A stretch of 64,000 nucleotides of DNA, from assembly GCA_951406725.2 (NCBI GenBank), contig OX597820.1, positions 101,494,001-101,558,000 on the forward strand, read 5' to 3'. Numbering within the stretch: position 1 is the stretch's first letter; each line of letters starts with the position of its first letter. The translations under genes were made by a program, and so were the position numbers. Source of the stretch: Octopus vulgaris (Eukaryota). Below are positions 1 to 64,000 of this stretch, in pieces. Under the pieces are notes generated by a model. It saw nothing but the letters and a program-made list of their open reading frames with translations. It was not told the origin of the DNA and did no database searches.

Positions 1-314
1 ATTTGCTTCACCAATATCTGTTTCATCCTCAAACTCCCTCTCGTTTTACTTTCTCATATACGCGCTTTTATTTCACTCACCTAAATATTACACAAATACC
101 AATACTCTACAACTTCACTAACTTCTACAGTTATATTCTACACTTGCTAGTCTCAACACATATAGAGCACGCTAAAACACTACTTTTGTGTCCATCTTGC
201 AGACCTATGTCTATATACCTAGCCCTTCCAACCTTCTTAACGTCCCCTATAGAACAACATTCCCACGTGGTTTCTAACACTCCGCCCGATTTCCCTCTAA
301 TTGACTATTTCTCC

Positions 315-356
315 TTTTCTCTTGACGAAGTACTAACACCTGAAACGTTAAAACAC
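315..356 (+). ncRNA. Degenerate minimal hammerhead-like motif
   Basis: TTGACGA-ag tactaacac ct-GAAAC-GTT, with palindromic AACGTT and a weak stem I. Confidence 0.35.
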
Positions 357-958
357 TTTGTTCTTTAGTTAATATTTTATTCCTCATGTGTTGTCCTTTT
401 TTCTGTTCATTCTATTTACACAATACATACATACACGCATACAAATATACATAAACACACACGTAAATATATGCATGCATGTATATATATATATATAGGC
501 ACATACATTCCTATGTATACGCATACACATACAAACATATATAGGTGCTATTTAGTCAAAGGTTTAAAAGTTTGATTTGGAACCACGAGGTCTCAGGTTC
601 GATGTCGCTACGTGACATCTCGGATAGATCCATATCTTGTGAGTGAAACTGGGTAGTCGGAAACTGTATAGAAGCCGTCGTGTAAATTCATTTAAGTTTG
701 TGCATTAATATGGTATTTAATAATGTTTATTCTTTCGTCGTGGCTTTGATTATTTTATGATCTAGTTTGTGCGTAATACACAAATATGTGACTAGAATTT
801 TATATTTTTCATCGCAATACCTTTTTATGGTTGTACTTCTGCATGATGTCTCGCATTAATTATCTTATGGTCAGTTTGTATATAATAAATAATAACATTC
901 TCTAATGGCATGGACTATATATACGATATCCAACTTAATAGGGTATTGTATATGATAT

Positions 959-1139
959 CTAGTAATATTCACTGACAGTTCTTGATATTGAACTACGACT
1001 TGTTGATAAAGAGATTTCCGATGAATAATCACGTGACATATTAAATTTGCGTTGACCAGCGGAGTCTTTAATGTTGCAGCAAGGCTTGAAAAATCGCCGT
1101 CCATAAGAACAAGCTTTAATAGCAGCTGTCTTGAATTGA
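959..1139 (-). CDS. Class A GPCR last coding exon (helix 8, C-tail, stop)
   Basis: Pyrimidine tract ending cttcacag|T CAA TTC AAG... encodes (S)QFKTAAIKACSYGRRFFKPCCNIKDSAGQRKFNMSRDYSSEISLSTSRSSISRTVSEYY*. Helix-8 F-K, a CC palmitoylation candidate, a Ser/Thr-rich tail and TAG at 959-961. Confidence 0.9.
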
Positions 1140-1210
1140 CTGTGAAGAAAAAAGGTAAAATGTCAAAAGGGAAATAATTTTAGCCATGAAATTAAAATGA
1201 AAAGCCGTAA

Positions 1211-1305
<95 letters not shown>

Positions 1306-1444
1306 TACATAGATACGTCATGTAAAATAATAATTATAATAACAATGAAAACAGAAATTTGGCAAAATGATGCAGAAAGCATCTACCAAATGAATTTAAT
1401 AATTATGTTCAGACAATATGTATCAGGAACATTTCTTATTTCAA

Positions 1445-2159
1445 TAATAAGGGTGAAAAATTAAATATTAATTTCATTAATATCAATTTAAAACCAGTGG
1501 CCTAGAATTTTGAAAACCTGAAGATTCAGAAAAACTATATTATATACATATAATAGGGTTGACCACTAAGTGGATATCCATCATGCTAGAAGTAGACCCC
1601 TTATGGTCTTACCACTAAGAAAAGATTGTTTTCAAGAAAATTCAGCAAACCCCAGAACATAAACGAGCAAGACAAATGAAAAGATACAAAATATAAGTAT
1701 TAATCACAAACCCGGTTTCATTGTTACCACTTACGTAAATGTCCGTAATTCATCAGTGTGATCGTCATAGCAAAATATAGTATGTAGAACTATACACGAG
1801 ACGTCCGCATGAGACTGAACATGCATATAGTTCTACCTATTACATTTGGGGTTATATTTCAAAAGTCTTCGTTCTGGCACGCCAAAATACCGAAAATAAT
1901 TCTGCCGGTAAGAGAACATAGTTATTTTAATTTAAGTAATAAGGGTGAAAAATTGAATATTAAATTGATATTAATCAAATTAATATTCAATTTTTTACCC
2001 TTTTGAAATATAACTCCAAATGTAATCGGTAGAACTATATGCATGCTCAATTTCATGAGGACGTTTCGTGTATAGTTCTGCATATTATATTTTGCTATGA
2101 CGATCACATAGGGGGTCTACTTCTAGCATAATGCATATCCACATAGTGGTCAGCCCTCT

Positions 2160-2162
<3 letters not shown>
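1445..2162. mobile_element. Older HHR-bearing element related to the 534-bp unit (tandem plus inverted copy)
   Basis: taataagggtg at 1445 and 1937 (492-nt period) and accagtggcctag are shared with the 534-bp unit. Inverted segments at 1757-1864/2001-2108 and about 1550-1603/2109-2162. Ends in (TA)n. Confidence 0.65.
1702..1763 (-). ncRNA. Type I hammerhead ribozyme motif
   Basis: gatcaca-CTGATGA-attacggacatttacgtaagtggtaacaat-GAAAC-cgg-GTT-tgtgatt. 7-bp stem I, intact core, GUU triplet, imperfect stem II. Confidence 0.7.
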
Positions 2163-2198
<36 letters not shown>

Positions 2199-2475
2199 AT
2201 ATGTATATATGTCTATATCTGTCTATCAATTTGTTTGTCCGTCTGTCTATCCATCCATCCACACATACACATAAACACACACACACATACATACATACAT
2301 ATGCACACACATACACACACACAATCGTAAATAAGGGCAAAAGAAAAAAAATTCTTTGCCAATATGCTGAAAAATAGACGCTAAATCGTCTAACCACATA
2401 AAATATTTTCACTTATATTATTACACCACGTGTCGAAACGAGGAAAGCAAGCTAACAAAAATTCATAAAAATATA

Positions 2476-2544
2476 GTTAACCGCGAATCGGTTCCGATTT
2501 CTGGATTAATCCAAATAGGATTCTTCCTTCATCAGCGAGTAACA
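2476..2544 (-). ncRNA. Degenerate hammerhead-like motif
   Basis: gttactcg-CTGATGA-...-GGAAC-cg-ATT-cgcggttaac. GAAA is mutated to GGAA. Confidence 0.35.
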
Positions 2545-2719
2545 CAAAATGAAAATAAATGAAATATTTTGACACAACCACGGAAAAGCAGATGCAAAGT
2601 CATGAATACATTTAAGTACCCCAAATATATCCAAATAGAAATTCCGTAGCAAGCCTCGACACAAGTCGGTCAGGAAATGCACACAAGTGGTTAACCAGTC
2701 TCAAAGTGAATGAGAATTA

Positions 2720-3730
2720 ATTTATTTCTAATATAAGGTTAAAATTTTATCAAAAAAGTTTAAAGGAAAATAGGACAAGATAGAAAATACTAAAATAATT
2801 TTATCATGAAGAACATTTTAGTATCGGTTTCAGCCTTTGCGACTTTTTCAACATAGAGTAAAGTATGAAAAACAATTAAACTGTGGAAAAATTAAATAAA
2901 ATGCTTTTTGAAAAAATATTTCCGGTTTTCAAATAGGAGGACATTTTATTTTTTTCTGTCTGTCTGTCTCTCTCTTTTACTTTTGAAAAGGCTCAGTAGG
3001 TAGGTAGTAGCAGATCTGAGGAAATATTTAATATGAGAGACATTGGTTCTGAATTTTGATTTTTTAAACAGCAGTAGCCGAGGAAGGAGACGAAGAAGAA
3101 GAAGAAGAAGAAGAAGAAGAAGAAGAAGAAGAAGAAGAAGAAGAAGAAGAAGAAGAAGAAGGAAAAGACGGGAGTGGTATGACAGTAGTAGACTGTTCGT
3201 AGAGTCTTCTTAAATGGTCAAGTGACCTAAAATTGACCTGTCGTGGTTATAGCAATAGTGACTGGAATTGTTCTGAATAAATTCATGGGTAATGACTGTT
3301 CTGAATATATCGTTTTTAATATTTGCCTGGGTATTATTCTAAGGCCCTTGTAGTAGTGTCTTCTGTGGTGGAAGCATTCAAAAGGGGTTTATATTTTGCG
3401 ATAAAATATGATTCTTTGCTAGCTAATGCACTGATTATAGGTTGCATCATCCCTGAATTCTAAAGTTGGGTTGTTCGTTAGTGGCACAAATGTCGATGAG
3501 TTCGCTAAAAGCTATTATTATGTATTTGAGATTACAGAAAAATAGCATTTAGCAAACACATCGACATTTGCGCCTCTAACGAACAACCCAACTTCAGAAT
3601 TTTTCCCCTCTATTAATTCAGGGACGATGCAATCTATAATAAGCGCATTAGCAAAGAGCCATATTTTATCGCAAAATATAAACCTTTTGAATGCTTTCAC
3701 CACATATACACTACTATAAGGGCCTTAGAA
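2720..3730. mobile_element. Penelope-like element 3' remnant with inverted duplication
   Basis: 3337-3730 is an imperfect hairpin. The + arm translates SKHIDICASNEQPNFRIFPLY...KRISKEPYFIAKYKP, resembling a Penelope GIY-YIG C-terminus. The minus arm is followed by an HHR-like motif. Confidence 0.6.
2814..2860 (-). ncRNA. Hammerhead-like variant (TTGAAAA core) downstream of a Penelope GIY-YIG remnant
   Basis: TTGAAAA-agtc gcaaa ggct-GAAAC-cg-ATA. Stem II pairs but the core is non-canonical. Confidence 0.35.
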
Positions 3731-3840
3731 GAATGATTTCTTTATTACCCACAAGGAGCTAAGGTGCTCTAAAGGTAAATACCGTAGGGTTCGGCGTTGT
3801 AAAAGAACATCCACATTATGTTGGCTATGAATACGCCTTT

Positions 3841-4575
3841 TACATACATACATACGTACATACATACATACATACATACATACATACATACATACATGCA
3901 TACATGCATACATACATACATACATACATGCATGCATACATACATACATACATACATACATACATACATACATGCATGCATGCATGCATACATACATACA
4001 TACATACATACATACATACATACATACTTACACACATCCATCCATACATACATACTTACACACATCCATCCATACATACATACTTACATACATACATACA
4101 TACATTCATACATACTTACATACATACATGCATGCATGCATACATACATACATACATACATACTTACATACTTACATACATCCATACATACATCCATACA
4201 TACATACATCCATACATACATCCATACATACATACATACATACATCCATCCATCCATCCATCCATACATACATACATACATACATACATACATGCATACA
4301 TGCATACATACATACATACATACATACATGCATACATACATACATACATACATACATACATGCATGCATACATACATACATACATACATACATACATACA
4401 TGCATGCATACATACATACATGCATGCATGCATACATACTTACATACATACATACATACATGCATACATACATGCATACATGCATACATGCATACATACA
4501 TACATACTTACATACATACATACATACATGCATACATACATGCATACATGCATACATGCATACATACATACATAC

Positions 4576-4606
<31 letters not shown>

Positions 4607-4727
4607 CATACATACATACATACGTACATACATACATACATACATACATACTTACATACATACATACGTACATGCATACATACATACATACATACATACA
4701 TACGTACATGCATACATACATACATAC

Positions 4728-4758
<31 letters not shown>

Positions 4759-5079
4759 CATACATACATACATACATACATACATACATACATACATACA
4801 TACATGCATGCATACATACATACATACATACATACATACATACATACATGCATGCATACATACATACATGCATGCATGCATACATACTTACATACATACA
4901 TACATACATACATGCATACATACATGCATACATGCATACATGCATACATACATACATACTTACATACATACATACATACATACATGCATACATACATGCA
5001 TACATGCATACATGCATACATACATACATACTTACATACATACATACATGCATACATGCATACATGCATACATACATAC

Positions 5080-5110
<31 letters not shown>

Positions 5111-5195
5111 CGTACATACATACATACATACATACTTACATACATACATACACACACACACTCACACGCACACACACATACACACACATATATAT
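3841..5195. repeat. ~1.35 kb compound (TACA)n/(TGCA)/(TCCA) microsatellite
   Basis: Directly visible. It generates the YIHT/MYVC pseudo-ORFs. Confidence 0.97.
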
Positions 5196-5206
5196 GTGAT
5201 ACTTAC

Positions 5207-5385
5207 GATGACATGGCCATGAATATGTATGGGTTTGTACAACTGTTCACTACAACAAGACCGTCAAAGATTTGAATAAGTAGCGGCCTATTTTCGGATG
5301 TTTTCACCATAATTATTCGGTACACCATCGATGGTCCCCAGAATATAACGAATGATACAAGTATTAAAATCATCATCTTGATCAC
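5207..5385 (-). CDS. Class A GPCR exon (TM6, ECL3, TM7)
   Basis: ttctttaag|GTG ATC...TCA TC|gtaagt encodes VIKMMILILVSFVIFWGPSMVYRIIMVKTSENRPLLIQIFDGLVVVNSCTNPYIFMAMS(S), with FxxxWxP and NSxxNPxxF motifs. Confidence 0.94.
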
Positions 5386-6280
5386 CTTAAAGAAATTGAA
5401 AAGAAAATATATTTTCAAAAAATAAAGATAATTAATTTTGGTTACATTTCTCTAATTACAAAAAGTATCACACAGCGTTTTTCTATCCATCAGTAACCTC
5501 TGTTATTTTCTCTCTCAGTAACCCAACACCTATCTTTCTACTTCATTTATCGTTGGCTTGACTAAAGCGTCGAGCTGGCGGAATCGTTAGTACGCCGACA
5601 AAATGCTGAGTGCTTTCCTTCCGTTTTTTTTTTGTACTGTGTTCAAATGCCGTCAAAGTCATCTTTGCCTTTCATCCTTTCGTGGTCGATAAAATAAATA
5701 CCAGTCGAGTACCGAGATCGGTGTAATCTACTTAGCCCCTGCTCCTAAAATTGCTGACTTTGTGCCAAATTTGAAAACATTATTTAAACCTTGTCTAGTA
5801 GACAAGATTATTAATTATTACCATGACCCTTATACATCTATCGCACCCGACCTTCTCTTCCAAATGATTCTCCTTGGTGACTTAGTACTCAGCACTAGTA
5901 TTTTCCAAAGTATTTGCTCGAAACGTCGATAATTTTCCATATCCCACATCGTCAATTATATTTACATTACTTTTATTTTAATAACCTGAACATTATCTTT
6001 GAGTTATTTGTTATCATCACTCCTCCGATTCTAGATTCTATCTTACATAGAAATAAGTTTAGTACATATACACACATTTTGTCTCACAGTAAAAAAATAT
6101 AATGGTTAAAGGTCGGAGTTAAAATAAGGAAATCGCAATTTCGTAAGCAGTTTTACTTTTCGCTTAGTAAATGCTCCACACAATAATAAGTTCAGAGAAT
6201 TCTCTAAATATAGCAAGGATATTTGGAATTCCTACATTCGTTGTAGCGCAAATAGTGATAAAAAAACAGACAAACCTTAG

Positions 6281-6870
6281 GTTAGTTCAAATATGTGACA
6301 TATTTTCATTCTAGAGGAAATTTCACTGTAGTTTACCGCAAAGAAAAAAAAATTTCGCCAATGGTAAGGTATAAACACAGTATTATCAGCTTGGTGTCCT
6401 CTCTTGGACTCCTAGATGCATTTCTAGCTTGTCATGCCTTCTTTCGTTGGAGATACCAAAGAGAGATAACCCTGAGCTGATTAGAAACTGTAGCTTTATA
6501 ACAGAACAAGTGACTGATTTGCACTCGCCGACCGCCCGGTCAGAACAAATGCATTAGCAGTAGCGTGGGGCAGTGATGAGAAATAAATATACTTTAAAGT
6601 TAGTTCAAATATTTGTGACATATTTTCACCACAGTTTATCATGGAGAAAAACTTCTCGCTTATGGTAAGATGTAAGTATACTATAATCTCTCCTTCGTAT
6701 TTCCTACTGAGGAAGATATAACAAGCCAGAAATGCATCTAGGAGTCAAAGAGAGGGAGCCACTGAGCAGATAATGCCGTATTTACATTTTACCATAAGCG
6801 AAAACATTTTCTCCGCTGTAAGTTGCAGTGAAATTTCCTTGAGAAGTGGAAATAAGCCACAAATATTTTT
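6281..6870. mobile_element. Non-coding element with direct and inverted segments and an HHR motif
   Basis: gttagttcaaatat(tt)gtgacatattttca repeats at 6281 and 6599. Inverted arms at about 6288-6435/6718-6868. Confidence 0.55.
6701..6744 (+). ncRNA. Type I hammerhead ribozyme motif (stem II decayed)
   Basis: ttccta-CTGAGGA-agatataacaagcca-GAAAT-gc-ATC-taggag. Stem I ttccta/taggag, palindromic ATGCAT stem III. An inverted partial copy lies at about 6408-6447. Confidence 0.6.
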
Positions 6871-6886
6871 GTAGCATCCTAAAGTT

Positions 6887-6917
<31 letters not shown>

Positions 6918-7901
6918 CTGTGTGTGCGTGTGTGTGCGTGCGTGCATGCGTGCGTGCATGCGTGCGTGTGTGTGAAGCGCGTGATTTATTGGTTAGAGTA
7001 TTCGGCTTATGATCGTAAGGACGTGAGTTCAATTTCCGGCGATGAGTTGTGTCCTTGTGCAAGACACTTTTTTTCACGCTGCTCCAGTTCACTCAGCTGG
7101 CAAAAAGGAGTAGTACCTATATTTCAAAGGGCTAGCATTTTCACACTTTGTGTCACGTTGAATCTCCCTGAGAACTACGTTAAGGGAACGCGTGTCTGTG
7201 GAGTGCTCAGCCACTTACATGTTAATTTCACGAGCAGGCTGTTCCGTTGATCGGAACAGCTGGAACCCTCACCGTCGTAACCGACGGAGTGCCAATTATA
7301 TATGCACTCATAACTATACCATGTATGTCAAACTTGTCGGCGGCCATCTTAATTATCACACCTCAGAGCTTCTACTTATATGTCGTTCGCAAACTGAACA
7401 CTTAAAACTATTTTCTTCTGTTTATCCTCTCACGAATACTTTTTCTTTTTCAAAGCAGCAAGGTATGATTTGATCGAACTTTGACCGCCTTTTTCTAGCT
7501 GGCCGATAACGAATTCTTTATTGAAGTTTTTATAAAGTTATTTTGTTTAGTTACTTAGAGTGGGAAAACAGGTTAAACTTCATATATAAATATGCATAAA
7601 TATTGCATAGTATGTGCACTAATGTGTACATAATACGCAACGTGTCCTCCATTTGATGTTTACGACAAAAATTATCACATAAATTAAAATCTGAATGGAT
7701 TATCAGAAAGTATTTCAAACTAATTCTATACGACACCGACCTGAAAAAAACAAAACAAAAAAAAAAACAAGCGAACACATGGGCGACATTCGAACAATGT
7801 ATGTATCGTTCCATATTTCCCCGCCTAATAATAAATTACATATAATATAATACCAAGTAATCTATATTATCAAATAAAAATGAATATTATTTCTATAATA
7901 C

Positions 7902-7965
7902 CTTCATTCTTCCCTTATAATCATTTCCTTTCTTTGTATTTTGCTTTGTTTCTTCAGCGCCGGCA
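7902..7965 (-). CDS. Class A GPCR small exon (ICL3)
   Basis: ttgttttag|T GCC GGC...ATG AAG|gtatta, 64 nt, encodes (S)AGAEETKQNTKKGNDYKGRMK. It supplies the phase-2 to phase-0 bridge needed and yields the basic KGRMK-VIKMM lead-in to TM6. Confidence 0.85.
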
Positions 7966-8319
7966 CTAAAACAATATAAAGAAATGTGTTAATAACTGGA
8001 AGGCGTCAGTGATATAACATAAATCTAGATCTAATCTAGCAGCGAGTGAACAACTCCACCCAGTTAATTCGAATGCCATTTGTTCAACTCCACTCCCTAT
8101 ATATATAAATTTAATGCACAACAGAAAGAGCTACCAATAGTTTTATGCTTTTAGCATACTTTAACTAGGTATATTCATAAAATACACGATACATCTCAAG
8201 CAATCTTTCAGACTCTACATAAAAGCATAAAACTATTTGTAAGCTCTTTCGCTTGGGTATTAAATTGATATTTATCTCTCACTCTTTTTTGTTGATTCTA
8301 CCTCTATTGGAGCTATAGA

Positions 8320-8370
<51 letters not shown>

Positions 8371-8500
8371 AAACGCTTAATATATTAATGTGAAGACTGC
8401 ACTATTATCTAACACATATACGTAGGCACACACACACACATGTAGTCGTCATATATATCTACATCACTTTTTCTCGTTTCCTCAGCCTCGTTCTCTCTCC

Positions 8501-8545
<45 letters not shown>

Positions 8546-8559
<14 letters not shown>

Positions 8560-8755
8560 ATTGAGGTAATCAGATCAGATGGTTCATATTTGTAGATATT
8601 TATTTATATATTACATTTTTTACATATATATCATATCATTTGGATTAGCGCTTGCTCCCATTCTAGTGGGTTTTCAAATCAAATCAGTTGTGGGTAGTTT
8701 GAACCTTTTTATAGTTTCGTAGTAGTGGGTGAGGAGGAAGTGAGACAGAGAGAAA

Positions 8756-8819
<64 letters not shown>

Positions 8820-9015
8820 GTGTGTGTGTGTGTGTGCGCATTTATATCTGAGAGTGAAGAAGTGTTATTTCCGTGACCCCAAATGACATTTGCCAGGCCA
8901 ACCTATGCACAACACACACTCAGTGACATTGAAATGGACAGCCAAAGTTCTTATAAAACCACAGGGGGTCCAGCAGACCAACGGAAATAACACTTCTTCA
9001 CTCTCAGATATAAAT

Positions 9016-9093
<78 letters not shown>

Positions 9094-9309
9094 ACATATT
9101 TTCTCTCTGTCTCACTTCCTCCTCACCCACTACTACGAAACTATAAAAAGGTTCAAACTACCCACAACTGATTTGATTTGAAAACCCACTAGAATGGGAG
9201 CAAGCGCTAATCCAAATGATATGATATATATGTAAAAAATGTAATATATAAATAAATATCTACAAATATGAACCATCTGATCTGATTACCTCAATTTTTC
9301 TAATATATA
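8546..9309. repeat. Near-perfect ~330 bp inverted repeat (106 bp spacer) containing (TG)n/(CA)n
   Basis: 8546-8874 is the reverse complement of 8981-9309 apart from microsatellite length. Adjacent to (TA)n. Confidence 0.9.
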
Positions 9310-9489
9310 ATACCTGTACATCATCTCCAAACCTTCCGATATATATATATATATATATATCACGTGATCACGTGACCGACCAGGCTATCAGATGTTGCTA
9401 CACATCGCTGGTCACAATGCGCTTCGCATTGTTTTAGCCTTCAAATGACGCCACCCCGCTGGCTAAGCGAGCAGGCCAATATATACATA

Positions 9490-9547
<58 letters not shown>

Positions 9548-9559
9548 CACACATATGTA

Positions 9560-9623
<64 letters not shown>

Positions 9624-9754
9624 TACTCTTTCTACGCTATTGATCCGTTTACATTCTTATTTTGCCAACTTTATTTCAGTTCTGATTTACACTGTGTTGC
9701 GAGCAAGCCGAAACTTCCAAGTCACTGTCAACTTTTTCTTTGCGAAAGCTAATA

Positions 9755-9790
<36 letters not shown>

Positions 9791-11284
9791 TGTGTGTGTG
9801 TGCGTGCGTGCGTGTGTGTGTGCGTGTGTGCGTGTATGTGTGCGTGTGCGTGTGTGTGTTTGTGCGTGTGCGTGTGTGTGTGTTTGTGCGTGTATGACTT
9901 AAAGCTACAACCAGTAGTGGAGCTCTTGTTCGTGAGTTCCAGGGTTTTGAAGAGTGTGGAACTGCTTCTTAGCTACCATTGCTTTTAGGTCTACTCTGCC
10001 GGGGTCTCAGCTTGATTTAACTAAGCCCGCACTCAGATGGATTCTTCTGAGAGCGGAGACAAAGAAATACCCTTGGCTGGTGTCAGGACGTGCTGTAAAA
10101 CCACCGAGAGTGAGGGACCCGTAGCTGTTACCACAGTATCCTTTTAGGAGAGGGACACTCTTATGTAAAACCCGCAGATTTACGTGATTACTAGTAATCT
10201 CTCTTTGGTCTGCGATTAGGTACTAATCACAGAAACTCAGAAAGTGGTACTCGTATTGTACAAGCGTTCATTACTATAATCCAATGTCGTACAGATGTCT
10301 CTATATGGTGACCCCATTAAGCATGCCATCTACTGAAAATCCTATGAGGATGGCAGACTGGTGACCTGTGCAAATCTAAACAGCTGGAAGCTCACAGTGA
10401 GTTATAACTTTGGTCTGTCACCTAAGCTCCAAGCCATGCAGATCTGCAATGGGATTTAATATAGAGATGAGAAGACATGAACGGATAATCAAAACTGTTA
10501 TTGACAACGTGGAAGCACAAGACGATGGCAATCATCTGTGCAGATGGAGCAATCGCTATGTATGTATGTATGTATGTATGTATGTATGTATGTATGTATG
10601 TATGTATGTATGTATGGATGGATGGATGGATGGATGGATGGATATATGCATGTATGTGATTTCTGATTTACGCACAAGGTCATTAATTTTGATGAGCTGT
10701 GAGTTAGTCGACACGATCGGCAAGGCACCCACATAAACATTAAAGGTGAAATTTTTTGTTCCTGCTCCCATGAGCGCCGATATACCACAAAAAACTGGTT
10801 GGCCTCACCATAAATGCAAACATTGGATCTCCACTCTCCCATTAATGTTTCCATTGACCGCAGTTTGAAATTCATATTCTCTACACCCATCTTTGATATA
10901 TATTCATGCCCATGCATACTAAATTTTAAAATTTACTCCGACCATCTCCATTCCTACTGCCCATCCTCACTCCCAATCTTTGTATCTCTGCCCATCCAGC
11001 TCTCATCTATCCTATAAGTAAATATATTGTATACCAATACATAGAACATAACTCCAGTGAATTAACTATTGTTTCTCTTTGCGTTTAACCTGGATGATTT
11101 CTTCACGAATTTCGTTTTAGTGTTTTTCTTTTACAACAGCCATAAGACCCACAAACTAGATATGACACTTTCAGACCCAGTGACAAAAGCCCACGCCATA
11201 CTATTCTTTTCGACCATTTCTGATGATTCTCAACTTCTGGTATGAAACCAGCTGATAATTTGTCTATTATGACATTATTAATAG

Positions 11285-12142
11285 TACGATGTCTGACCAA
11301 TAAATATCCGGGCTGTTGCCGTTGTAACGAAGCTAAAGCACGCAGAGTAAAGCCGCTTGACTAAGTTTTAACGTTCTAGCTCACTTCCGCTGCTTACAGC
11401 AGTGCTTGGATGGAAAATGTGTAGTGTGTGATTGTCAAATTGACCAGTACAGAGAAAGTTGAACAGAGAATCTGCATCAAATCTTGCTGAAAGCTTGGCG
11501 ATACCTGCTCAGATGCCTACGCAAATTTTTCAAAAAGTTTTCATCGTTCTCTACACAATCAAGGAGATCTTGTGAAACTGAAATCCGAGTGTCTTTTTGG
11601 CCAGCTAAAGAACAGTTTTGGCACAAACTTGGCAGATACGCGTCTTATACCCAAATCTTCAGTGGTAATGGACAGAAATGAACCGTAACTAATCTGCACA
11701 TCCTCTGATAACTCACGGATGACGATTCGACGATTTACCCTCACAGCTGCACGCACATCTGCGATGTTTTTCTCAGTTCTGCTGGTTGCGGGTGTCCCAG
11801 AATGTTCGTCATTGTCGACATATTTTCGGCCGTCTTGGAAACGTCTGAACCACTCGTACACTTGTGTGCAGCTCATACACCCTTCTCCGTACACTTTCTG
11901 CAACTTTGTGTAGGCCTCTAAGCAGATATCACCATGACAACTTTCTCTGTCATGGTGAATGTGAGGGTCACACGCTACACACTTTCCTTCCAAGCACTGC
12001 TGTAAAGAGTAGAAGTGAGCTAGAACGTTGAAACTTAGTGCGCATCCATAGCAGAGTTTAAGGTCAATCTGTGCCAAGCGGCTTCACTCAGCGTGCTTTA
12101 GTTACGTTACTATGTCTAGATACTTATTGATCCGAACTCATA
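11285..12142 (-). mobile_element. Mariner-derived foldback element with transposase HTH remnant
   Basis: Minus ORF ...LQKVYGEGCMSCTQVYEWFRRFQDGRKYVDNDEHSGTPATS...VSAKFVPKL is a mariner N-terminus. The + arm carries EQRICIK from the same N-terminus. Long inverted termini. Confidence 0.8.
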
Positions 12143-12197
12143 TATACATATACATCTAAAGAAAGAAAGAAAAGCTATAAGTAATAATAGTAATTAC

Positions 12198-12412
12198 CTG
12201 ACGGTTTGAATGCCTTGCATCACCTGTGATTTTTGTGCACTCTTCCACAGGGAGTGACAACTGCAACTGTAGGCAAACACCATCACCAGAAAAGGTAGGA
12301 AGAAGAGAATGCCCAAGTAATAAGCAAAAAACGCATATAAGTGCTCGTCTTTTTCGAAGTTCTGGCGGCATTCATAGCCATCGAGCAAACGTAAATTTGG
12401 TTGGTAAGTTTT
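12198..12412 (-). CDS. Class A GPCR exon (ECL2, TM5, start of ICL3)
   Basis: tttcag|AAA ACT...GTC AG|gtaatt encodes KTYQPNLRLLDGYECRQNFEKDEHLYAFFAYYLGILFFLPFLVMVFAYSCSCHSLWKSAQKSQVMQGIQTV. Has the ECL2 Cys and TM5 FxLP...Y pattern. Confidence 0.93.
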
Positions 12413-13649
12413 CTGAAACGAACAGGACTTTAAAAATTCAGTTCTGTTATATTTTCATATATTTTATTGTGTTAGTTTTAACTTTGGCCCAGAAGCGATA
12501 TATGGCAGGAATGGAAAGTAGAAAATGTATTGTTTACATTTCCCTGTTGTTAAGTACACCCAAGTCAATACTAATTGAGCGGAGCTAAGATCAAAGCTCT
12601 TCAGTCGTGACGACTTGGTCGTTTTGAAGACAGTAGGGTATAATTTGGGGGCAATTTGGCTGCTGTGTCAAGTAGGTCTTGCTATTGAGTATGGATTTCT
12701 TCATTGGCCCGACCATAATCAATATAACAATAACAAATATTTCCAACCTTTCAATCACAAGTTTGTTCTTATTTGAAAGAATCATTATTAAATAGAGAAA
12801 AACCTTTTGAAGTTGCAACGAACTTATCACGGCTTAAAATATTGACAAGATATATGGAAAACACCACTCGCTGGTGTCTCGACTAGTCAGTTAGATAACT
12901 GGCTAACTGCGACACCAGCGCCTGTTCTGGCACTGTCAATCAATAAATCGCTGTTGGGAGATGAATCGCTGCTGTCTCTAGCTGTCGATTGTCCGTCATT
13001 GACAAGACCAAACAAGGTCGAAATCATGCGATCTGGTGGTCTCAGCGCTGGAGGTAGCGGGAATTTATTTCCCACTAGAGTGCATTTTACACCAAAATGC
13101 CAATATGAGAGTTTCTCTCATGGTATGCCGCAGTATAGTTTGTTCTAATAGAACGCCCATATTTAAGTGGGCATAAATATTATCTCCCGGCACTAATACT
13201 GCATCTGTCGCTAATATATAATAATAAAAATATATGAATTCAAGTATTTTGTTCTGTTTTCTGTTTGCCTCACCAAACATGTATGTATGCACGATTTTTC
13301 TTTGAGTTTATTAATTTCTTCGCGAGAGAGTTCAAGGCGATTACTAAAAAAGCAGTAAGACTTTTTGAGTTAAGTAAGTTCCCGGTGTTTGTGAATATGT
13401 GGTTGAGCTGGTGTGTTGGTTGAATGTCGATGCATACACCCAAATATGTGCATCTAATCACATAAGAATCTCACGTGGAGAATTTCTGGAATGTCTTACA
13501 TATCTTCACTGTTCCACTAATAGTTTCGAGTGGGGGAATCCGCGTCAGTTTCTTTTGCTCTTTTCCCGTGAAACCACGTGTTCCTAAGTTTTTCTGAAAA
13601 ATTGCTGGTACATAACCTAATTCACACATGATGACGGGTACAAATTAGG

Positions 13650-13890
13650 AGTCACAATCAGTGTACAAGGAAAGTGTACACTGTACACTGACTGTAACTT
13701 GTACAAGTCCCACATTAATTTGCCATACATGTTCTCTTTTAATTGTACATTCATGTCTGCGGGGCAGCTGACCTCTACAACAGTGCATAACTTTTGTTCA
13801 TTGTCCCATAGAGCAATATCAGGTCTGTTATGTTTGAGGAGTGGTTCTTTAAACTGCAACGCCGAGTTCTCAATGAATAGAGAAGACATC
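13650..13890 (-). pseudogene. Non-LTR retrotransposon restriction-like endonuclease (RLE) fragment, R4/Dong-like
   Basis: KHNRPDIALWDNEQKLCTVVEVSCPAD is a PD-(D/E)xK RLE motif. Confidence 0.7.
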
Positions 13891-14159
13891 TACAACAGAC
13901 TAGCGATTCTTTCATGAGAAAGTTTATTTTTCACTAATCAGGAGAATGACAAAAAGCTACGTAAGTCGCTGAAACTCGGAATAGATTAGATATTTTTATC
14001 ACGTGTTCAGTTTACTCTTTTAACAATTATACTTTTGATGACTGACAAAAAAGTCAGGTGCTGTTGAACGAAAGACTTTATAAGAATAATTATGTTCAAG
14101 TGTGAAAGATAAGTGATATTTACGAAACCCTTAATATTAACTGCTTACTAAAACATCGG

Positions 14160-14520
14160 TAGGGGCACACTTCAATTATGTTTCTCTGTATCTTGTGAGT
14201 GGATTTGGTATACGGAAACTAAAAGAAGCCCGTCGTTTATACACACACACACACACATATATATATATATGTGTGTGTGTGTATGTGTGTGTGTGTGTGT
14301 GTGTGTGTATACTTATGTGAGTGTGTCTTTGTGTCTGTTTGTCCCACCGCTTGACAACCGGTGTTGGTGTGTTCGCGTCCTCGTAACTTAGAGGTTCGGC
14401 AAAAGAGACCGACAGAATAACTACCAGGCTTAAGAAATATATATAGGAGTCGATTCATTCGACTAAAACTTTAAGGTGCTTCAGCTTGGCCGCATTCTAA
14501 TGACTGAAACAAGTAAAAAG
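14160..14520 (+). mobile_element. SINE family C (others about 545-680, 18035-18430, 18720-18860-, 41455-41745, 46905-47065-, 61190-61300-)
   Basis: Shared ttgtgagtggatttggta...ggaaact...gaagcccgtcg, internal (TA/TG)n and tail aatgactgaaacaagtaaaag. Confidence 0.75.
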
Positions 14521-14977
14521 ATTTTAATAAATAACATGATATGGTGTAAATTTTTGATAATTCAAGTTCATACACTAAATGACTTTTACATATATTTCAC
14601 ATGAGTCTGTTTCGGTATGTGTCAGGCCAATGACACTTCAGAAACGAAAAAGTTGCCTATATTACTGCATTTATAGTAAGATAGATGAGATATTCAGGAG
14701 AAACAATTGTAAATTGATGTAATAAAAAGACTTGCACACTTCATTCTTCTTGTTTGTAATTATAAAAACTCTATGAATATTTGTAGATTTTCAGACGTGT
14801 TTATTAAACAATCTCCGAATTATTGTCTGCGCAATTAGCCTGTACCCATGGATGAGCTTAAAAGGGTAAACTCCAAGGTTGTACCCAGATGAAATTATAA
14901 AACACCGACACACACAACACATAATACACACGTAAACATAAACACACATGCGCGCGCATACACACACATACATAAAC

Positions 14978-15027
<50 letters not shown>

Positions 15028-15060
15028 GTGTGTATGTACACCTCCCCCCACACACACATA

Positions 15061-16000
15061 TACACTACCGGCCAAAAGGTTGGGACCACCCTGAAATTTT
15101 CCACTATGTTCATAAAATATCCGTGTTTGGAGAAGTAAATTAGCCTATTCTATATTATTTCAAACCCTTATGCAGATTTCAAGCAAATTTCTATATATAT
15201 ATTAAACATTCATCTTGTATAAGCTGTGAATATTGCTCTATATAGACACATAGAGCCTTTAGCTGAAAATGCTATAGCATCCAAGGCCGCTTAAGCTGAA
15301 TCTGATAGTTTGAATTTGCAACTGTGAACTTAATAGAAGAGAAAAGTACTTTTCCCAAAACTCTAGAGTAAACATTAACCCAATTTTCTTCTTTAATTTT
15401 CAGGTTGTGATTCAATTTCTGCTGATAAAGTAACTCATGCAGTAGTTATTAAGATCCAATAATTTTAATTTATTCCCGTAAACCCTAGTTTTAAACAATG
15501 GCAAGAACCAAACAGATTAATATTGAAAAAAAGAGAGCTCAAGTGGAAATTGTTTCAAAAGAAGGGTATTCCGAACGTCATATTGCTAGAAAATTAGACC
15601 TATCAAAAAGTGGTGTGCATCATTGCCTTAAACGACTTGGTGAAACTGGCTCAAATCTTGACAGAAAAAAGATCCGGTACGCCCAGAGCTACATCTACTG
15701 CAGAGGATAAGCACTTGATCCTGTCCAAGAAAAGGAATAGAAGAAAAACAAGTCCGGAACTAACCGGATCTGTAATGATTTGGGGATGCGAGATTGCTGG
15801 ATACCTTATTAAAATTAAAGGCGCAATGCGAAAGGTAAAATATCATTCAATACTGCAAAAGCATGCAATTCCCTCTGGTTGTCACATTATTGGACAGAAT
15901 TTTGTTTTTCAACAAGATAATAATCCAGAACACAGTGCACTAAATTGTGCAGAGATTATTTTAACTGAAAGGAAGATAAGGGAATTTCTATCCTATGATT
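15061..16000 (+). mobile_element. Tc1-like transposon, internally deleted and frameshifted
   Basis: TA-CACTACCGGCCAAAAG terminus. ORF pieces MARTKQI...GYSERHIARKLDLSKSGVHHCL...RSGTPRATS and GSVMIWGC...FVFQQDNNPEH. Confidence 0.85.
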
Positions 16001-17506
16001 CATTCAATTTACGTTTCATTAAAAAAAGAATACTTTTCCTTATGATTATTCGACAGTTTCCACAATAGAAAACGTAACGTTAATTAATAATCTTATATTA
16101 TAAGTTGAAAAACTGAGAAGTATTAAAACTTAATTCAGTACAGAACGTTAGATCGAAAGATGTCATAAAACGGTCGATACGATATTTTGCTATTCATCTT
16201 CTGCTGCTTTTGCTTTAACAATCCGATAGTTGTTTGATCATAAAACAAAATAATTAGTGCATATCAGTTATGGCACTTTCTTTCATAGATCATTTTTTTA
16301 AGAGTTAGATATTATTGTATCATTTTTATATTACAACAGATTTTTTTTCTATAAAAGAAATCCTGATTATTATAAAAGACGGTGAGCTGGCAGAATCATA
16401 AGCGTGTCGGGCAAAATGCTTAACAGCATTTCGTCCGTCTTTACGTTCTGAGTTGAAATTCCGTCGGGGTTGACTTTGCCGTTCATCATTTCGACGTGGA
16501 TAAAATAAGTACCAGTTGAGCACTGGGCTGATATAATCAACTAAATCCCATCACCTAAATTGCTGGCCTTGTGCCAAAATTTGAAATCATTAGTATTATA
16601 AAAAATAGTTCATTATATTACAGATTTTGCATGATTTATTAAGTATACAATTACACTGTGTGACACGATTAGCTGTATATGTAAACCGAATAAGCCTTTT
16701 TACTATAGGCACACAGTTTGAAATTTTGGGGAAATTTTGACCCCAAGTGCTCGACTGGTTCTTGACCGTCAAAGAATGAAACGCAAAGTCGATCTCAGCA
16801 CAATTTAAACTTTGAAGACAGACGAAATGCTGCTAAACATTTTGCCAAGCGTACTAACAAATCTGCAGACTCACCGCCTTAACAAAAAAAAAAAGAAGAA
16901 AGAAAAATGGAACTGAAGTAATAATCCTTTCTGCTAAAGGCCTGAAATTTGTGGGGAGGGGACTAGTCGATCACGTCGACCCCAGTCTTTCACTGGTACG
17001 TCATTTATCGACCTCCAAAGAATGAAAGGCAAAGTCGACCGCGGCGGAATTTGAACTCAGAACATTAAGACGGGCGAAATGCCGCAAAGCATTTTGCCCG
17101 TCGTGCTAACGATTGTCAGCTCGCCGCCTTAAAATGAACCAAAGTAATAGTAAAATATATTTTAAAGATTTCTGCATTTAGCGGGCTTCTATCACTTTGT
17201 AATTATGTTTTCCCGGAAAGATTAGTGAAATGTTAATCATAGGATAGAAAGTTTTAACTCGTCAGTCGAGTGACGAGCTCCTTATCTACTTGGCAATTGT
17301 CTTTCCTCGATTGCCCCAATAAACCTTATAAATTAAATTATGAAATTTTGAGAGGGATACGAATTTAGGTCAAAATATTTCTTACTGTTTTTTCTATAAT
17401 ATTTTTGTTTAATTTAACCCGAAATTTTAACCTGATAAAAACATGTATTCTGCATCGAAATAAAATGTATACTGAAATTGAAATATCTATTGCTTTGAAC
17501 TACGAT

Positions 17507-17885
17507 GGAAGCACTCCGTCGGTTACGACGACGAGGGTTCCGGTTGATCCGAGTCAACGGAACAGCCTGCTCATGAAATTAACGTGTAAGTGGCTGAGCA
17601 CTCCACAGACATGTGTACCCTTAACGTAGTTCTCGGGGATATTCAGCGTGACACAGAGAGTGACAAGGCCGGTCCTTTGAAATACAGGTACAACAGAAAC
17701 AGGAAGTAAGAGAAAGTTGTGGTGAAAGAGTACAGCAGGGATCACCACCATCCCCTGCCGGGGCCTCGTGGAGCTTTAGGTGTTTTTGCTCAATAAACAC
17801 TCACAACGCCCGGTCTGGGAATCGAAACCGCGATCCTATGACCGCGAGTCCGCTGCCCTAACCACTGGGCCATTGCGCCTCCACT
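17507..17885 (-). mobile_element. tRNA-derived SINE, family A (other copies about 6974-7295+, 37398-37715-, 40375-40692+; same head at 46337+ and 52171+)
   Basis: ggaggcgcaaTGGCCCAGTGGttagg...GGTTTCGATTCC provides Pol III A and B boxes. The body is shared among dispersed copies. Confidence 0.85.
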
Positions 17886-18184
17886 TGAACTACGATATAA
17901 GTTTATGAAAACATTTTAGATTTCTAAAATCCAAGGTAGAATGAAATTTTAAAAATTGGACTAAAAAAAAAAAAAAAAAAAAAAAATTACAGACAAGTGA
18001 ACAGGGAAATTGGATCGAAATCCTCATTAAAAGCGCAGGCATGGCAGTATAGTTCTGAAGCTAATATAGCTCCGGGCCAGCTAATGCCGTGTGAGTGAAT
18101 TTGGTGGATGGAAACTGTGTAGAAGCCTGATATGTATATATGCATGTGCACGCATGTGTGTAAGTGTGTGTTGTATGTGTATGT

Positions 18185-18223
<39 letters not shown>

Positions 18224-18470
18224 TTTGAGTTTGTCTCCCTATACCTCTTGACAACCGGTATTGAATTATTTACGTCTCCGTAACTTAGCGGTCCAGCAAA
18301 AGTATCAAAAGAAAGAATAAGTACCAAACTTAAAATATAAGCACTGCGGTCGATTTACTTCTCTAGTCTCTTCAAGGCGGAGCCCCAGCATGGTCGCAGT
18401 ACAATAACTGAAGTAAGTTAAAGACAAAAGGTTAAAAAAATACAAACGAGAGTTAACTTTAGTTTCTTAC

Positions 18471-18594
18471 CATAGCAACGAGTGTTGGTGATGCCAAGAC
18501 GAAGGACAGACACCAAATCATAACGATGATGATGATTGACCGTTTCTTGGTACATTTGTATTGAGCTTTAAGAGGATGGCATATGGCATAATAT
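18471..18594 (-). CDS. Class A GPCR exon (ERY motif, ICL2, TM4)
   Basis: tttcag|A TAT TAT...GCT ATG|gtaaga encodes (R)YYAICHPLKAQYKCTKKRSIIIIVMIWCLSFVLASPTLVAM. Completes ERY and contains the TM4 Trp and Pro. Confidence 0.94.
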
Positions 18595-19549
18595 CTGAAA
18601 TGAAATCACAGAACAATGTAAAGGAATAAAATTATGAGTTGTAAGACATTTTAATACCTTCCACTTTACTGAAAATTCAAGTGAAGTTATACAATATGCG
18701 TATACTTACATCCTTTTATTATTTTATTCTTTTATTTGTTTCAGTCATTTGACGGTGCCCATGCTGGAGCACCGCCTTTTAGTCAAACAAATCGACCCTA
18801 GCATTTATTCTTTGTAATCCTAGTACTTATTCAATAGGTTCTCTTCTGCCGAACCGCTAATTTAAAGGAAAAAAACAAGGACGGGTCATTGAGAACTTTC
18901 AATCATCAGTTGAAAAGCAGATCGTTTTTGCAGTTTCGGCCGAATACTCTCGAGACTGCTCTAATCTGGCCGGCCCCAAGGAAATTTAAGCTAATTTTCT
19001 CTCCTCTCCCTTCACTTATACTACTCTTTCTTTCACTCCATCTTACTGCGTGATTTCAGACAAAATACAGAATACGAATCTTTGGAAGAAAGCAAGCGAA
19101 TGTATTCGAAAACAAGGATAAAAAACCCCAGAGAAATGATACACAATTACAAATACAACAACAGGGGATTAACAACAGTTGTCTTTCGACTAAGGACGAA
19201 TAAAATTAAGCTAGCGTGTGTGGAAGTGAAGCCTTACGGCAGGAGCATAGAAGATGAAAGTCATAGGAAGAAATACGAGATGCTACACAGATGGTAGTCG
19301 AACCAAGAAAGAAAGGTCAGGCTTGGCCGAACACCGGTCACATGGAAGGAGAGAGGTAGTGGGTAGAGGGATTGAAGAATTAGGGAGGTACGAGAAAGAG
19401 AGAAAATAAGAAGGAAAAGGACAGAGTGAGGTAAAGGAGGAGGGAAAGTGATGAGAATGAAGAGAAGGCTAAGAAATGTGAGAGAGGGTGGGAGCGAGAA
19501 AAAGATATGTGGAAGGAAGGGAGAAAGTGTAAAAGGGGTTAAAGGAAAG

Positions 19550-20069
19550 GGCAAGACTTCCGTCCGTTCCCACCCCAAACAACCCTTTTTAATTTTTTTT
19601 TGTCGACACAAACCCTCACTTTTTGGCTACGGGGAATACGAATCTGCAAAAAATTGGCAAAATCGGCATTTTAAAATTACCACCACTACCCCCATTTCCT
19701 TCATTTTTTACGCTTTTTTTCAGAATTATTTTTCAAAATATGCGGAAAAATACGGAGATTATGATTCCGAAAGAAATTTCCAAAAATTTTTGTAAAACCT
19801 TTTTTAAGAATTTTTTTTTCTAAATATGCGGAAAAATATGGACATTTCAAAATTTCAAAACATTCCTGTAGTTACGGTTAGGGTTAGGATTAGTGTTGGT
19901 GAAAAAAGTCAAAATTGAAGAATTGGGAGGAGGGGGAGAAATTTAACAATGCCGATTTTTGACATTTTTCCGGAAACTCCGTATCCAAAAACGGGGATTA
20001 TTTTGGCAAAAAAAATTTTAATAAACAAATTTGGGAGAAAATGAGGTGGAGGATGGGCGAAGTCTTTCC
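19550..20069. mobile_element. MITE with GG...CC termini, 8-bp TSD and internal TTAGGG-like repeats
   Basis: TSD aaggaaag at 19542-19549 and 20070-20077. TIR ggcaagacttc/gaagtctttcc. Confidence 0.85.
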
Positions 20070-20206
20070 AAGGAAAGAGTAAGAGTCGTGTAGAATTTAG
20101 GTATATATATATATAAAGGGAAAGTTTACGAAAATAAACAAAAGATGAAGGCAGGTGGTGTACAAACAAACAGATGTATTAGTATAGCGCTCAGGAATAG
20201 AAAAAA

Positions 20207-20244
20207 TATTTTACGTTTCGAGCCTACGCTCTTCTACAGAAAGA
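20207..20244 (-). ncRNA. Degenerate minimal hammerhead-like motif
   Basis: cttt-CTGTAGA-a gagc gtag gctc-GAAAC-GTA-aaa. Perfect 4-bp stem II, core A6 mutated. Confidence 0.4.
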
Positions 20245-20761
20245 TACACAGAAAAAAACAAGGAGAGAAGAAAGGAGAGAAAAAAAGGAGAGAAAAAAAG
20301 GAGAGAAACAAAGGAGAAAAAAAGTGTAGTAGCTAACGATCTATCATGGCGTCTGTATATACGTAAATATGTATATGTGTGTGTATAAATATCTGTGTTT
20401 ATATAAATACATGGTGACAAAAATATATATAAACTCAATCCCAAACTGCATTCGTATCACAGCTGTTACTCCCACTACTTCACTGATTTACTATTTTCTC
20501 TCCTCTCCCTTCACTTATACTACACTTTCTCTCACTCCCTCCTACTGCGTGATTTCAGACAAATATATATATGTATACATATAAATATATAAAAAAAACT
20601 ACGCTCATTATGATATTAGGAGATAATGTAAAGTATATAATTAAAACTGACTTCCAAATCTTCAGAGATGCATAATCTTTATATGTAACCTTGCTGGATT
20701 GTTGAAATGCTGACAGAAGTAACAACCGTTGCAGTAGCGACCATCTGAAGTTCTCAACTGC

Positions 20762-20797
<36 letters not shown>

Positions 20798-21013
20798 AAC
20801 ACATACCTGTTGAACATGGTACTTTCCTATAGGTTCTGGTCCTCTTGGTAATGTATAGAATAGTAGGTTAGTAGTAATAAGGTTAGTTAGAAGAAATGAA
20901 GGAATTGGTCTTTAATTCATTTAACAGATATAGAAACTCTTCAAATTTTTTATGAAATGAAATGGAATGGAATAAAATAAACAGAGTAAAGTATTTACGT
21001 TATTATATTTAAG

Positions 21014-21596
21014 GGAAAGACTTCTGCTCGTCCCCCACCCCATTTTCTCCCAAATTTGTTTATTAAAAAAAATTTTTTTTTTGCCAAAAATCCGTTTTCG
21101 GATACGGAGGTTCCGGAAAATTGCCAAAAATCGGCAGTGTGAAAATCCCCACCACCACTTTCCCCCACCAACTTCTTCAATTTTGACTTTTTTCCGCAAC
21201 ACTAACCGTAAAACCCTAATCCTAACTCTAAAACCCTAACCCTAAACCAAACCCTAACCCTAACCCTAAAACCGTAACCGTAAGTACAGTAATGTTTTGA
21301 AATTTTTGTCCGAATCATGATTTTCCCGCATATTTAGAAAAGAAAAAAAAAATTCTTAAAAAATTTTTTGAAAATTTTTTTCAGTATCATAAACTTCGTA
21401 TTTTTCCGCATATTTTGAAAAAAAAAAAAGAATCTGAAAAAAGTTAAAAATGAAGGGAATGTGGGTGGGTGGGGTGGGTGTAATTTAGATATGTCGAATT
21501 TTGCCAATTTTTTTGCAGATTCGTATTCCCCGTAGCCGAAAAGGGTGGGGGGTTGTGTCGAAAAAAAGGAGGGTGGGGGCAGGCGGAAATCTTGCC
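21014..21596. mobile_element. MITE of the same family as 19550-20069, opposite orientation
   Basis: TSD tatttaag at 21006-21013 and 21597-21604. (AACCCT)n tract at about 21200-21280. Confidence 0.85.
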
Positions 21597-21773
21597 TATT
21601 TAAGAACTTTTCGTCCAGACAGAAACTGTGTGGAAAGCTCGTCGGCAGGACTGTGCATGTAATTCCAGTTTTGTTTGAGAATATTCTTAAGTGTGTGTTT
21701 TTGAGGAATACCCAACCACTTACAGAGTAATAAAATGAATAGGTAGGTTGGTTGATCGAACAATTGAATTTTT

Positions 21774-22204
21774 GGATCTTTTCGGTTTGAACGGCAGTTT
21801 TTTCTAGCGGTGTCATATGAAATTGTCACCCATAATTATGACCCTAGGATCGATCTATTGCATTTCAATCTGTTTTAGGATTAGGGTTAGGGTTAAGGTT
21901 AGGGGTGGGAGGAAGGGTATCTTTTTTTCTTCACAAATGTAAATAAACCCAATCTGTTTCTTAAACGAGGGACATATTCATACTGCACAGAATGTTTTTT
22001 TACCTCAATGGACGTCATTGATTGGTTGAAATTGCAGAAATTGAAGAAAAAAGACAACAAATATCTTACAAACTATAGAATTTTCTCAATAAAGCCAAGA
22101 GAAAAAGATGTTTTATAAACACATTCTACCAGTATACGAAGTTCAAAAGTGTTTAGTTACGTGGAAATTATTTTAAAAAACTGCCGGTCAAACCGAAAAG
22201 ATCC
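21774..22204. mobile_element. MITE with ~30 bp TIR, 8-bp TSD and internal TTAGGG repeats
   Basis: TIR ggatcttttcggtttga(a/c)cggcagtttttt. TSD gaattttt at 21766-21773 and 22205-22212. A partial copy lies at 25353-25432. Confidence 0.88.
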
Positions 22205-22345
22205 GAATTTTTATAGCTGAAACCGACAGAGATCCACGCATTTACATACACAGTGACCAAGGTAAACACCAAGAACATATTCATAGATACTGTTATACAC
22301 AATTTAGAAGAATAAGTTAGTAAGACTAATAATGTTTGCCCTCAC

Positions 22346-22467
22346 CTTTCCAGGCTTATAACGCACATTGTGAAAATGGATGAGACAAAGGTAAAATCCC
22401 GTATATAGTACACCAGCTTACACGCGGCATCTGCCATATTGTTCACAGCTTTCAATGTTTCAGCAAG
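22346..22467 (-). CDS. Class A GPCR exon (ECL1, TM3)
   Basis: ttcag|CTT GCT...GAA AG|gtgag encodes LAETLKAVNNMADAACKLVYYIRDFTFVSSIFTMCVISLE(R), including the conserved TM3 Cys. Phase 0 in, phase 2 out. Confidence 0.93.
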
Positions 22468-22872
22468 CTGAATAGAAATCAAAATGTGAAACACTGTAAG
22501 TAAACATATATAAATACACATGCGCTCGTACACACATACACGTGTTTGTGTGTGTGTGTGTGTGTGTACACGAGTGAGTGAACAAGCGAAAGAAAAGGGC
22601 ACTCAACACATTTAGTAGGAGTTACATGCATTATCTAAAATAGTTCGATTCGGCTCTATGCAGCTTAAAGTTTCGCGGGCATCTAACAGAAGACCGTCTC
22701 TTTCAAGGTTTAGATTGACGAATGGAGAAATACACGAAGTCCATGATGGCTACAAAGAAAATAGGCTGCTGTTAATAAAGCTGGGTCACATGGTATTGCC
22801 CTTGAAATATCAGTTGCTCAGCGACTGCAGTTCCTTTAGAAAGGAGAATTTTTTTGACCGCGTGGCTAGACC

Positions 22873-22931
<59 letters not shown>

Positions 22932-22942
22932 AGTGTGTGTGT

Positions 22943-23010
<68 letters not shown>

Positions 23011-23607
23011 ATGTATGTATGTATGAATAGAGAGTCACACATTGTATACAGCATCTGACAAAATGTCTTATAGTGTTTAATTACAGTTGGCTTTCACAAC
23101 CCACCAGAGTCACATTTGTCCTTTAATGTTTATGTCGATAGATTAAGAACCTGTTAACTACTGGAGTGGGGGGCACTCGAATCGTTTATATTCTGATGCC
23201 AATGTTTGCAGTCACGATATAAGTGGTTTTGGCTTCTTTTTGATAGAATAGAAAGCCGAGTGGAAAACCTGGGATGCACACAACTGAAATCGAGAAACCG
23301 GAACTCGGTATTTCAAAACCGACGCTGCCTCGTGTCGGTGACCAAAACACTTAACTGTCATTGGTCAAGTTCACTTAAATCTTCGTTTTTCTGGTTTAGC
23401 GCCAAATAAACATAATTGAGGAAACATATGATAAAAGATGTCTCAGCTGTGCCAATCTTGTGCTTTTATTTCAGATATAGTGTATCTAACGACGTGTATA
23501 ACATTTCTAGTGTATACATAAACGTGGAACGTAATACTTTGTTTCAGAGAAACTTCTCTTAAGAGATTATTAAAAACGCAAAGTTTACTCAGAAAATCGT
23601 CGGCAAA

Positions 23608-23654
23608 TCGTCAGATACTGGAGTTTCGACCTGATTTAGTCTCTTCAGAGACGA
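23608..23654 (-). ncRNA. Type I hammerhead ribozyme motif
   Basis: tcgtct-CTGAAGA-gac taaatcag gtc-GAAAC-tcca-GTA-tctgacga. Intact core and stems II/III. Stem I (tcgtc/gacga) is offset by an internal loop. Confidence 0.6.
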
Positions 23655-25439
23655 ACATCCTCGCCCATTCTGTAAAGACTGATGCAGTTTTTTCCTAATA
23701 ACCCACTCGGACTTTACCATCGTACAGCATTGCAAAGAAGGTTACCTTGGAGCGACTTCTTGTAGCCTTTAATTGTATCGCCGAGAATTTCGACTTTGTT
23801 CAGTTCCAAACAGAAATCGAAACTAAATCACAAACTCAGCTCTTAGATTTTAAATAAAATCAGAATTCAAGGAGACTGGTCGGCAAGACTTGCATTATTT
23901 GTAAAAGGCGACAGAAAGAGTATTGTTAAGATTGACTAAATCATAACACGGTGTCAAAGTAAGGTCGTAGTGTAATTACGAAAACCAGTGAAAGGATAAT
24001 TTGAAATACCTAGTATCTCGTACAATCTAATTCATGTCTGGCACGTGACTCGATTCAAAGCAATCTCAAGTAGGCATTCATCTGGAACTTGATGTTTGTT
24101 GACAATGTAAATGTTTGCCTGTTATGCACGGCCTCTTAGTCTTCCATGTAAACAAAGCATTATTAAAAAGAGCTGATGTTGAGATAGATAGGAAAGACAT
24201 AGATTTAGATAGACTGGTGGACAGACAGACAGACAAACAGACGATAGATAGATAGAAAGAGAGAGAGAGGAGGGTTTATTGAAAGTTCTTACAAAGTAAA
24301 CAAATTTATTGCACTACATAGTTTTCATGTACCTAATGTTGCTACCGCTGCTAACAAATATACATGTGATCGATTTTCAGCAGATCATAATTAAATGACA
24401 CACACGGTCGAAGTTAGTTGGTGCAAGTCTCACTTAAAATTACTTTTATGTCAAATCCTATGCATTCGTTTTCTATCAATCAGTATAAATTTTCTTTTCA
24501 ATTTTCATGCACGAAATATTGCTAAATCGCTTCTGAAATGATCGGTGTTACAGAATACCTATGGATTATTATATAAGGTACGAAGAGCAGAGGGGTAGTG
24601 AATGTAAGGAAAGGAAATAGGTCAACTGCTGGATATGAGCACCTTTGTGATACTAAGTTATGTTCCTTTAAACTCTGAGATTAACTTTATTCTGTACGGC
24701 ACTGATAAAATAAGTACTAATCAAGTAACGGGGATCGATTCAAGTGACTATATTCTTTAACTACAAAATTATGGGCTTGTATCAAAATCAATATATTATG
24801 TAGAGTTAGCAACGTGAAGACAGTGTTACTGTTACTGCTTCTGTTTTTACTGTTGCTGGTAATTTTATGAATTCATCGTTGCCATGGCATTAGAATTGTG
24901 CATGTGATGAGCTAATAGTGGGATGGACTGTTGCTCATGAGTCCACACACACACACACACACACACACACACCAGCACGGATGGGGACCAAGAATTTGAT
25001 ACAATGGATGAGAGAAGCTATTGGCAATTCTGATCTCAGACTATATACTGTAGAAGCGTTGATTTACCATTTCGAAGCACATCACCGCAAGTTATCGAAG
25101 TACTAATTATTAAAAATATATTCGCGTTGCTCAGCATAATGTTTCATATTACTATAGGATAGGGAAATGGTGAGGAGGTGACACTCCTATTTTTCTCCAC
25201 CATTTAGTAATATCATAACACCCATTCTCCCATTAGTGGTAAATGGAGTAGAGTGTGGTGTTTTGCAATGAATTCACTACTCAAATGAAATGGAGTAGAT
25301 TAAACTCAATACTTGAAACCGCATTGTAATTTCGAAACTCAGAAAATTTATCGGATCTTTTCGGTTTGAACGGCAGTTTTTAACATAATTTCTAGGTAAC
25401 TAAAAAATTTAAAACTTCGTATACTGGTAGAATCGATTA

Positions 25440-26333
25440 CATTGACTGCAGTACTGAACCAAGAATTTGCACCGGATTTTTGGAGAGCTTTGAAATTTTT
25501 TTAAACATGTTTTTGAAATTGTCTGATAATACAGACACAGACTTGCTAACCAAATGCATCAATAAATTAACATTGATATTTTTTACATCGTTATTACAAT
25601 AATCTGAAATGTAACTGTCAAAACGCGATATTCGGGCAATTTTGCTATTCAACTTCAAGAAAGGACGTAAAGCAGCTGGAACTGCTCGTGATATCAACGA
25701 AACGTTTGGTGAGGAAATGACCAGTGAGTTGCCAGCTCGAAAATGGTTTAAACGATTTCGCAGTGGAAACCTGAGCCTTGAAGATCGTCAATTAGATCGT
25801 CAATTAGAGACCGTCATTGAGAAAGATCCACGTAAAACCACTTGAGAACAGACAAAAGAACGTGAAGTTAGCCAGAAAATTGCCTGCAACCATTTGTATG
25901 CAATCGGATAATCAAAAAAGCTCGACAAATGGGTACCATACAATTTGAATGGAAATCAGAAAATGCGTAGATATAAAATTTGTTGGTCGTTTCTTCTCCG
26001 TAATCAGACCGATCCATTTCTCAACCGTATTGTAACTTGCGATGAAAAGTGGATTTTGTACAATAATAAGAAACGTTCTTCGTTGTAGTAGGACCAAAAT
26101 GATGGTTTCCTGCGAGAGAAGGAGTTCAAAAATGAAACCGATGCTAAAAGTGCGTTCAAAGAGTTCAGAACTCCAGATTTTTATGTTATCGGAATAAACA
26201 AACTTGCAACTCGTTGGCAAAAATGTGTTGAGTGTAATGGTCTTTACTTTGATGAATAAAATTTCCGCATTGTTGAAATATATTGTGATGAATTTCATGT
26301 TTCAAAACGTTGCTTACTTTTCACTCAGCCTGA
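25440..26333 (+). mobile_element. Mariner transposase pseudogene (Hsmar/cecropia-like), internally deleted
   Basis: LLFNFKKGRKAAGTARDINETFGE...KWFKRFRSGNLSLED; KLDKWVPY; RIVTCDEKWILYNN; GINKLATRWQKCVECNGLYFDE. Confidence 0.85.
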
Positions 26334-26524
26334 AATGTTGTTAAATAGCGTTTGTCGCATTGACGACAGATGAAACTGAACCGAAGCAGGTGAAGTGGCT
26401 GAATGCACTTAATAAAACGCTTTGCCAATCTCACCGCTTCCGCCACTCATATCTGGATTGGCTGAACAAGTAGGTTTTACAATTGGTAGAAATTTCACTA
26501 CTCTAATAACAGTTTATAAACTAT

Positions 26525-27013
26525 CAATAATAAATCTTAGAGCGAGTTATAAACAGTAGCTGCAACACATCGTGACATATATTTGCCATTTAAATATGGC
26601 TAACCCCTAATGGTGGATGCTACTGTAGTTTTTAGCCCCAGGAGGCAAATGTACGCCACGATGTGTTGCAGCTACTGTTTATAACTCGCTCTAAGATTTA
26701 TTATTGCTTGTTTACACTTTTTCGATATCAGTGTTTTTACGATATTGGAAAAAGTATATGTATTTGTGAAAGGAACCTACTTTTCATCGACAACTGTGAT
26801 TGTCACACGCCGATGACGGGTCAGTACCCAGAAACTCGAGTCCGTGCGTATCATAAGTTGGAGACGGGAAGGATGGCTTCCCTTTGCAAATACTGATAAG
26901 GCACAGAAAGTGTGTCTATAGCCAGCTGGAGGAGGTGTCCTCCTGGGGCTAAAAACTACACTAGCATCCACCCTTAGGGGTTAGCCATATTTAAATGGCA
27001 AATATACGTCACG
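26525..27013. mobile_element. HHR-bearing non-coding element with inverted segments and 14-bp TSD
   Basis: agtttataaactat at 26511-26524 and 27014-27027. Inverted pairs at 26525-26574/26657-26706 and 26571-26645/26939-27013. Confidence 0.7.
26804..26849 (+). ncRNA. Type I hammerhead ribozyme motif (U4 to C variant)
   Basis: cacg-CCGATGA-c gggt cagt accc a-GAAAC-tcga-GTC-cgtg. Palindromic ACTCGAGT stem III. Confidence 0.65.
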
Positions 27014-27050
27014 AGTTTATAAACTATAAATAAACAATGTGAAAACTTAC

Positions 27051-27172
27051 CTTAATAGGGATACAAACCACGACAAGAATGAGGTCAGCTGATGTTAGAC
27101 TTAAAATGAAATATATTGTTGGTGTTTTTGATTTCACCCAAAGAATGAGACCGCAAATAGTTGTCATATTAC
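27051..27172 (-). CDS. Class A GPCR exon (end of TM1, ICL1, TM2)
   Basis: cag|GT AAT ATG...ATT AAG|gtaagt encodes (G)NMTTICGLILWVKSKTPTIYFILSLTSADLILVVVCIPIK, giving the TM1 GN motif and TM2 LxxxD motif. Phase 1 in, phase 0 out. Confidence 0.93.
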
Positions 27173-27659
27173 CTGCCAGTGAGAAAAGATGAATAATAAA
27201 ATTTACATATGGTTGATATAATCGGTATGTGTTGGTGGAAATAATTTTAAAATTTTATATGATGAAGTAATATGTTAATTAAGTTATATGATAAGTTCTG
27301 TTAAGTTGGCACGAACCTAATTGTGTGAAGTTATAAATTTATATCACGCCTTAAGAAATGTGTCTTTATTCAGTTTTAATTCAAGATTTCTTGCCAATAA
27401 AGAACCGGTTTCTAACCTAGATCCAAAGCCCCTTCATTGGAATTTCAACATCAACAGGGTATGTATGTATGTATGTATGTATGTATGTATGTATGTATGT
27501 ATGTATGTATGTATGTATGATGTATGTGTGTGTGTATGTGTGTGTGTGTGTATGTGCAGATTTGTATGCTTAGTTTTATGTTTGTATTCCTATGCATATA
27601 GTTGCATTTCTAATCATGCTCATATATACTTAAATGATAAATATATGGTAGGCTTTAAA

Positions 27660-28215
27660 GATTTTTAGTTTCAGTGATGTCGCGGATCTGTAGTCTTCGA
27701 ATCAGCTTTCTCCTTTCTGGTTTTGAAAAGCCTAATTTCTCAAGATTGGTATTTGGGCAATGCGTTACATATCCCAGCGCTCCAATAATGACAGGTATAA
27801 ACCCGAACTTGTAATCTGGATAGAGTAGTTGTAGATTCCCCAATAGTTCAGCGTAGGTATTATCTTTTTCACTTATCCGTAGCTTTATGTGAACATCCGC
27901 TGGGAAACTGATTTCTACAGCTGTACATAGTTTCTCTTCTCTATCCAAAATTACTATGTCAGGTCTATTATGTCTACATTTTATTGCTGTTTTCACTAGG
28001 ACATTTCACCAGTACTCCTTTTTATTATGAGTGGCTATGGCTTCTACCATACTGTGGGTTCTTATTTCTTTGGTCTCGGGGTTATCCTTCTGACGGATCT
28101 CATTATACAGTGCCCTAGCTACAAAATCATGTCTCATAGATAGATAATAGTGTAACAACTGCTTTATGACACCTTCGGTGTTAACTGCACAAAGTCTACA
28201 TCGGTTATCTCATTT
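27660..28215 (-). pseudogene. R4/Dong-like LINE C-terminal fragment (zinc finger and RLE)
   Basis: CRLCAV...RHDFVARALY...HNRPDIVILDREEKLCTAVEISFP...EKDNTY...IPVIIGALG. Confidence 0.85.
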
Positions 28216-28826
28216 TGATGTTATTCTTGCGTCTCTGTCTATGTATGTATGCATGCATGCATGTAAGTATGCTTGTATGTCTATATGTTTGTATGCATGC
28301 CTGTATGTATGTATGTATGTATGTATGTATGTATGTATGTATGTATGTATGTATGTATGTATGTATGTATGCATGCTTGTATGCATGCTTGTATGTATGC
28401 ATGTTTGTATGCATGCTTGTATATATGTATGCATGCTCGTATGCATGCTTGTATGTATGTATGTTTCTTTGGGATTTAAGTTTTATGCTTTTCAGAATTA
28501 AAGCCGGTCATCAACTAAGTTGGAAAGCTTTTTTCTTCAAATCAAGACAGTTCTTTGGACTTGTGGTTTTCTGGATTGTTTGATGTATGCATGTGTATGT
28601 GTGTGTGTGTATGTGTGTGTCTGTGCGCGCGCGCGTACATGCATGCACCCGAATAGTGAATGTACATGATATATTGGTATACAGTTGTGTGTTCTTCATT
28701 GCTGTTTATGAACTTTCCAACATACACTCCAATAAGGCGATGTCTTCAAGCCATGCTATTTACGACGCACGATTTTATCAAAGAAAAATAAATGAAACTT
28801 CAAAACGAATGTGTGTGTGTGAGTGT

Positions 28827-28873
<47 letters not shown>

Positions 28874-28892
28874 AAATTAATCTAGAACATAC

Positions 28893-29327
28893 CTATGAAG
28901 CCAACCAACAGCAGGAAAGAGTATGAACACATGACAAGAAGAAATTGTACGATGTTATGTGGAGCTAGTGGATTCTCATATTCCTCTTTTATTTTCTTTA
29001 AATGATCTAAATCCGGACGTTCCATATTACAGATTCCGTAGCATTTGCAAACTAGTTCCTTTAAATACTCAACAGAATATTTATACTCAAAGTTCCAGTT
29101 GTTATATTCTTCTGCGACCTTACATATCTCAGACATGGGTGCAGCTTGTAAGGTACTGTTTTCTTCCGTAGTAACCATCTCTGAGTTTGAATTTACAATG
29201 ACGTGCGATGATAAAGGAGTTCTACTGTTGTTGCTGACGTTGTTGTCTGTCAAATTCTGCGAGGAAATCTCATAGTCGGTCCAAGTTGAATTAAGAAAAA
29301 TTATTGTTTTTATGCCATTATTTATTA
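28893..29327 (-). CDS. Class A GPCR, first identifiable coding exon (N-terminal ectodomain to TM1)
   Basis: Strong acceptor (tcttctttgtatttttttcttcttgttttgcag) and donor ATAG|gtatgt. Frame is open across the exon. Several N-glycosylation sequons (NST, NLT, NVS, NNS) precede a hydrophobic TM1 (IVQFLLVMCSYSFLLLVGFIG). First in-frame ATG is at 29178. Confidence 0.85.
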
Positions 29328-29719
29328 CTGCAAAACAAGAAGAAAAAAATACAAAGAAGATTTAGCATTTAATTCTACATTGGCTTACCTACATTGATTA
29401 TTAACAAAAGAACGGATATATCTACAAACTCAGATCTTGTATGATAAAATCATCATCCCAACACCTAGTTTTAGCTTGTTCAAACCCTTCAATGAATTAG
29501 ACAATTTTTCAGCATAAATTACAAAAGAAATATAAATTATAATTCATTTGAGTCACAGTTACCAACTCATTGGACACCTCTAAAACTCATATATAAACAA
29601 GACCATGTGATTCTGACTCAGTGTTTGCTCAAAAGTCATGAAGGATAGCTGCGTCTTCTTGTAAACCCCACAAATGTAAGTAAACTGGTATTTTTACCGA
29701 GTGTAAGCAAAATTTTTAT

Positions 29720-30240
29720 TTGTCCACACTAAAAACGCGCAAGATAGAAAGAGCCACGAAAGCTCTGATCGAAAAATGCTTGAGGTATGTATGGAACATA
29801 AAGTCGTATATCGCACGTGGTAAAAGCTTTGGCATAGTAGAAGAGAGGTTTTCAACCGAACAACTGGCCAAAGAAAATGCCATGACAACCCTTAAGACCG
29901 AAGAATTACATAGGATTCTCACGTACCTCGGTCAAAGAATTGTTAAAGTGAAGGTGGTGGAGGTGCCACCAGAAATGAACACCTCCTTACTGGCAGCGGT
30001 TGTGTTGTACGGCATAGAGGAGAGATGTAAAATTCTTGAAACATGGAGACACAAAAAGAAAATTGACGTGGTACGGGGAAGGAAATCTTATTGCATGTGG
30101 ATTTTACAACCGCACAAGAGATTCCAGATCTCATCGAGCTCTCTGAAGCTTCAAAGTTATTTGTAGTGGTAGGGGGAACAAAACCCAGATGCTGCATTTA
30201 TGGCAAAAAAAAACCACTTAAAGGCCTTCTGCCCTAGACA
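29720..30240 (+). pseudogene. LINE ORF1 (gag-like) remnant
   Basis: 148-aa ORF with YLGQRIVKVKVVEVPP, followed by a degenerate zinc knuckle KPRCCIYGKKNHLKAFCP. Confidence 0.45.
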
Positions 30241-31304
30241 ATCAAAAGAGAAACCTCGCCCGAGATGAGTTGCAACAAAGGGTTGGCGACCGGGCAGTTT
30301 CAGAAGAACCCGGCATGACCATGGAAGAATGACGGGCACGTCATACAAACAGGTCGCAATGCGTAACATAAATGCTATCACTCCAGAAAATTGTGTTCGT
30401 TGGTATAGACAAGTGGTTCCAAAACCGTGCTCCACGGCGCACCACTGTGCCACAAGATGTAATTAGATGCGCCTCCAAAAAGTAAGATTATATTTCAAAA
30501 TATGAAAAATACAAATCGAAATTCACTAGAAAATTCATATATAAATGTGAAAGTGGCCAAAAAAAAAAACAAGCTAACTAAATACTAAGTTCTACACAAA
30601 GAATGAGAGGTGGTTTTGTCATTCAATTCATTTAGGCTAATTCTGGTATGACAGTGTTATTCAATTTTGAATCTGAAATTTCAAAAGAACTAAATTAGCA
30701 TCCTCGAAATTGACGTCATATGGACATATTCAGTGCACGACTGTTTCAGTTTATTTCGGTCGTAGTCTCAGCAGATTTCATGTCAATGATAAATGTGAAA
30801 ACATAAACTGTTGAACTAAATATATGCATGTATAGGCACACACACACACTGACCCACACACATGCGCACAAATAAACAAAAGGGAACGCAGTGTAAATAA
30901 CGGACAGAGTCAAAACTATTGAAAAGGTTGCAAGACGCAACGAAAATTTTAGAAAAATAAAGAAGGAAATAAGTGGAAATTTTACCGGTGAGTGTGTTAT
31001 ATAATAAGACACTAAAAGAGAATGACTCTCCCCAGACACAATAAATATATGATGTTGAACTAAATCTTTTAATACGCCCTCACGTATTGCGGCTGTATTT
31101 CAATTTCTTTCATTCACGTAGTGGCGAGAATTTTTATCTTTTCAATTAATTTTGAATGGCTTCTCAAAAGAGTCCGATAATATGTGACACGCTTCCACTT
31201 TTCACAGTTCACTGGTCACTTGTCTCAGTCTCAGTTTGACTCTGTAAATAATCTGTGCTCTTTGTGCGAGACAATTCATATTAACAGACTAAATTACCCA
31301 TAAA

Positions 31305-32970
31305 ATGGAAAAGTTTATTAAAAGGGGACATAACCGTGACTAACGAAGACGTGTTGCCCAGAAAGTTGAAAAGACATTTTACAACCAAACACTCACATTT
31401 TCAATGTAAAGATCTGAATTATTTCCAAAGACTGCTAGAACAGCAATTTAAACAAAGAAGCTATTTTGAAAAAAGGATAAATGCTTCTGAAAAGGCTCAA
31501 GTCGCGTCTATTGAGATAGCCTAAATGATTGCACTACAAACGAAATCGCATACTTTAGCAGTGTCGGTTATCTTACCCGCTTGTAGAAAGATGGTTAAAA
31601 CCATGTTAGGTGATGAAGCCGGGCAAGAAATAAGCAAAATTCCGCTCTCAAATAATAGAATCCATAGGAGATTTATGGATTTATCTGCTGATATAAAGGA
31701 AAATGTACGGAACAAACTTCAGAAATCAGAATTTGCTCTACAGGTTGACGAATCAACTGATATTAGCAACAAAGTACAATTACTTACAGTTACCTGCTTT
31801 ATTGATCGTAACCAAATCATAAACCAGTTCTTTTGTTGCGAAGAAATGCCACGTGTTACAAGAGGTCAAGATATTTTTGACATTTTATCCGCCTACCTCG
31901 AACAATGGAATTTATCCTGGAACTCATGTGTTGGAATATGTACTGATGGGGCACCATCTATGACAGGCTCTATTAAAGGTTTTGTATCGCTCAGCCAACA
32001 GCAAATTCTTAATGTTATACGTACTCATTGTTTCCTACATAAGGAAGTACTAGTTTCAAAAACAATACCAGTTGAGTTAAAGTAAGTATTAAACCAAATT
32101 GTTGAAATGGTTAATTATATTAAAAGTAAGCTGCTGAAGTGTCGCTTATTTGAACAAATTTGTATTGATATGGATTCCCAGCACAAGTGTTTACTTTTAC
32201 ACACAAAAGTCAAATGGCTCTCAAAAGGTAAGGTACTACGTCTCATAGATAAACTCCAGAAGAAATTGCATGCGTTTTTCTAAAGAAGTAAAACATGAAC
32301 GCTTCTTGAAATATATTCAATATGAATTTTGAGTTTCCAAGCTGGAATATCTAACAGAGATATTTGCACAACTTAATAGCGTCAACACAATTATGCAAGG
32401 AGGAGATGAAAACATTCCCACTTCGAGAGATAAGCTGGTTTCATTCAAAAAGAAAGTTGTAATTTGGGAAAATAGAGCTGAAGGTGGTAACTTCAAAATG
32501 TTTCTCTTAATACGTAAAAGCTGCATAAAAGAAATGACTCCTATTGTATTTGAACATTTGACAAATCTGGAAGAAAACATAAACTTTTATTTTCCGTCAT
32601 TGAACACAAAAGAGTATGATTGGGTTCGAAACCCCTTCGTAAAATTCCTTCTAATATTGATCTGAAAATATGTGAAGAGGAATTGACATCTATATCTAGT
32701 GATCGCCGACTTAAAAATCAAGTATGCTGAGGTACCTATTGATATATTGTAGAGAATATCCCTCAGTAGCAAAAAAAAAAGCTTTATCCGTTTTGATTCA
32801 GTTTTCCACATCGCACTTATATGAGTTGGGATTTTCAACACTCATTGACATCAAATACAAAAAGTGGGGGAGGCTCCGTTGCATTGAAGAAGAACTGAGG
32901 GTTTGTTTTTCTCAAATATGTCCCAATATTGAAAACTTTCCCCCAAAAAACATCAAGCGCATGTTTCTCA
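31305..32970 (+). pseudogene. hAT (Charlie/Buster, ZBED5/FAM200-like) transposase pseudogene
   Basis: PRKLKRHFTTKH; FALQVDESTDIS; CVGICTDGAPSMTG; THCFLHKE; KWLSKG; FSTSHLYELGFS. Multiple stops and frameshifts. Confidence 0.92.
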
Positions 32971-32999
32971 TTGATAACTTTACTTCAAATACTTTTTTC

Positions 33000-33795
33000 T
33001 ACTCTAGGAACAAGGCCCGAAATTTTGGGGGAGGGGCCAGTCGATGAGATCTACTCCATTACACAGCTGGTTCTTAATTTATCAACCGCGAAAGGATGAA
33101 AGGCAAAATTTGAACTCAGGAGCTCAGCGGAAATTGTACTAAAAACGTAAAGACAGACAAAATACCTATTTCTTTACTACCCACAAGGAGCTAAACACAG
33201 AGAGGACAAACAAGGACAGACAAATGGATTAAGTCGATTATATCGACCCCAGTGCGTAACTGGTACTTATTTAATCGACCCCGAAAAGATGAAAGGCAAA
33301 GTCGACCTCGGCAGAATTTGAACCCAGAACGTAGCGGCAGACGAAATACCACTAAGCATTTCGCCCGGCGTGCTAACGTTTCTTATTTTTTTATTAATCA
33401 CAAGGGGTTAAACATAGAGGGTACAAACAAGGACAAAGGGATTAAGTCGATTACATCGACTCCAGTGCGTAACTACTACTTAATTTATCGACCCCGAAAG
33501 GATGAAAGGCAAAGTCGACCTCGGCGGAATTTGAACTCAGACGAAATACCTGTTTCTTTATTGCCCACAAGGGGCTACACACAGAGGGGACAAACAAGGA
33601 CAGACAAACGGATTAAGTCGATTACATCGACCCCAGTGCGTAACTGGTACTTAATTTATCGACCCCGAAAGGATGAAAGGCAAAGTAGACCTCGGCAGAA
33701 TTTGAACTCAGAACGTAACGGCAGACGAAATACCACTAAACACTTCGCCCGGCGAGCTGGCAGAATCATTAGCACGCCGGGCGAAATGCTTAGCT
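33000..33795 (-). mobile_element. Cluster of tandem SINE family B copies (others about 5570-5780, 16378-17130, 37092, 39148-39380, 43676-43885, 45305-45515, 62820-63052)
   Basis: Shared core gagttcaaatt...gtcgactttgcctttcatcctttcggggtcgataaattaagtaccagt with a B-box-like GAGTTCAAATT. Confidence 0.85.
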
Positions 33796-34880
33796 TCAAA
33801 TATTGAATAAAGAGTAAGTACGTGCCCTTTTTCTGTATTTTTAATAATCTATATATTCAATAATTATCTTAGTGTAGACAGCACCCTTTCTCCGGTGAAA
33901 GAAAAAATGCAAAATCGAAGAAATATATACCTTTCCCAACAAGACATACGCAAACATAATGTATTCAAAATCAGAGAAAATGAGCAAATGTTATAATTGT
34001 GAGTTTCCTTAAAAAGATTAAAAAAGTTGGAATGCGATTTCATGAAGTCTTTAACAATAGATAATGTACTTATGCAAAAGTAAAAGAATACACAGAAAAG
34101 ACATGGACACGATTCAGAGCTTAAAGCATAAACAATGGACGAAAACACATGATTATGATAATGATCATAAGATAAAACTAAAACGGCTATCGTGCTAATT
34201 TGATTGCTTGAAGTGTTAAATAGATTGCTCCGAAACGAATTTGAATGCTCAAAAAAGACGCTTTCTCGCATTCCGACTAATTTCAGTGCTCTCGACTGGC
34301 ATTTTAATTTGAATGATGTAAATGCTAAATTCTGTGACCGGAATTGCGAAATTGAATGATTGTAAAACAAATTTGAACGACGACTAACTTCATGGCGCTA
34401 ATTTTTCCCCGCGACTTTCAACGACCTGATTATAAAATTGAATGACAAACGTACGAAAATGACTGCAGAAACCTATGATATTATTTTGGTTTGGCTCAAG
34501 TTTGATCTTATTCCTGGTAGAAAGTATGTGGATAGTGAGTTACTACCTGTAAACTTAGGTATCCACAAGTTTTCATCAGACTTTCACGTGCTTAAAACCC
34601 TCTTCATAATCCTTGCTATCCCTAAGAGACAAACTTTCTGAAGGAGCTCTACGGGGCATTCAATTTCAATCTCCTCGAGCCAATTGTCTATATCTAGGTT
34701 AATTGTTTACAACGCACCAACTATTGTAGGTGCAACCTTTACTGTTCGCATGCTCCAAATTCTTTCTATTTCAAACGTAAAGGGATTGTATTTTGTTTGT
34801 TTTTCTTTCTCTTTCTTTACAATCCTGGAATCAAACGGGTATGATGAGTCGATAAGTAAGCAACTTCGCTTTTCTTTATC

Positions 34881-35682
34881 CACGAGAAGTCAAAAATTAC
34901 CCGCACTTTCGCCATAATATATTACTGCCTTCTGCACATGCTTACTTATAGTTGGTGCTACACTTTTCTTTCTGGCTTTACAGAGTAAACATGGTCGCTC
35001 CACTAACAATGTGCACCAAAGAAGAACAAAGAGCACTGATCCGATTTCTCTGGTCGGAAGGAGTGCCAGGTGTTGAAATTAGTCGGAGGCATTTAGCTCA
35101 ATATGGGAACTGCACTACCGCGTAGAAGTGTGTATGAGTGAGTCGAGAAGTTTAAAAGTGGCCGGACAAGCGTGACGCACGAAGAGGGAGAAGGATGCCC
35201 GTCAACCTCCACCACGGAGGAGAAGAGTCAGCAAGCTCGAGATATGGTAACGGTCAACCGGTGAGTTATCATCAAGTGAGGTAGCTGAATCTTCTCGTCA
35301 GTGGTGGAGGTTAACGGGAGTCCCGCACTCTCTTCGTGCGTCATGTTGTCCGGTCACTTTTAAACTTCTCGATCCGCTCATACTCACTTCTACGCGGTAG
35401 TGCATTGTCCCCGTATTGTGCCTCTGATGAATTTCAGCACCTGACACACTATCCGGCCAGAGAAATCGGGTCAGTGCTCTTTGTCCTTCTTTGGTGCACA
35501 TTACTAGTGGAGTGACCATGCTTACACTGTAAAGCCAGAAAGAAAAATGGCGTGATCAGGCTCAAACTTCGATCACGTGACCACAATAGTATCAACTATA
35601 AGCACGCATGCGCATAAGGCAGTGTAATAATAATAAAGGTATGTTATGGCAAAAGTGCGGATCATTTTTGACTTCCCCTCAT
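34881..35682. mobile_element. Mariner-derived foldback element (both arms from the 5' end)
   Basis: + arm reads MVAPLTMCTKEEQRALIRFLWSEGVPG...EKFKSGRTSV. Minus arm reads MVTPLVMCTKEGQRALTRFLW. Inverted termini gaagtcaaaaat/atttttgacttc. Confidence 0.85.
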
Positions 35683-35699
35683 ATATATGTATATGTTTC

Positions 35700-36448
35700 A
35701 AGCTGTTTCTAATTTTTCGCATAAATCTTTATATTATTCATGAAAAGGAGATGATTTATCTGACCATTTCCATTTCCCAAATCATAAGCAATTTTATCTT
35801 TCCGTAGTATCATAGTGAGCGGTGTCATGGCCAATACGAATAGTAATGAAGCTAAGCTATCGCCCCTGAAATATTTCACATCTGATGTTCACTTTTCCGA
35901 GTTTTTGTTTCTCTCCGGTCAATTCGGTATTCCAATGTTTCATACTTTCATTAAGCATTTTCTGTATATTTTTTTGCTTTTCCAATCATGCTCATTGTAT
36001 TACTTATCAAACTGTGTGGTACCATGATATATGCTTTCTTTTAATAATCTAGCCATGCTACATTCAGTCCCGTCAATCTGCGTCTACAATTTCTAATTAT
36101 CATTTTATAAACTAAGAAGCTTTCTTTTGTTGCCCTGCTTTGCTTCCTGCATCTTTTCTGCACTTCTGGAAGTGCACTTTACAGATGGTTGTATAACTCC
36201 TCCGCCAAGACACCGTCCATAAGCTTCCTCATTAGTGGTAAGCAGTTTATAGGTCGAAAATTTGATGCAAAGTTCCTTTTCAAGGGATCCTTGAGGCATA
36301 GCAGCGTTCGTCCACTTGTCATCTAGACAGGGACGTGATCTTACTGCTGGCAGTCATCCAGTTGCGAGGCGATCCTTTCATGCAACTGTCTAAAGCTCTT
36401 CAGCCAATAGACTTGTGCTTCCTCTTGATCTGATCCTTTCCAATTTGC
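35700..36448 (-). pseudogene. R4/Dong-like reverse transcriptase fragment
   Basis: NWKGSDQEEAQVYWLKSFRQLHERIA...[10 protein letters not shown]...[15 protein letters not shown]...AWLDY, with stops. Confidence 0.75.
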
Positions 36449-36497
<49 letters not shown>

Positions 36498-37051
36498 GAG
36501 TGAGCGAGCAGAGCATGCCATCAAAGTGACACTGGGGTAAAATATACGAAGCCCAGTATACCCATCATGACTACCCGTCTGATAAGGGTACACCAGGCAC
36601 ATGCATCACAACCATATGTGCGCGACATGATGATCTCATATGAAGATAAACAGCACATGACCTTGCAGGTGGAGCCCAGTTAGAATTTTCTTCAGATCGA
36701 GTAACCCATCCCGCTCAAAAGGTCCCTGAATAAGGGTTGTTTAAGGACGTTGAACGAAACACCCATGTTTCCAGAGGTGAATTATTCAAACCCCAAAGAA
36801 TCCTTCTCAACACATGGCTATGATGCTCCCCCACTACTTCTGGTCGTGATCAGAGATGCACATATCGTCAGCCACTAAGGGACATGCTCAACTGGTTAAG
36901 GTCAAACAACTGACAAGCAAATCTGTGGTATTGAGCAGAATATTTGCTGTAGCCCATCTTTTATACCAAGACAAAACAATGTACATGATAACACTTCCAA
37001 TCAGTTAAGATCAGAAGCCATGAGAGCCACTGCCTGGTACTGCATCAGGGC
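36498..37051. mobile_element. Non-autonomous ~550 bp element flanked by (TAT/TAA)n
   Basis: Homologous to 43025-43601. Both copies are bounded by TAA/TAT microsatellite. Confidence 0.75.
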
Positions 37052-39965
37052 GTTTTATTATTATTATTATTATCATTATTATCATTATATTAAGACAGTG
37101 TGCTCGCAGAATCGTTAGACCGTCGGAAAAAAATATTGAGCGGTATTTCTTCGGGCTCTTTACTTTCTGAGTTCAAATACAGCTGAGGTCAGCGCTCCCT
37201 TTCATTCATTCAGGGTCGATAATTATTAGCATTGTGCCAAAATTAGAAAAAAAGAAAAAGAAAAATAGTAATTTCCTTAGGGCGGCGAACCTTAAGAAAA
37301 ATAATAAGTTAAGTTCAAATTCTGCCAAGAGCAAGAAACAATAATAGCAACGTTATTGATTTTTTTTTATAAAAAAAAAAATTACCCTCTACACTAAAAT
37401 GGCACTCCGTCGGTTACGACGACGAGAGGTCCAGTTGATCCGATCAACGGAACAGCCTGCTCGTGAAATTAAAGTGCATGTGGCTGATTACTCCACAGAC
37501 ACGTATACACTTAACATAGTTCTCAAGGAGATTCAGCGTGAAACAGAATGTAACAAGGCTGACCTTTTGAAATATAGGTACTACTCATTTTTGCTAGCTG
37601 AGTGAAATGGGACAACGTGAAATAAAGTGCCTTGCTGAAGGACACAACGCGTCGCCGGGAATCGAATTCACGACCTTACGTTCGTGAGCCAAATATCCTA
37701 GCCACATGCCTTCGCCCTCTACACTAAACACAGTATCCATATCAAAGTGAATCAGTAGACTCTAAAGGAGAAAGTGATGGTCTGTATCGGTAAACAGTAA
37801 ACAGAAAAAATAAATAAGAACTAAGCAGAATAGAAATTAGAGTTTTCTTCTTAACGGCATAATAACTTATTTCAGCTTGCTCATTTTTTATAATCCATAT
37901 ATATACGGATGAAAACTCGAGAGATAAAATATCAATCATAACTGATGCAAGCTACATTATCGGTAGTAATTATTCTATTAAGGCTGTAAACATCGTGTTA
38001 TCGTATTTCCATCTATTGAAATACAATTTATTGTTTTTGTATTTATAGCGAGGATTTCATTGTATCCCAAGTTGCCATAACGAGCATAAAACACGCGAGG
38101 ATATGACAGTAAAGACAGCAGAAATACAAAATATCAATACTAGTATATAGTAACATATGTAGAATAACAATACCTTATAAAACAAACAGCATAACATAAC
38201 ACTGCAAACACTGTAATATTGATATTATAATAATATCACGGTACACGCACAGTACAATATTGTAACACAGTACAATAATGTATAACAATGAAACATATCG
38301 CCTTACATTCGGGTTGTATAAAAGCATTGAACAACTGTTCTGTGGGAAGTATATATTCTTGAAGAATTTAATAACCCGGGTTCGAACACAGATTTAACAT
38401 GTCCCAAGCAATGCAAAATAAATAGCCTGTTTGAACGGGTAGACGATGTTGTATGCTCTCCTCTCATAAGATCCCGGGTAGATCTCCTTCATGCTCAGAG
38501 GCGTAGTGTCAATGTACCACAGATTCAAAGCATTCTCACGATTTTCACTGTCTGGTAAGAGTAGTTTGCCAAGTTGGTGGTTATTAAACCACCGACTTAG
38601 AATACGCAGTATGTATCCATGTCACCGGCCTGTGTACTAAGCATGTTCCTTAAGTCTCAAATCTAAATAAATACTATGAGGTGGTACAATTGAATACTGT
38701 GTGCTGCAAGTGTACTGTATAAATTTCTGGCTCACCGTACTGGATTCGAATCAGAGCTGAGTTGTTTACGATACACATGAAATGGTATCTCTTTGACCCA
38801 ACAGGTATCATTCCCTTTCTACACATATACATGTACGTACGTACATACACAAAAGGCATCACTCTGTAGGACCTCGTTTGGCCCTTACTGCCTGAGATTC
38901 GAAACCGAATCTAGAAATCCTCCCTAGCCATACGACCTATTGTCCTGACAGAAGGGAACGCTGATTAATGCGTTTTCTGTTTCACCCAGAAAGTTTAGGT
39001 AAACAAAGCGCGACCTATATTAATTTAGCCATTGTTATAACGGTATATCTATTTTCCTAGCTAGTCTGCAGAATTATAATTACTAGCATTTTGTAACGAA
39101 AAAGCAGTGTATGAGAGCGACCGACAAAGAGCAGGCCGACCGGCTCGAAATACCTATTTCTTTATTACCCACAAGGGGCTAAACATAGAGGGGACAAACA
39201 AGGACAGACAAACGGATCAAGTCGATTGCATCGACCCCAGTGCGTAACTGGTACTTAATTTATCGACCCCGAAAGGATGAAAGGCAAAGTCGACCTCGGC
39301 AGAATTTGAACTCAGAACGTAGCGGCAGACGAAATACGGCTACGCATTTCGCCCGGCGTGCTAACGTTTCTGCCAGCTCGAAATACCGTCTCGACAGAAC
39401 GTGATAGAAGGACCGTTATAGAAACCACCAGCGATACAGTTGTCTTGTCCACCCCTCTCTTACTTTCTCACTCACTTTTGTTTCAACAACATCACTTGAT
39501 CTATTTAGATACTGCTGCTAGAACGACAGGGAATATGGGAAAATGTAAGTCCAAAGCTATCTACCCTTTTACAAGAAAATATAACTCTCGTTACCTCGTA
39601 TGTTTTCCGACTGTTTTTATACACATCTGCCCGTTGTGGTTTGGCTTTTATTATATGTAATGGTGAAATAAATATGTTTTCTACAACTTCGGCCACTGTC
39701 TTTCTTTCTTGGATTCAGCATCAACATCATCATCTTCGCCTTTCAACACAGAACGCATCCGTTACAACTCTCTCTCATTGAAAAATTCGTTATATTTCAT
39801 AAAAAAAATAAAGTTCAAGTGACGTGCTAGCAAAATCATTAGCACGCCGGGCAAAATACCTAGCAGCATTCTGCTTGTCATTACGTTGTGGGTTCAAATG
39901 TAGTCGAAGTCAGCTTTGTCTTTCATCCTTTCAGGGTCACTAAAATAAGTACCAGTAGAGCACTA

Positions 39966-40267
39966 GGAGCCTTACCCTTTGAACGGTAGATTGAGAAATT
40001 AATTTTTAGTAACTAAACACCACCGGAAGTTGTAGTTGACAAAACAACAGCAGTAATTTTATTCAGCTGAATACACGTCATTGATTGGTTGAAATTACCG
40101 AAATACGACAGATTTAACACGAAATAACTTTGAACATATAAACTTTTCTCAACAACACTAAGATTGAAAGATGTTTTATATGACACATTCTACCAGTGTC
40201 CGAAGTTTGAAAGTGTTTAGTTATAAAAAATTAATTTCTCGATCTGCCGTTCAAAGGGTAAAGATCC
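39966..40267. mobile_element. Related MITE inserted into a SINE
   Basis: TIR ggagccttaccctttgaacgg / ccgttcaaagggtaaagatcc. Near-TSD gagcact(a/g). The host SINE sequence resumes after 40268. Confidence 0.75.
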
Positions 40268-41759
40268 GAGCACTGTGGTCGATGAAATCGACTAACGCAG
40301 TTTCAGGCATTGTGCCTATAGTAGAAAGGATATTTCATAAAATGTCATCCATATGCTACATAAGGTCGTACAGTGAGGGCGCGTGGCTTAGTGGTTAGGC
40401 ATTCGGCTCATGATCGTAAGGTTGTGAGTTCGATTCCCAGCGACGCGTTGTGTCCCTGAGCAAGACACTTTATTTCACGTTGCTCCAGTCCACTCAGCTG
40501 GCAAAAATGAGTTGTACTTGTATTTCAAAGGGTCAGCCTTGTCACTCTCTGTGTCACGCTGATTTTCCCCGAGAACTACGTTAAGGGTACACGTGTCTGT
40601 GGAATGCTCAGCCATTTGCACGTTAATTTCACGAGCAAGCTGTTCCGTTGATCGTATCAGCTGGGACCCTCGTCGTCGTAACCGGCGGAGTCTTTAAAAA
40701 GGTCGTACAAATGAACACTCTTTAAATATTGACTCGATGTAAATTTTGTCTTCTTTTCGTCTCTTGTATGCTTATATAACAGGCCCTGATCTTTTCAGCT
40801 TAGTAATTCTACTTACATCCATGCATAGGCTCCTCTCTCACTTTTTCGTTGTCTTTGTGTCTATTAGACTCTCTCTTTCCCTCTGTTAGTTTTTAGCTTG
40901 TATTCAAAATCTATTTAGCACCTTATGTACAAAGGTGTGTTGAAAAGTTCCTGACTTTGCGTTAAGGAAAATATAGGAGAATTTGTTAATTATGATTTTA
41001 TTCAACATATTCCCCTCTCAAAATGACACACTTTTTGCAGTGGTCCCTCAGCTTTTCTAAGCCCTGTAAAAGAACACGGAAGATTGGGTCTGCAACCAGG
41101 GCTTTCGCAATACCCTTAAAGCCAGAAAGCTTTCAGTATTCCCTCGTAGAATAAACACGAGAAGCATAAGAAACTATGATTAATCTTTGAGTAAAAACTA
41201 ACTCACCTGACTGGCTGTATGTATACTGGTAAGGAAATAACACCATGTAGGTGAACAAGATGTTAAGTGTGGCATATCTATAAAAGAACAAAAAATTTGA
41301 TATAAGAAAATAATTAAAAATGAGTCAGATCTGTTGTTTCTAAATGTTACTATGGTTTTGATATACACATAGTCTATTTAGCATTTAAATGATATATACG
41401 AAATTAAATTTTTTTCATTTCGTTACCATTTTCTTTTGATATGTTATTAATAAGCGTAGAAGTGACTGTGTGGTAAGGAGCTTGCTTCCAAACTATATGG
41501 TTCTGGGTTCAGTCCCACTACGTGGAACCTTGGGCTAGTGCAGTGGTTCCAAACCCTTTTATTTAAATGAATTTTCCCACAGACCACTTTTAATATGCTT
41601 ATCCTTATGTGTGTATGTCTGTATGTATGTGTGTATGTATATATATTAAATTTTGAATTTAGTTCACGGACCCCTAGCACTACCTGGGCTAGTGTCTTCT
41701 ACTATAACCTCGAGCCGATCTAAGCCTTGCGACTGGATTTCGAAGACAAAGACCTCAGA

Positions 41760-42870
41760 CAAATTATACTTTCCTTAAAATGTGCGCTGTGCCCAATAAG
41801 GCTGCATTTTGCAGGGCATCAGTCTTACATGGGATTTCCAGTTGCCTTAAGAAGTCTTGAAGTTTCAATGGGATTGAGCCCAACGCTCCGATCACCACTG
41901 GTTTCACTTTTACATTACTCTCTCGCATTCCATAGTCTTGCCATGTCCAGTTTCAATCCGGAATACTTGATTTTTTCAACCTCTTTACTCACAGCAGTCA
42001 TGTAATTTGGTATGGCTACATCAATGATTTCAACACCATCTTCACCCCTTTTTGATACGCTTCGCTGACCTTAACTTTCATTTCTCTGTGTAGAGTGTCT
42101 GTCAGCTACAAAATCCCTAAATATCAATACCCACTATTGTCGGGTTTGCCCATGGTCTCTCCTGGTGGTAACCGCAATCCTCTGCAGGATGCTTTCTTCC
42201 TTCTTTTCATATTAAGTACTGAGCATTTGGTAATCCCCAATTCCATTCCGATGCCTCTATCACATTTCTGGACTGTTTTGTTTAAGGAATCTATCTGCTT
42301 TTCAGATTTCCCAAACAATTTCAGGTCACCCATAAATAGGATGGTTCAATGACGGGCCCTTCTTCCCACATCGGTAACCCATCTTAACTTTCTTAAATGT
42401 GATTGTTATGGGTATTAGTACAATTACAAATAGCAAGGGAAGAAACGTGTCACATTGGAAGATTCTCCTTTTAATATTAACTTCTCCAAGGAATACATTA
42501 CTTGAGTACAATTTGGTTTTCTGCTCTATCATGCTATGCATCAGAAAATTTGTGATCTTTTCAGCAACACCAAACATCTGTAGGCATTCAACGATCCAAG
42601 AATGAGGCATCATATCATATGCCTTCTTAAAGTTAATCCAAGCCATAGATATGTTTGTATGATGTTCTTTACAATGCCTCAAAACTGTTTTATAGATGAC
42701 CAGGTGATCCTTGGTACCCTGAGAACTCTTCCCTTGGTAGTATTGCCTCCTGTACCAGGAAAGTGTATGTCTTTGCCGCACATATCCCAGTGAATATCTT
42801 CCAGATTATGTTTAGGCATGCTATGGGACAGTAGTTTCCCACAATATTCCCCTTACTTCTATCGTTCATT
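41760..42870 (-). pseudogene. R4/Dong-like LINE RT and RLE fragments
   Basis: GTKDHL...MAWINFKKAYDMMPHSWI...IKRRIFQCDTFLPLLF...DLKLFGK, followed by IIDVAIP...VVIGALG. Confidence 0.85.
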
Positions 42871-42963
42871 ATAAGTTTGAGTTCAGAACTTAAAGACGTA
42901 CAAAATGCTGCTAAACGTTTAGTCTATCATGTTAACGATTCTGCCAGTTCACCACCTTAACAA

Positions 42964-43018
<55 letters not shown>

Positions 43019-43024
43019 GTTATT

Positions 43025-43601
43025 AAGTGAGAGAGCAGTGCATGCCATCAAAGTGGCACTGGGGCAAAATATACGGAGCCCAGCATACCCATCATGACTA
43101 CCCATTTGATAAGGGTACACCAAGCACATGTATCACAACCATATGTGCGCGACATGGTGATCGCATATCAAGGTAAACAGCGCATGACCTTGAAGGTAGG
43201 GTCTAGTTAGAATTTTCTTCAAGTCAAGTAGCCCATCCTGCTCAAAGGGTCTCTGTATAAGGGTTACCTAAGGATGTTGACGAAACACCCATGTTTCCAG
43301 AGGTGAATTATTCAAACTCCAAAGAATTCCTCTCAACAAATGGCTATGATGTTCACCCACTTCTTCTGCTCGTGATCAGAGATCCACATATCATCAGCCA
43401 CCAAGGGACATGCTGAACTGGTTAAGGTCAAGCAACTGACAAGCAAATCTGTGGTATTGAGCAAAATATTTGCTGTAGCTCATCTTTTATACAAAAAAAA
43501 ATAATAACATGATAACACTTGATAACACTTGTACCTGATAACACTTCCTATCAATTAAGATCAGAAGCCATGAGAGCCACTGCCTGGTACTGCATCAGAG
43601 C
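43025..43601. mobile_element. Second copy of the (TAA)n-embedded element
   Basis: Colinear with 36498-37051 (catgccatcaaagtg...gcctggtactgcatcag). Confidence 0.75.
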
Positions 43602-43882
43602 ATTTATAATAATACTACTACTAATAATAATAATGATAATAATTATAATTATTATTATTATTATTATTTTTATTATGGCGAGCAGGCAGAATTGTTAGCA
43701 TGCTGGGAATAATACTGAGAAGTATTTCGTTCGACTTTACGTTCTGAGTTCAAATTCCATCAAGGTCGACTTTGTCTTTCTTCTCTTAGAGGTGAATGAA
43801 ATAAGTACCAGTTGAACACTGGGATCGATGTAATCGATTCATCTCCTCCCCCAAAATTGCTGACCTTGTACCAAAATTTGAA

Positions 43883-43952
<70 letters not shown>

Positions 43953-45520
43953 GATATATCGTTATTAGTTCAACTATAATGTCGAGAGGATGTAACCTAT
44001 TTGTTATATGGTTGTCTAGGATAACATTTATTTACTGATAAGAGAATTATCAATATGATAAGGTAACATGTTTCCAGAAAGATAAGTGTTTAGTTAGATC
44101 ATAACAGTGACATCTTTATAATGATTCAAACTGCTTGAGCAAGCATTACAATGTAAACACAATATGTACTTTAGAATATTATGGCTATCCTTCGGATACG
44201 GTTTTCTAAAACAGAAATTTTCGAGAGATTAAATAACGCTAGAATAATCTAAAATTCAATAAACTGATTTCCTGCAATGGTTCAAGATAAATTTTTGTAG
44301 AAGCGGGGACTAATCAGTTAGATATATATCATTATTATAACTGTAATATATCATATCGACCCGAAGTGATACAAGATAAAGTGCATTGCAGAGGTATTTA
44401 AGCTCAAGGCAAAGATTGTGAATGCGTGTAGTTCGACGATCTACTGTCCTATTAATTTCTACATGTAAAGTCGATATATTGATTCATTATTTGCTTCTAA
44501 GAAGCTGCAGTGTAATGAAAACGGTAGAGTACTAAAATCATTTCAATATTTAGTTGCAACCCTTTTCGTTCGGAACACTAATCCTGCTGGGAACTGACAT
44601 TGCCTTTCATCTTCTGATCTTATATATGTTCTGATATAGGTTTGTCTTCATTAAATCCCTCGAACTTAATTATTGAAAGAGCTGTTGTTGCAGAAACTGA
44701 ATCCTGGACAGGCTTCTCCAAATCTACAGAATAGATAGAACTCAACCCTGCAAGTTGAACCATTTGTGAATTTAACATAGCTATCGCTACTTGTTGCATC
44801 GAGTTGTTAACAGTTTGATCATCTCTGTACAATTTAAGCGGGACTTTAACCAATATAGAGTTATGCGTCTCGGTCATAAACAAGATACAATTCTACGGGA
44901 AGAAGATACGAACAGCCGACCTCCTAGCAATTTGTCCTTTAACCTCTGCAGGGATTAAACTTGTGGAAGCAAGCAGTCTGTTCAATATTTATGTTTCTCA
45001 AATTCTTTACCAATGGCAACTAAAATTATCAATGCACTCGGGCCTCTTGGTTCGGAATAAAACGTACATGGTTACTTTAGGATTATGTTACACTTATAGG
45101 GTCAACAGGGAGGATACATTATTCCGGATACAGAAACGCAATGTCGCAAAGAGTCTGATCTCTCAAAGGTATTTTGTATGCATTACTATATATAAAAAAA
45201 GATGCTTTGTCGACTAGAATAGTATATGTTGACCGTTGGAGTTTATATGAGATGGAATACAGCAGCAAATTGGCAAAATCGTTAGATTCACGCACAGAAT
45301 ACTTTGTGGCTAAACACAGAGAAGACAAACAAGGACAGACAAACGGATTAAGTCCATTACATCGACCCCAGTGCGAAACTGGTACTTAATTTATCGACCC
45401 CGAAAGGATGAAAGGTAAAGTAAACCTCGGCGGAATTTGAACTCAGAACGTAATGGCAAACGAAATACCGCTAAGCATTTCGCCCGGCGTGCTGACGTTT
45501 CTGCCAGCTCGCCGTTTTTT

Positions 45521-46217
45521 TACTACACATGAATACCTCACGTTATGGAGGACTCTTAAAGTAAAAACTGCCGTAATAAATACAGTGTACCGAACGTGAG
45601 GAAATGCAAATCTTGAACCGAACTCTTAAAAACAGATTCACCCACAAATCATATATGATTTCATAGTTAGTGTACAAAATACACTTTCACGCTGACTAGT
45701 TGATAAATCCTTATAAAGATTTTATCCTATTTTAAAATTTTAAATTCAACTAGAATATATTCAGTGCTGAATTATTCTGAATATACACGTGTACCGAGAT
45801 GCAATTCGAAAAGCCCGCTTCTTACATATATATATATAAGTGTAAACAATTCTATGTACTATGCTGGATACATTTGGTGTTCATCTGGTATGTTGACTTT
45901 TTCGTTCATTTTATGTGTCTTGTTTATGCCTGCACTGACGATTAGAAAGTGTATTTTATACACTAACTATGAAATCATATATGATTTGCGGGTGAATCTG
46001 TTTTTAAGGGTTCAGTTCAAGATTTGCTCTCCCTCGCGTTCGGTACACTGTATTCATTATGGTAGTATTGACTTTTAGAGTCTCTCACAGTGTGAGGCAT
46101 TTATGTGTAGTAATGCCCTTAATACATATAAATATATTTAAAGGGGATAATTATGAATTTTCCCTTATGAGGTTTTTCATGCTGATTACTTGATAAATTC
46201 TTATAAAGATTTTATCC

Positions 46218-46220
<3 letters not shown>
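45521..46220. repeat. Element with inverted arms and a ~490-nt direct repeat
   Basis: 45521-45688 is inverted to 45945-46112. ttgataaat(c/t)cttataaagattttatcctat occurs at about 45700 and 46190. Confidence 0.6.
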
Positions 46221-46309
<89 letters not shown>

Positions 46310-46653
46310 CATATATATATATGTATGTATATATGTATGGCTCAGTGGTTAGAGCGTCGATCATGAAGCTTTGCGATAGATTCCCGGACCGGGCTGCGTG
46401 TTGTGTTCTTGAGCAAGACACTTTATTTCACGTTGCTCCAGTTAACTCAGCTATGGAAATAAGTTGCGACATCACTGGTGCCAAGCTGCATCAACCTTTC
46501 CCTTGGATAGCATCAGTGGTGTGGAGATGGGAAGCTGGTATGCATGGGTGACTGCTGGCCTTCTATAAGCAACATTGCCTGGACTTGTGCCTCGGAGGGT
46601 AACTTTCCAGGTGCGACCCCATAGTCATTCATGACTGAAGAGGCTCTCAGCAT

Positions 46654-46706
<53 letters not shown>

Positions 46707-48649
46707 CATACACACACACGCATAAATACATGTGCGTGTGTGTGTATACACACACATACATATATCAAATATCTATGTAAAACAGTTTAACATTAAAATG
46801 AAGAATCGCTTAATATTTTTTAGTAGAGGTCGCATAATTAATATATAGTATAATATAATATAATATTATATATATATATATATTTATATATACACACACA
46901 CACAACAGGATTCTTTCAATTTCCGTCAACCAAATCCGCTCATAAGCTTTGGTCGACCCGCGGCTATAGTAGAAGACACTTACCCAAGGTGCCATATAGT
47001 GGGACTGAACCTGGAACCATTGTGGCTGTGAAGCAAGCATCTTAACACACATCCACGCTTGCGCCTATACATACATACATACATACATACATACATACAT
47101 ACATACATACATACATACATACATACGTACGTACGTACGTACGTATGTATGTATGTATATGTATTTGTCTGTGTGTGTGTATGTATATATATATATGTGT
47201 GTGTGTGTGTATACACTATTTTTATTTATTTAATTATTTTTATCTGCTTCAACGACACAACAAATAATTTTTGTGTGTCATCCTGCGGCCAAGCCCGTTA
47301 TTTGCACATGTTCATCATTATCATCACTCTCTATCTCACCCATCAAATCTTAAGCTTAATGCTTTATTCGATTCCTTCCAACCCAGCATTATACCCATAT
47401 GGAATTCTCTCTTCGTGCACATCTTACAACAAATTTCAATCCAGAAGACAGAGACTTTTGTCAATCTTGTAGATTAATACCTGATTCAAACATCAACTGT
47501 ATTGATCTTAAAAAAGGACCTTCTTGCATGACCTTTTCTGGTTTAAATATTTAATTTTTAGAACAAAATAACTTAGTCACGAAACTGAATATAAGCTTAA
47601 AAGCAAGTAAAAATCAATTAAGTGTACTATCTATATCTATATATTTAATATTTCACGTACACGAACAGAGCAATCAGTGAAACAAGAAAAACATTTATTC
47701 TAATACATAGGATCGACAGATAGAAGTAGTAAGATTATGGCGAATAGATACCGTAGTGACACTCATAGTGATGAGAACTTTGGTAGTAATAAAAATGGAA
47801 TTGGACTAAAAATGTGCAACTTACCAGGGTAAATTTCAGCACCTAGGTTTGCCTAGGAAATGTTTTGTCTGGATAATATCTAGATCTTTAGGAAAGTTGT
47901 TACTAGCGGGAATATATGTGAACTAAATTGAGCGGATACATTAAATAAATGATAGATAAATTAAAATAAATGATACACCTTTATAAAATAGCATAACCAC
48001 TCTGAACAAACTTGGAGTCTTTTTGTGGTCTTCCTATGTGCTAGAATTAGCAGTAACTAAATACTCGTCAGACTGCAGACTCCCATCCTTAAAAGAGAAG
48101 GCTACACTGGACAGTGTAGTGCGGGATAGATTAAGCATAAAAAAAGACCCCCCCCCCAAAAAAAAAAGAAAACTCGGAATGATTTGGATCATAGTGTTTG
48201 CCCTAAGGGACTATTGGCAGCTAAATAGTAGCAATGGTGTATTCATGAAATGGCCAACAGAAACATGAACACGCACAAACATATGTACACACAAAAACAC
48301 AAGTATTCACAAAATTACATGCGGAGGAAATATGCATTGTCAACATTCATGAATCGTCGCTAAAACTCTGGAATAACATGGAAAAAAAGTATACATACCG
48401 ACTGGAAAACAAAGAAATCATAATTTCTAGCAGAAGTACAAGGCCTTGTATTTTGAAGGGAGAGTTATAAATCGAGAAACTATCAAGAATTCCACAAAGG
48501 ATTTCGCTCAGTGCGCAACCGATTCTGTCGTTGATTTCTCTAATAATAATTGTTTCTAATTTAGGCACAATCTCAACAATTTTGAGAGCTGGGGTTAGTC
48601 GATACCATTTACTCCACCCCTCTAGTTAGTTAGTAAGTAAATTAGTTAG

Positions 48650-48940
48650 TTATTTCCATTTGTTAGTTTTCTCCATGCCATGAGACACACAAGGCCGCAA
48701 CACGATTTCTCCAACCAGCTGTTTTATGTCACTATTCTGGTCTCATTCCAGCTTCTCCATTTTTCTCTTCTCCTTTCCTTGTCAATGGTCCTTTGCCATG
48801 TGGTTTTAAGGTGCCCTGCTGCTCTATTCTCATCAGACCGCCATTTTAATGCCTCCATACAATCGCTTTCTCGATCTTGTCCGAGGATATGTCCGGTTCG
48901 GTTCCAGTGTCTGCGTCGCATTTCGCCACTGACCCTGTTG
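48650..48940 (-). pseudogene. RTE-clade LINE 3' end fragment
   Basis: RRRHWNRTGHILGQDRESDCMEALKW...GHLKTTWQRT resembles RTE C-termini. A short tandem (TTAG) tail lies beyond it. Confidence 0.7.
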
Positions 48941-49689
48941 ATGCATGTTGTCGTCTCACTTGTGACATTTCGAACTGACTCTTTGCAACTCTATACTAGT
49001 CTAGTACTTTATAATATCGACTCCTGCGAGATAAAAGAAGGCAAAGATAATCTCGATGGGATCCGAATTCAGGACGTAAAGTACTGTAATTAAATACTAT
49101 TGGATATTTCGCTCTAACGAATAATTTCTCTTAGAGATACATGCCTTAAATTTTTCAGGGCAGGAATCGTCGATTTACATTAATCCAGTACCTGACTGGT
49201 ACTCATTTTACTGCTCTCTATTTATCGAACAGCTAGGTTTTACTTAAACATAATGCTTCACAATGCCACTTACAAACACACGTATGTAAATAAGAGTTGA
49301 AAGAAACATTAGTTAATATCACATGCGCGAATAGATTAGCAGACTAAACTATGGAACAACACAAACAATTTCACCAACAGCCAATAAATTCATACGAGCC
49401 ACACTTCTGTTATCTCGATTGATCTGTGCATAGGTATGTGTGTATGTGCGTGCGGATAAACTTGTAGTTTTGTTGTGGGTCTGGATGTCACTTTAGTAGT
49501 ACACAAGTATGCTTGCTTCATTACTGTTCGTGCATGTATGTGAGAATGTGTGTATGTGTATGTATGGGTATGTGTATGTATGGGTATGTGTATGTGTTCC
49601 ATATGTATTATGTGATTGTGTACCAATGTTGAGTACAGGATTGAAGAATTTGTAAAAGATTTTACCATCTCGCACCTCCTCAAATACAG

Positions 49690-49890
49690 GCCATTGTTTT
49701 TGAAAAATGCAAGTCAGTCTTATTTTTCTTCGGGAACCCCAGAATTTCTCGACTTTTATGCAAATCTGTTGTTATATAACCCAGTGTGCCTATGGCAATC
49801 GATACAAATAGAAATCTATTATCTAAATATAAGAGTTGTAAGTTTCTCACTAGTTCTCCATAGATGGTCTCTTTTGGACAAGACATTAAA
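49690..49890 (-). pseudogene. RLE-LINE C-terminal fragment
   Basis: YGELVRNLQLLYLD...IGTLGYIT is homologous to the 27660-28000 fragment. Confidence 0.6.
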
Positions 49891-50265
49891 CTGCCTAAGG
49901 GGGTGAGGCTCCAGCTTGAGGTTCAGGAGTTTTCTTGAGTGTAGTATTACATTTTAGTTACACGATTCTCTGGTCTGATTGGGGTGGGTAGGGGTTGTAG
50001 TATCTACCAGAGCCTTCAGTCACAGGAATCAAACTGGGGTACATAGTCATGTGGCTAAGGCATAAAAATACGAGATGGAGAGTTGGGTTTCTTATGGAAT
50101 TTCACGAATCTTCAGACTTTGGCATAGAGGTCCATGAATGCAGACGCCTGCAGGAATTGAATGTGAAGGGTGAAAGAGAGAGAAAGTGAGAGAGTTCTTT
50201 TCTCCTTTTGAACAGACATTCATATGTATGCATGCATGTGTGCATATATATATATATATTTACAC

Positions 50266-50310
<45 letters not shown>

Positions 50311-50341
50311 CATATATAGATATATATATATATATATATAT

Positions 50342-50446
<105 letters not shown>

Positions 50447-50448
50447 TG

Positions 50449-50485
<37 letters not shown>

Positions 50486-50502
50486 GTATATGTATATATA
50501 TG

Positions 50503-50540
<38 letters not shown>

Positions 50541-51504
50541 TATATACGTACAAATGTAAATAAATTAATAACAGATGGATGTGTCAATTCACTACAGCTG
50601 TTTCTAACGAATTTTTAAATAGTTAATTATTCAAATGTATCCGTGTATGTATGCATGCATGCATGTATGTATGTATGTATGCATGAATGCAGGTATGTAT
50701 GTATATATGTATGCATATATGAAGTCATATCCATAAATATTATTTGCAAGTGGAAAAAGAAAATTTATTGTTTGATTTCAGTTAGGCCTAGGTCAATCAT
50801 ACTTATGATTTAAGACATTCAAACCACGACCATGCCGTCCTTTCATGTACATAGTTTATCTTAGACTGCTCCTTCCAATATGTCCATCCTATATCTCATT
50901 AAAGAAATTTTATTTAAAGGAGATTTGGTCACTATTACTAGCAGGTCGTATAGAGGGACCCTCAATGGATCATGGATCAAAACAACAACAACAACAAATG
51001 AAACAATTCACTAATATTCCAACTTACATGTTCGTCTTCATATTCTCTTCCTTTCTCGCCCTGCTTCCAGACGATCTCTATTTCATTAGGAAAAAAAGAA
51101 ACAAAATCAATTTTTCATCCAGATCCCAAATTTTGTAATGGCCTTCTATTCGTCCTTAAAACACGTGTGATGACGTGATACTCTCATCTGCTCTGTAGTT
51201 TCTCCCATAGTCAGCGACGGTCAAATTTGTCTTCTGTGCAGCGTTCATCTAATAACAAACAACAGACATTGACTAACTTGTGTTATAGGCTGCAGTTAAT
51301 TAAGTCCCCTGGCCTCGTATTGCCATTTCTTTCTTTCCTTCTATTTTTTCCTTCTTTCTTTCTTACTTTCTTTCTATCTTTTTCTTTCCTTCTTTCTTTT
51401 ATGTTGCATTTATGCTCACTCTTTCATAATTAGTATTTCTTTCCCCAACCCACTCTATCCTCAAACTGATTCTCACTTCCTTGTCCCTCTCTCACTCACT
51501 GCAT

Positions 51505-51655
51505 AAATATATGCATATGTATATATATGTAAGTATATATATATATATGTATATATATGAATGTATATATATATATATATGTATATATATATGAATGTAT
51601 ATATATGTATATATATATATGAATGTATATATATGTATATATATATGAATGTATG

Positions 51656-51686
<31 letters not shown>

Positions 51687-52096
51687 GAATGTATGTATAT
51701 ATATATATGTATATATATATGAATGTATGTATATATATATGTATATATATATGAATGTATGTATATATATATATGTATATATATATGAATGTATGTATAT
51801 ATATATATATGTATATATGAATGTATGTATATATATATATGTATATATATATGTATGTATGTATATATGTATATAAGTATGTATGTATATATATATATGT
51901 ATATATGTATGTATGTATATATGTATATATGTATGTATGTATATATATGTAAGTATATATATGTATATATGTATGTATATATATGTAAGTATATATATGT
52001 ATATGTATGTATATATATATGTGTATGCGTATGTATATGTATGTATATATATGTATATGTATGTATGTATACCTATATGTATGTATATATATGTGC

Positions 52097-52152
<56 letters not shown>

Positions 52153-52168
52153 ATGTGTGTGTGTGTAT
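51505..52168. repeat. (TA)n/(TATG)n compound microsatellite (similar tracts at 50220-50545, 53740-54105, 57385-57720, 58275-58383)
   Basis: Directly visible. Confidence 0.95.
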
Positions 52169-52663
52169 AGTGAAGGCGTATGGCCTAGTGGCTGGAGCGT
52201 CGAACTTACGACCGTGATGTTGAGATTTCGAATCCCGGACCGGGCTGCGTGTTGTGTTCTTGAGCAAGACACTTTATTTCTCGTTGCTCCAGTTTACTCA
52301 GCTGTGGAAATGAGTTGCGACGTCACTGGTGCCATGCTGTATCGGCCCCTTTGCCTTTCCCTTGGATAACATCGGTGGCGTGGAGAGGAGAGGCCGGTAT
52401 TCATGGATGACTGCTGATTTTCCATAAACAAGCATGCCCGGATTAGTGCCTCGGAGGGTAACTTTCTAGGTGCAATCCAATGGTCTGTGTCGTGACCGAA
52501 GTGGGTCTCCTCTATATATGTATGTATGTATATGTATGTATATATATGTGTGTGTATATATATGTATGTATATACATATATTGTATTTCGGAATGGTCTC
52601 CTCTATATATGTATGTATGTATATGTATGTATATATATGTGTGTATATATATGTATGTATATA

Positions 52664-53135
52664 CATATATTGTTGTATTTCGGAATGGTCATTTTGCCAG
52701 TTTAGCCAATAAAAACACACGCACTATATATTTGGTGTTACTTTGCTTCAGCGTTATTTATTTTTTACATTAAACTTAATCTTATTTCGGCCAGAGTTCT
52801 TTCGTCACAGAAGATACAAGTATTACAGGCATCGCCCCACACACACTAACTAAACATAGACGCACATAGAGATATACGGATGCGCAAATGAAGACACATA
52901 CAATAGAAATACAAAATGGCTGACGGTTAGTAAAGAGAGACACACAAATAAGAAAGAAGAAAGCAAAGGACCACTGATGCGGTCACAGGAGTGTGACGAA
53001 AGAACTCTGGCCGAAATAAGATTAAGTTTAATGTAAAAAATAAATAACACTGAAGCAAAGTAACACCAAATATAGTGCGTGTGTTTTTATTGTCTAAACT
53101 GGCAAAATGACCATTCCGAAATACAACAATATATG
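52664..53135. mobile_element. Inverted-repeat element with HHR-like motif
   Basis: Arms 52664-52809 and 52992-53135 are reverse complements. The HHR-like motif overlaps the start of the right arm. Confidence 0.65.
52968..53012 (+). ncRNA. Degenerate hammerhead-like motif
   Basis: ggacca-CTGATGC-g gtcaca ggag tgtgac-GAAAG-aa-CTC-tggcc. Stems I and II present, but core A9 is C. Confidence 0.45.
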
Positions 53136-53186
53136 TTTCAACACACGATTTCACATAAAAAATCTTGCACAACAAATATATAAACG

Positions 53187-53241
<55 letters not shown>

Positions 53242-53388
53242 TTACGAGATAAAACCACTATTAGGCAAATCAATAATAATAGTGGTTTTATCTCTAATTT
53301 AATATAATATAATATAATATATTTATACTATAAAATCGGATTTAATCCTAAATCTGATTTTTCCCTGTAAGTTTGGATTTATTCCCTA

Positions 53389-53434
<46 letters not shown>

Positions 53435-53801
53435 GAGTAACAGGTTTTGTTGAATTTTCTGCTGCTTTAAATAAAGTGTATATATATAAATTAATAATTT
53501 TTAATTTTTAACTTTAAATCTAAATAATTTAAAATTTGAATTTTATATATTTTGTATATTATATTAATTAATTTTATTTCTATGTTTTGGTTTATGTTTT
53601 TCACTGTTTGTTTTGCCTAATAGTGGTTTTATCTCTAATTTAATTTATATATATAAATATATATATATACGCACACATGCACACGTACATATTAACATGC
53701 GTATACATACACACGCACACACATATATAAAATAGAGATATATGTACTATACATATATATTAATATCTATGCATGTATATATATATATATATGTGTGTGT
53801 G

Positions 53802-53883
<82 letters not shown>

Positions 53884-54056
53884 TGTATATATATACATAT
53901 AAATATAACACATATATATTTACATCCCCCATCGACTATATGGAAGCGACCCGAATATTCGAATATTCCACGGGAATTTTCAAGGACGATGTTTCCATAA
54001 TGTCATATGTGTATATATCTATACATATATATATACATAAATATATATATGTATAT

Positions 54057-54114
<58 letters not shown>

Positions 54115-54252
54115 TAAGAGAGTGGTCACTATATGGCTCACTCTAGCACCAGTTAATCCAAAAGGTTTCAACCACAAAAATACATGTTTCCCATGAAAGT
54201 CAGTACGATTGTTAGCTCACACGGACAGGGCAAATAAAAAATAACAAAATAC

Positions 54253-54346
54253 AGATTATTTTGGGACAATTGTTTCGCTATTAATGAATTAAATGTAATT
54301 TTACTTACAATAAAATCCACTTGTAGCTCTTCAGCCAAAACTATCT
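54253..54346 (-). ncRNA. Type I hammerhead ribozyme, array copy 1
   Basis: Reverse strand reads agatagttttgg-CTGAAGA-gcta...tagc-GAAAC-aatt-GTC-ccaaaataatct. Stem I ttttgg/ccaaaa, stem II gcta/tagc, GUC cleavage triplet. Confidence 0.88.
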
Positions 54347-54786
54347 GGATGAAATCCACTCAATCACACGCCAGATTTTACCATAACGATAAATACGCGT
54401 GTGGTTCAATTGATTACATCCGACGTTATAATTCAAATGCCCCAACTAACAGCGCGCCAAACTCTCACGGAAAACAAATACAGCATTTAGAAATAAATGC
54501 AGCATAATTATAATTAATTAATAAGGGTGAGAGAATTAGATACTAATTTAATAGTATATCTATTCTACACCAAGTGGCCTAGTGCTCCGAGAAACCTGGA
54601 TTATTATAATATTTTATAATATATTATAATATTTTTACAAAATAAATATAAGAGAGTGGTCACTATATGGTTCACTCTAGCACCAGTTAATCCAAAAGGT
54701 TTCAACCACAAAAATACATGTTTCCCATGAAAGTCAGTACGATTGTTAGCTCACACGGACAGGGCAAATAAAAAATAACAAAATAC

Positions 54787-54879
54787 AGATTATTTTGGGA
54801 CAATTGTTTCGCTATTAATGAATTAAATGTAATTTTACTTACAATAAAATCCACTTGTAGCTCTTCAGCCAAACTATCT
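54787..54879 (-). ncRNA. Type I hammerhead ribozyme, array copy 2
   Basis: Same motif, with one T missing from the stem I 5' strand. Confidence 0.85.
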
Positions 54880-55319
54880 GGATGAAATCCACTCAATCAC
54901 ACGCCAGATTTTACCATAACGATAAATACGCGTGTGGTTCAATTGATTACATCCGACGTTATAATTCAAATGCCCCAACTAACAGCGCGCCAAACTCTCA
55001 CGGAAAACAAATACAGCATTTAGAAATAAATGCAGCATAATTATAATTAATTAATAAGGGTGAGAGAATTAGATACTAATTTAATAGTATATCTATTCTA
55101 CACCAAGTGGCCTAGTGCTCCGAGAAACCTGGATTATTATAATATTTTATAATATATTATAATATTTTTACAAAATAAATATAAGAGAGTGGTCACTATA
55201 TGGCTCACTCTAGCACCAGTTAATCCAAAAGGTTTCAACCACAAAAATACATGTTTCCCATGAAAGTCAGTACGATTGTTAGCTCACACGGACAGGGCAA
55301 ATAAAAAATAACAAAATAC

Positions 55320-55412
55320 AGATTATTTTGGGACAATTGTTTCGCTATTAATGAATTAAATGTAATTTTACTTACAATAAAATCCACTTGTAGCTCTTCA
55401 GCCAAACTATCT
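55320..55412 (-). ncRNA. Type I hammerhead ribozyme, array copy 3
   Basis: Same motif as copy 2. Confidence 0.85.
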
Positions 55413-55950
55413 GGATGAAATCCACTCAATCACACGCCAGATTTTACCATAACGATAAATACGCGTGTGGTTCAATTGATTACATCCGACGTTATAATTC
55501 AAATGCCCCAACTAACAGCGCGCCAAACTCTCACGGAAAACAAATACAGCATTTAGAAATAAATGCAGCATAATTATAATTAATTAATAAGGGTGAGAGA
55601 ATTAGATACTAATTTAATAGTATATCTATTCTACACCAAGTGGCCTAGTGCTCCGAGAAACCTGGATTATTATAATATTTTATAATATATTATAATATTT
55701 TTACAAAATAAATATAAGAGAGTGGTCACTATATGGCTCACTCTAGCACCAGTTAATCCAAAAGGTTTCAACCACAAAAATACATGTTTCCCATGAAAGT
55801 CAGTACGATTGTTAGCTCACACGGACAGGGCAAATAAAAAATAACAAAATACATTTGAATTTGAATTATAACGTCGGATGTAATCAATTGAACCACACGC
55901 GTATTTATCGTTATGGTAAAATCTGGCGTGTGATTGAGTGGATTTCATCC

Positions 55951-56044
55951 AGATAGTTTTGGCTGAAGAGCTACAAGTGGATTTTATTGTAAGTAAAATT
56001 ACATTTAATTCATTAATAGCGAAACAATTGTCCCAAAATAATCT
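55951..56044 (+). ncRNA. Type I hammerhead ribozyme, array copy 4
   Basis: CTGAAGA at 55963-55969, GAAAC at 56021-56025, GTC at 56030-56032. Stems I-III are complementary. Confidence 0.9.
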
Positions 56045-56484
56045 GTATTTTGTTATTTTTTATTTGCCCTGTCCGTGTGAGCTAACAATCGTACTGACTT
56101 TCATGGGAAACATGTATTTTTGTGGTTGAAACCTTTTGGATTAACTGGTGCTAGAGTGAGCCATATAGTGACCACTCTCTTATATTTATTTTGTAAAAAT
56201 ATTATAATATATTATAAAATATTATAATAATCCAGGTTTCTCGGAGCACTAGGCCACTTGGTGTAGAATAGATATACTATTAAATTAGTATCTAATTCTC
56301 TCACCCTTATTAATTAATTATAATTATGCTGCATTTATTTCTAAATGCTGTATTTGTTTTCCGTGAGAGTTTGGCGCGCTGTTAGTTGGGGCATTTGAAT
56401 TATAACGTCGGATGTAATCAATTGAACCACACGCGTATTTATCGTTATGGTAAAATCTGGCGTGTGATTGAGTGGATTTCATCC

Positions 56485-56578
56485 AGATAGTTTTGGCTGA
56501 AGAGCTACAAGTGGATTTTATTGTAAGTAAAATTACATTTAATTCATTAATAGCGAAACAATTGTCCCAAAATAATCT
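56485..56578 (+). ncRNA. Type I hammerhead ribozyme, array copy 5
   Basis: Same motif 534 nt downstream of copy 4. Confidence 0.9.
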
Positions 56579-57018
56579 GTATTTTGTTATTTTTTATTTG
56601 CCCTGTCCGTGTGAGCTAACAATCGTACTGACTTTCATGGGAAACATGTATTTTTGTGGTTGAAACCTTTTGGATTAACTGGTGCTAGAGTGAGCCATAT
56701 AGTGACCACTCTCTTATATTTATTTTGTAAAAATATTATAATATATTATAAAATATTATAATAATCCAGGTTTCTCGGAGCACTAGGCCACTTGGTGTAG
56801 AATAGATATACTATTAAATTAGTATCTAATTCTCTCACCCTTATTAATTAATTATAATTATGCTGCATTTATTTCTAAATGCTGTATTTGTTTTCCGTGA
56901 GAGTTTGGCGCGCTGTTAGTTGGGGCATTTGAATTATAACGTCGGATGTAATCAATTGAACCACACGCGTATTTATCGTTATGGTAAAATCTGGCGTGTG
57001 ATTGAGTGGATTTCATCC

Positions 57019-57112
57019 AGATAGTTTTGGCTGAAGAGCTACAAGTGGATTTTATTGTAAGTAAAATTACATTTAATTCATTAATAGCGAAACAATTGTC
57101 CCAAAATAATCT
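57019..57112 (+). ncRNA. Type I hammerhead ribozyme, array copy 6
   Basis: Same motif 534 nt downstream of copy 5. Confidence 0.9.
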
Positions 57113-57379
57113 GTATTTTGTTATTTTTTATTTGCCCTGTCCGTGTGAGCTAACAATCGTACTGACTTTCATGGGAAACATGTATTTTTGTGGTTGAAAC
57201 CTTTGGATTAACTGGTGCTAGAGTGAGCCATATAGTGACCACTCTCTTATATTTATTTTGTAAAAATATTATAATATATTATAAAATATTATAATAATCC
57301 AGGTTTCTCGAGCACTAGGCCACTTGGTGTAGAATAGATATACTATTAAATTAGTATCTAATTCTCTCACCCTTATTAA

Positions 57380-57416
<37 letters not shown>

Positions 57417-57558
57417 TATGCATATATGTGTGTGTATATATGTATATATATATATATATGTGTATGTACATATATATGCATATATATATGTATAGATATA
57501 TATATGAGTGTATATATATGTACATATACAAACACACAGATATATATGTATACATAAC

Positions 57559-57593
<35 letters not shown>

Positions 57594-57595
57594 AC

Positions 57596-57662
<67 letters not shown>

Positions 57663-57689
57663 CATGTATATATGTGATGTATATATGTG

Positions 57690-57725
<36 letters not shown>

Positions 57726-58270
57726 TATACACACACATACATACAGACATATGACCATATATCTTATCTCTTTGCCAGGGCATTCACGCACACGCATACA
57801 CAAACACACACACACACACACACTCACACACGCATACACACACATATTTCTGCGCACCTACATTCAATATTGTCGCGTATTAAAATTTCCCTCTGTTGAC
57901 AATGATCCGCACACAATCCGGACCTAGCAACCATCTTTGCTTGGCCATTTACGAACAACACTCCTCCACGCCTCGGCTAGCCTCCCCCAAGCCACTACAC
58001 CCAATTAGCAATCTCATTGAAGTATCTAATAAACATTTTCTCTTTTATTTGATTATTGTTTTATATTTTGTATCGTTGTGTTTACTTTACTATGCTCGTG
58101 TGTGTGTGTGTTTGTGCATGTGTGTGCTTGTGTATGTACATAAAATGAGTATGTATGTATATAAACGTGTGTTTGCGTGTATGTGTGTGTATGTGTGCAT
58201 CTATGTTTGTATATATGTATTTATGTATGTATATATATATATATATATACGTACACACACATACACACAC

Positions 58271-58581
<311 letters not shown>

Positions 58582-58747
58582 TTTCTATATGAATAATATA
58601 TAGTCTAACGACTAATTCGTCTTTTGTGCTAGGCCACTGGTAATAATAATTTATTATTACCCTATGTATAATGAATATATATATATATATATATATATAC
58701 AAACTTATATAAATGAATGCATACTTATATTTACACACACATATATA

Positions 58748-60005
58748 TACGGGGGTTGGACAAAATATCTGGAAGAGTAGAAATTTAACTCCTATATTTC
58801 AATGAGACATTATATTACGAATATCCATCCAAATTTCATTGTGACTGGGACTTTTTGTATTGTAAATTGTCTTATTCATCTAATTTAACGATTATTTCTA
58901 TCACTTGTTCAGATCGTTGTATAAATTAAGCTAAGATGCGTGACCTCACTGAGTTCGAAAAAAGGGCAAATTGTTGGAGCTCGAATGGTAGGAGCTTGCA
59001 TCACCAGAACAGCTGAACTCCCTGGTTTTTCGAGAGCTACGATATCAAGGACCATGACTGAATTTGGGGAGCAGGACAAGACCTCCAATAGGAGGAGCAA
59101 GCCCGGTAGGACTTCGAAACTCACTGAATGAAACCGATGAGATTTGAATCGCATTATGATGAAAAATCACCGGACAACTGCCCCTAAAGTGATTGCATTG
59201 TTGAATCAATCCCTGATTAGTCCAGTTTCGATCAAAACTATTCGCCGTGAGCTCAATAAAGCCGGATATCATGGAAGAGCCGCCATTAAGAAACTTCTAC
59301 TTCCTCATCAAAACATTCAGAAAAGGTTGAACTAATGTAGAGATCACAAGGGCTAATCGACAGACCAATGGAAGCAAGTAATATTCTCCGACGAGTCCAG
59401 TTTTTCTCTTTTCCCCACTGCAGGGTGAATTTATGCGTAGAGGCAGCCCGGGGAAGCTTTTAATCCTGACTGCCTTCTTCCTATAGTGAAGCACGGAGGA
59501 GAGTCTGTGATTGTTTGGGCAGTCAATTTTTGGAATTCTCTTGGTCCAATCGTTGCCCTGCATGGTAGGATCAAAAGCAATGATTATCTGAATATTTAGG
59601 GAAATCAAGTCCTTCCCATGATTCAGACATTATTCCCTGATGGTGAGTGTCGCTTCCAAGACCACAATTCTCGAATACACACCTTTCATGTGGTTAACAA
59701 TTGGTATGAAGAGCATAGTAATGAGCTACAACACATGGAGTGGCCCCTTCAATCTCGAGATCTTAATATTATTGAGCATCTGTGGTACATCTTGGAGCGA
59801 GAAGTTAGAAGTCGTTACCCTCCACCGTCGTGTCAGCAACAACTGGAGCAGGAAGAATGGCTCAAGATTTCTCTCAATGAAGTCAGGAAGGAATCAATTC
59901 CTAGATGCATCGAAGCTGTTCAGAAAGCTAAAGGAGGACCAACTCCATATTGAAAAAATGTTCATTGAATTTAACACGTGTTCCAATTATTCTGTCCAAC
60001 CCTAT
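58748..60005 (+). mobile_element. Near full-length Tc1-like transposon (transposase pseudogene)
   Basis: TIRs gggttggacaaaata / tattctgtccaaccc with TA flanks. KGQIVGARMVG; WKQVIFSDES; VKHGGESVIVW; FQDHNSRIH; WPLQSRDLNIIEHLW; KAKGGPTPY. Several stops. Confidence 0.93.
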
Positions 60006-60694
60006 ATACATACATACATACATACATACATACATACATACATACATACATACATACATACATGGTGGCTGCCCCCTCGTTATCGAGTATGGCCATTGCA
60101 CGAAGCTTAATCAATTTTGTTATCGTGCAATGCCTCTGCATGAAAATTTTTTTAAAGTGAGGAAAGTCTATGCACTGAGTCAATCCCACTCACTAAGCAA
60201 CATCAATCATAATCCGAAAAGAAGAACAAGTCAACATCATCGGTAACCACTGAACCGCAGGTTTTATGTCGGAGTTATCCCAGTTACCTGAGTTACCTTC
60301 TCCTAGAAGGATACCCTAACAAAGGCTAGGAGTCCTTCACTCCCAATGGTTTAACCGCGTGATCGGGTATTCAGTCCGATTATTTCTATGTCCCCGCGCA
60401 TGATACAGCCCTAAGACATTTATTGAATGGCCGTTGACTCTCAAGAGTTCCTCCGCCCTTTGACGAGTTTTGTTTTTCATTCCGCAGGGTGTCCAATAAA
60501 CACCCTCCTCACCAAGCAAGCTTGGTGGGGTTGCCGGTTTAGTCGCCAACGACCCGACCATGCAATAGGTTGTACTGGGTTACATGTTACCAGTAGCACT
60601 CGAAAGTGACTTGACATAAAAATACATACATACATACATGCATGCATGCATACATACATACATACATACATACATACATACATACATACATACA

Positions 60695-60726
<32 letters not shown>

Positions 60727-61369
60727 CAGGGTGCGGTGAATAAACTGTCGTCTAAATTACGCAAAAGTGAAACTAACACTGGCGCTTCATTTTAACAGAT
60801 ATATTTACCAAATATTTGATTTCTATCACTCTCGGTACATGTCCTCATATTGCAGTCCTCAGATTGTACTGTTCTCAGATTGACATCCAAACATTCTAAA
60901 ATGTTTGTATTGGAGCTTCCGGCGCGAATGGCAAGCAATACAGCATGTCGTTTCCAAATTTCTGGCAGAGTGAATTGCGTCATTGTGCTGTTTTTCTTAT
61001 ATACGGTGCCCAACTGACCATACTATACTGTGTAGTCGACAAAATCAAAACAATGTGCATGCGCGAAATTAAAACTATAAAATGGCAACAAATTACCCAT
61101 CGCACCCTTTATACAGACGTATGTATATATGTGTATGTGCATGTACAATAGTATACACACACACACACACACCACACACATACATATTCTTTTTCTTGTT
61201 TCGGTCATTTGACTTTGGCCATGCTGGAGCACCCCCATTTTGTCGAAGAAATCGACCCCAGGACTTATTCCTTGTAACCTTAGTACTTATTCTATCGTAT
61301 TCATGATAAAGTCTCACGAGAGGTTTTAGTAAACAAAGACAAAAAATCAAGAGGGATGAATCTTTATAG

Positions 61370-61870
61370 CATGAATGTGGCCACTAACAGCTAGGAAATT
61401 CTTAAAATTAATTAATAATCACTTCCCTAAAACACACAAATGCCATAAGATATTCAATAGAAACACTGTTAAAGTTAGTTCGATTTGCCTTCCCAATGTA
61501 GGGTCGATAATAATCATAATAGTAATAATAATAATTCCGCCAGGAATACACCTGAAAGACACTGTAACTGTAGATCTCGGAACCGCTGTCATATAAATAA
61601 TAGCTATCTGGAAAAAGAACTTGTATACAAGGCCAAAATCATGGACTGCAATGGAGTAACAAAGACATACATCGGAATGACAGGCCTCACATTCAAGGAA
61701 AGATACGTACAGCAGTTGGCGTCATTCAAGGACAAAAATAAAAGACATGCGACATCCTTATCCAATATGATAAGGATATTGAAAGGAGGAATAGGCAATC
61801 CTCAGATAACGTAGAGCATTATTCCTAAAGCCAGAAAATACAGGGGACGAGATACCAAATGTAAACTGAA
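61370..61870 (+). pseudogene. Penelope-like element linker and GIY-YIG endonuclease fragment
   Basis: KFLKLINNHFPKTHKCHKIFNRNTVKVS...CNCRSRNRC...LVYKAKI...TYIGMTGLTFKERY...ATSLS, frameshifted. Confidence 0.85.
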
Positions 61871-62385
61871 AAGCTAAATATAGTCAAATCAAAGGATAAC
61901 ATCTTAAACATTGGGGATGAAACCTTCTCTCCATGGATGCATAAACACCATTTTATTCTTCGACATTTCAAACAGGAACAACCATCCACTCTGGCGATCA
62001 TGCCAGGATGGGTTTTTGTCTGAACATGAACATTAAATATATCACATGAACTCCACACATAGAAGACACATACCTCCATGATGAACTCCCTCAATACGCA
62101 AACATTACACATACGAACATTACACATACCCAGGATATCATATAATATAAATATTTGTTTTCCAAACATTAAACTCAAGGGAGATAATCACACAAAAGTT
62201 GTTACCCAAAAGTCGACCACTGACCCCGCCTTGAATTTACCAAAGATTATCGCAAGATTTTTTTCGTGAATTCCCCTTTTTTTCTCGTGTTTTAATTCAA
62301 AATGTGATCCGCTTAAAACACGAAAGCACATACACATATATCAGGCTGTATGTGTGTGTGTGTGAGTGTGTGTATGTGTGTGTAC

Positions 62386-62422
<37 letters not shown>

Positions 62423-62432
62423 AGTGTGTGTG

Positions 62433-62489
<57 letters not shown>

Positions 62490-63126
62490 ATATAATGGAA
62501 CAAAAACCCAATAGAGGACAATAAAACATCCGAAGAGATAGATGATACAAGGCGGACAGGAAAAACAACAGTTAGAGGGACAAGAAAAAAAGGATGGGTC
62601 ATTTGTGGCTTTTTTTTTTGGTCTCTCAAGTTACTAGATGTCCCTACAGTTTTGGGCCGTTACACTTGAGACTGTTCGATCTGGTTCCCCCCCACCCCAC
62701 CAAAAATTCTAAGCTAAGAGCATTAGGGTTTTTGCAAGAAATCAAGTGAATGTGTACAACAACTAAAGACAAAAAACAGAGGACATGTTACACAATTACA
62801 AATACAAACTACAAGAATATGTATTTGTTTACTGCCCATAAGGGGCTAAACATAGAGGGAACAAACAAGGACAGACTAACGGATTAAGTCGATTACATCG
62901 ACCCCTGTGCGAAACTGGTACTTTATTTATCGACCCCGAAAGAATGAAAGGCAAAGTTGACCTCGGCGGAATTTGAACTCAGAACGTAACGACAGACGAA
63001 ATACGGCTACGCATTTCGCCCGGCGTGCTAACCGTTCTGCCAGCTCGCCGCCTCAACAGCAGGTGTCTTTCGAGTGAGGACAAATCAAATTGAGCTGGCG
63101 TGTATAAAGTGAAAGACTTAAGGCAG

Positions 63127-63181
<55 letters not shown>

Positions 63182-63324
63182 AACACACATATACACATAC
63201 TTATGTATATGTGTATTTACATATGATATATGCATGCAAATACACATCTTAATGTTTTGTTTTTATGTTACCCCTTTGGCTATTAAAGAAACACCCTTTT
63301 GGCTGTCATCAGCCTCATCAGCAA

Positions 63325-63342
63325 CACTACTACTACTACTAC

Positions 63343-63382
<40 letters not shown>

Positions 63383-63407
63383 TGTTGTTGTTGTTGTTGT
63401 TGTTGTT

Positions 63408-63458
<51 letters not shown>

Positions 63459-63467
63459 ATAGTAGTA
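63325..63467. repeat. (CTA)n/(GTA)n/(GTT)n trinucleotide microsatellite
   Basis: Directly visible. Source of the polyV/polyT/polyS ORFs. Confidence 0.95.
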
Positions 63468-64000
63468 TACGTTTTTGTCATCATGGTCGCAGTTGCCAAT
63501 TTTTTCATTATGTCTTTCTGCTTAGTTAGTGTTTTTTTAATTCCCATTGTCTTTATTGTTGTTCTTTTATTGCTGCTCTTGCTTATCATATTGTGGCCAT
63601 TGAGTAAGGCAAACAGGTGGGAAATGACACGATTCTCACCATTTTACAATAATTGATTGAGACTTAATTGGAAATAAAAGTGTAGATGAAAAAGTTCATT
63701 GTTAGTATATTTAATTGTGTAAAGATAAAGCACTTTTTAAATAACCTTATGGTTGTTGAAAGAATCGACCGTAATAAATGTCCAAAGGATCCGCTGTAAT
63801 TTTTTTTTATATCCCTAACGGTGATTTACAAAGAAACTTTATAGTTATCGGGGGATGCTTAGATCAATAAATAACAGCCATTTCCCGCTGAATATCTGTA
63901 AAGCAGAAGTGAATGTCCTTTTTTCTCTTAAGTGGTTTCTTTTTAAATATTGTCTTTATATTGCCTCCATCTGCAAATATGGCAGTCTATTTTTCTTTTG

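What the first reader, a model, noticed from the sequence alone, without database searches (positions are those of the whole stretch)
55715..56050. Array inversion point lies 11 nt from a predicted ribozyme cleavage site
Seen: the left arm (ribozyme sense on minus) stops matching the unit at 55853. By the 533-nt period the next cleavage site would be at 55864/55865, so only the 11 nt gattattttgg are missing. The junction shows CA microhomology and a short tttgaa duplication. The arms point outward and both 3' ends sit in (TA)n. Inference: the left arm is a cDNA whose 5' end is almost exactly a self-cleaved RNA end, joined to a second inverted cDNA. That resembles Penelope-type inverted 5' structures and implies in vivo cleavage of a multimeric template before reverse transcription.
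Basis: partly seen in the sequence, partly recalled or inferred. Interest (0 to 1): 0.75.

Follow-up and report, generated by a model that had tools for sequence, protein, structure and literature searches.

The report
Two-armed ribozyme repeat; breakpoint is chance
This is one of more than 850 insertions of a small non-coding repeat with a predicted self-cutting RNA motif, laid down as two back-to-back arms likely copied from one RNA by a Penelope-type transposon enzyme; its junction lying 11 bases from the predicted cut site is likely chance, because 98% of the arms that reach that site continue past it.

Summary
The junction is as described. The unit is 534 nt (not 533) with a type I hammerhead motif; the left arm stops 11-13 nt short of the next predicted cleavage site. 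The inference drawn from that distance fails. In 209 5' ends from 124 loci, 6 fall 0-11 nt downstream of the site against 5.4 expected, and 307 of 313 arrivals read through it. Genome-wide, 7 ends lie exactly at the site, against 6, 2 and 4 at control positions.

What holds is Penelope-type anatomy: (TA)n targets; one arm ends at unit position ~160 and the other at ~290; both arms share one template sequence; 18 of 76 pairs stop at about the same template point (3.3 expected). Best reading: a non-autonomous Penelope-dependent retrozyme; both cut DNA ends prime cDNA on one uncleaved or circular RNA, then are end-joined. Three other loci have both arms ending within 3 nt of the site, a possible rare trace of in vivo cleavage. 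The scan noted the two-arm, two-end layout before in other families; cleavage, circles and the partner enzyme are untested.

The parts
54012..54105 (.). (TA)n target, left flank
54106..55853 (-). Left arm (class A): about 3.3 tandem 534-nt units, 3' end at unit phase 159, 5' end at phase 12 (12-14 with microhomology); crosses three predicted cleavage sites (C at 54265, 54799, 55332)
55852..55865 (.). Head-to-head junction: CA microhomology with a 6-nt duplication, or a 5-nt templated insertion
55859..57388 (+). Right arm (class B): about 2.9 units, 5' end at phase 361, 3' end at phase 290; predicted cleavage after 56032, 56566, 57100
55951..56044 (+). Predicted type I hammerhead: extended stem I (phases 453-464 with 1-12), CUGAAGA core, long stem II, GAAA, short palindromic stem III, GUC
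   Evidence: core conserved across loci; not assayed
56033..56566 (+). One full 534-nt unit from predicted cleavage site to the next; used as reference
57260..57388 (+). About 130-nt 'tail' between the two fixed 3' ends (phases 161-290), present at the right end only
57389..57721 (.). (TA)n target, right flank

Best explanation
This is a young insertion of a non-coding, hammerhead-bearing 534-nt tandem repeat whose two outward arms were likely made as two cDNAs primed from the two ends of one cut in (TA)n by a borrowed Penelope-like enzyme, and whose junction likely lies near the predicted cleavage site by chance. Inferred steps: the enzyme cuts both strands; one DNA end starts at unit position ~160 and the other at ~290 on the same RNA; both run through the ribozyme sites, so the template is an uncleaved multimer or a religated circle; they stop at varied places, often close together, and host end-joining links the two cDNA ends with microhomology or short templated inserts. 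Shown: anatomy, the two fixed ends, shared arm sequence, read-through, breakpoint distribution. Not shown: cleavage, circles, the enzyme.
For: One A end and one B end in 24 of 25 simple two-arm loci not selected on ends (the 25th: 160 and 244); no A/A or B/B (p about 6e-8). In 94 loci selected on a B end, no B/B. Arm-to-arm divergence 0.24% vs 0.17% within arms and 2.9% between loci (41 loci); fixed differences in 0 of 25 loci; 3 loci carry a private allele in every turn of both arms. Length B minus length A = 130+-30 in 18 of 76 pairs, 3.3 expected; other offsets 0-6. Microhomology of 2 nt or more in 25 of 61 insert-free junctions vs 18.7% expected. (TA)4 on both sides in 116 of 130 loci. Breakpoints 0-11 nt downstream of the site 6 vs 5.4; read-through 307 of 313. 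Autonomous RT + GIY-YIG elements in the same genome show the same one-tail rule in 4 of 4 inverted copies seen among 20 fetched loci. In vitro a Penelope-like protein cuts and extends both strands, starts at two internal sites, is predicted dimeric and does not need hammerhead cleavage (PMC11167929).
Against: No autonomous partner with matching sequence among 20 fetched loci. Circle versus uncleaved multimer is not resolved: 2 sites (L034, L068) show minor alleles shared in register between arms, which fits heterogeneous multimers, while 47 of 51 testable minor alleles are not shared. Same-source arms could come from two transcripts of one locus or from gene conversion. An excess of ends at -45..+16 in the 3'-selected sample (33 vs 15.9, window chosen after seeing the data) shows the ribozyme region is not neutral. 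51 of 76 pairs are formally compatible with fold-back copying. TSDs cannot be read in (TA)n (2 candidates in 130 loci).
Confidence: 0.7

Rival explanations
1. One reading: the left arm ran off a self-cleaved 5' RNA end and lost 11 nt during joining.
For: End is 11-13 nt from the site. Hammerhead core is conserved, 3 of 673 vs 15.3 expected, so the ribozyme matters somewhere in the cycle. Three other loci (L174/L157, L177, L182) have both arms ending at phases 1-4 and none in that search passes the site (p about 0.002 on n=3).
Against: No excess at 0-11 nt (6 vs 5.4) or 0-30 nt (11 vs 14.6). 7 exact ends among 2088 occurrences vs 6, 2, 4 at controls, p=0.11-0.18. Co-terminated junction count at the site equals the control (3 vs 3). 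Here the partner arm ends at phase 361, far from the site, and the left arm crosses three earlier sites.
Confidence: 0.08
2. One cDNA folds back and primes on itself (self-priming as proposed for rotifer Penelope elements); the endonuclease resolves the second end at the other fixed site, and later asymmetric deletion trims the palindrome centre.
For: 24 of 78 pairs end within 30 nt of the same phase (9.3 expected); several junctions are exact palindromes; shared arm sequence follows directly; self-priming and endonuclease resolution are proposed in PMC3846280 and PMC8557442 (passages).
Against: In 25 of 76 pairs, this locus included, neither arm is contained in the other, so later deletion is needed. 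Single-arm copies end at either fixed site, so both are real start points. Either arm can be the longer by kilobases.
Confidence: 0.14
3. The arm stopped because reverse transcriptase stalls at the folded, uncleaved ribozyme: phase 12 is the foot of the extended stem I. This is compatible with the best explanation and would replace 'chance'.
For: Stem I pairs phases 1-12 with 453-464. 6 of 210 ends lie at phases 12-17, about 2.7 expected from the rate. The near-site excess spans stems I-III and lies mostly upstream of the cut.
Against: Small numbers, window chosen afterwards; absent in the youngest 40 loci; the excess vanishes (20 vs 18.3) when co-terminated pairs are left out.
Confidence: 0.15
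4. Assembly artefact from fold-back long reads.
For: This junction was not seen in contigs of 4 DNA runs.
Against: Arms end at different fixed phases; flanks are not mirrored; 67 of 94 sampled loci have an inverted or complex layout; other such joints occur in short-read contigs.
Confidence: 0.02

Closest known systems
Metazoan non-LTR retrozymes (PMC7229834, passages; bioRxiv 10.64898/2026.07.22.740005, part 1 of 5 and passages)
   Same: Non-coding, low-GC tandem repeat with one type I hammerhead per unit, dispersed in many copies; proposed to be a non-autonomous Penelope derivative.
   Different: Unit 534 nt (about 300 nt typical there), long stem II. The passages seen do not describe head-to-head arms, two fixed 3' ends or breakpoints relative to the cleavage site. 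RNA cleavage and circles shown there, not here.
Endonuclease-bearing Penelope-like elements with inverted pLTR and tail (PMC8557442, PMC3846280, passages)
   Same: 5'-truncated tandem copy with an adjacent inverted 5'-truncated copy; tail at one end only; (TA)n targets; microhomology at 5' junctions.
   Different: No ORF; tail about 130 nt instead of 30-40 nt; both arms can be multimers.
Anolis Poseidon element in vitro (PMC11167929, main text read)
   Same: Two internal reverse-transcription start sites that define the tail; both strands cut and extended; hammerhead cleavage not required for insertion.
   Different: That work does not address inverted copies, whether both ends use one RNA, or non-autonomous templates.
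L1 twin priming (recalled; PMC2837659 seen as search listing only)
   Same: Two target ends prime two cDNAs on one RNA and give an inverted 5' segment joined by microhomology.
   Different: In L1 the second primer anneals at variable internal sites and the arms hardly overlap; here both starts are fixed and the arms overlap over whole units.

Membership tests
Non-LTR retrozyme | Tandem short repeats with a type I hammerhead in each unit | tested here: met
   Motif scan and folds; 286 of 316 complete motifs have an intact core. Rfam gives no hit.
Non-LTR retrozyme | No protein coding, no LTR/PBS/PPT | tested here: inconclusive
   Elements consist only of the 534-nt unit between (TA)n flanks; no formal ORF or PBS scan was run on the unit.
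Non-LTR retrozyme | Dispersed mobile copies | tested here: met
   852 exact 3'-end matches, different flanks.
Non-LTR retrozyme | RNA self-cleaves | not testable with these tools
   Only conservation: core 3 of 673 vs 830 of 36551 overall. U4C core change in all units of 3 loci and most units of a fourth.
Non-LTR retrozyme | Accumulates as circular RNA | tested here: inconclusive
   Contigs of 4 runs only guessed to be RNA cover the unit and close on themselves; a tandem transcript or DNA gives the same.
Penelope-mobilised (non-autonomous PLE) | Head-to-head inverted 5'-truncated copy | tested here: met
Penelope-mobilised (non-autonomous PLE) | Two 3' ends separated by a tail, tail at one end | tested here: met
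   Phases ~160 and ~290; tail longer than the published 30-40 nt.
Penelope-mobilised (non-autonomous PLE) | AT-rich or microsatellite targets | tested here: met
   116 of 130 loci with (TA)4 on both sides.
Penelope-mobilised (non-autonomous PLE) | Sequence link to the pLTR of an autonomous element | tested here: inconclusive
   20 of 150 scored GIY-YIG loci fetched, two families; only weak AT-rich similarity.
Penelope-mobilised (non-autonomous PLE) | Target-site duplication (variable in PLEs) | tested here: inconclusive
   Unreadable in (TA)n; 2 candidates in 130 loci.
   6 vs 5.4 at 0-11 nt; 307 of 313 read through; 7 vs 6, 2, 4 genome-wide.

The most novel reading that the evidence does not exclude
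A Penelope-like dimer uses its two active sites on one and the same circular retrozyme RNA, one at each fixed start site, rolls round the religated cleavage junction and tends to stop both cDNAs together; the rare loci with both arms ending at phases 1-4 record the linear, self-cleaved form of that RNA in the germ line. Breakpoint maps of such families would then read out the Penelope integration cycle and in vivo hammerhead cleavage from genomes alone.
Probability: 0.3. Interest if true: 0.72.

Novelty: new member of a known kind. Interest (0 to 1): 0.4.

Why it matters
The single-locus claim is ordinary. The family-level pattern bears on an open question: how Penelope-like elements make their tandem and inverted insertions and what the hammerhead does in that cycle. 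The data say cleavage is not what sets most 5' ends, that each inverted insertion uses each start site once, and that both arms come from one template sequence. These are direct predictions for the existing in vitro Penelope system.

Tried and rejected
Rfam at gathering and E-value thresholds: no hammerhead hit; one miRNA hit is the inverted repeat itself. First genome-wide end pattern excluded T two bases upstream and missed TA-flanked ends; redone. Rows dropped before the breakpoint count: 2 copies by descent (L130, L132), 8 complex loci, 2 loci cut by the fetch edge (resolved: ends at 354, 420, 508, 218, none at 0-11 nt) and one arm of L143. The idea that the window's arms had different templates (533 vs 534) was rejected: the T-run difference is not fixed. 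Window junction absent from contigs of X1, X2, X6, X7: no evidence either way. No listed holder is on record as RNA; guessed-RNA contigs cannot show ends or circles. Autonomous partner not found through GIY-YIG loci or through a neighbouring family with similar tail motifs. U4C cores as proof that cleavage is dispensable: rejected, since U4C variants may keep activity (recalled, no call). Microhomology was scored against the window's unit, so some 'insertions' in diverged copies may be divergence. Search of earlier findings by sequence gave nothing.

Full report
Observation. The window holds two outward-pointing arrays of a 534-nt unit between (TA)n tracts. Taking the first base after the GUC as phase 1, the left arm (54106-55853, minus) runs from phase 12 to a 3' end at phase 159, and the right arm (55859-57388, plus) from phase 361 to phase 290. 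The junction reads as CA microhomology with a 6-nt duplication or as a 5-nt templated insertion. Each unit carries a type I hammerhead motif with an extended stem I, a long stem II and a short palindromic stem III (z = -3.7). Rfam does not call it. Across loci the core is conserved: 3 changes in 673 positions against 15.3 expected.

Sample. The window lies in G000, a 2.8-Gb animal genome. An exact 33-nt 3'-end pattern has 852 matches. I fetched the 40 scored candidates of 1101 and 96 of the first 100 listed pattern matches, the other 4 being already held. The second set is selected on the phase-290 end but not on 5' ends. After dropping 2 copies by descent, 8 complex loci, 2 loci cut by the fetch edge and one atypical arm, 209 5' ends from 124 loci remained.

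With a null that accounts for arm length, 6 ends lie 0-11 nt downstream of the predicted site against 5.4 expected, and 11 at 0-30 nt against 14.6. Of 313 arrivals at +11, 307 read through. Genome-wide, the 19-mer after the site occurs 2088 times; 10 lack the expected upstream bases and 7 of them are true ends on inspection. The same design at phases 93, 433 and 524 gave 6, 2 and 4 true ends (p = 0.11-0.18). The design misses ends whose flank supplies the expected letters. One end of two falls at 0-11 nt by chance in 4.4% of loci. The 11-nt distance therefore carries no weight, and this arm itself crosses three earlier sites.

Results that point the other way. In the 3'-selected set, ends at -45..+16 are about twice the expectation (33 vs 15.9); in the 40 youngest loci they are not (4 vs 8.0). 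Most of the excess lies upstream of the site, inside the ribozyme, which run-off from a cleaved end cannot produce, and it disappears when pairs ending at nearly the same phase are left out (20 vs 18.3). Exactly at the site the selected set has 2 ends against 0.3 (p = 0.05). A genome-wide search for junctions with both arms ending near the site found 3 loci, as many as at a control position. All three end at phases 1-4 with one arm exactly at phase 1 and none passes the site (p about 0.002 on three cases). These may be rare run-off products of a self-cleaved RNA. The window's locus is not one of them.

What the family shows. Inverted or complex layouts occur in 67 of 94 loci of the selected set (5 of these rest on short arms of 9-26 nt). 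One arm ends near phase 160 and the other near 290 in 24 of 25 simple two-arm loci not selected on ends; the exception ends at 160 and 244. No locus has two ends of the same class. Single-arm copies end at either site. The arms of a locus differ by 0.24%, turns within an arm by 0.17%, and arms of different loci by 2.9% (41 loci); 0 of 25 loci have fixed differences. In 18 of 76 pairs the B arm is 130+-30 nt longer than the A arm, meaning both stop at about the same template point (3.3 expected; other offsets 0-6). Junctions are enriched for microhomology (25 of 61 with 2 nt or more, 18.7% expected) and 18 of 79 carry inserts. In 25 of 76 pairs, the window included, neither arm could be a fold-back copy of the other.

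Mechanism. Most likely a Penelope-like enzyme in trans cuts (TA)n, each DNA end primes a cDNA at one of two fixed sites on one RNA, both read through the ribozyme junctions, and host end-joining links them. Read-through requires an uncleaved multimer or a religated circle. I could not separate these: in-register minor alleles at 2 sites favour multimers for those loci, 47 of 51 testable alleles are not shared, and contigs cannot show ends or circles. Two autonomous RT + GIY-YIG families in G000 also insert in (TA)n and have two 3' ends about 30 nt apart; 4 of 4 inverted copies among 20 fetched loci carry the tail on one arm only. Neither matches the unit in sequence, so the partner is unidentified.

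Artefact check. This junction was not in contigs of 4 DNA runs, which proves nothing for a young insertion; 6 other joints of the same kind were. The flanks are not mirrored.

Literature. PMC11167929 (parts 1-2 of 4, main text): both strands cut and extended, two internal start sites matching the tail, predicted dimer, hammerhead cleavage not needed in vitro. PMC8557442 and PMC3846280 (passages): inverted 5'-truncated copies, tail at one end, (TA)n bias, self-priming and endonuclease-resolution proposals. PMC4209133 (part 1 of 4): palindromic helix III and dimeric hammerheads. PMC7229834 (passages) and bioRxiv 10.64898/2026.07.22.740005 (part 1 of 5 and passages): animal retrozymes, circles, Penelope origin. 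PMC13282606 (passages) added nothing. Six searches showed no paper mapping breakpoints against hammerhead sites or testing shared templates between arms; subscription papers and supplements were not seen. L1 twin priming, polymerase theta-type joining and activity of U4C cores are recalled. The scan's own notes report the two-arm, two-end layout in other families; these are unchecked and not independent support.

Verdict. Real structure, known kind of element; the headline inference is not supported. The remaining value is the family-level footprint and three possible run-off loci.

Noticed in passing
L174 (= L157, L284), L177 (= L285), L182 (= L286): Three loci with different flanks where both arms end at phases 1-4 of the unit; two share the same junction. 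Candidate run-off products of self-cleaved RNA.
   Followed up: partly
L237:2244-7493 and 18 related loci (L234-L250, L252, L253): Young autonomous element in (TA)n: 479-aa upstream frame plus 781-aa RT + GIY-YIG frame, ~500-nt direct repeats, two 3' ends 33 nt apart; no hammerhead found in its repeats by my scan. The extra upstream frame has no convincing Pfam hit.
   Followed up: partly
L251:4121-7283: Second RT + GIY-YIG family with inverted arms, a ~30-nt tail on one arm and an AT palindrome weakly like unit phases 148-197.
   Followed up: partly
window 58367-58680: Another short outward two-arm element in (TA)n with a tail on one arm; shares short motifs with the tail of the 534-nt unit; 2406 first-look candidates in G000; no hammerhead or long ORF tied to it in 30 loci.
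   Followed up: partly
window 53237-53650: Short inverted segments between TA tracts, possibly another small two-arm insertion.
   Followed up: no
L143: Inverted arm starts at phase 104, not 160, with a 28-nt duplication of flank sequence that overlaps the arm start by 4 nt: looks like classical twin priming with a readable target-site duplication.
   Followed up: partly
L047, L063, L091, L034: Young copies with a U4C change in the hammerhead core in all units (mixed in L034) on both arms.
   Followed up: partly
L179: Internal jump from the CUGA of the core directly to phase 1, removing phases 469-534.
   Followed up: no
L235, L242, L246, L260, L261, L265, L279: Other hammerhead-like motifs from different families lie in fetched flanks.
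   Followed up: no
L075, L130, L132; L184, L187: The first three share flanks and breakpoints (copied inside another repeat); the last two share breakpoints 111/93.
   Followed up: partly
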